Positions 1 through 54,550 of a stretch of DNA of 54,550 bases are shown here, piece by piece. How positions within the stretch are numbered: position 1 is the stretch's first letter; each line of letters opens with the position of its first letter. Location: assembly GCA_001724265.1 (NCBI GenBank), contig MEDY01000076.1, positions 124,001 to 178,550 of the forward strand. The letters are read 5' to 3'. A program made the translations under genes and the position numbers. The DNA comes from Rhizaria sp. SCN 62-66. Lineage: Eukaryota. The notes under the pieces are model-generated. The model did no database searches and was not told the origin of the DNA. It saw only the letters and a list, made by a program, of their open reading frames with translations.

Positions 1-3000
1 ACCAAAGAACTTTGCAATAAAAATGTCCGTATTCTCAGCGTCGCTGCCGTAGTGATCTTTCCGCTCAATGTTTGCGTTTTCGGAGCTGTTGATATCTCCA
101 CTTCTGGGCTGGTTGATTTCGTCGCCGATGAGCACGATGTCGCTCTTGAACGACTCCTCAGCGCGCTTGCTCAGTGCATCCAGAGAGAAAGAGCCTGAAG
201 ACGGCAGCTGCGACTCCGACTGCGACTGTGCGGCGCCGGGGGCCGCAAAAAAGCTGTCACGTTCGCTACTGCGGACAGCGCTGTCCGTGTTGTTGTTCAG
301 CATAATATGCTGAGTCATGGCGGCATCCTCAGCAGCAACACGTGTCGAAAAGACAACATTACGACGGCGACGGTTGTGCCTGGTATCTTGAGCGGCCTGA
401 TCTTGACCCTGCGCAGCATTGTCATCAGAATCAGCGACAGAGTCATCGCTCTCATCACTGGCCTCTTCAGAGGAGTGGCTTAACTTACTGTTGTCTGACT
501 TCTTCGGGACAAATGCAAGCCGAGCAAGGCCCAGGGGCAGCAGCTGTGCGCCGCTGACACCTGCAGTAACGCTCGTATTGAGAGTGGAGGAACTAAGGAT
601 GATAGTCGCGACAGCCTGCTCGAGCACGCGCCGCGCGCCGGTCTGCAGAGCGGCCTGACTGAGATCCGCAATCAGCGCAGTCGGAGCCCACCAAGGGGAC
701 GACTTGACTGAGCTCTCGACTGTCTCGGTCATCTTAGCAATCATAGTGACAATATCAGCCCCGGTCTGCTAGCTCCCACCAGCGTGCTTGATGTTGCGGG
801 AGGTGACGGGCGTTTGCGGACTGCTGTTGAATGAGAACGCAGAGCGTGGCTGAGACGGCTTGTTGTTGCGCGGGGACAGGGCAGCATCGTCAACAGGAAC
901 AGCAGCGGTGACAGCGGAAGAGTTGTTCGTCTGCGTGACTGTGAGCACGAAGGGCAAACCGTTCGAAGCTAACGGCGACATGATAGCAGCTGCAGCTGTC
1001 GAAAAAGCAGGAATAGTGAGCATATGACCACGGCCAGATACGTCGTTGCTATTTTGACTGCCGTGGAGCGAACTGCTCGCAGTCGTCGAGGCAGAATATG
1101 GTATCATCGAGTTGCTACTGGACTGACCGACAACGAACGACTTGCCGGCCACAACACGCGCCGCGTCAGCATCAGCAGCAGCAGCAGTATTCTTATTGCT
1201 AGCGCTGATGTTGCCTGCGACAGGCAGCGGGGCGAGGCGCGGAAGCAGCAAGTCGACGACGCTCGCGTACAGTGCGAACCTCTGTGCGTGCGTTATGACA
1301 CCGGCCGAGGTTGACTGGAACGACGGCGGAGACACAGGGCGATGCTGGCTGCCGCTGATGCTGTTCGCGGTCTGAAGAGGCGCGAGTGCAAGTGCAGCCG
1401 CCACCGAAGCCGAGACGGGGGGTAGCGCGCGGACACTGGCCCTGAATGTGACAACAGCGCAGTCAACGTCAGTGCTAGAACTAGCAGTGCTAAGATTGTT
1501 GTGGCCGGTGGGCAGCACAATAGCAGACGTCGCGAGGAGGACGCTACGCGCGCTAGTCGCGATGCGGCGCAGCACTGCAGCCACAGCAGCAAGGTTGGTG
1601 GAGGACGCAGCGGCGGCAGCAGCAGCAGCAGCGCGTGAGAGCGCCTCACTGGCGTTCACCGTAGAGGTCGCACTGTTAGCGCTGTTAGCGCTGGCGGTGG
1701 ACAGGAACGCGTGCGAGATAGCTGCGAAGATGCCATCATAGCAGGGGGCAGAGACGGCGAACACGTGGTCAACAGCAGGAGCAGGCAGCGCCAACGTCAC
1801 ACAGTCACTCGCTGCGTTGCTCTTGTAGATGTGGTCGCCGCAAATAAGAGGAGCTGAGAGAATAAACAAAGGGAAGATGTGCACCTTGCGCTGGCTCGTC
1901 AGATGTAAGTGTCCCTCACCAGCGCCATTTGAGTGCGGTCCTTCGGAAGACAGTGGCTGAGATACGGGGCTTGGCTGAGAGACAGGGTTTGCCAGCGACA
2001 CAGCACCAGTCACGCGGGAGATCGTGAGCAGCGTGTACACACCAAGCGGTAGTCCGCTCTCAACAATGTCTTCGTTGGCAGCAGAGTCACCGTGAGGAGC
2101 CATTGTAAGCGCCGAGCTGTTGCCGTTCCAATTGTCACTGTAATCGCTGTTTTTTTTGTTCAAGGCGGAGACCGCGTACGTGGTTGACGTGTACGGAGTG
2201 ACGCCACGCGTCAGCGTTTGCGGCAGCATCGCCTGCGCCAGCAGTGACCGGGCGACCCAGTTGGCCGCGCGCACGCGCCACGCCAGCGCCAGCGCCTCTG
2301 CGTCCGCGCGGGCGCGGGCGGCGCGCTTGGCGGTCTTGCGCTGTTCACGGTCACTCGCGGTCTCGGTCTCGCTTGCACTCTCGCTGTCAGAGTCCACATT
2401 GTTCCTGTTGACATCGCTCTTGTTGTTCTTGTTGCTGTCGGACTTTGCCTTCTCTGCATCTGCAGCAGCGATGGCGAGAGCCTGGGTGGCGATCGCAAGC
2501 GTGGGCACGTTCCGCAGCATCAACACGTCGACAAGCGCCTCACTTGAGATCGCCTTAGCAGCTGAAGACACCGATGCGCCGCTGCTACGAGCGGAGCGAT
2601 TGCGGTTTGCCCAGTCGAACAGCGCGGTTGTGACCGCAGCCGCGAGGCCCGAATCGCACCACTCGACAAACGACCGGCTCACAGTCACAGAACAAGCGCT
2701 GCTAGTGCCATTATGAGTGGTGTTACTCGGGTTCGCACTCGCACTATTGGTGGGAGTCAAGGATAGAAGTGCGTTGAGAATGGTGCACACTGCAGTTGGG
2801 TAGTGAGACGGGATGCCAAACAAATCAGTCCCAATCATAGCAGTCGTGTCATTACTCGACTGCACCTGTGCCTGTGGCTGTGCCTGTTGTTGTTGCGGGG
2901 CGAGTGACAACGGCACCAAAGCGCCGACAGTAGCGAGTGCAGAGACGAGCTTGTCCCGGCAGTCGTGGTGGTAGCTGCTGCTCACAGTCACGGTCGCCGG

Positions 3001-4749
3001 GCTTGAACGAGAGCTCGCGGCTGCGGAAGCGGAAGCAACAGCAGGGCCAATCATGACAACAATATCATCGTCGTCGTCATCTGCAGACGCGGCAGCAGCC
3101 TTGCTGCTCTGAGACAGACGCAGAGCTTGCTGAGCCTTTATTTGACTGTGGGCAGCAACGTTGTGACCGTGAGCTGCCTTGTCAAACTCGGCGCACGCGC
3201 GGCCCAGGTCGTGCTTGTCGTGCAGCTCAGCAGCTGAGGGCAAGGGGTTCAGGTGTAAGTACTTGCTGCGGCCGCTGCTGAGGGACTTAGACCGGTGTCC
3301 CTCGTGAGTCGTTGTCGCAGCAACAGAGCCCACGCTCTCAGTCGCACCGCTAAAGTGCTTACCCTGCTGTTGATGTCGCTGTTGTTGGTGCTGCTGGCTT
3401 GCATTGGCGTTGGAGGCAGCGGCTTGCCCGAGCTTTTTGCTCTGTGCGCGGGGCAAGTCGTCCGCGGGCGGGGGCAGGCCGTGCGACAAGCGCAGCACGT
3501 GCGCGGTGTTGGTGGGGCTGCCGCCACTGTTCTTACTGTGCGTCATCGCAGCGCGCGCGGCCAGACTCGCCGTGACCACGTCTGCGGTGCCGGTGGGAGC
3601 GAAGAACAACGCACCGCTGGTTCCACTGCTCGCACTGGCAGCATGAGCGTGGCCGGTGTGGCCGCTGTTGTTACTGTTGTTACCAGCGGGTGTCGATGAC
3701 CCAGCGGAGGAGGCGACGGCAACCGCAGCAGAGGCCGCAGCAGCGACGCCAGCATTTGAAGCAGAGCCCGTAATGTTCGCGTTGCTGCTGGGATAAGACA
3801 GGTGACGGTACGAAAGCACAGAGATTGCGGCAGCCGCGGCCGCAGCAGCCGCGGCGGCAGCAGCAGCATCAGTGTCTGCGTCCCCAGTGGTCGTCGCGGC
3901 CGTAGTCGCGACGCGGCACGTCTTCGCAGCACCGCTACTGTCACTGTTGTTGTTGCTGTTGCTGTTGGCGCTCGTGTGACTGTGGCTGAAGTGCGATAGT
4001 GAGGATGCGGGGGCGGGGGCGCGCGGCGGCGGCGCGGCAAAGAGCTCGAACTGCGTCCGCACGCACCCGGGCAGTAGCGCCAGCGCACCGCTCGCGCTCA
4101 CACCGCCAGCGCCAGCGCCCGCGCCAGCGGAGGCCGTCTTGTGGCGAGACTGCTGGAGGCGGCGGCTGGAGATGCTGCCGGCCGCGGAGGACGAAGGCGC
4201 GACGACGACGCCGAGGCTGTTGGCCTCGCTGCCGCCGGCCGCGCCGTAGCCCGCTTCGGCGCCCGCGCCGGCGCCAGTGGCTGCCACGCTTTTGTTTGAG
4301 TTGCTGAAGGAGCCATTGTTGTTGTTGTTGTTATTGTTATTCGTGGTGGGGGAAACGTGTGGGCCCGAGTCGACGCGGGGCTTGCGCACCGCCAGCAGCG
4401 GGAACGGCGATGGCGTGCCCTCCGTCGCCGCGGCGCGCAGCGCGGGCGGACAGGTACCCGTGGCGGCGGCAAAGCGGACGGCGCGCGACCTCTGCAGACT
4501 CGCGGCGCGCGCGAGCGCCTCTGCGGCGGTGTCAAGCTCGGCGCGCCACGCGGACGTGCCCTGCGGGTCCGAGGGGCTGCGCAGGGGCAGCGCGGGCAGC
4601 GACGCAAACGGGTCAATGGGAAACGCGGGTGCAGGCGCGGCGGGGGCCGGGGCGCGCGCGGGGGCGCGGGGGGCGGCGGCGGCGGGCGCAGAGGCGGGAG
4701 CGGCAGCGGGAGGCTGTCGCGTCGGAGGGCGGGGCGGGGGCGCGCTCAT
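1..4749 (-). CDS. Large low-complexity hypothetical protein (>1580 aa), 3' end outside the window; in-frame TAG at 769-771
   Basis: ORF 769..5037, with the likely ATG at 4749 (MSAPPPRPP, where GC-rich sequence begins). After the TAG the same frame stays open for all 256 codons to base 1 (QTGADIVTMIAKMTETVESSVKSSPWWAPTALIADL...DIFIAKFFG) with unchanged coding-like composition. No domain recognised. Confidence 0.8.
769..771 (-). other. In-frame TAG codon (context GGG AGC TAG CAG ACC), putative sense codon
   Basis: No stop in the following 256 codons and no AT-rich 3' UTR transition. Confidence 0.75.
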
Positions 4750-6494
4750 GCGGGGAAGGGAAACGCGACCGGAGAGCGACCGCAGCTCGGTATGTAGTGG
4801 AAAACTTGCTGGTGTAGCTAGTTGGCGTGGTATTGCTCGGTTTAGTGAAAGAGACCAGACTGGGTGGACGAGAGAAGTGCGGGGAGGCAAGGGAGGCAAG
4901 AAGGGTGGCGAGGCGAGCAGGGAAGGAAAGTGGGTGGTGAGAGCCAGAGAGTGGGACATTGTAAAAATAAGCAGTTGTAGTTGGTATATATTACGGGTTC
5001 GCCTGTTATGGCCGTCGAAATTAAGAGTATAGGTCAAGAGCCACAGTTTGCGAAGAGTATGAAAGTGGGTCCGAGTGCAGAGCAGTCGCAGTGGAATTCG
5101 GGATATGGACAGATTACCAAGGGAAGGTATTGTGCCAAAAATAACAAAAGAAAACCGTCAAAAAAACAAAAATTATGTCCGTTGACCTAAATTTAGAGCC
5201 ACTGTCGGACAGCATGAAGAGATACAGCCATGTTTATTCAAGCGACAGCACGGCGCCAAGAAACGAGCGAGGCTCCAGATCGGCTTGGTACGGCGTCCTA
5301 AACAACTGCACCGATCGGTGATATGATCGTCAATACCGTTGTCGCGTTGATATCATAACAATGGTATGATTTTACCTATGATATGTATTTTCTACATCTG
5401 TAAGAGATCATTGTGCTGTGTATCCGGCATGAATCGAAGACTCATCGTCGTTACCGCTGGTGATGGTCCAGGGACGCCGCAGCGAGGCCTCTGGTGCTGC
5501 TGGTAGCACCTACAATAGTGTGGGCGCCCGCGTGTGGGTGTCTGCACTGGTGGCGCGCTTTCTGGTGCGGGTGCACGTGAGGCTTCTGTGCCCGCAGCAC
5601 ACGCGGAGATGCGACCAGTGATCGTGTTGCTGCAGCTGAAGGTTACACTATGTGCTGTTGTCCCGCGACGGGTCTCAACGACGCGTGTATATTCGTGTTG
5701 GGCTTGGCGCAGGCGAGCGTGGTTGATGTCCAATCTGTATTTATGTCAGGTTTGCCAATCTTAAGGCACTCAAGGGGCCCGCACCTGGGCATGAAGGGCG
5801 TGGTCGGGACGAGCTGGAGGCACAGTTAAGCAATCAAGATTGCGTCTTAGTAACTGTGCGAAGCGCGGATGCTTTTATATCGCTAAGACTTTTCAACGAA
5901 AGGAGAAATAACTCGAAAATGTGTCGTTAAGAGGATGTACAGACTGCAGTGACACAGAATGATGCTTAACTATCGACGATTCTGAAGTAGATTTGACATG
6001 ACATGAGCTGAAAAGACATGTTTTATACGTTACTAGTTCAGCAATACAACGCTGTGTCAATTATTATTATATTAGCGATTGTTTCAAAGAGGTATTTGAG
6101 TGAAGAAATGGTGACCACAAATCAGTTTTGAAGCCAGTTCCTAAAAAATCCAAATATATTTATCGAATGAGAGTTTTTCGGCCCCCCTGGTTGAATCGAA
6201 GCGTTTGGTTGGAGGCTGTCGCCACCAGAAATACTTCGGTACCTGTCCACCGATGTTTTATCTGGGCCCTGGCGTTTAATAGTGATCATTCGGCAGCTGT
6301 TTGTATCTATTACATCTTTTGTTATTTGCTCCCGCTGGTGCCTTAGTGCGCTAAATAGCACTTTCCTACTCACCCTCGCTCACGTCTCTGAGACACGACC
6401 TTTCTCCCGTTCCACTTGCCCCCGTTTCTCACCGCTGCTCCTCGCTCGCTGCCTTCTCTTCTCCTGCATCAACGTTCTGCGGACAGGTTCGGCC

Positions 6495-8404
6495 ATGAGC
6501 AATACCGTCGCTGGTATTGAGGTCTCTAAGGAGGACCCCATGGAGCGGTTCCAGTTCGTCTCTAAGGTTCGTCGCATGCCACTCTCCACAACTTCTCATT
6601 ATCTACCCCATGCGTCTCAAAACACACTCCAGTACTCCTCTCTAGTTTCGCCTGCTTTCCTCCGCTGTTTTGTGTCATCCTTGCAACTCTGCCTTATCTC
6701 ACACGTTACTCTTGCGCCCTCTGTACCCTCCTTTCGTTCTTTCTTCTCCCAACCACAACAATTCCCCGATTCTATCTTTCCCTTCAAACTCGGCCTTGAT
6801 TTTCTCCGCTTCGCATCCACACACGCGCACGTCCCACGTCTTCATAACCACCACAGGTCGGCGAAGGTTCCTACGGCGCTGTGTACAAGGCGATCGACAA
6901 AACCGACGGCGCTGACGTGGCTGTGAAGATCCTCGAGCTGCCCGACGAGAAGGAGTCAGCCGACCTGCGCAAGGAAATCAACTTCCTGCGCCAGTGCGAC
7001 TCGCCCTACATCGTCGCCTACCGCGGCGCTTTTGTGCGCGAGTCCAAGATTTGGATCGTGATGGAGTACTGCGGCGCGGGCTCGCTGTCGGACATCATGG
7101 CCATCTGCGACGTGACGTTCGAGGAGTTTTACATCTCTGCCATTCTCAAGCAGTGTCTCCGCGGTCTCGATTACCTGCACAAGAACAAGAAGCTGCACCG
7201 CGACATCAAGTCGGGCAACATCCTTCTCACCCACTCGGGCCAGTGCAAGCTCGCCGACTTCGGCGTCTCTGCCGAGCTGGCCAACACGCTCGCCAAGTGT
7301 GGCACCATGATCGGCACGCCCTACTTCATGGCGCCCGAAGTGCTCCAGTCGCAGGCCTACGACGCCAAGGCTGACATCTGGTCCCTGGCCATCACGGCGT
7401 ACGAGCTCGCCGTGGGGCAGCCGCCGCACGCGGATGTGCACCCGATGCGCGCCATCTTCATCATCCCCTCCGCGCCGCCGCCGACGCTGCCAGAGCCCGA
7501 GTCGTTCTCGCCCGAGTTCAACGACTTCCTCCGCGTGTGTCTGCAGATGGACCCTACAAAGCGCCCCACGGCCGAGGCGCTGCTGGAGCACCCGTTCATC
7601 AAGCCCAGCCAGGAAGTGGCCGTCGTGCAGACGCTCGTCGAGGAAGTCAAGAAGATCGTCGAGGAGTACCGCGAAGCGGAGGCTAAGGAGCAGCAGGAGC
7701 TTAAGATCAACGCCCCCGGCGCGGGCAACATCCTCGACAACGGCGGCCACGGCTCGAGCGCCAACGCCGCCGGCGCCGGTGCGGGTGGCGACGGCCCTAC
7801 GATGGTCAACCGCCCTAACGCCTCTGGCAACGGCACCATCGTTGGCGGCCCGTCCCCGGCGACGTGGAACGCCACCGACCAAGGCACTGTAGTCGCCAAC
7901 GCGGCGATGCTCGCGTCGTTCAACGCGGGCAACGCCGACCCCGAGGCTGGCAACATGTCCACCATGGTGCCCACCAAGCAGGTCACCTCCAACGCCTCGG
8001 GCACCATGGTGCTCGCCAATGGAGGCAACAACAACGCGGCCGAGTTCGCGACGATGGTGCGCGTGCCCGCGGGCGGCGCGGCGGCCAAGCCCGTGGGTGA
8101 GCACCCTGGCACCATGGTGCGCACCAAGGGCCGCTCGACCGGCACCATGATGCTGCGCAAACCCGCCAACGCCCCCGGCGCCGCTGCTCCCGCGCCCGCG
8201 CAGCAGGACGGCATGGTGCGCGTCGGCACCGTCTCTGCGCTGATCCAGCGCACCAAATCCACGGCCAAGACGCCCGAGGAAGTGCGCAAGGCGATGGACG
8301 AGATCAAGGCCATGTACGCCGTCGACCAGAAGGCTGTGACTGACTTTTACACGGAGAAGCTGCGTGAGCTGACGAAGCAGCTCAACCAGCTCAGCGGCAA
8401 GTAA
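6495..8404 (+). CDS. Ste20-family MST/Hippo/Krs-like Ser/Thr kinase; join(6495..6566,6857..8404), ~539 aa
   Basis: Splicing the GTTCGT...CACAG intron restores FVSK|VGEGSYGAVYK. Motifs: VAVK, HRDIKSGN, DFG, TMIGTPYFMAPE, HPMRAIFIIP. C-terminal coiled coil (SARAH-like). Stop TAA. Confidence 0.93.
6567..6856 (+). other. Spliceosomal intron (290 nt) in the Ste20 kinase
   Basis: GTTCGT donor, pyrimidine-rich body, CAG acceptor; removal restores kinase subdomain I. Confidence 0.9.
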
Positions 8405-10105
8405 GCAAGTCGGCTCAGTTGATTCGCGCTCATCGCGCACGATCATCTATCAGATCTATGCTGCTGTTATGCTATACTAGCCAACGAAGTAAAAGCCACG
8501 GGTGATGTTAAGAAAACAAGCGTGAGAGCTTCAGCTAAAGCCAACGTTTTGACAAATTACTTCACGAAGTTTACAGCAGAGTTGATGCAGATCAAATCGT
8601 TTTGTCACGTCGAGTTGAATGTTTGGCACAAGATTGTCTGTGCGATATTAGCTGTGTGTGAATGTGTGATCGAAGTGTCATTTTGGCCAACTGTTTGACG
8701 AAGGAGTATGTTTTTGTTTTGGACTTGACTTTTTATTAACCAGTTTATATTTTCTTGTGCATAGTATGATGTTTACTAATGCCCCTCTCTCATGTTGTAT
8801 TTTTTTACACTGCAAAACGAAAGTTGATTCACAGCATCTGCCATGAGGAGTGTTTGTGTGACGTGAATTTGGTGTTTTACCAATGCTAGTAGTGCTCTGT
8901 TGCGCTGTAGCCACTCGTGTCGCACGATGTTTCTCTTAGCTTTGTTAATATCTCGCGGGGTTTGCATGAGAGAAGCTTGGACATCAGTAGTGATGATTGT
9001 TTTTCGAATGCGTATCGTCAATTTACCAGTTAGCCAGTATCAACAGCCACACACTCACACACAGCAGTCGCACACAGCTATGTCTGCCTCACGAAATCTC
9101 GATCTCATACCACAGTCGCCGTCACAATGTCACTGTCGACATTTGTCGTCTGCGCTATGCTTTCGTTACGCTCTGTGGCCTTGCCTCTTGTCAACTCTCT
9201 TCTTTCTCTCCTCTTGTTTGTGGCCAACTCGTCGTCCTTGGACACTTTCCGTGTGTCATTTTCCTTTCATCTTGTCGTTTTTGTTTTGTTTTTGTGTGTT
9301 ATCGTCACCGCGACTGTCGCTGCCTTAGTTGTTTTCATTACTGTCGCCGTTGTTGACCTAGTTTTTTGCCACTGTTACCGCACGTGTTACATTGTTATTC
9401 TGCTCTCCGTTTTGTTTGTTTTCATATTCGTTCTGTTCTTTTTTTATTTTTCATGGCCTCGTGTGCGTGATTGGTTTGTTTCGTCTCTGCTTCGTGTGTT
9501 ACTTAATGTATGTGTGTCTGTGCGTCGCCCTATTGTGCGTGTGTCACAACATCAACAACAATAGTGTCTCAACGTTCGCTTATTCTTTGTCCTGATTCCG
9601 CATCAGTCATCTTGTTGTCTGTCTCTGCTGGCTCTTGCACTTGCTGTTGTTGTACTTCGTGTGTAGCAAAAGAGTGAGAACATGCAAAGACTTAATTAAT
9701 CACGGATAGATGTGAGTGAACTAAAGAAAAGAAAAAGGCAACAAATAGTGAAAAGTGTAAGTTGAGACACACTCCTATCACAACCAAAAGCATTACCTAA
9801 AAGAACGTTATCAACTACTCTTAAACTTGCGTACACTCGCACGCACACCCACGAACACTTGCGGAAAAGAGAGACACACACAAAAACGCGTTCAAACCTT
9901 CTAAATTCGTTACTATACAGATTTTATACTTGGAATATCCAAAAATACAAACAAAAACTTCAACATAATAACTTTTGATAACTTTAAACAAGAAAGTAGG
10001 CAAGTCGAAACAAGTCGTCGTTATGTATGAACTTGGTATTAAGTCAAAATAACCCAATGGTAGGATGAAAAACATATTAAATATAGAGAAGTTACGAGAG
10101 ACACC

Positions 10106-12832
10106 TTACAGCTTAGCCAGTGCCGCGAGTTGCTTCAGCTCGGGGAAGTCCTCTAACACAGAGATGTGGTACGCCTTCTTATACTCGGCCTGCCGCACCG
10201 GCAGCGGCAGCATGCGCGCCGCGACGGCGTTGAGTGCGGCCGCGAACCCGCCCTGCTCGCGCGCCGTCGCCGCCTCGTTGCGCGCGCGCGTGGCCTCGGC
10301 CTCGACGCGCCACTGGCGGCACGCGCGCACCCTCGCCGCGGGCCAGGCCCCGCACCAGGGCACAGGCAGCGGACTGGGGAGCTTGCCCGCGGCCAGCGAC
10401 TGGCTGTGAGTGCTCGACGGGGAGGCGGCGCCGGTCGGCAGCGAGAAACGCGACTTGCCGCCGCTTTGGGCAGCGCAGTTGCTGTTGTGAGCCTGAGCAT
10501 GCGCAGCGACGCGGGCAGAGGCGCGTGGCGAAGCGGGGTCGAGGCCGAGGCGACTTAACTTCTCGCTGTAGGTACCGTTCGTGTTTTGTTTCGAAGCAGA
10601 ACTCGCGTCATCGCCGCTGCTCCAGTATCCGCTATCACTATCTTGCTTGCCATCGTCCTGGGCGTCGTCCTGATCGTTGGCGCTCGTCAACAGGATACCG
10701 TTGTCACGGTTCCAATCGCGCTCCGCCAATAGTGTCGCCAGGTGCGTCGCCAGCGTGACCGCGACCGCGTCCTCAATACACATCGCCGTATCTTGCCCGC
10801 CCTCGGGCAAGAGACTGTGCGCAGCGTGGCCCACGGTCACGATGGCGGGCATCGGCGACGACAACAACGGGGACGAAACGACCGACTTCGGCCGCTGCGA
10901 CTGAGAACGCGACTGCGACAGTGTGTCGGCGATGTCCGCGTTCCTTGCGGTTGATGCAGGCGTGAGGGTCGTAATAGGGGCGGAGGGCCAGCGGGATTGC
11001 TCGCTCCAAGAGGAATACGGAAGCTCGCCCGTAGCAGCAGCAACAACGCACACAACATCGCTGGCAGTTCCGCTAGCATGTGCGTCAACGCTCTTGGTTG
11101 CAGAATGCGACTTTGACTGATACGCTTTGGTCATGGATGTACCTTGCTCTGGTGAAAGCGTTGATGATGAAAGCATCAAAGCGGCGAGCAAGGCGTCGCT
11201 ACCGTACTTAAACGACAAATCGCCGCTATTCCACAGTGCAAATGCTGAGGATGCGGCTTGCTCACTCTTGCCAGTGCCGAATAGGTCAGCGGTCAGAGAA
11301 ACAATGTTGTTTGAGGTCCACGGAGGCAAGTCAGAGTCCGAGCTCAAGCCGCGTCCTTGCACCGAGTGATAGGGATAATGGCTCGCGCTAGTACCAGCTA
11401 AGAGGAGTGACTCTGGCACTTGTGCCCACCAGTGAACCCAGCCGCAGCCATCGCTTGCGTCGACCGCCGTGCTTGAGTTAGTGCTCGAAAGCGGTGACTT
11501 GTTGTTGAACACGTAACCCCACCTCACAGCCACCTTCTCCTTCGCCGCGTCACTGCCGCTGCCGTGATGCACAGTCAGTTGCGTCACAGTCTCGACAACT
11601 TGCGGATGCTTCCCGAGAGAGCCGTCAGCAGCAGCGCCTGTCCGCGCCTTGTACACTGCGCTCACGTCGCTGTTGTCGCTAATATTGCTGATCGTGTTGC
11701 TGGTATCGGTGGCGGTGAGCTTGGGGGTGTGCGAGTGGCCGTGAGCAAAGAAGTCGCGAGCAGTGGTGAACAGCTTCAGTGCGTCGCTTTGGGGAGTTGA
11801 AAACAGCGACGACGTTGCTGAAAACAACGACGAAAACATCCCACCCTTTGCATTAGAGCTCGTGTGATCTGACGTTTTGGCACTATCGCCCTTGGATGTG
11901 AGCAGGGCTGCAACGTCGTCAGCCTTAGCGTACCCTTGCACCAGCACTGTCACAGGTTCGACGCCCCTGCGCAACCGAAGATAAGCCGCCGCGCCCTCCG
12001 CCGCTGCATGTAAGCCGCGGCCGGCACTGGGCTTCATTGCGGGAGATCCGGCGCCGCCGTTACGCACGAAAGGTAAGCCGCGAGGGGAGCCGGTGCCGAT
12101 GGCGGTCGTCGCGCCAGTGTCGGCGGACTGCAAGTGCTGCCGCAAGGCTGAGTATAGTCCGTCGGCTGCAATGACCAGGTGGTAGGGGGCGCGATCGGGC
12201 AACACGCCGTAGTCACGACCAAAGAAATGCAGCTGAAGAGCTTGTGAAGGAAGCTGCTGCAAAGGTCCTGAGTCGGCACTCGCGCTAGAGGGATTAGAGC
12301 TACTGCTGTCGCCAATGGTGACGGCTTCTGTGACGCGAGTGTAGCCGGCACAGGTGTGATTGTACTGAACCGCGATTGCGCTGCGCTGCTGCCCAGCTGC
12401 GGCGCTAGTGTCCGCGTGCGGCAACAAAGACACAGCGTCTGATGTCAGCGGAGTCAACGGCGCGGCGCGAATCGCAGTCAGAAACGCCTCGCGCGAGACC
12501 CACAGTGACGGGCGCGCGAGCGGCGCGATGGGGCACGATACGAGCGAGCCGTCAGCGGATCGCGTGCCACTCTGGACAGCAACCGCGCCGGCGTTCTCAA
12601 GAGCGAGAGCAAGAGGCGGGTCGAGCAGACGGAGCGCGTGGAAGGCGCTGGGGGTGATCTGAACACCTTGGAACGCTGTCGGTGAGCTAGGCAGCTCAGA
12701 AGGGGAGGAATCGAACGTCTCTACCCCAGTGAAACCGGCGCGAAGAAGAAGACGGGTGGTCAGTAAACCAGTAATGCCGGCGCCAACAACGCCAATGCGC
12801 AGAGACTGTTTGAGCGCCTTGGAGAGCGACAT
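10106..12832 (-). CDS. FAD-dependent monooxygenase-like protein (aromatic hydroxylase/zeaxanthin epoxidase-like fold), 908 aa with insertions
   Basis: N-terminal IGVVGAGITG (GxGxxG), LVIAADGLYSALR (DG motif), and VGHAAHSLLPEGGQDTAMCIEDA (variant GD motif). Stop TAA. Confidence 0.8.
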   Translation of the reverse strand: MSLSKALKQSLRIGVVGAGITGLLTTRLLLRAGFTGVETFDSSPSELPSSPTAFQGVQITPSAFHALRLLDPPLALALENAGAVAVQSGTRSADGSLVSCPIAPLARPSLWVSREAFLTAIRAAPLTPLTSDAVSLLPHADTSAAAGQQRSAIAVQYNHTCAGYTRVTEAVTIGDSSSSNPSSASADSGPLQQLPSQALQLHFFGRDYGVLPDRAPYHLVIAADGLYSALRQHLQSADTGATTAIGTGSPRGLPFVRNGGAGSPAMKPSAGRGLHAAAEGAAAYLRLRRGVEPVTVLVQGYAKADDVAALLTSKGDSAKTSDHTSSNAKGGMFSSLFSATSSLFSTPQSDALKLFTTARDFFAHGHSHTPKLTATDTSNTISNISDNSDVSAVYKARTGAAADGSLGKHPQVVETVTQLTVHHGSGSDAAKEKVAVRWGYVFNNKSPLSSTNSSTAVDASDGCGWVHWWAQVPESLLLAGTSASHYPYHSVQGRGLSSDSDLPPWTSNNIVSLTADLFGTGKSEQAASSAFALWNSGDLSFKYGSDALLAALMLSSSTLSPEQGTSMTKAYQSKSHSATKSVDAHASGTASDVVCVVAAATGELPYSSWSEQSRWPSAPITTLTPASTARNADIADTLSQSRSQSQRPKSVVSSPLLSSPMPAIVTVGHAAHSLLPEGGQDTAMCIEDAVAVTLATHLATLLAERDWNRDNGILLTSANDQDDAQDDGKQDSDSGYWSSGDDASSASKQNTNGTYSEKLSRLGLDPASPRASARVAAHAQAHNSNCAAQSGGKSRFSLPTGAASPSSTHSQSLAAGKLPSPLPVPWCGAWPAARVRACRQWRVEAEATRARNEAATAREQGGFAAALNAVAARMLPLPVRQAEYKKAYHISVLEDFPELKQLAALAKL

Positions 12833-14088
12833 GAGAAAGACGATGCAAGAGTGCGATCTACAGTTCGGAGGCGAAAACTGAAAATAGTGGATATTGCAAC
12901 AAATACATGGTTTGATTAAATCTTATTGAAAATTTACTATATCCGGCTTCTGGAAAATCTGGATCGTGTGTCTGCATGAACTTCTGGCGATCAATGTCTG
13001 AGTTGTGCATCTTTCAAAAACTCTGCTGATAAGATCTTTTGCAGCAGCCTTGCCCAACACGACAAAAATCATCGTGTGGTTATATTAGAAAAATCGCGTT
13101 TTCAAGTTGAAATATGTCGGAAATTCGTATATTTTTAATAGCTTTACACTGTGCATAATTATCTTTTAAATCAAGATACAATGCTATATTTGATATTCTA
13201 ACTTTTTGGCTGCTGTATAGACCAAAACCTAACTTGAATGCAACATTGCTCATCGCATGACACGACCTTGCCATGAACGCAAATCAAGCCCGACTGATGA
13301 TGTGCTGACGATTCCAGTAATCCTGACATATATTTATCCCCCACTTTGTCACCTCTTCATATACATGCCTTGTCATATGTAGAACTGATTCTTTTAGCAG
13401 CGATGCTATTGCTTATATGAGAACGCATGACTCATATGCGTCGCGTGCGCACAAGGTGTCTGTGAAAGGGTTTTTCAAAATAGCATAGAGTAACTTGAAA
13501 AACAATGTTTATTGACCAAAGTGCTCGAACTCGTGTTGTTACAGCACCGATTGGAAGTTGAAAGAATGTGATCCGTGTAACAGTGTGTATTGAACGGCAC
13601 GAATATGCCACAATTCAGCATCGTCTAGTTAAAGGTTTCTGCCAAACATGTAAATGTGTTAAAACAATGTCATAATTGAGTTGTGTTTGCATGCAATAAA
13701 ACTCAAAAACTACGATGTATGCGAGGTGCATGATGTGGCCGTCGCGCGCGCTTCCGTGACTGCGGTTGAAACGACTTGCACATGCGAGCGACCTAGGAGT
13801 CGTGCAGGCGCCATTTAACATCCGACAAACAGAATTTAGTTATGGATTTATGATAATTCTGTGTTTTTTCTGTGCAATCTGTTTATAATACTTCTTAAAA
13901 CCTTTGCTGCGACTCAATATCTTGCTTTACTTCGCTTCTCTCACACACTCGCTTCGATCACCCTCCACCGTTCAGTCTAGCCTTTCTGTAGTCACTATAA
14001 TAGCTTTTCAAACCTTATTTTGTCCTGAAACAAACGGTACTTGTGTGTGCGATAGTTTATTTTGTGCTGTGTTGCTTGCGCGCTTTAA

Positions 14089-16632
14089 ATGCAAGCGGGA
14101 TTCGAAAAGCCCGCTGCCGGCTCAGGAGCGCCATCCCCCGCTCGCCCCCGCCCCCATGCTCATCCCTCATCTCCCCAGCATCAACCGTAGCAGCGACAGT
14201 ACCAGTGCGGCGATGTGAGATACACGGAGGGCAACAGCGACACGCATGCACACAGCACGCTTTGGGCATCTTCAACTCTCGGTGCTGCAGACCAGCAACG
14301 GCGGCCGCAGCAACAGTACTCTGAGAACGAAAGCAGCATGACACTTCACAGCACTGCGGCGCGCAACCACAGCTATGCTGAGAGGCACCCAGGTAACTTA
14401 ATGGATAATAGCGTTGAATTTAGCAACATCAGTGCGATCGCGGATTGCTCCAACGCGATTGCAACCTGCAGATCTGACATGAATGCAAACAGTTTGAGCT
14501 CCAGTGATATCGCGGGACAGGTCCAGAGCCTGCCATACTCACGCTTTGTGCAGCAGCAGCACCATCGACAACAAATTCAGTATCAATACTTAATGCAGCA
14601 ACGAATGCGGCAACAGCAACAGCACCAGCATCATCAACAGCAGCAACCTGCGAGTGCGGTAGACACTTCCGCTCGCTGCCACAGTCCAGCTGCTGTTGCT
14701 CGGAGTCATTCAACTGCTGCCCTCAATCCCGCAACTGCTGCCCGCAGTCGATTGACAACTGCGCACAGTCCAGCGGCCTCTCTTGCTCAAAGCTACCATC
14801 CGACCTCTCCTGGTCACGGCCACCGTACTGCGTCTCCTGCAGTAGCCCACGGTCAGACGTGCATGTTTCACACGCCTCCAGGGTCTCCGAAAACGGCGAC
14901 GGTTATCACTGCGCGGACGACCTTGAACGCAGGAACAACAACAGCGGCAACATCGCTCATCACAGACAATGCTACCAGTTCCACCATCAACGATGATACC
15001 GCCAACATGTCTCTTGATGACACGACAAGCTCCCGCATAAACTTGAACACAAGCTCTGTTGACCGTGCAACTGCCGACACCGCTGCGGATGCTAACGTCG
15101 CGCCAACTCTGGTTCTGTCTCTGCCACCACAACCGCTGTCGAATAGTTCGAGCACCGCTAGCATTGCAAGTGCGAATCAGAGGTTGAGCGCCAACACAAG
15201 CGCCGGTGGTTTGTCGTCTGCGAGCGTTGCTGCTAAACTTCACGCAGCAATGCATGTGCTTCACAAGACGATCACTGCGCTCAAGGCGCGTATCTACTCG
15301 GCAGAGTCAGTCCTCTCGCTCTTCTACCACCGACTCACATGTAACAGCATCAACAAAAGCAGCGCTGACCGCAACGACACTGGTGACGCCGCAGCCACTC
15401 AGGCGTACGATAACTATGTGCAAACATACGGTCCGATTGCTGTCAACAGCAGCAGCAACAGCAACACTCACGCCAGCACTAGCAGTCTGAACATGAATAT
15501 CTTTAGTGCGAGCGCCAGTGTCAATGCGAGTTCAACTGCGTCCATCAACCATGCCAACTACTTGGCCGCGATCCGACTGCTGCGGCGCAAGCTGGAGGCG
15601 ATGTCGGCTGATCACGACGTTTTAGTGGTGCAAAAGGCGGACTTGGCCGCTGCGCTGAACGCGGCGCGTGACCGTGAGCAGCGCAACGCGCGCGCACTGG
15701 CAGCGGCAAGCGCGGCGGCGGCCACGGCAGAGAAAGCGGCGACGGGGACTGCATCGGCGAAGGCTGCGGCCAAGGCTGCGATTATGGCCGCGGCGGCTGC
15801 GACGGCAAACGCCGAGGCCAGGGCTGCCGCCGCGGAGGCAAGGGCCAAGGCCGCTGAGGCCAAGGTTGCGAAGGCCGAGGCGCGGACGGTTGCGGCTGAA
15901 GATACCGCAGTGTCCGTGCACGACACGGTGATTGCGACGCGCAACAGGGAAGTCTCCGCCGCGGAAGCCCGGGCAGCAGCCGCGGAGGCTATGGCTGCTG
16001 CGGCAGAGAGAAAGGCGGCCGCTGCTGACGCGGCGTCGCGGCAGCTGCGGGCTGCGGCTGAGAGCGACAGCGCAGACGCAGCAGCGAAGGAAGAGAAGCT
16101 GCGCCGGGAAGTGCAGCTGCTGGGCAGGCGGCTGCTGCAGCTTGCTCCAATCAGCAGCTACAACAGTTTAAACACTAGCATTGCTCAGACACACGTGGCA
16201 TTACCGCAACGGCAACAGCTGCAGCTGCAGCTTCAATCACCGCCAAGACAACAGGTTCATCAGTTACAGCAACAGCAGCAACAGCAGCAGCAACAGCAGT
16301 TTCGCTCACCGCCGCGGCCTCAGAGGCCTGTGACAATGCATTCACCGATGACTAGCAATACGCCGACGCATAATACCACGCTTAACAATACGAGTAACAC
16401 GATGGCCAATGGCACTGGTATGAACAGTAATAGAACTAGCGCACCGCATGGATGCTCGCCGCAGCTACAACAGCAAAAGTTAATGCAGCGTCCGCAACAC
16501 CAGCAACAGCAGCCGCAGCAGCAACAACAGCGTCAGCAGCAACAACTTGAACAGCCTCAGAACTGTTATCAGCAGCAACAGCAGCAGCAGCAGCAACAGC
16601 AGATCCAGCAACAGCGCACCCGTCGGTCGTAA
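14089..16632 (+). CDS. PolyQ-rich, Ala-rich coiled-coil hypothetical protein (~847 aa if TAG at 14188-14190 is read as sense)
   Basis: ATG at 14089 sits right after an in-frame TAA at the AT-to-GC transition: MQAGFEKPAAGSGAPSPARPRPHAHPSSPQHQP[TAG]QRQYQCGDVRY..., in frame with ORF 14215..16632. Heptad-like region LRRKLEAMSADHDVLVVQKADL...KEEKLRREVQLL. Stop TAA. If TAG is a stop, the alternative start is ATG 14338. Confidence 0.75.
14188..14190 (+). other. In-frame TAG codon (context CAG CAT CAA CCG TAG CAG CGA CAG TAC CAG), putative sense codon
   Basis: Lies 33 codons after ATG 14089 in a Gln-rich stretch; the frame stays open for a further 813 codons. Confidence 0.65.
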
Positions 16633-17136
16633 ATGCTCGGCAATTAATTACTGACGGGTTGTGTGCACTTACGACCTTGACTTAGTCGTGACTTTTTTTT
16701 CGATTTTGTATAGATTGTGATAGATTCGTGAATTAAGTGATTTATGTTTGAGACATCGTGAACTGGCCTTTTTAATAACTTGTTGTTTTTTTTCGTTTCG
16801 ATTTTTTTTTATCTCTGATTCCGTGGAGATCATCGTTTTCGAATAAAAGTATGAATTTTTATCTTGAGCGAAATGCTGGCAAAGGTGATAGCAAGGCATC
16901 GAGGACCTGACGTTATGCTCGCTCGCAGCGAATTCGATAACTCGAATATTCCTGTGCAATGTCACTACCGGTTAACTCGTTGTGTCTCCGTTGACAGTGT
17001 GACAGTGTCAACAAAACAAAAGTCAGTAATAGAAAGTTGTCGGTCAAGACGAAAAGAAGGGGCAGTGTAAAAAAGCAGTGTAAAAAAAATTACTCGCTTT
17101 CTGTTTTCTTCATAGCTAAGTAAAACCAGACCGCAG

Positions 17137-19110
17137 TTAGATGTTGATCGCGCCGTATTTGTCAACTACATCACCCAAAACAACGAGTCCGGTCAGCACA
17201 TCCGCTGCCACTGCGGCAGCAGAGCGTCCGCTGTTGTTGCTGCTGCTTGAGCCGCCGCTGTCGCACGCATTTGGCGGCATGGGAGGCAGGCCAACCTTGG
17301 CGCGAGATTTGGCAAGAGATTTAGCACGCTTATCCGCCTCTTTCTCAAGCTTGGCGCGGTTGCGCTCAATTTTGCGGTCACGGGCGGCCTGCTTGTTGCT
17401 GACAGCAGGCTTGCTGCTGGCGTTCGTGTCAGCATTCTTGTTGTTGTCTGCGTCAGCATCGGCAGCCTCATCGCTGGCATCGCCGTCCTCGTTGGCATTG
17501 CCTTTGTCGTCGCCGTCTTTGATGTTGGCTGAGATGGCATCATAGGTCTCTCTTTCAGCTGTTGCCGTTGTTGGCGCGGATATAGTTGCTGTCGCCTTCT
17601 CGGCCTCTGCTTCAGACTGTAGTTGCGACTCCGGCTCTGCAGTCGGCACAGCGTCCGACACCGTCTCCGATGGCGCTGCCTCCGTCGTATTCACCCGGGT
17701 CGCTGCAGCTGCTGCAGTCACAGTAATCACATCGTCAACAACCTCAACGGAGTTTACAGTCGCGGAGATCGCTTCACTTGCACCGTTGTCGTCAACATTC
17801 TCGGCAACAGTCGCCTCGGCAGTCGTATTTTTGCTGCCCGAAGCCTCCGTAGTTAGGGTAGTTGCAGTATCTTTCTTCTCACTCCTCTCTTTTTTATCTT
17901 TCTTATCCTTTTTATCGTTGCTCCTCGAACTAGAGCAGTTGCCATTATCCTTCTTGTCCTTTTTGTCCTTCTTCTCCTTCTTGTATTTTTTCTCCTTCTT
18001 GCCCTCGTCTTTGTTGTCATTAAGACTCAAGCTGCTCAGTCCATCCACAAGCGCACTCTGTTCTCGCTCTGCCTGACTGGGCATGTTCATCTCGTTCACC
18101 ACGAGCTCGACCGCGGCGTCAATGTCCCAGTCAACATCTTCGAGTACTTGAAGCACCATCTCCTCGTCGTCACATCCAGTCTGCTGCTTCACAACGCGGA
18201 GTGCACGATCCTCTTTGCTCTCGTTTTTCGCAGCACTCTTGCTGCTGCTACTGCCACCGCTGCCGCCGCTGGCGGGCTGCTTCGACGGGAGCACGATAAG
18301 GTGCCGCTGCGCCGCCGCGGAACCGACGGGCGCGGCCGTGTCGTCGAGAATGTGCCGCACTGAGTTGTAGTGTTCGCCATTATGGTACGACACGTGTAGC
18401 GTCGGCGTCACCTTGTTCGGCGTTGCGCCTGTGGCGGACGTGGAGGCGAGGATGTCGTAGCGGGGCGAGTGGAGCTGATGCACCGTGATGTTGGCCCCCA
18501 GCGCGCGGCTAAGGGCCATGAGCTCTAAGTGCCCGCCCCAGGTCTTGTCGCAGCTCATCTCTCGCAGGTGGTCGTCGAAAGAGCCAATGACAAACCCGGC
18601 GAAGTCGTCGGGATTCTGTTTCATGTAGGAAATTGCGAGTTTGCGGGCTTCATGGTGCCGGCCCTCGTCACCCCAAGTCTACACAAAATTGAAATTATAT
18701 ACATCGATATATGACCAAAATAGAGTTAAACGTGGAGAACAAATACCTACAGTCACAATTCATCATATGTCAGAAATAAAACTTTGTGGGTGACGATTTC
18801 CATTGTTCAGTACGATGTTATGTACCTGGTCAGCAACAGCGCGGAAGAGGCAGTTGCCGTCAGAACCACACTCCTTGAGCTTTAAGTGCAGGTCACGCAG
18901 CTGAAGCGCAAATTCGGGATACTCGCGGGCAACTCGTTTGTCTGCTGCAGTCGGCGCAGGAATGGGCACGCCATTGAGCATCGTTGTCGTCGCTGGCGCT
19001 GCTGCCGTTGCTGCGGCTGCGCCCTTCTTGTTGTTGCTGTTGTTGGCCTTCGCTGAGGTGGCTGTTGCGGCGACAGAGCCACCACCGCGGGTGTCGCGGC
19101 GCGGTGGCAT
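17137..19110 (-). CDS. OTU-domain deubiquitinase (OTUD3-like) with a UBA/CUE-like domain; complement(join(17137..18678,18826..19110)), ~608 aa
   Basis: Cys box SDGNCLFRAVADQ|TWGDEGRHHEAR, WGGHLELMALS, His box HVSYHNGEHYNSVR, and CDDEEMVLQVLEDVDWDIDAAVE (UBA/CUE-like). Intron GTACAT...TGTAG. Stop TAA. Confidence 0.9.
18679..18825 (-). other. Spliceosomal intron (147 nt) in the OTU gene
   Basis: GTACAT donor, TAG acceptor, AT-rich, contains an in-frame TGA; removal joins the OTU domain. Confidence 0.88.
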
Positions 19111-19669
19111 ACTCCCTGTATAGTAGCCTTTCTAGGGCTGCGGGGACTCGCCGTCCGTCAGGGATTTAGTTGTGCTTCTGAGAGTAAAGAGAATGCGACG
19201 CTTGGCGAGCGCTCACTGTGGTTGAGGCGAAACAAGAAGTTGGTAGTTAGTAACGTTCTTGTGAGTTTTCGAGTACGTAAAAAGCTAGTAATATACAGAT
19301 TCAATTATTCAAGTGTAAATCGTTCCTCAAACTCTATTTGACGATCAGGATGAAACAATGCACTCACGGCAAGTAGTGTTCCAATCATTCATCAAGCCAG
19401 AGCCTCAGTCGCAGCTTTGACGTCGCTTTCGCGGCTAATACCCACAATTCAGCCCCATAAAGTTGGTAATGTACGTAAATAAGTATATAACTGTGTATTT
19501 ATATAGTGTGTACGAATTAATTATCAAGGTCAAGTTCATTCTGACCATTATAGCGGTAGACATCTGGAACAAAGATTGCCAGCAAAAACAAACGAAGTGC
19601 AAGAGCATTGCTGACATCCGTAGCTTTTTCTTTCATCAAGCCTCACTTTCTCGTCACCGCATCCTTTTC

Positions 19670-22205
19670 TCACGCGTTTCCATCGCCACCCTCGCCGGCC
19701 CCGGCCGCGCCCGCGGTGCGCCGACCGTAGCCGCCGCCGCCGCCGTAGCCGCCGCCGCCCGAGGTCGCGAGCTGGACCGAGCCCTTGGGGAAGTAGGGCG
19801 TCCACCGCAGCAACTCCGGACGGCACTCGGCAACGAAGATGGCGTTGGGGTCGCGCGGCTTGCTGGCCACGACCTGTGCCTTATGCTCACGGTCACTCAG
19901 CAGCTGCTGCAGCCGGCGCAGAGAGAAAACCCAGCTGTCCTTGTCGAACACCAGCAGGTTGAGCCCCTTGAGCGTCTCGATGATGTCCTCCGGCTCGATG
20001 CACGTCGTCTTGGACAGCTCGTCGACCGACACGGCCTCGCGCTCCGCCGGGTCAGGGCTCTGCAGCCGCTGCGCGAGCAGGTCCAGCAGCGTCTTGGACC
20101 AGTAGGAAACGTACGACACCTTGCCGAGATCGGAGATGGGCTTCTCAGGGCTGCCGACTTTCTCCTCGAGCTTCGACAGCTCGTACGAGAACGAAATGAG
20201 GAACTTGCCGTAACCCTTACGCTGGTGACACGGCAGCGTAAGGATACACGCAAGGTTGTACCGCGCTGCCGAGACCTTTTCCTTGGAGAAGTAGCCGACA
20301 AGGTGGTAGCCGCGCTCGTCGCGCTCTGTCAGCACGTAGTACAGAAACGGCGTGCAGTCGTACTCAAGCGTCTTGTGGTCCAGGAACAGCTTGGCGAGGT
20401 AGGACAGGTTCTCGCAGTAGACAGGCTCGCGCGCGCCGTCGACTTCAAACATGGCGACCTCCACGTTCGTCTCCTTGGACCGGTAGACCTCGTAGCCGGG
20501 AGGGTGGCGCAGCGTGCAGCGGCGGCTGTGGCGCGCAAGCTCGCTCTCGTGGCCGAAAAACATCAGGCAGTACCTGAACAGTTAAGTTGGTTCAGTTCAA
20601 CAACAACAGAGAGAGAAATGAGAGAAATGATACGAGTGAGATTGGATATATCCTAAAGATATAATGATACAATACATATACTATAAGAAATCTAAAACTA
20701 TGCTGTGAATTATTGTGATCTCATCGAAATACTACGTACTCGCAGAGGAAGAGCGTGGAGAACTGCTTCATGTCCGTGGGAAAGGGCGAATAGTACCACG
20801 TATCGAGCACAAACTTGCCCAAATGCACCGTGGTAACATTCTTCACCTTGGTGGCGTCCTCGTGCGCCGCGATGTCCTCCGCAGTAAAGTTGCCGTGCCC
20901 GGCCTGGTGCGCCTCGTGGATCTCCACCATCAGGCGCTCTAAGCGCGCGACGCGCGTCTCGCGACCGGGGGGCCGCTTGCGGAGGTCCAACGCGGGCAGC
21001 TCGCCCTCGCCGTGCGCGTGGTGCGCGGCGGGGACAACGAGCGGGGCCATGGCGTCGTCGGGGGTGAACTCTGGCAGCCGCAGCCGGTCCTTGGGCACCC
21101 AGTGGTCCATGCGCCGGTCCCAGTCCACGTAGTGGATGTAGTACGAGTACTTGTGGTTCGTGAAAAACTCGGGGGGTACCGTGTGGATCTTGTCCGGATC
21201 GTACCACACCGAGGGCGCGGGCGCCGCAGCCGCGGCAGAGGTGTTGCCGCCCGATGAGCCGTCGGTTGCGTTGCTGTTGGCGTTGCCGCTGCCGCCGTCG
21301 CCGTCGTCGTCGCCGTCGTTGTTGTTTTCGTCGCCGTCGTTGTTGCCGCCGCTGTTGCTGCTGTTGTTGTTGGTGGTGTTGTTGTTGTTGTTGTTGTTGT
21401 TGTCGGTGCTGTTGGCGGTCGCTGAGGCCGAGTCGCTGCTATTGGTCGTTTTGCGGTCCTTGCGCTTCTTGACCGGCTTCGTCTTGGACTTCTGCAGCTC
21501 CTCCAGCTCAGGATCGGGCACCTCCTCGCCGGAATCTAAGATAAGCCGCCGGTCGATGACGAGCGCGCCGTGATACAGCCCCGTGAGCTCGTTGAAGCAA
21601 AATAGCTTGCACTGCAGCGGAAACGGCTTGGTGAAATCCGAGCGGTCGTACTCGTCGTCGCGCCGCTTGCGCCGTGAATGAGGGCCAGCGCCAGAGCCGG
21701 AGCCGGAGCCAGCGCCACCAGCAGAAGCAGCAGCAGCAGAACTTGAGCTGGCAGAGATGTTAGCGTTGGAGTTGGAGCTGGCGCCAGGAGTGGCTGCGCC
21801 AGTGTTCACGTTCGAATCGTCGTCGTTCGTCGCAGCGCGGCTGCTGCTGCTGCTGCTGCTGCTGGTAGCGCTGCTGCTGCTGTTGTTGTTGTTGGCATTG
21901 AGGGAGGCGAGGGGCGGGGGCGGCGACGGCGAGGGCGTCGGGGCGTCAGACATCGGGACGCTGCCGCTGTTGCTGTTGCCGGCCTCGTTATCCTCGTTAT
22001 CCTCGTTATCCTCGTCGTCGTCGTCGGCATCGTTGTCGTCGTCGTTGTCGTTTGTGGCGTCGGACATCGGAGACGCCGAGGCAGAGGCGGTCGAAGCGAC
22101 AACTGCTGCGGCCGCGGCGGCGGCGGCAGACAGGCGGCGCTTAGTCCCGCTTGCAGCAGAGCCAGCGGCAGCGGCCGTGGTGGCTTTCGTGTTGCGGGGA
22201 GGCAT
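19670..22205 (-). CDS. MYST-family histone acetyltransferase (Esa1/Tip60/MOF-like); complement(join(19670..20573,20740..22205)), ~789 aa
   Basis: Chromo-barrel motif YYIHYVDWDRRMDHWV, TWYYSPFP, C2HC finger LCEYCLMFFGHESELARHSRRC across the splice, LAKLFLDHKTL, NLACILTLPCHQRKGYGKFLI, and GSPEKPISDLG. Stop TGA. Confidence 0.95.
20574..20739 (-). other. Spliceosomal intron (166 nt) in the MYST gene
   Basis: GTACGT donor, CAG acceptor, phase 2; restores CEYC of the zinc finger. Confidence 0.9.
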
Positions 22206-23331
22206 TGTGGCAACAGATCACGGAGTCAGCTGAGGTGGGCAGTAGTGGCGCGACACGAGCGATAGCGGTTGTACGGCAGCAGGTTCGTGGTCTAAGGCAG
22301 GTGCAAGATGGTGCAACAATTAACGGGTGCCAATCTTAGTGGTGGAAAGCCTAGCTGTCTTTTGGCTGCAATACAAGGTCGAACAGTGTCGACAACTGTG
22401 TTGTGCGAGTGTGGATGGAAGTGGCAGTGACAAGTGCTACCGGAGACCCCCCGTGCAGTGCGTGGGCTAGTGCGAAGGGGTCGAGAGTTTAGTTAAATAG
22501 TAGATGGCCGCCACAAAAGGGCGTAGGGCGTGTCTAGATGTAGACCGGTGTTGGGCCTAACGTACTTGCTCTCTCAGGAAGCAAGTTCGAACCCGAACTG
22601 ATCCGACTGAGCACGGAGGCTAGAAAGAAAGCTGCTAGCAAAAAGGGAAGAAACGGATTTATAGCAATGTTAGCTATGATTACAAAAACAATAAATGCGC
22701 ATGTGTCAAAGAAAAGTGTTTTCAACCCATTTCTATCTCGTCACACAGAGAGAATAGTCTGAGAAGGGCGTTGCACGGTGCGAGCATAGTGGCCGACCGC
22801 CCTCGAACCTATGAGAGCACATCGCAGGGATATGTCAATCTGTGAGAGCAACAATTGAAACCTAACGCAGATACCTACGCCAAGTATTCCAGATTTCCGT
22901 CAGCATATGCATCACGGTCGCGGCATCGCACACTACTCAAATCAAGCTTTGCCTCTTCTGGAGTCTTCGACTCGAGCGAGCGCCAGAGGCCCATCGAGTC
23001 AGCCTGTGGCAGCGTCAATGTAAGCACATCACTCCTCACAAAAAGACTCGTCATGAATGAATTGGAACCCAGCCGTCATAACGCACATTAAAACAAGCAG
23101 CTATTCATGAATTTTCTTTTGTATTGACACAACTATGCGCAACAAACAAAGATGCACTCGCACGACATGTTACGATGCGCTGCTCTTGGCTTGCGTTGTG
23201 TGGCTTGCTTTCTCATCATATATCAAACATACAAAAACGTGAATTAAAATCTAGGTATTACAGCATTTCTCGTCAAGAAACAACAGAAAAACAAACAAAC
23301 ATAACCTGGTGACAAACAACTCTGAAAGACT

Positions 23332-25353
23332 TTACTCGTCCTTCTTAGCAGGCTCCTCCTCGTCGTCGTCGTCGTCGTCCTCGTCGTCGTCATCAGATGG
23401 AGCAGCCTCGTCATCGTCATCGTCCTTCTTCTTGGCCTCGTAGTACCCGTCGACCTTCATGTCCTTAAGCCCCAGCATGTCCAGCTGTGCCTCCGAGCGG
23501 TCGTAGTGCTCCACAGTGAGCATCGCATCCGCGTACGGGTCCGTGTCCGGGCAGCCGTCGACGCGGCCCTCCACGAACGAGTTCCCCACCGGGTCGTCGA
23601 GGATGAACGTGAAGGGCGTGTCGCCCTCGAGCAGCTCCTTGACGCGCGCGATGAACTCCTGCATCTTGCTCTTCTGCCCCGCCTCGGCCGAGTCGCCGGC
23701 GTAGAAGCCGACCGTCTTGTCGAGCTGGTCCACGATGTCGAGCAGGATGCCCTCGACGGTGGAGAACTTGCCGCCCAGCGTGCCGTGGCCGAGCTCCAGG
23801 TCCAGTTCGGGGATGATCACCGAGGCCTCGTCAGACTTTAGCACGTCGCGGGTCAGGTCCTCCTTGCAGGTCGCCTGCAGCGTGATCTTGACGGCCTGTG
23901 ACGGAAGATGTAAAAAGCAAAGGGAAAGTGGACGAATGTTAGATTTGATGGCACACATTATCACTGAATAGAAAACAACGTTGATGTTAACATAGGTACA
24001 TGAAAATCGGTTAGGTATCTTTCTATCGATACAAAAGAGTGTGAATATATGCTGCTACTGATTAAGAAGACGTACCTGGTCGGAGACGCCACCTCCGGGC
24101 TTGATCTCGGAGTCCTTGAAGCCGCAGTGCTCGCACGTAGTGCACATGACGATCACGGTCTGGAAGTACGGGATGTCGATCAAGCACATCTTGGTGTAGT
24201 TGTCGCGCCCGCACTCGTGGCACTGCGCAGTGAAGTCGGCCGCCTTGTTGGCGCTGTCACTGATCAGCGAGTCGAACTTCTCCAACGGCTTCTTGTCCAT
24301 CATCGTCGCCGCCATCGTCTTGAGCGGCGCCTTGGAGCCGCCCGACTTGTACGTGTCGCCGCGCTCGGGCGCCAGTCCGTCCGCGCGCACGGGGGCCGCA
24401 ATGTGCGCACCCGTGCCAGGCAGGTTCGGGTTCAGCCCGCTTGCGGCGATGGCCGCCGCGGTGGCCTTGGCCTTGGCAGCGTTCTCGCGGTTGAGCGCCT
24501 GTTGCTTGGCCTGCTTGCCGCGCAGCGCCGCCTGGTCCTCCTTGATCTGCAGCATGGCCGCGGCGATGAGGTCGCGCTTGAATGCCTCAGCCTCCTCGGC
24601 CTTGACCGCGAGCACCTGCTCCGAACCCGCGGAACCCGTGGCGGCTTCACTTGCGGCCATCTGCGCGAGCTCCTCGTCCGTGGGGGAAAAGCCCAGGTCG
24701 ATGACCTCCTGACGCGTGCGCTGGCGCTTGATCACCTTGCACCGCGGGTCGGGGCCGGGTGCGTAGGGGTTCTGGATGAACGAGTTGCCAGCCAGGTCGT
24801 CGACGATGAAGGTGAACGAGTCCTTGCCCTCCTGGAACATCTCCATGCGCTGGATGAAGTCGGTCATCTTGGCAAACACCTCGGGGTCCTCCGCCTGGCG
24901 CTGGTCCTGTCCGGCCATGAGCGACTCCTTGATGTTGAGGAGGAAGCCTTCGAGCGTGTTGAGCTCGGCGCGCTTAGCGGGAATCTCGAAGTCAACCTCG
25001 GGGATGAGGATGCGCGCCGTCTCGGAGCGGACGATGTTGCGGCACAGGTCCTTGCGGATCTCCTCGTCCGAGCACATCATGGCGTCGACCGAGAGCTCGT
25101 AGCGCACGGCCGTGTCGGCCAGCCCGGCGGCGGACTTGACTTCGCGGGAGCGGAATTGGCAGTGCGGGCACTCGAACGACGTGACGAGGATCTCCTTAAA
25201 CATGGGGATCATCATGAGCAGCACGTGCGTCGTGCCGTTCTCGAAGCACTTCATGCAGACGGTTTCGACGATGTGCACGTCGCCCGTCTTGGTGTGGCGC
25301 ACCGTGTCGCGCATGCCGGGCTTGTCCGCGTGCTCCGTGGGGGTGGGGTCCAT
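23332..25353 (-). CDS. ZPR1: Zinc finger protein ZPR1; complement(join(23332..23895,24076..25353)), ~613 aa
   Basis: Two ZPR1 modules (CMKC...IPMFKEILVTSFECPHC; CHEC...IPYFQTVIVMCTTCEHCGFKDSEIKPGG), NTLEGFL/STVEGIL, DDLAGNSFIQ/DDPVGNSFVE, and an acidic tail. Intron GTACGT...CACAG. Stop TAA. Confidence 0.95.
23896..24075 (-). other. Spliceosomal intron (180 nt) in ZPR1
   Basis: GTACGT donor, CAG acceptor; joins GGGVSDQ|AVKITL. Confidence 0.9.
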
Positions 25354-26472
25354 CAGACTGGGCGGCGCACGGGGAGCGGGAGCGCAATAGTGGGAGGGAC
25401 AGTTGTTTGGTGAGGAATGAAAGGGGTGTGTCGGAGTGATGATGAGAGGGGGTGTGCCTTACAGAGGGGTTCGGAAAGCGTAAAGGTTGCATGGCCTTGC
25501 TATATACACGGTTGAAAGAATTTTTCAGTTTAGATATGCCTTCTTGTCGGTGCTAGAAGGGAATGAAAAGGAGTTGAATGGGTGCGACGCGGGAATGCGT
25601 AGCAGCGAGAGTGCACCGAAACTCCAGAACATGGGCGAGAGCCGCAAGTCAACAGGGCACTAAGACAGCCTCGAATCAGCGTCTAAAATACAGGAACTTC
25701 ATAATACTACGCATATTTCTCGCCTCGCTTTATAAATTAGTAAAAGACGGATGACAAGTGGCACTGTTTAGCTTATTAGATGCGCGCATACGCCGGCTGA
25801 CTGCAGCTGTCCGTCGCGGCTCGATTGAGTTTTTCGGAACCGGGAACCAGCCGACCCCGCCCCCCTTCACAGGCTCATCTGAGAATAAACGCAGAGATTG
25901 ACAGCTGCTGGACTTAAAACAACTTCAAAATCTTATAGGTGACACAACAACATATACCAGCGCAATGTTTATCAATTGTGTCATGCTCGTCTTTTCTGTA
26001 TACTAGACGACTTTGTGGAAGCGCCAATTTCTTTTTCACGATATATCACGCCAGCTAGCTGTTTTCAAAATACAAATATACATAAAGTATTTCACGTGAA
26101 TGCTTTAATAAAATATTCGAAATGTGGTCCTTAATATTACGTTATTGATCGTCGCTGTGACGAAAAAAGCAAGGTTTTAGAGCCAAGTATGTGCCGCCCA
26201 GGCGACGTCGCAACCGCACGACGTGGGGGGGCAGATAAAAAGACCGTGGTTCTCGACAGATTGATCGTCAACAAGAGTTTAACAAATATATTCGACATTG
26301 ACCTATATATTAATCAATATTTCTTCATCAAATCTGTCTAACCTCAATTGTGTGTGCTCAAATTACACTTCTTCGATAGCTCGTTGGTGCGTGGCAAAGC
26401 AGCAATAACCCTGCTTGTTCACTCACCATCGGCTCACCCCCCTTGCATCGCGCCACGCCTATCTCACGCGCC

Positions 26473-29400
26473 ATGTCGTCGGAGTATAACGCATACGAGT
26501 CCCCCGACGCCCCTGTCTCTGATAACCCCGCTTCTCTTGCGCCCTATTCTGCCCTGCCAGATGACAGCAGCAATACGTTGGACAACGCGCACAAAGCGAG
26601 CACCAACAGCAAAGCTCACAAGGACACCACCGGAGGCGACGACAATGACGACAGCAATGACAACGAGGCTGATGACGACACGTACCACGAGGGCGCGCTC
26701 CCCGCCTTGCGCAGCCGCAGCAACTTCGCGCGCGGCAAGTCGCTCCTCGGCTACGACAGCTCGGCCTCGTTCGCGCTGCTCTCGGGCACGCGGCGCAAGA
26801 CGTCCAATCTTGAGCGCGTGATCAGCTGCGTCAATAACCTCGACACGGCAATGAGCTTTGCCAACTACGACTTCTGGGCCGAGGCGTCTGTTCTGTCCTC
26901 CGCGTCTTCGTCATCGTTCGCGGGCTCATTCGCGCGCTCACCCACCTCCAAGTCTGCTCTCCCGCGCCCCGCATCCATCAACGTCGCCAAATCGCCATCG
27001 TCTTCGCTCAAGACCATGCTTGGCTCCGGTGACGCTGCGACCGGCGCCAGCGACGGCGCCGCCGCCCCGGCCGGCGTCGACGAGAACGGCGAGTTATTGG
27101 ATACCTCTGACTCCGTGTCCCGTGCATTCCTGTCCCACGAGCTGTGGATGATGCTCTCAATCGCGGCCCCCGTCGCCCTTTCGTTCCTCTGCCGTTCGAC
27201 CATGTTCCTCGTCGACGTCTCCGTGCTCGGCCGCATTGACACAGACTACCTCGCGGGCGCCTCGCTGGCCAACATCTGGATGAAGATCACATCCACACTG
27301 GTCGACCGCGGCGTCGGCGGCGCCGTCGGCGTCATGTGCGGACAGGCGTACGGCGCCAAGAACTACCGCCTCGTCTCGCTCTACGTGCAGCAGGCGCTGC
27401 TGTGGGCCGTCGTGGGCAGCTTGCCGGTGGCGGCGCTGTGGTCAGCGACTTCGCCGATCCTGCAGCTCGTGGGCGTTAACAAGGTGCAGGCCGACCTGGC
27501 GGCCGAGTTCTCGCGCTGGTCGCTCATCAAACTCGTCCCGATCAACGTGTACTACGTGCTGCAGCGCTGGATGCAGGTGCAGCGGCAGGTGTTGCCTGCT
27601 ATGATTGTCAACATTGCGTCCGTCGCGGCCAACTTCGGGCTCAACATGCTGCTCGTGCACGGCTGGGAGGCCGTCGGCGTAAGTCCACTGGGGTTCAAGG
27701 GCTCGGCAATTGCGACCTCTCTCACTCAAGTCTTCATCCTTGTCACATTCTTCCTCTACGTGTGGCTCAACGGCTATCACCAGAAGACTTGGTTTGGCTG
27801 GGACATGCGCGCGGCGCTGCGCAAAGATCGCGTGAAGCGCTTCCTGCTGGGTCAGGTCATCCCCCTCGGCATCGGCTCTTGCTTCGAGGAATGGCAACTT
27901 CAAGTGCGTAAAACCTTCAAAGCGAAGCTTTTGTCGATATATATTGTGATTATATGTACCAGTCACATGTTTAAATGACATTCTTTACTCTGGTGTTGGT
28001 TCAACTAATTTATATTTCCAGATATATCATTTCATCTTCTCTCAATCTACTCTGTTCTTTTCGTAGGCTGTTGGCTTGCTCGCTGCGAAGCTTGGCACCA
28101 TTGCTGTCGCGACTCATAGCGCGACCCTATCCGTGTTCTACTGCTCCTGTGCACTCGTCTACGGCCTCTCGGCCGCACTGGCGGTTCGCGTCGCCCGCCA
28201 CCTCGGCGCCGGCACGCCCGCTCGCGCGCGCGCAGTGTCCAAGTACGGCGTCGTCATCTCGTTCGTCCTCGGCGGACTCATCTGCCTCGTCTACATCTTT
28301 TTCCGCAACCTCTCGAAGCTCTACTCGTCGGACCCGCTGGTGTGGGAGCAGTCGCGCCGCATCCAGCTCGTCGTCGGCTTCGCTTTCCTCTCCATGTCCC
28401 TCTACTACGCCACGCTCGCCTCGCTCAACGGACAGGCGCGGCCAATCAACGTCGCCGTCAGCTTCTTCATCGGGGCCTGGTGCATCGGCGTCCCGCTGTG
28501 CTACGTGCTCGCCTTTGTGGCCGATTTGGGGCTGCTGGGGCTTTGGATCGGGACAATGTGTTCGCAGACGGCCGTCACTGCAGTCATGGGGATCTCTGTC
28601 CTCAGTTCGGGTGCGTCGACTACCGTGATGCGAAAAACAGATGCGCACGATAATCTCTTTGGGAATGATTTATTTTACCAATGTGTGCTATGTTGCCTCT
28701 TGTCTCACCCCATCTTTGTTTATGTTTCTTGCTCATTTGACACCGCTCATGAAGACTGGGAAGAGCTAACTCTGCTCGCTGCTGAAAAGGCTGAAGCCAA
28801 GACTCGCACCATTGCGCTGGCGTCCAGTGAGTTCGAGGAAGCCGGCATGGGCGACACCGAGTTTGGCGATGAAGCTATTGAGGCGCTTGAGGGCGAACTG
28901 TCGGCGGAGCATCTGAACGCAAGCTTCGGCAACGGTGGTGTCAACAACGGCAATAGCAGCGCCGCGATCGTTAAGGTAACGACGCAAGGCAGTGCTGCTG
29001 CCCCTGCGAATGCAAGTGGTCGAAATACTGGCCGTAGGCGCAGTGGAGACAGCAGCAATAGCGGCAGCAGCGGCGACAACTGGCAAAACCGTGGCGGCAT
29101 GAGCTTCAAAGCGATCTCCATCGCAGGCTCTGTCTCATCCAACCACGGCACCAGTGCTCTTGACAACGTTGAGAGCAACGCCAATGCTGCTGGCGATCCT
29201 GCTGGCAACAACAAGAACGGTCACAAAAGCAGCTTGAAGAACGCAAAGATCGACGATGCCAACGGTAATGCGAAGAGTAAGAACGGCCGAGTGATGTTTG
29301 CAATCGCTCCGGGCTCTTTTGTCACAAGCTCCTCTGTCCCTGTTCTTGCCGACAACACCGGCGATACGACGAGCAAGAGCACGCCCGAGAGCGGATCTGT

Positions 29401-29518
29401 GAGCGGCGACAGCGCTGGTACTTCGCGCAACCTGTCAAACGTGACGGCAGACATGGGCTTTGTGCCGCAAAGCGCTGCTATTGCGAGGGGCAAAAACGCC
29501 GATAATGCGCAACGGTAA
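26473..29518 (+). CDS. MATE-family multidrug/toxin efflux transporter; join(26473..27903,28067..28610,28755..29518), ~912 aa
   Basis: Motifs LGRIDTDYLAGASLAN, MCGQAYGAKNY, LGFKGSAIATSL, VRVARHLGAG, LGLLGLWIG and ..DWEE; multiple hydrophobic helices; long hydrophilic N- and C-terminal tails. Stop TAA. Confidence 0.9.
27904..28066 (+). other. Spliceosomal intron 1 (163 nt) in the MATE gene
   Basis: GTGCGT donor, TAG acceptor after a pyrimidine tract; joins EEWQLQ|AVGLLAAKLG. Confidence 0.88.
28611..28754 (+). other. Probable intron 2 (144 nt, in frame, stop-free) in the MATE gene
   Basis: GTGCGT donor, AT-rich body, AAG acceptor; removal gives VLSS-DWEE, resembling the conserved MATE C-terminal 'xDW' motif. 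Confidence 0.7.
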
Positions 29519-30933
29519 GAGAGCAGCGCGTATATATTCCAGTCTTGACCTGTGTGAATAACTCGTACAATCTGTGTGTATACTTCATTTTCTTGTCTTA
29601 ATAATGTGTACTCTGTCTTTGTTTGTTTCTCTTTTTGTTACGCTATCGTTTGCGCTGTAATTGCTATTGTAACTGTTACACGCATAATAACATAGTATTT
29701 GATGGTGGTGTGGTTAAAATCATTTTTTCTGTTTGTTGGTTATTTATTGGATCTGTATGCTCTGACTTTGCCGCTGTGAATTCAGTGTCGTAGTTACTAT
29801 TGTGGTGCTGTGCTTGTGATCGCTTTTCAATCGAACTCTTGTGAACACGCGATGCACGATATACAAAATCGAAGTTGATAGCAAACACTAAACATGGCAA
29901 TCGGACTTATAAGAGAAAGTGACACCTTTATTGCAATGACTATATCTCTATAAAGCGTTGGTGTGTGTAACTTTGCTCCGGGTTTTAATCTGCCGCTTTG
30001 TGGCAGCGCACCCAATGCGCCGTATTGTGACTCATTGTGTCTTCTTAGTCTTCTTTGAAGACGCTGACTTAGACGTGTTGGCTTTGGTCGGTGCTGGTTT
30101 GGAGAGTCCACAAAACACATTTATTTTCTCGCTAACTTTTGATTTTACCTCCGTCAACTTTTGGGACTTTTACCTTCCTGCGGCATTGTCTCCCATCCCA
30201 CAGAAAACTGGTCCCACCCTTCCAGACATCTGGACCGCTTTGCCCCATGATTCCGGCTTGTTTCTCGTCTCGTGTTGCTTCGCACTTACATGTGTTAAAC
30301 ACATCTATCTGCCATTGTTTCGGTACCCAAAAACGCGTTAGGTTGCAAGAATAAGTGGGCTATGATGCGTTTGATGGTAGAGATGGGACGTGTGACCGGC
30401 AGATACAAGGAGGATGATAACCTTGGAAACAACATTGCAACGAGAGATTATAAAAAGGCGATAGGTTGAATTAAACTATGCGCGAATAAAATACTCAATT
30501 ACAAGTATATAACGGATTATGATGCATATCATCGACGAATACGTTGGCGCCTCTGTGGACACTCTCATGCCGCTCGTCCCATTTTGCCATATGGCCGTTA
30601 AGACATCATCAAAAAACAGATAGCGATGTGATGATTAGTGTGTATCCATTGAATCGTTGCAAAATGTGGATCCCATTTGCGCACTTTTCCTGTTCATCTC
30701 AAACATTGCGACCTTAGACAAAGCAAAATTGATTTTTTGATATGGCCCTCAAGTCCTAGTTCTCACCACAAACATCAATATAATATCCAAGCCAGCATTG
30801 CCGAGTCCAGCCGTGTGCGCTGGTGTCCATACTCTCCACATACACGGTCATGTCAAATTGCGTTACGCCCCACAGCATCTTCGCTGAGAGTGTCACGTAT
30901 TCATCCTCACTCTCGCCACTCAGCTCATTTCGT

Positions 30934-33223
30934 TCATTCCTCCCCCTCGCTCTTGCCTCCCGGCAGGCCCTCGACCTCGCGGCCCAGGCTGGCAGTGTCG
31001 AGGTAGTCCGCGCCGCCGCCGCCGCTGCCCAAGACGGGGGCGGGGAGCGGTGCGTCGTTCGCACTGTTGTTGTTACTGTTGCTCTTGATATTGCTGATAT
31101 TGCTGTTATTGTTGTTGTTGCTGTCGACCATCGCCCAGTCCTCGTCGTCCTGCTGGTCGAACCAAGGCGACGCACACACGGCGGCCTTCACCGCCGCAGC
31201 GTCAACAGCAACAGCACCAGGAGCGTTGCCAGAAGCAGCAGCACTCTCGTCGGCGCCAGCGTCAGCAGCGACGGAAAGGCTGACGCTAGTGGCGACGCAG
31301 ACGCCGACGGCGCCGCCGTCGGCGGCCACGGCGGCAACGGCAACGGTGCGGATGTTCGCGTACACAGCATCCGCCTCTGCGTCATCCACCACATTCGCGT
31401 CGGCAGGAACAGAGACAGCGTCGCTCGCGCTCGCACTCGCGGCAGACTCGGGCTGAGGCTCCGAGCTCTTGGCATTCTCACTCACGCTCTCGTTATGGTT
31501 GTTGCCACGCGCGTCGGGCACGTCGATAGGGGTGAAAAGCGCTTTGACGTCACGCACGACTGACGGCAGCGCCGCCAACGCGTGCGCCGTCGCCACGCCC
31601 GCGCGCGCCGCCGCCGCCAGCGCCTGCGACGCCAGCGCCGCACCCCTGCTGCCGGCGGAGCTGTTGGCCGCGCTCCCGGGGTTCGCACCACTGTCCACAC
31701 TACTGCTCAGGCTGCTGCTGCCGTCAGAGGCCAAGGGGGTGGCGCTCGCAGGCGACGAAGGCACGTGCAGAGACAAGTCAATCCCCGTCAAGTCTGAACT
31801 ACCTGCACCTGCACCTGCATTCGCGCTCGCATTGATGCTGCCGCCGTTAGCATACGCCTGTAGCAGCTCCTCCGCAGTCTGAGGCTTCTTGCTCCCAGCA
31901 CTGTTGCTGTTGCTGTTGCTGTTGCTGGCGCTGCCCGTTGGCGCTGCGAAGAAGCTCGCCGTGCCCGCCGCCGCCAGCGCGGCCGCGCTGCTCGCGCTGC
32001 TGCCGCTGTCGGGAGGGCTGTTTGCAGCAGCGAGGGGCGTGCTTGCCGCGGAGCGCACCTTGTCCTGCGCGTCGACCCACTGCGCCGACGCGCTGCGCAG
32101 CCGCTGCAGCGTGTCGTGCGAGGCCTTGCGCATCAGCGCCGCGGCGGAGCCCTTGGTGGCCTCGGCGGCGCGGGCGGTGGCGCGGAGCGAGGTCTCGATC
32201 ATGGGGCGATGCGTGCGGACGACGGGGCGCATGACGAGCGCGAATAGCGTCGACGCGCCCTCGGTCGTGGGGGAGTAGCACCAAATCAGGAAGACAAGCT
32301 TGAGCAGGTGGTAGAAAGGGATCCAAGAGAGCCCCCAGTCCGTCACCGCCTCGGAAGTACTGAAGAGGAAGAAAACGATCCAGTAGCACAGCATATGCTT
32401 GCGCAGCGCGAACTGGGCGCTGGGACGCGTGCCGCTGCCGCCCATAGTACCGCTGCCGCTGCCGTTGCCGTTGGGCCGGGAGCGGGAGCCGCGGGGGCGC
32501 AGGCCTGACACGGGAGCCCCGCTAGCGTTGTTGTTGTTACTGCTAGAGCCGTTGCGTGGCGTGAGGGCGGCTGAGGCAGCGCGGGAGCGGGTGCCGTCAT
32601 CGCGCGCGTTGCTGTTGCTGCTGCTGTTGCCGCCAACGGAGCCGCCGTGCTGAGGGTAGGTCGACGGGTGGTCCGAGATGGTGCTGAGCGTGGTCATCAG
32701 CGGCACGACGAAGCCGGCGAGAAAGACGACGAGGGACATGCCGTAGCCCCAGATGACGAGCGAGAGCACGGCACCCACGGCAGCCAGCACAATGTACACC
32801 TTCTGCACGTGCAAAACGCGCTCCAACGATGACAGCAGCGGATACTCCTCCAAGTTGTCGTTCCAGTCGTCGAGCGTGGCCCACACGGAGGATGACCACG
32901 ACGCGTCGGCGCCCAGGCTGGCGCGGCGACTCAAGCGGCGGCGGCGGCGCAGGCGGGCCGCCTCGTCCTCGTCCTCGTACGCGGCGTCGTCGTTGTAGTC
33001 GTGGCTGTCGGGGCCGTGGCCGTTGTGGTCGCCGTCGAAGTGGTCATCGTTCTCGTCGTCATCGCTGGAAAAGTTACCGGGGATCGGAACGCGGTTGCTA
33101 AACAAACATATACGCGTATTTCACAACACAATACAGAGTAATGCGTACGTTATCATATTCAACGTATATAACATAGAGTACCCCGTTGAAATCGCATAGA
33201 TTTGAATCGATATGTTAAAGTTA

Positions 33224-33256
<33 letters not shown>

Positions 33257-33326
33257 GGCCATGGGATGTGCCGCCACTGCCGTTGCTGCCGGCGGCAGCC
33301 TGTGTGCCGTTGTCAAAGTATGACAT
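30934..33326 (-). CDS. REEP/DP1/Yop1 (TB2/DP1, HVA22 family) ER-shaping protein with long disordered extensions; main exon 30934..33097, probable first exon from ATG 33326
   Basis: LSSLERVLHVQKVYIVL...LAGFVVPLMTT and LCYWIVFFLFSTSEAVTDWGLSWIPFYHLLKLVFLIWCYSPTTEGASTLF match the TB2/DP1 pattern. TTTAG acceptor ends at 33098. Upstream exon MSYFDNGTQAAAGSNGSGGTSHGH, then T30 and a GTAACT donor, which is out of phase by 1 nt (see findings). Stop TGA. Confidence 0.82.
33225..33254. repeat. A30 homopolymer
   Basis: 30 consecutive A on the + strand, at the end of the presumed REEP exon 1. Confidence 0.95.
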
Positions 33327-34087
33327 GCCGCGGGGCTGATGTGCACACTGCAGAGTGTGTGGCAGTAGCGCGGGGTGGTGTTAGGGCGGGCGAGAGAGTT
33401 GTTGCCAAGCAAGTCAGTCGCTACAAGAGGGAAAGAGATAGCTGTTAACGCTCGTGGCTGGAGAGCACGAGAAAAGACGAGACAACGAAGACAAAAACGT
33501 TCTCTGGCGAGAGCGCAGCTGTGATACGATAGGTATAAACAGCAGTGCAGTAAGGGGTCGTGTGAGTCAGACAGAAATAAGGAGAGGGAGAGACGATGTA
33601 GAGGCGGGCGTGGATGCGAGTTCGAACTGCTGATGGGCACACGCACGTGCATCTTAGCAAGGCTGAGAAAGACATAGAACGCCAAAATCAAGAATCAACA
33701 AAGAAGTACAATACTTCAAACGATGTCTAAAATATCAAAATTGTTGTAAAATCCGTCGTTATCGAGTTAAACTAGAGCTTGTTGATCAGCAAATCGGCAG
33801 TATCCCCCCCGCCACAACCACAAGCGAAGCGCAACGAGTCGCTGTGTCAACGGACACAAACATGCGGAACGCATTGTTATAACAAGACATTTCGCGTATA
33901 ACGAGTATCTACATTGGAGTTGTTGCAACATATGGTGTATTAAAAGCTTTCAAATCTTAGTGCATGTGTAATTCCGCACTGAGTGCACATATACCCGCGT
34001 ATCCATCACGCTAAATTAAAAAATCCCTAAGTCTGCTGTCACAGAAAGCATATCTGTAAACGCTCGTAAACCCTCACCTGCTTAGGC

Positions 34088-35256
<1,169 letters not shown>

Positions 35257-35833
35257 GATGCGGAGAAAGCTATGGTTTGGTGCGTAGCAGAGATCATGAA
35301 GCGTGGAGGGGAGGCGGTGACGGCACAGCGTGGAAGGGCGTGAGAAGAAACAAGGAATAGGGTAGGAAGGAAATGCATGGTGGAAGTGTAATAAACAATT
35401 GCTATAGGATGCCTACTGTCCCTTATGGATTCACTGCGCGCATTTCTCAGCACGGATGTTCGATAGCAGGTATCTCTGCATTTGAATAGTCACTCTTCGA
35501 GATCTGGTCCAGCGCTTGTTCACCACTGCAACGGCCGCAGAGTCGCGTCATCCTCATGCCCTGCTCTGCAATGATCGTACTTAACACAGAAAACAAAGAA
35601 TCTAAATGTAATCTATTGGATTTGTAATACTCCTAAAATTGCAGCTGCTAGCACTCCGACCTTGATTGTCAAATCTACTCTCCTAGCTCGCCATCTGAAC
35701 TTGTCACTCACTTGTCGTCATCTCCTCTCTATCGGCTTTCGTCCTGGTCCGATCGCGCACTTTCCCCTTGTATACCGCCGTCTTGGCATTGCGTGCTTCT
35801 CTGAATACTCCTCTCTTTGCCGTCGCAGCAGCC

Positions 35834-37585
35834 ATGGCTCCGCTGGCGTCCCTCTCGAGCCCGTCTGCCACTGCTACTCGGTGCAGCAGCAGCAGCAAGT
35901 GCGCGCAGAACAACAACGGAAGCTCTCGCTCGCTTCTCTTTTCTTTTTTTCTCATCTGCGTCCTTTCCCTGCTCTCTAGCTCAGCTGTCTACGCCAAGTT
36001 TGTCACCGGCGTCGCCCACCTGCGCAGCGAGGACACCGAGTGGTACCTCGGCAAGTTCGCCTTTGCGGCCGACGTCGAGGGCGACATCTCGGGCACGCTC
36101 GCCCCGACCGAGCGCCACTACTTCGACAACCGGCCGCACGCGCTCATGGTCTCGCTGTATGACGACGTTGCCTGGGCGCGCCTTGCGCAGCTCAACGCGC
36201 GCGGCGCGCTCTGCTCTGAGCGCGCCAACCTGGCCGACCGGCACCTGCGGCTGTCGGCGCGACCGCCGTCTTACCCGCGCGAAAGGGAAACGATCACGTT
36301 TCACTCCAAGATCCCCGCGCGCAAGGACACGCACTACACATACGCGCTGCTGCACGACTGCGCGCTTGAAGACTACCCGGCCAAGCCGCCGCCGCTGGCG
36401 TACGACGTCACGTTCCTCAACGGCGAGTCCCACCTGCCCGCGGACGAGGAGCACATGCGGCCTGTGCTGCTCGTCGTGCTCCTGATCATGCTGTTCGCGG
36501 CCGTCGTCTACGGCACGCAGCTGCGCGCGCAGCAGCAGCAATTCCAGCAGGTCCACCTCTCGGCGCTGCTGCTCGGCCTCGCGTTTATCCTGCAAATCAT
36601 CGCGCTTCTTGCGCAAATCGCGCACATTAGCCGCTACATCGAGGACGGCATGGGCTTCAAGCTCCGTTTCACCTGGGTCGCGCTCGACTTTCTCTCGGAG
36701 ATCACGCAGCTTTTCTCCGAGCTCGTCGTCGCGTTCGTTCTCGTGTGTCTCGCGGCAGGCTGGACGCTCTCGGACTCGTTCCACATCCAGCGCATCATCT
36801 TCGACAAGCGCGCCATGTCGCTGCTGTTTCTGCTTACCGGACTGCACCTGTACCTGCAGTACAAGGGCCGCGTGTACGAGAGCGACTTCAACCACTTCCA
36901 CGACTTCGATCACTGGCCCGGACTCGCGCTCATAGCGCTCCGCGTGCTGCTGTGCATCGTCTTTTGGCTCGGCATGAGCACGTCGTACGGCATCATGCCC
37001 GACTGGGTCCGCCGCTCGCGCGTCTACGTCGAGGTCTTCACCGTGCTGGGCGTTTTTAGCAAGCAGCAGCGCGCCGCCGCCATCGCGTCCGCGACCTCGA
37101 ACGCCTTCTCCCCCACCGCACCTGCCGCCGGTGGCGCCACTGGCTCCAGCGGGCTCAACCCCTTCGGCGAGCGTGTCCGCGTCGGCGAGCAGCAGCAGCA
37201 GCAGCAGCAGCAGCCGCTCATGGGTTCCTCCTCCCTGGGCAGCGGCGGCGGTATGGGCTCGGTTGGCGCCAGCGAGGGCTTCGTGAAGCACTCGGACCCC
37301 GCGATTGTTGCTCTGTTGCGGCAGATTCTCTTCATCGGCACTGCGTGGTTCCTCTCGTTCCCGGTGTCGACCGCGATCTCGCTCGTCATGGCGCCCGCAT
37401 CACGCCGCGTGCTCATCATCAGCTGCTCCTTGTTCGCGCAGCTCGGCGTGCTCCTCTTCCTGCTCTACTCGTTCCTGTGGTCCACGAGCCGCTTCTACGC
37501 GCACTCGTCGCTGCGCAACATGGGCACGATGTTCTCCGCGGCCGGCACGGGCGGCAACTTCATCCGCAAGGCCGCGCTTGACTAA
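35834..37585 (+). CDS. GPR180/TMEM145-like (GOLD domain + seven-transmembrane) protein, ~583 aa
   Basis: Hydrophobic leader, WYLGKFAF, lumenal domain ending YDVTFLNGESHLPADE, about 7 hydrophobic helices, HISRYIEDGMG, LVCLAAGWTL and FHDFDHWPGLALIALR. Intronless; stop TAA. Family recognised from memory of motifs, not a search. Confidence 0.78.
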   Translation: MAPLASLSSPSATATRCSSSSKCAQNNNGSSRSLLFSFFLICVLSLLSSSAVYAKFVTGVAHLRSEDTEWYLGKFAFAADVEGDISGTLAPTERHYFDNRPHALMVSLYDDVAWARLAQLNARGALCSERANLADRHLRLSARPPSYPRERETITFHSKIPARKDTHYTYALLHDCALEDYPAKPPPLAYDVTFLNGESHLPADEEHMRPVLLVVLLIMLFAAVVYGTQLRAQQQQFQQVHLSALLLGLAFILQIIALLAQIAHISRYIEDGMGFKLRFTWVALDFLSEITQLFSELVVAFVLVCLAAGWTLSDSFHIQRIIFDKRAMSLLFLLTGLHLYLQYKGRVYESDFNHFHDFDHWPGLALIALRVLLCIVFWLGMSTSYGIMPDWVRRSRVYVEVFTVLGVFSKQQRAAAIASATSNAFSPTAPAAGGATGSSGLNPFGERVRVGEQQQQQQQQPLMGSSSLGSGGGMGSVGASEGFVKHSDPAIVALLRQILFIGTAWFLSFPVSTAISLVMAPASRRVLIISCSLFAQLGVLLFLLYSFLWSTSRFYAHSSLRNMGTMFSAAGTGGNFIRKAALD

Positions 37586-38021
37586 AAGCAAAAGGGCAGG
37601 AAACAATCACGTGCGATTGCAATCCAACGTGATGGCTCTCACGCACTCGCACGCGTTTACCATTAGACGCGAACGGTGTGAATTTGTTATTATACGACTT
37701 ACTTAGTGATATTATGGGGACATTTTAGAAATACAATAGTATTTGGAAAAAAATTGGTGCAGGATCATGTTTCAAACTTATATTTTACAATTTTATTTAA
37801 ACATACTGTACCACCAACCGAAACAACGAAATAAAAAAGTTGGCCCAAGCATCTTTCTTTTCGTCAACATGCTCTTTTTGTCACATTGACAAATCCGCAC
37901 ATACACACGTGTCTTCTGAACTTTACATATATCTACGTGTGTTAAAGAGTGTTATTGATAAATCCCCCCTGACTCTAGCTCGCTCTCCGTCCACGCGCCC
38001 AGTCAATGCAGTCGATTGCAA

Positions 38022-41000
38022 TCAATCACGGTACTTGCCGCGCGCGCCCTTGCTGCTGCGGCAGCAGATCTTCGCGCAGACGCCGCCGCCGTTGCGGCTG
38101 CCGGCGCCGTCGCCGAGCCCGAGCCCCTCAACGGCGTCGTTGCCTGCCGCGAGCATGTAGTCGGCCGCGTCATCGATCTGCTTCGAGCCCGACGACCCGC
38201 CGCGCGCGCGCAGGAAGACGAGATAGACGCAGAAGACGACGAAGAGCACGAAGAAGACGAGCTCGACGTAGTGCACGACGCCGCGCAAGCGCGTCTTGTT
38301 CTCGTACTGGCGGAACGCGGCGGTGTAGCGACCTGTGCTGTCGACGTCGGTGGAGCCGCGCGAGGCGACGGTGCTCTCCTCTTCGTCGTCGTCGTCGTCG
38401 TCCTCGACGGACACGCCCGCGGCCGCGACGCGCTTGACGTCGCCGGCGTCCTTGCCCGCGCCGCCGGCCTTGTGCCACGTGATGTTCTTGTGGCCGGGAC
38501 CGGCGGGCACGGCGTCAGCGTCGCCCGCGCCGCCGACCGCGGCCAGCGTGGCGCCGATGATGCGCTCGACGATGCTCTCGCCCTGCGCGTCGGCGTCAGC
38601 CTCCTCGTTGGCGCAGACGAGCACGGGGCGCACGCGGCGCACGGCGGAGCGGAAGATGGCCTCCATGGCGGCGACGTCATGGCGCGCCGAGATGGCGTAG
38701 TAGAGCCCGTCACTGTAGCTGTTAAGCGAGGCGTGGTTCTCCGCCTTCTGCATCTTGAACTGCAGCAGATTGAACCGCTGATTGAACTTCTTGAACTCTG
38801 TGGCGTCGAGCAGTTCGCGCGCGTCCTTGCGCAGGCGCAGCATGGTACTCAGCAGCGTCTTGAGGTTCGAGATGACAGCGTAGGCCTCGCTGAGCAGCAC
38901 GTTGCGGTGCGCTGCGTCCTTGAGCCCGAAGTGCGAGTCTAGCCCCTGCGCAAAGTGGCCGTAGGGAGTCATGCCCACAGTCCACATGTGCGCCAGCTCC
39001 GTCGAGTTCGACGACGGGTTATATCCGACACCCGACGGAGCGACGCCAAACAGAGTAGAGAGCAGGGAGCCCAGCAGGGCTCGGGACGCGTCGGAAGGGT
39101 CCGTCTTCATGGTCTGGCCGTTGCACACGGCGTCCACCGTTGTCATCTCAGCGTGCGTCTGCACGCCCACAACAACGTCCTGTTTGATTTAACAAAATGA
39201 AACAATTGAAAATATATATGAGTGTTTGATCGTGAGAAAAGGCGAATAAATAGTTAAATATAGTAAATACGTCTAAATTATGAATATGACTCAAAATCAA
39301 AACGATCTAGTCGAGATATCGACTTTGGCGCAAAGACATACTTGGAAACCGACGGCCTGATGGAGGCGGTCGAAGAGGAGGGGCTCCTGCGTAGCTAAAT
39401 CAAACACGAACGCGTTGACGACGCGGATCGACGACGCGGCCTCCTGCGGCGAGATGAACGTTGCCTTGCTCGCCTTGACGGTCTCGGCCTCGACAGTGAC
39501 GGTGCTGTCCGCCGCAGAGGAGTCGTGGCCGTCCTCCTGCTCACGCGCGCTCGCGGCCTTCTTCCGGCCGTTGGCGCCCTTGGTGGTGGCCTTGATTGCG
39601 TTCGTGGTGGCGGCCGAGGCGGCGCTGTTGCTCTTGGCGGTGAGCCGCATGGTCTCCTTGACGACGCCTGACCGCAGGTTCCAGAACCCACGCTCGAAAT
39701 GCTCCAGCCAGTCGTGCATCGCGTCGCTGTCCAGGTACTCGTGGATCTTGGTCCGCATGCCGCTGGCGCCGCTCGATGCCGCGTCGGCCGAGGTCATGAC
39801 GTTGCTCGTGTATGTCTTGAGCGAATGCGTGTACGCGGCGACGCAGAGCTCGCACTGCTCAAACTGCACGTGGCTCACGTCGACCTTGACGATCTGACCG
39901 GGCAGCGCGTGCTGCTGCAGACTGGCCGTGAGCGCCTTCCAACGCGTCATCTCCTCCACGACGGCCAGCTCGTGGTCGTAGATCACGATCAGGTTCACCA
40001 GCACCGTGCGGTAGAACGGCACGGGAAAGCGCCACACCGGAGGCAGGATGAGCGCCTGCGCCGTGGCGCGAACGGACTGGGCCAGCTCGGCCATGAACTC
40101 GTGCTTCTTGGCCGCGTAGTCGCGCTTCACCAGCTCCATGGGCTCCAGCGCCACACCGCCGTTGTTGCGCATGCTGTTGCGCTGCGCCAGCGCGCGCGCC
40201 TCGGCGACGGCGCGCGTCTTGCTGGCGGCGCGGAAGCCGCGGAGCGCGTCACCCATGCCCGTCACGCCAGGGTCGGCCTTGGCGTCGGGCCCGGTGCCGG
40301 AGAGAACGCCGCGCGCGACCTTGGCGTCGACCTCGGCGGCCTCGCCCAGCGCCTGGTCCGTAAAGACGCTGGCCTCGAGGTCGTGGCGGCGGAAGAGGCG
40401 GTCCAGGCGCGGCAGCGACGACTCGGCGAAGATGCCGTCGCCGGAGGCTTGGGGGCCGTAGGTGACGGGCCCGGCGGTGAGGTCGAGGAAGGCGAAGCGG
40501 TGCGTCGAAGCCCAGACCACGGCCTCGCACTGCGGGCGGCGCCGCAGCGTCGGGTCCGCCGTGCGCTGCTGCTCGAGGCGCGCGTGCTGCGAGTAGACGT
40601 ACCGCGCGGGTACGGGTCCGGACGCGGTGCCCGGCGCGGCGGGCGCGGTGACCGTAGGCGCCGTGGGGGACATCATGTAGATAGTGTAGCTGACCGAGTT
40701 GGCCTTAAAGTCCTCCGCGAGCACGCTCTCGACGTCCTCGTGTGGGATGTGGTACCAGATCTTGTCCGCGGTCGGCATCGTCGCCTGCGAGCGCGCGGGC
40801 GCGGCGGCGCGCTGGGCAGTGTGCGTGGCCGCCTGCTGCGTCACGGCGGCCTGCACGGCGGCGGCAACGCGCGCGTGCAGCGCGGGTGGCGCGTGGCGGA
40901 CGCGGAAGAGCACCTTCTGGCGCACGGGCAACTGGTGGCCGCCGCCGACGGTGGCGCTGGCGAGGAGGTCGTCGCCGTCGCCACCGTTGGTGTTGCTCGC

Positions 41001-41558
41001 GCTGGCGTCAGAAGCGCCACCCTCGGAGGACAAATCGCCTTCGAGCGCAATGTCAACGTAATTGTCGTCGCGGCCGTTAACGTCGTCGTTGTCGGCGGAG
41101 CCCGCGCCGCCGCCCGCGCCCGCGCCGCTGTAGGAGGACGACGGGGAGATGACGTATGTGTAGGCGTTGAGGTTGATGCCCGAGGCGTCCAGGAAGCGCT
41201 GCACGTCCGTATCGGACAGAGGGAACGAGCGGTAGCCATCCTGCTGGAAGCCTATGAGGCGCACCTCGACGAAGACGACGGTGCTGAACTTGGTCGCGTT
41301 CTTGGCGCGCGTGTAAAATGTCATGCTGGTGTCGTCGTGCGACCAGTCAGACGCGAGCTCCTGCGGCGTCAGTGTGTCGAACCAGGCGTCGCGCGTCTTG
41401 GAAAGAAGCACAGAGCGGTCGGAAAAGCTGTGGAACTTGTCCTGTGCGGACACGCCAGCGGGGAAAATCGCGAACACCGTGCACAGCAACGTCACGAGCA
41501 GGAGCAGGCATGACGGCGCTGTGAAGCGAGCGCGCGGGGGCGCAGCGAAGAAAGGCAT
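38022..41558 (-). CDS. Conserved uncharacterised type-I membrane protein, similar to Arabidopsis At3g28720-like proteins; complement(join(38022..39179,39342..41558)), ~1124 aa
   Basis: Signal peptide; RFAFLDLTAGPVTYGPQASGDGI; LLFDRLHQAVGFQ|DVVVGVQT across the intron (GTATGT...AACAG, 39180..39341); WTVGMTPYGHF and KDAAHRNVLL; single C-terminal TM helix. Stop TGA. Family assignment is from recalled motif similarity. Confidence 0.75.
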
Positions 41559-42347
41559 TGTTGTGGCTCAGAGACGCTAACTAAAACTGGAGCAATAGCA
41601 ACGTTCGTAGCGTCCGCTGGACCGGCGAGAGCGAGAGACAACTGGGACGTTGTCGTCGTCGACTGTCGAGGGGAAGCGAAACAGAGAGAAGCGAGAGCGA
41701 AGAGGAGCAGAAAGGGGACCAGATATCTGCCCGCAAAGGCTGGGTCTGCGCAAAATTAGAGACGCGGCAAGTAGAAAAGAAGCAAGATGAAGTGAGATGT
41801 GACATCCAGAACACTATACACGGAAAATAGATACCGCACGACATCGTCGAATGATGTCCCAAGATAGCCCCAGAGGAGGCTGGGACCGCTGACGCGAGAG
41901 TCAGTGAGCCAAGTGACCGTGAGCAGCCAGCTAGCTCGCCCGCCAAGAGAAGAGTTGATTGAGCGGGAAAAAAGGGCGACGAATCTCGGTTTTGCGCATG
42001 AGATATATCGATGGCTGTGACATCAAAATGATATTTGAGTTTTGCTTAAGACTGTCCAAGAGCTTCTTTATGGGCACTTTTAAAATTAAACGCGGATATT
42101 GTTTGTCTGCCCCTCAGTTTCAAACCTCAACAACGTCACCATGATGACAGTCCAACACCCATTCCCGCCGCATTTTGGTCATGTCCACACTCACATCACC
42201 ACTATTTTTCTTTGCAACATTGCACTCCCGGCATTCGTGTGTACGTTCTCAGGGCTTCTTTTTTTAGTACGCTTTTTTAGTCAGCCAGGGCTCCGCAAAA
42301 CGCATCCGGGCGCACGGCCCCCCCTAGTTTCTCCCAGATCGCGCCCG

Positions 42348-45300
42348 ATGAGCACCCCTTTGCGCTCCGGGCTCCCCGCGGCCCCAGTCCACGGCCCGCC
42401 GCTGCCGCCGGCGTCCGACGCCACCGTACCCTCTGCTTTCTTCCCGCAGTCCACATTTGCCGCGTCTTCGTCCTCGTTCCCCGCGGCAGCGCTGCCCACC
42501 TTCAAGCCTTCGCTCTCTCACGATGGCTCTGCCGCGCCCGCCCCCGCCGCCGGCGCCGCTGCCGCCCATGGTTCGGCCTCTGCGTTTGCTGCCTTTGCGC
42601 CATTTGCGTCGCTTGCCGCCGCAGCGGGGCCTGACGCGTTTAAGATGGCCCCCGCGCCCTTCGGCAGCCCCCACCCCGGCCCCCACCCCAGCGGCCACCA
42701 GGGCTACACTGGCTACACGGGCGCCACTGCGAACAGCGCGTTCTGCAACCCCGCGATCGCCAAGCCCGTCGCCACCGCGTGGGGCGCCGCGGCCCACGCC
42801 GCCGTGACGCCCGCGGCCGCGCACCGCGCGGTGCAGGCCCTCGGCACGGGCACGACGGCCGACACCAGCCCGTTTGCGGGCAACACCACCGCGGCCAACA
42901 CCACCGCGGCCAACACCACCCTCGGCGGTCCCTTCGCCCTCGGCAACCAGAGCAACGCGGCTGCAGCCAGCGCCAACGGCGCCGCCTGGGGGCTCGCGTC
43001 GCCCGCGTCCGCGTTCTCGGGCGCTGGCGCTGGGGCCGGAACCGGGTTCTCTAACGCGTTCGGGTCCCCAGGCCTCGCGTCTCCTGCTGCTGCGGCCTCG
43101 TACGGCAACAACGACAACGACAACGCGGATGTGACGTCGCTGTCAGTGGCCCCTGCGCACCGCAACGCGGCCCGCAATGGACTCGCCCTCAGCAACCGCA
43201 CGGGCAACAAGCAGCAGCAGCGGCAACAGCGGCGGGCGAACGGCGGCGTCGGACGCTACGCCAGCTCTAACAACAATCGCAATATGCACAGCAGCGGTGA
43301 TGATGACGACGACTATGAGGACAATGCGGGCAACAACAACAACAACAGTAATAGCCTGCTCTCGCCCATTGCTCCCTCTGCTGCTGCTGCTGGTGCCCCG
43401 GTCCTTGGCCATAGTCACAGTGGCGGGCCTGCTCCTCAGGGACGTGTGTCAGCTTTCACGGTCAACTCGAAGGCAGCCTTCACGAACGTGGTCAACAGCA
43501 GCAACAGCAACGGCTTTGGCGCCGGTGGCGCGTCTGCGTTCGCCTTCTCGCACACAACACTCGCACACAACACCGGCGCGGGCGCGAATGTCACCAGTGC
43601 AAAGATCGCTGGCGCAGCTGTTGCCGCTCCGTTGGGGCTCGGCGGCCAGGGCCAGAGCCGGGATCAGAACATCGAGTGGCGCTCTCACTCGCACACGCAG
43701 GCGAAGGTGAACACCACCGCCGGCACGGGTGGTAATAACAGAAACGACAACGCCGCGGCCGCGACGGTGAACGCCGACACCGACGGCGGCAACCGGAACC
43801 CGTTTGCCGCGCTGTCCGCTCCAAGCGCTGTGAGTACTCTCGCCCGCAATGTAAGTGGGGCCGACTTTCCTGACCCGTCGCGCCTCCTACTGTTCCGCGA
43901 CGACGACGACGACGATGATGATGATGACCGCGTTGACGCGGGCAAGCTTGCGAGCAACGGCGTTGTGACCGGCAACACGATTGGTGGCCGCTTCGGCCAG
44001 AGCAGCTTTATGGCAAAGCAGCAGCAGCAGCAGCAGCAGCAATCAGGTGCCCACGGCCACTCCGCCACTGCCACTGCGGCTGCTGCTGTTGGTGCTGTCG
44101 GTGCCCCGGTGGACCTGGACTGCTCATTCGCGTCTTCGGTCGCCGCCTCGGACGCTGCTCCCGCACACAACGCCGCCGACATGAGCCACAGCAACAACGC
44201 CACCAACGACACGGTGATCATCGACCGCAACGGCACCGGCAACGGTACTGGCGGCAACGAGCAGTGCGACTTCGATGACGACGACGGCGGCTTCGGCGGG
44301 GGCGTGTTCGCGACCGTCAACCTCGCGCACCTCCCTTCGCACTCAAACCACGCCAACGGCAATCCCAACAGCAGCGACAACAGCGTCAACACGAGCACGG
44401 TCGCGGGCCTCCCGGTCATCGGCGCGACCGCGCGTACGCTGTTCAACGGCAACAGCGCTATGCACATGGAGAACGACACCGACAACGGCGATAACGTCGT
44501 CAGCGTCTACAGCCACTCTGGCGCTGCTGCCGGGGCCGCGGCCGGGGCTGGGGCGCAGGGCAACGGCGACGGCGACGGCGACGGCCGCGACCGCGCAGCG
44601 TGCGGTGGCGACGACGACAGCTCCGATGGCTTTGTGATCCGCACCGACCGGCGCATGCTGAACCGCGCCTACTCGCAGGCCTCGTCGTCGACCACCACCA
44701 ACGCCAATGGCAACATGCACGCGAGCGCTGCGAACCCGAATCCGATGTTCGTCTCCGCGTCTGGCTTCACCGGGTTCAGTCCCGCAGCCCACGGCCACTC
44801 GAACCACAGCCTCAGCCAGGCGCGCGCGTCAGGCGCGGCGGGCCAGGGCTACCACGTCTACGATTGGAGCAGCAGCAACAGCGCGAGACGCGGCGTGGGC
44901 GTGGGCGTGGACATCGGCCGCAGCAGCAGCGCGCTGAGCGGCGCGTCGGCCGTGTCATCGCAGCAGCAGCCGCTGGCGCGCGCGCTCGCCTTCAGCGACA
45001 CTGACGGCGACGCCGACGCTGACGCTAAAACCGACGTTGACGGTGATGCTGAGGCCGAGGCTGAGGCTGGAGACAACGGCGTCGGTCGCCTCAACTCGAG
45101 CCGGACTAATGCGGTCGTCAGCGCGGCCGCGAATAACCTCTTTTCCATTAACAGGGGCAACGGCGGTGGCAACAATAATGCATTTGACGCGCGGTCGCCC
45201 CAGGTTTTTTCGGTCCCTGCCAGAGCCCTCTTCCCCCAGCAGTCAACCGCAAGCGCCAACAGCAACGGCAACGGCAACGGCAACATGGCTCACAACGGCG

Positions 45301-48300
45301 GCAACGTCGTCGCCCGCAGCGTCTCCGAGACTCTGAGTGAGCAGTTCACGGCGAGCGTGACCCTCGCCACCAGCGACGCCAGTGACGGCGACCGCGACCG
45401 TGGTGGCGTCATGAGTACGGGAACACGTGGTACACACGCGCATGGGGCGCTGGGCACGCGTGGCCCGCGCATGGCGCCCCGCTCGCCCGCGCGCCCCCGC
45501 CCCGGCAACAACAAGGACCCCTCGTCCCCCGCCGCCGGCAACGGCAACAGCAACAACGGGGTCGGCGCCGCGCTGGGCGGCCAGTCGCACCAGGGCAACG
45601 GCAACGGCGGCGGCGCCAACAGCGGCGGCGGCAGCGGGCACAGGCGCGCAGGCAGCGGCGGGCACGGCAACGGCGACGAGGACGACGACGACGGCGACGA
45701 CAGCGACGACGGCAACGGCGGCGGCGGCAGCAGCGGCAGGCTACGCGGCGGCGCGCACGTGTGCGTGTCCTGCCGCATGCGGCCCGCGCTGCGCGACGGC
45801 GAGCCGTGCGGCGTGTGCAAGCGCCAGAGGCTGCACCGCCTGGCCGTGCAGGCCGCCATGCGCCGCCAGCAAAAGCAGCAGCAGCTACAGCAGCAGCAAC
45901 TCGAGCAACAGGCTTACGAGCAACAGCAAATGCAGGTGGATGGTATGGTGGGCTCTGGGCGGATTGACTTCAGCGCTGGCCGGCTTGACTTCAACACCAT
46001 GGGTCTGCGCTTCCGCGGCCCGGCCGCGCTCAGCGACGACGAGCGTGGCGACGCCTTCGACACCGCCCACGGCCACGGCCACGACGACGACGAGGACGAA
46101 AACGAGGACGAGAACGAAAATGACCGCAGCCACGCGAGCAGCGGCCTCAACACGAGTCTGAACCTGAGTCGCCCGCGCACGCGCTCGCAGTCGCGCGCGC
46201 AATCGCAAACGCGCGTCCGCACCCGCAGCGGCGCGCGCAACAACAATAATAGCAACAACAACAGCAACGCGAACGCTGGCGTCAACACGAGCGGCTCAGC
46301 TTTAGGCGGGCTGTCGTCGCTGGACACGACGCGCGTCAGCCAGGACGACGGCAACCTCAACGCCAGCGCCGGCGGCGGCGGCGGCGGCGGCGGTGGCCAC
46401 GGCCGCCGGGTGAGTCAGGGCCATGGGCAGCTGATGTTCCGCGACTTCCGCGACGGCGAAAGCGACGTAGACGACGGCGGCCACTGCAACGTCACCGGCG
46501 ACATGAAGGCCCTCGTCGTCGCAGACTCCGCCCAGTAGCAACAGCAGCTGCAACAGCAACAGCAAGGTGCTGCCCGGACCGTTACGGTGACCGCCGCCAC
46601 TGCGCCGACTGCCCTCTCGACGCCCACCTCCGCCGAAGCCGAGGCCAATGCCCACGCGCGCGCCCACGGTCACGGCCACGGCCTTAACCTTGGCAGCGTC
46701 GACGGGGACGCCGCGGAGGCCGTTGCGGACGGCCGCGGGCACCGACGCGTGTTCTCGCTCGTAGCCGACAGCAGCATCCCCGCCGGCAGCGGCGCGCCCA
46801 CGCCGCTCGCCTCGGCCACGGCCGCCGCCGCGGTCGCGCGCGCCGCTGCCGCCGCCGGCGTGGTGAGCGCGAGCGACGCGGCGCAGGCCGCAGTCAATAT
46901 CAGCGTGAGCAATATGAGTGCGAACGATGACGAGCTCGAGTGCACGGTCATCGTGCCGCCGATGCTCGACTCGTCTGTCAGCGAGTACAACAACAACTAC
47001 AACCATGCGAACAACAACATGGTGGACTACTACGCGCAGAACATCAGCAACGGCAGCATCAACCACAGCAACGGCGGCTCTGCGATTGCTGCTGACAACG
47101 CTCGCATCGGTGTGAACGTGCCCGTGAAGGCGCGCAACGGCCGCAGTGTGCGCAGCAGTGGCCGCAGCGGTGCTAACAATAACAACAATCACATTGCGAA
47201 CGCGAGTGCGGCCGTCAACACGAGCGCGGGCCAGAGCCACAACGCGAGCGCGGTGCACGGCGGCGGCCGGCGCCACTCGCTGGCGTCGATCCCCGCCGCG
47301 GCCGACTTCACCGAGGCCACCCTCGGCGGCGACGACGACGGCGAGGGCGGTGTGGACGCGACCGCGATGCTGATCATGTACGACGCCGAAGACGCGGCGA
47401 ACCACCACAACATCAGCGGCGGTAGCAACGCGCACGCGCAGTCGGGCACTGGTCACATCGCCGTGCCCGGCGGCGGCAACACTGCCGCGCTGCCGCCGGC
47501 GCAGTTCCACAACACGAGCGCCATCTCCCACAGCAGCAGCAGCAGCAGCAGCACCGCCAACGGCTCCCACGCGGCTGCGACGGCGGCGGCTGTCAACGCC
47601 AACGCCGGCGTGGGCGTGACGCCGTTCGTGCTGCGGACGCGCGGCGCGACGGGCCGGTCTTCCGGCTCCACTGCCTCCGTCGCCCTCAGCGCCGGCTCCG
47701 GCTTCAGCGCCAACTCCGCGGCCGTCGCACACGGCGCAGGCGTCAACGGTGTAGTGAGCGACTACGACGGCGAGTTCGATCCCGCCTTTGCGGCGGCCGC
47801 GCTGGGCCGCTCCGCGCACGTCTCCCTCAACAACACCAACAGCAGCGCCGCCACCGCCGCTCAGAGCCGCGCGGGAGCGCGGGGCGGCCGGCGCGGCGCC
47901 GTCTTGGCGACCCCGCTGACTGGGACCACGCCGCCCGCGCCGCAGTCCGCGAGCGTCGCGGCCGGGCCGCTCGGCCACGGCCACGGGGCGGGGCGCGGCG
48001 GCAACGCGCGCACGAGTGCGTGGGCTGCTGCCAATGGCAACGGCAACCCGACTGCGACTGCGCTGTCCTTCGGCGACTCGGACGCCGAGGCTGGTGGCGC
48101 TGATGGTCACAGCAAGAGAGCGTTTGCCCCGTCGAGTCCCCCGTACGCGGCTGCGGCCTCCGCTGCCGTCGCCGCCGCATCGGCGACTGCCGCTGTGAAC
48201 CATAGACTGAACAACAACGGGTCCTGCGCGATCTCGGCCGCTGTCCCGTACACGCTCACGTCCGACGGCTTCGAGCCCCCGGTCGGCCAGGTCGTCAGCA

Positions 48301-51300
48301 CGCGTGTCCTCAGCACCAGCGGCGCCGCTGCCGCTGCTGCTGCTGCGTCCATGGGCGCGAGCAGCGCGGACAGCGAGGGCACGCTGCGCCCCTGCCCTCC
48401 CGGCTTCACGCCATCCCCGTCCTTCTCGTTCCGCCGCCTCGGCGACGCCAACGGCAACAACAACGGGGTCGGCAACGCGCGCAACGGCCTCCACGGCAAC
48501 ACGACGGTCATGAGCAGCAGCGCCAGCGGTGAGGCCGCCGTCGCCGCTGTCGCCGCGCCCGTGATGCCCATGCCCGTGCCCTCGGCGTTCTCCTTCGGCC
48601 CCTCGTTCCCCAACAACACCAGCAGCGGCAACGCTGTTAATGGCGCCGGCAATGTCGCCGGTGCGAGGATGTGTCCCCCCACCGCTATGAAGCACTGGCC
48701 CAACAACAACGCGAACTCGGCCGCCGTCGCGAACGGCACCAACAGTATCTACAGTGGCAGCGCGAGCAACAGCGCGTTTTCCTCCGTCGTCAGCATGGGC
48801 GGCAACGGCAGCAGCTTGCGCAACATGGCTTCCAGCGTGAACGCGACTGCGAACCGCGCCTCCGTCGCTGGCGCCGGCGCTGGCTCTGGCGCGAGCGCTG
48901 GTGCGACTGCGGGCGCGGGCACGGGCGTGGGCGTGGGCGTGGGCGTGAGCGCGGGCCACAGCCGCGGCCCCCGGCTGGAGCCGCGCCGTAAGCGCAGCGC
49001 ACAGCCGCGGCCGCCGGAGCTGGACAAGCGCAACGCCGTGGCGCGCGGCGGGCCGGGCGCGCGCAACGTGACCGACAGCCGCGTGCTCATGTCGCGGCTC
49101 AACTCGCGCGCGGTTCCCGTGCTGGAGCTCTCGCACAAGATTGGCGAGGGCTCCTTCGGTGCCGTGCTGCAGTGCCGCGTGCGCGGGCTGCCGGGTGTCT
49201 TCGCCGTCAAGCGCTCCAAGGAGACGCTCAAGGGCGAGCTGGACACCAAGGCGCGGCTCAAGGAGATGGTGCTCATCACCATCATCGGCCCGCACAGGCA
49301 CATCGTGCGCTACGACGCCGCGTGGCGCCAGGACGGGCTCTTCTACATCATGCTCGAGTGGTGCGCCACCGACCTGCTCCGCTTCGTTGAGGTCTACGAA
49401 GCGCTGCTGGACCAGCCCGTGTCGGACCTGTTCCTGCTTTCGTGCGCGTACCAGATCGCGTCCGGGCTCGCTGCGGTGCACGCTGCGGGTGTAGTCCACC
49501 TGGACATCAAGCCTGACAACGCGCTCGTCTCGGACGGCGGCGTCGTCAAGCTGGGCGACTTCGGTACCGCGCTCGAGGTCGCGCGCGTCGCCGACGGCGC
49601 CGAGGGCGACAGCAAGTACATGGCGCCCGAGATGCTGCTGCAGCTGAACCCCACGTCGGGCGCCGGCGCGCTCGGCGGCCGCAAGCTCTCCATCTTTAGC
49701 TCGAGCACCGCCGCGCCCAGCGCCAGTGTCACCACCTCGAGCTCCACTGACTCTAGCTCTGCTAAGAAGGGCGCGGCTGTGACGATGGGCGACGGTGACG
49801 ACGCGGGCGACGGCGGCAAGACTGAGACGGCGTCGCCGCTGGGGATGGCGAGTCTGCTTCAGAACCGTCCCGGCAGCAGCAGTGCAACGGGGACTGTGGT
49901 GGCCGACTCCGCGCCTCTGCCCCCCGCGAGCAGTGCTAATGCCCCCGCGGGTGCGGCCGGCGGCCCCACTGGCCGCAGCAGCCCCCAGTCGCGCCCGCGC
50001 ATCACCGGCGCCGTGGACCTGTACTCGCTGGGCGTGCTGCTGCTGGAGCTCGCTCTGGGCGTGGAGCTGCCGTGCGAGGGCCCCCTCTGGCGCCTGTTGC
50101 GCTCCGGCGACAAGGCCAAGCTCGCCGCGCTGCTCGAGAGCGGCGAGTTCACGCCCCGCGCCCCCGCCCCCGCCCCGCTCCATAGTAGCGCGGACGCCAG
50201 CGCCGGCGCCGGCCACGCGCCCGGGACGACGGGCCCCCCGCCCGACCCCAGTCTGGTGCCGCCGCACGTGTACGCCGCGTACGTGGCCACGGGCACCACC
50301 GCCAACGCCGCCGCCGTCCTCGCCGGCCTCGGTGCCAGCGGCTCTGCCACGGCCGCCGCCGCCGCTGGCGTGAGCGCGACGGAGCTGTTGCAGCGCAGCG
50401 ACCTGCACGCGACGCTGAGCTACGTCGACACAGTCGCCAGCAACGGCAACGGCAACGGCGCTGGTGGCAACGCGGCCAGCAGTGTGACTGGCGCGGCCGG
50501 GATGGTGACGCCCCGGCTGGGCCCGCACTCGGTCTTCAACAACGCCAACGCGGGCAACGCCGCCAACGGCCAGCGTGTGTCTGCGTTCAACTACAGCAAC
50601 ACCAGTGCCATGAACAACAACACTAGCTTCGCCGCCGCGTTCCCTGCCGCCACTGGATCCGGCAACAGCAGCGGCCTCGCCTCGCCCGTCTCCTTTCCCA
50701 ACGCCACCGCCGCCGGTGCGCCCGCCCCCGCGCCCGCGCCCCTGCCCGCGCCTATGATGGGGATGTCGCATGACCACCACATGGCGCTGCGCAACCGGTC
50801 GATGAGCGTCGTGCAGATGGACAGCGAGGACAGAGGCGCTCTCGCCGCAATGGCCTCCGCCGCCGCTGCTGCTGCCGCCGCCTCGAGCAACGCTGGCTAC
50901 CAACAGCAACTGCTGCAGCAGCAGCAGTACGCGGCGCCAGTGCCTGTGAAGCGCGTGCTGAGCGCCAACATCAAAAGCCTGATCCTAAGTCTGCTCGACT
51001 GCGACCCGTCGCGGCGGCCCACGGCGGCGCAGGTCGCTGAGCTGGTGCAGCGGCTGCCCGAAGCTCGCGGCGCCGACCTGACGCGGCTGCCGGGATGGGA
51101 GCTCGTGCTGCCTTGCGTCCCAGGGTCCTGGCCCTTCCCGCCGGAGCCGCGCTTCCCCAACGCCGCCGGTAATGGCGCCGGCGCTACGGCCGCCAGCGCC
51201 GGCGCGAACGGTGCTCCGGGGGCGCAGCGGCTGCCGGCCGTGGGGCTGGGCAACTCGTCGGCCAGCTTCGCGGGCTCGTACGACTTCGCGGGCAGCGAGT

Positions 51301-54300
51301 CGGGCTTCCAGACGCCCACGGTCGCCGCCATGGCGGCCTCGGCGCGCAACGCCTTCTTTCCCGCCACCACGGCCGCTGCTCATAATAACCCGAATGGAAG
51401 CAATCACGGCAAGACCGCGGGCCTGCAACAGCCGGGGCTGGCCGCGCCTGCGCTGTCTCTGTCTAGCTCCGGCGGCAGCGGCGGCACGTCCGGCGCCGGC
51501 GCAGGCGCAGGCAGTGGCAGTGGTAACGGCGGCGGCACCGTTACGCGCATCCGCGCCGCCGCGGTGAGCACGCACTCGAGCGGGACCAGCAACGCCGGCG
51601 GCAGCCAGCTGCCTCCCTCGGGTGCTGCCAACGCGGGCGGCAACAGCAAGTCCGCTGCTGTCGGCACCGCCGCGGCTGCTGCCAACGACGGCCGCGTGAT
51701 GTCGCGCTCCGTCTCGAGCACCACGAGCTCCAACGCCAGCGGTGGCGTCAGCGTCGGCGTGGGCGGCTCTGTCGTCGGTCGCCGCGTGAACCCGCCGCCG
51801 ATCAACACCGCGGCCGCGAGCTTCAGCCTGGCCGGCGCGGCGGCAGGCATCGCGAAGCCCAGCAGCGCCAGCGCGGGCGTCGTCGCCATCAACGGCGCCC
51901 CCGGCTCCGGGTCCCTCAGCGGCTACACGCCCTCCTCCGAGGTGTCGGACTTCGCGCCCGTGCCGATGCCCGCCGCCGCCGCCGCCTCGGCCACCACGGC
52001 CGCCGCGTCGCCGCCCGCGCCTGCGTCCGCGACCGCCGCCGTGGTGTCGGCCGCGCACAGCATGCCGCTGCACCTGGAGATCCCGCAGACGCCGCCGAGC
52101 GACGTGACACCCGGAAATCAGGCCTCCGTGGCGGGCATCAGCAGCACCAACGCCGCCAACAGCGCCTTCGCGGCCTCGCTCGCGCAGCCCTGGCGGCCGG
52201 TCAGCAGCAACGGCGGCGGCAACGCCTTCGTCTCCGCGCGCGCCGCCGCCGCCGCCGCAGCGGGCGTGGGCTCGGGCTCTGCGTCGGGCGTTCTGGCGCC
52301 GCACCGCCTGTCCGTGGCCAGCTCCGTCAGCACCAACAGCAGCTTCGGCGGCCCCGGCGCCGGCTACGGCGCGGGCTACATGCAGTCGCAGTCGCCGTCC
52401 CTCACGAACATCGACGAGGGCGGCGCCAGCAACGCGGCCGTGGGCGCGAGCACGGGCAGTGCCGACGCTAACGCTGCCAATGATGGTGCGGCCGGTGCGG
52501 CCGGTGCTGCGAACGAGTCCGGTCCGATGTACGTGTTCACGCGCGCGCTCGTGTCGCCGTACCTGTTCTCGCACGCGCACGGCCAGGGCCTCGTCCTGGC
52601 TGCGTCCTCGCCGACGCCGTCGCCCCCGTCGCACACCGCGGGCGGGCTGGGGCACTTCACTCACTTCAACTACAACTACCACAACGGCGGCGGCGGCGGG
52701 AGCGGGTTCGATGAGTCGCTGCACCGCATGTCGCCTACGGGGTTTTTCCACAACAGCAGCGTGCACCACGGGCACCCGCCGCGGCCGCACGCGTACTCGC
52801 TGTCGTCGTCGACCTCCTCGCAGTCGCGCGGCGCGCAGCAGCAGCAGAGGCAGGGACAGGGACAGGGACAGGGACAGGCTAGTAATGGCACGAAGCAACA
52901 GCAGCAGCAGCAGCAGCAGCATCAGCAGCAGCAGAGTACGTACGGCATTTTTGAGCGCTCGTACAGCAGCGCCAGCAGCAGCAGCAGCATGAACGGCCTC
53001 ACCATGGCCGGCGGCGCCACTGGCGGCGGGCTCTATTCCATTGCCGGCGCCGCCAACTTCGGCACCAACGGCAATGGCGTCACCGCAGCCAGCAGCTTCA
53101 CTGCGGGCCGCCAGGTCCCGCCGCAGGCGCCGCAGCGGCCAGCCGCGAGTGCAAGCACGGGCGCTGGCACTGGCGCTGGTGCTGCTGCCGCTGCCGCTGC
53201 TGGACGGCCCAGGCTGTCGCTCGTCACTCAGTCCGCCAACGCCTCCGCCAGCAGCAGCGGCAACGCAGCCGCGGGCGGCAGCGCGAGCGACGGTGAGCGC
53301 CTCCCGACCGAGCCCGTCGACACGAACGGCCCGCTCGCTCACGCTGCGACCGACGCCGCTGACGGCGCCAGTGCCGCTATGGCGGCTGCCGCTCTCGGTG
53401 GCGCGGAGGACTCCGGTTTGATCACGCCGACGACTGCGGCGGCGACGTTTGCGGCGCTGCCCGTGCGCGTGGGCGGCTCGCACCGGCCCGCGGCGCTGCC
53501 CCCGCGGCCCTCGACGAGCAACCCCACCCCCGCCGCAGTCGTCAGCACGAGCGCGGCCAGCGCCAACGCCGGCGGCGTCGGAGTTGGCGTCGGCGTCACA
53601 GGCTCGGCGTTCACGCGCACGGGCGGGGCGCACGGTCACGGGATCGGGCTCAGCCATGGTCAGGGACACGGGCCCGCTGCGGCCGCCGCGGCGGCGGCGG
53701 CTGCTGCGGCAGCGGCGGCGGCTGCGCAGATCGCCGCCAACGGCAACGGCAGCCATAGCAATAGCAATAGCAATAGCAATAGCAATAGCAACGGTGGCGG
53801 CGGCAGCAACATGAACATACGCACAGCGGCGCCGATGCCAGTGGTGACCCCGAACGCGAGCGCCCACTTCGGCGTCAGCGTCGTATCCGCGGCCTCGCCG
53901 ACGATGCTGCTGGGCCACGCGCTGCAGGCGGGCAGCCTCGACAGCTGCGCCTCCTTCGGGCCCTTCGTCCACGCCGCCGCCTCCAGCACAGGCAGCAGCG
54001 GCAGTCCCAGCAGCAGCAGGCTCACCGCCAGCGCCATCGGCCTGGCGTTCGGCGCCGGCGGGCCGCTCTCGCCGCGCACGCCCGTCGCGGCCACGCTCCC
54101 CGCCACCGGCAACCGCGTCGTCAGCGGCAGCGGCGGCGTCCCCGGCGTCATCAGCGGCTTCGTTTCGCTGGCGCGCGTGGACGGTCCGGCCGCCCTCGGT
54201 GGGCCCGCGGCGACGGCGGCGGCCTCGCTGCGCGCGCTGGCCCAATCCGAGGACGGCAGCCGTGACGGCAGCGCGGAAAGCCAGCAGCAGGCGCTTGCAC

Positions 54301-54452
54301 CCGCACGGGCCGGCCACGGCCACGGTCATGGTCAGGCTGCGGCCGCCGGCGCTGCGCACTGTGAGTTCGTGCTCGCGCCTGCCAGCAGCAGCATCAGCAG
54401 CGGCAGCGGCAACGACGCCCGTGGCGCGACTGCGCTGCCCCTCGCGCTTACA

Positions 54453-54539
<87 letters not shown>

Positions 54540-54550
54540 CAGCAACAGCA
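42348..54550 (+). CDS. Giant Wee1/Myt1-family protein kinase (>4000 aa), 3' end outside the window; in-frame TAG at 46536-46538
   Basis: The frame of ORF 42099..46538 continues past the TAG with no stop to the window end (~2670 codons). It encodes KIGEGSFG (49137), FAVKRSK, HLDIKPDN (49497), KLGDFG, the Wee1/Myt1 signature EGDSKYMAPE (49602), VDLYSLGVLLLELALGVELPCEGPLWRLLRSG and LLDCDPSRRPTAAQV. The ORF track misses it because it has no terminal stop. Start ATG 42348 is inferred. Confidence 0.88.
46536..46538 (+). other. In-frame TAG codon inside a polyQ run (GCC CAG TAG CAA CAG CAG CTG CAA CAG CAA CAG CAA), putative Gln
   Basis: Flanked by CAR codons on both sides; no intergenic-like or intron-like sequence nearby; kinase domain downstream in the same frame. 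Confidence 0.8.
54453..54536 (+). repeat. Perfect (CAGGCT)14 microsatellite encoding (Gln-Ala)14 in the Wee1-like frame
   Basis: Direct count of 14 perfect hexamer units, followed by CAG CAG CAA CAG. Confidence 0.95.

Follow-up and report, generated by a model that had tools for sequence, protein, structure and literature searches.

Probable reassignment of UAG to a scarce sense codon in the nuclear code of an uncultured rhizarian

The window (the whole stretch of 54,550 nucleotides that was analysed) ends in a Myt1/Wee1-like kinase gene that carries an in-frame TAG and overruns the contig (Table 1). In the frame of ATG 42348, the codons around the TAG at 46536 read CAG TAG CAA CAG CAG CTG CAA CAG CAA CAG CAA, and the letters thus confirmed the in-frame TAG in a polyQ run that a preliminary description of this DNA had reported. 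Our coding model returned 42340–54550 as a single unbroken coding segment, with high scores on either side of the TAG. The kinase domain downstream, also recognized in that description, had PKMYT1 (3e-25) and Wee1 (4.5e-23) as its top PDB matches in addition to its Pfam match and contained the catalytic motifs HLDIKPDN and EGDSKYMAPE; the C-lobe followed after 49649 and was interrupted by low-complexity inserts. When the genome was checked for another Wee1 paralogue, the second-best match to the kinase was only 34% identical. Within the low-complexity N-terminal part, positions 45762–45818 (plus strand) encode a CxxC-x11-CxxC motif and, after it, a basic helix, without a Pfam match.

Table 1. 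Features of the window that bear on TAG codons
Feature	Positions	Strand	Basis
In-frame TAG preceded by 1339 and followed by 245 coding codons; long gene of low complexity	769..771	-	Coding model
ZPR1 intron, 180 nt, GT..AG, GC 0.36, holding TAG 24055-24057	23896..24075	-	Homologues P0003 and P0006 without the insert
N-terminal part of the Myt1/Wee1-like gene (1396 codons), of low complexity and without Pfam domain	42348..46535	+	Frame, Pfam, coding model
PolyQ run enclosing the TAG, Q # Q Q Q L Q Q Q Q Q (#, TAG)	46533..46565	+	Letters and frame
In-frame TAG that arose from a CAG of the polyQ run; inferred to be a sense codon, probably for Glu	46536..46538	+	Letters; run X3 contig; residue from genome-wide evidence
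2670 open codons after the TAG; gene overruns the contig end	46539..54548	+	Frame; polyA-library pieces from 47604 on
Myt1/Wee1-type kinase domain, N-lobe to APE	49125..49649	+	Pfam PF00069, E 1e-34; PDB matches

The TAG at 46536 was also present in a contig from another study (run X3), which covered 46409–49195 with zero differences. Among the pieces listed for runs X4, X5, and X6, none covered 46536, which is not evidence either way. The strain comparison was made at likeness 85, where the tables were filled largely by other organisms, and about six strain differences were obtained among the four compared runs, too few for dN/dS. PolyA-library pieces 5′ of the TAG, among those listed, mapped to 43158–43486, 44142–44445, and 45219–45521, and the two halves of the gene had similar depth among the pieces listed, none of which was an RNA contig across 46536.

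Micro-introns starting at the GT at 46535 would be 4, 10, 13, 22, 28, or 32 nt long, each shifting the frame; apart from the 4-nt case, these are the lengths given in the preliminary description. From other donors, we found 141 frame-keeping GT..AG spans of 30–600 nt over the TAG, all with a GC content of at least 0.60, unlike the three measured introns (134–180 nt, GC 0.36–0.40, GTA donors), which supports the earlier view that splicing does not remove the TAG. Since the GC content between the TAG and ATG 46914 was 0.75, against 0.47 upstream of the kinase gene, and since coding scores were high on both sides, no spacer lies between the TAG and the kinase, and the kinase is not a separate gene, as had been proposed.

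The preliminary description had apparently counted three TAGs of this kind in the window. The TAG at 769–771 stood as a coding TAG, whereas that at 24055–24057 (minus strand) was rejected because it lies inside the ZPR1 intron. A further TAG at 14188–14190 (plus strand), 33 codons past ATG 14089 in a Q-rich run, is possibly in frame too; the coding score upstream of it was weak, and a 5′ UTR location is possible.

Stop usage was examined in 731,833 bases (2.1% of the 34.9-Mb assembly; 186,896 codons), a non-random sample comprising the window together with blocks from seven large contigs. We used a six-frame Viterbi coding model that placed an equal penalty on all three stops, and counted a stop as internal when 20 or more coding codons flanked it on both sides; a 40-codon window classifier had been dropped in its favor since antisense frames swamped the results. 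Within the coding segments of these 186,896 codons we found 24 TAG (17 + 7), no TAA, and no TGA codons, and two of the 24 TAGs were the window's own. One TGA call (L090; flanks of 39 and 20 codons) was set aside because it lay beyond the gene end. Conversely, the predicted gene ends, which come from the model and not from cDNA, were TAA in 58 cases (42 + 16), TGA in 35 (20 + 15), and TAG in none of 93. Under random nonsense mutation the expected share of TAG was 0.65–0.68, giving a probability of 3e-5 to 8e-5 for 24 out of 24. Internal TAG was rare, amounting to 0.013% of codons (about 1 in 7,800) and to 0.4% of GAG or CAG; with AGG/CGG at 0.25 and TTG/CTG at 0.21, it was about 50 times rarer than a comparable free synonym. 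The coding score covered about 80% of the sampled sequence, and very long single-exon frames (2,000–5,000 codons) with Ala, Asn, Gln, and Ser runs were common genome-wide.

By sequence, internal TAGs were found in eRF1, USP5, MetRS, and kinases, and most fell in low-complexity sequence. In the protein collection, USP5 is present as two fragments (P0263 and P0267), one of which stops exactly before the TAG, indicating that standard-code annotation breaks genes at TAG. Family searches revealed no coding TAG in the matches of the ABC, DEAD, kinesin, myosin, TTL, Ras, and dynein families; TAGs in 5 of 11 PF00069 matches, two PF07714 matches, and all 5 dynein matches, as well as those in DEAD, kinesin, myosin, and Ras domain matches, proved to be intron ends or interiors and were dropped. 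These searches covered the fetched matches, leaving aside multi-stop matches of SNF2, UCH, and TTL and also some matches with TAA or TGA only, possibly not introns (kinesin C66, dynein C164, Ras C64 and C317, and kinases C178 and C6). Together, these results indicate that UAG is almost certainly a sense codon in this nuclear genome. The readthrough that the preliminary description had invoked for the kinase is thus needed, while its cause is not peculiar to the kinase gene: UAG appears to have lost its role as a stop throughout the genome, which also has a cognate tRNA.

A pattern search gave eight matches, one of which was a tRNA gene with a CUA anticodon (73 nt; G000:C84:76008–76080, minus strand), located among ordinary nuclear genes and present in one copy by DNA search. 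It scored 58 bits against the Rfam tRNA model, with all stems paired and a poly-T directly downstream. ARAGORN labeled it Pyl from the anticodon alone; tRNA-Pyl is not known to have the canonical D-loop GG and T-loop TTC, and both are present here. Compared with 26 of the organism's own isotypes, the tRNA(CUA) was closest to Glu(CTC) (47/73), the next best reaching 41, with Lys at 39/73 and Gln(CTG) at 36/73. Its first five acceptor pairs were those of both own tRNA-Glu genes and its T-stem was that of Glu(CTC); identity to tRNA-Glu was only 64%, the anticodon arm was remodelled, and the variable loop had 4 nt. None of the 11 sites that matched UUA-type patterns held a tRNA(UUA), the patterns being those of intron-free tRNAs. 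Rfam scoring reached 63 of 506 tRNA candidates, and the tRNA set is to that extent incomplete. Among the tRNA-Gln loci (L024/L023 and others), one labeled Gln(TTG) was unlike the Gln(CTG) genes and had a 5-nt variable loop.

In the sole eRF1 found, one codon of the N domain is an in-frame TAG, without any indel (L032:1594–1596, minus strand; G000:C63), and this TAG was base-for-base identical in a separate metagenome contig (L158). Another eRF1 search match was rejected as a second eRF1 since it was Pelota-like. In 240 homologues, the TAG column held Glu in 223, Asp in 12, and Val in 1, with 4 unparsed. Because the nearest relative (P0141, 84% identical) has Val at this position, the column appears relaxed in the clade. 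At columns near-invariant in 120 homologues, we observed the changes T32S, M34V, G57S, T58K, L124M, L126M, and K130Q, while E55, Y125, and N129 were intact. The changes are not diagnostic: human eRF1 with T32S is largely unaffected in activity at all three stops (PMC3632111), and ciliates with the standard code can likewise have T58K (PMC5304391 supplement 6). In the eRF1 tree, a long stem branch was common to the organism and one relative, and the organism was not placed among the named taxa.

As for the residue, USP5 offers a second conserved column besides that of eRF1: 150 homologous matches, some of them mis-anchored, gave 140 parsed residues at the TAG column, with Glu in 73, Gln in 3, and Lys in 3, and both nearest relatives have Glu. 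Pfam bits summed over eight sites, relative to X, were +7.7 for Glu, +7.3 for Lys, +6.4 for Gln, +1.2 for Ser, −2.6 for Tyr, −4.4 for Leu, and −9.3 for Trp. On these scores Leu, Tyr, and Trp, and with Trp any UAG-to-UGG editing, are excluded, while Glu, Lys, and Gln lie within 1.3 bits. Some sites were uninformative: the TAG of a CaMK gene aligned to Ala/Tyr and that of a fumarate-reductase fragment to Thr; this fragment had no Pfam score, and no bacterial loci were found. One kinase TAG site, which corresponded to Asp or Ala in the organism's own paralogues, counts on the side of Glu.

The sequence contexts of 31 TAG sites gave a Q-minus-E classifier score of +0.8, compared with +42 (13 to 71) for true CAG and −49 to −15 for true GAG codons. 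Since this score was outside both ranges, a pure Gln or pure Glu origin of the sites was rejected; the contexts look like a mix of all single-step neighbors of TAG. In a mutation-mixture model, Lys, Ser, Leu, or Trp equalled or beat Glu in most settings, and without transition bias Gln was ahead of Glu. Such a mixture also fits mutation at unconstrained sites. The preliminary description had placed the TAG at 46536 in a Gln slot. That this slot shows TAG to stand for Gln was not supported, since the contexts as a whole are not Gln-like and the tRNA and the two conserved columns indicate Glu; the polyQ setting tells only the origin of this TAG (from CAG), not its meaning. Altogether, Glu is the probable residue, judging from the tRNA body and a small number of homologous columns.

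These observations would best be explained if UAG was lost as a stop and is read as Glu by the tRNA-Glu-derived tRNA(CUA), an account that we consider probable. Genes would no longer terminate at UAG, UAA and UGA having stayed stops, and a tRNA-Glu copy would have captured UAG as a dedicated nuclear tRNA(CUA), presumably expressed and charged with Glu. The ribosome would then pass 46536 and produce a single kinase exceeding 4067 residues, whose polyQ run would tolerate the replacement of Gln by Glu. Decoding of UAG is probably inefficient, since the single tRNA gene found would compete with an eRF1 whose UAG-contact residues are mostly intact, and the rarity of TAG likewise suggests poor decoding against eRF1. 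Poor decoding would in turn cause UAG to be strongly avoided, so that new TAGs would persist mainly at unconstrained positions and in large low-complexity genes.

We also considered whether the proposed code is in a codon-capture state in which the TAG in the N domain of eRF1 serves as a feedback sensor, higher eRF1 levels leading to more truncation of eRF1. The stop codon in bacterial prfB is an analogue of such feedback, and plant eRF1 is reportedly autoregulated through readthrough. The eRF1 feedback part is only suggestive because the chance of one TAG in a 437-codon gene at the measured rate is about 5% and the sister eRF1 has no TAG, and the combined proposal is a doubtful one.

The foremost alternative is that UAG was reassigned genome-wide to Gln, the Glu-derived tRNA(CUA) having switched identity so that it is charged by GlnRS. 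The position of the TAG at 46536 within polyQ agrees with this, as do several further Q-like contexts, the NEK-like kinase TAG (L042), which corresponds to Gln in the best PDB match NEK1, and two TAGs in L096, where the organism's own paralogous copies have Gln; the Pfam sum for Gln was 1.3 bits under that for Glu. In E. coli, GlnRS uses U35 as a determinant (PMC9976931), and U35 with G73 could allow mischarging of the tRNA(CUA) under charging rules that are known here from bacteria only. Conversely, the acceptor stem of the tRNA(CUA) is of the Glu type and unlike that of the organism's own tRNA-Gln, Gln occupies the TAG column in none of 240 eRF1 and only 3 of 140 USP5 homologues, and a synonymous CAG-to-TAG transition predicts mostly Gln-like contexts, against the near-zero score obtained. 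A change to Gln is therefore unlikely. L096 itself (G000:C681:1512–3600) lies on a contig of lower GC content; the gene contains a pair of internal repeats and a diverged copy of ubiquitin, ends in a coiled coil, and may be a mobile or virus-like element.

Somewhat less likely still is that UAG stands for Lys, or for a mixture of Glu, Gln, and Lys, with the remodelled tRNA(CUA) charged by several synthetases. The Lys sum in Pfam bits is high, the anticodon loop of the tRNA(CUA) is one base off that of the organism's own tRNA-Lys(CTT), the TAG contexts fit a mixture, and strong avoidance of TAG would suit a costly, ambiguous codon. However, Lys occurs in none of the 240 eRF1 and in 3 of the 140 USP5 homologues, the tRNA body matches tRNA-Lys at the 39 positions given above only, and mixed contexts are equally expected from mutation at unconstrained sites.

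It is very improbable that TAG is still a stop and that the internal TAGs represent nonsense alleles, pseudogenes, or assembly errors, or are corrected by splicing or by editing of UAG to UGG in the RNA. Their prevalence in low-complexity sequence, the many flagged TAGs in domain matches that proved to be intron ends, and the lack of an RNA contig across 46536 among those listed would fit this idea. Against it, internal TAA and TGA were both absent and TAG ended none of the predicted genes, the only eRF1 found carries a TAG, a cognate tRNA exists, the same TAGs recur in independent assemblies, Trp was the lowest-scoring residue, and there was no intron-like sequence at 46536. Finally, gene-specific programmed readthrough of UAG-CAA, regulating the Wee1-like kinase under an otherwise standard code, is hardly credible: CAA directly follows the TAG at 46536, UAG-CAA is a leaky context, as in viral readthrough sites, and C came next after 13 of 29 internal TAGs versus 25% of codon starts, but no common 3′ motif was found among the other internal TAGs, and the absence of TAG from all 93 gene ends and the tRNA(CUA) would be left unexplained.

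The nearest named match for both ZPR1 and USP5 was the rhizarian Lapot gusevi, and the 11 dynein heavy-chain loci found suggest a flagellate; from these sequences, the organism is probably a rhizarian flagellate. It recurred in bioreactor, wastewater, and activated-sludge runs of several studies, so that sampling looks feasible. One locus (L257; G000:C706:4459–8903) contained a highly divergent, AT-rich 18S over 4.4 kb with several insertions resembling group I introns, one of which bears a His-Cys-rich ORF. Given its divergence and AT-richness, this 18S cannot be relied on as the host's; it is reminiscent of heteroloboseans and may come from another protist in the assembly. The ubiquitin genes (L094, L097, L098, and L101) were monomeric, began with MS-MQIF, and had a three-residue tail at the end; the extra residue before the monomer may resemble the rhizarian polyubiquitin insertion.

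To our knowledge, reassignments of UAA and UAG almost always go hand in hand. UAG as Glu in a rhizarian, if true, would add a nuclear code to those known and give Rhizaria a second reassignment, unlike the first; even with Gln as the residue, this would be a new lineage carrying a UAG-only change. The organism likely has a new nuclear genetic code. With UAG about 100 times rarer than in Blastocrithidia, screens that want many in-frame codons would miss such a code, and similar codes may lie hidden among the eukaryote genomes already public. The combination observed, with no use as a stop, a cognate tRNA, and avoidance of the codon, would be the intermediate debated by the codon-capture and ambiguous-intermediate models.

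The kinase shares with PKMYT1/Wee1 kinases the HLDIKPxN catalytic loop, the EGDxxYMAPE activation segment, and the best PDB matches; it differs in that the gene encodes more than 4067 residues, mostly of low complexity, with inserts in the C-lobe, and its kinase function is a prediction. As to the code, the available parts of five papers (PMC11687900, PMC5304391, PMC10553269, PMC12153298, and PMC9161772) describe UAG-only reassignments to Leu in the rhizarian exLh and three ciliate MAGs and to Gln in Iotanema, Hartmannula, Trochilia, and Protocruzia, and UAG as Glu only where UAA is also sense; the list of UAG-only changes in PMC11687900, as available, comprises Leu, Gln, and Ser (Scotinosphaera) but not Glu. 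In the literature searched, whose coverage leaves out most subscription journals and bioRxiv supplements, no report of UAG as Glu with UAA as a pure stop was found, nor, in the same coverage, an earlier report of a code change for this kind of organism.

UAG is sense and UAA a stop, as here, both in exLh, which is likewise a rhizarian and reads UAG as Leu, and in Iotanema spirale, where UAG stands for Gln (Panek et al. 2017; PMC5304391). However, Leu scored −4.4 bits over the eight sites here, the tRNA(CUA) lacks a long variable arm, and exLh has in-frame UAG in most genes examined, versus about one codon in 7,800 in our sample. The eRF1 changes L69A of exLh and T32G of Iotanema are absent here (L69 and T32S), while M34V/I38V of Guttulinopsis eRF1 (Fig. 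S2 of the same paper) is in common with the present eRF1. The tRNA-Gln-derived suppressor of Iotanema and of table 15 (UAG=Gln) was not matched, and our contexts were not Gln-like overall, although two genes favor Gln. Phyllopharyngean ciliates, in which UAG encodes Leu or Gln and UAA is a stop (McGowan et al. 2024; PMC11687900), also represent UAG-only changes from metagenome-assembled genomes; they have one or two tRNA(CUA) genes from the cognate isotype, and residue and lineage differ here.

The closest parallels for the proposed decoding are codes in which, according to the available parts of the reports, UAG is read as Glu by a tRNA-Glu-derived tRNA(CUA), namely those of Oligohymenophorea sp. 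PL0344 (UAG=Glu, UAA=Lys; PMC10553269) and of peritrich ciliates and Blastocrithidia (UAR=Glu; PMC12153298). In all of these UAA is also sense, whereas here TAA was the commonest gene end and never internal, and no tRNA(UUA) was found at the matches searched. UAG makes up 1.38–1.66% of codons in Blastocrithidia (PMC12153298, as available) versus 0.013% here, and PL0344 has ten tRNA(CUA) genes with 69–93% identity to tRNA-Glu (PMC10553269, as available), compared with the one gene and 64% identity found here.
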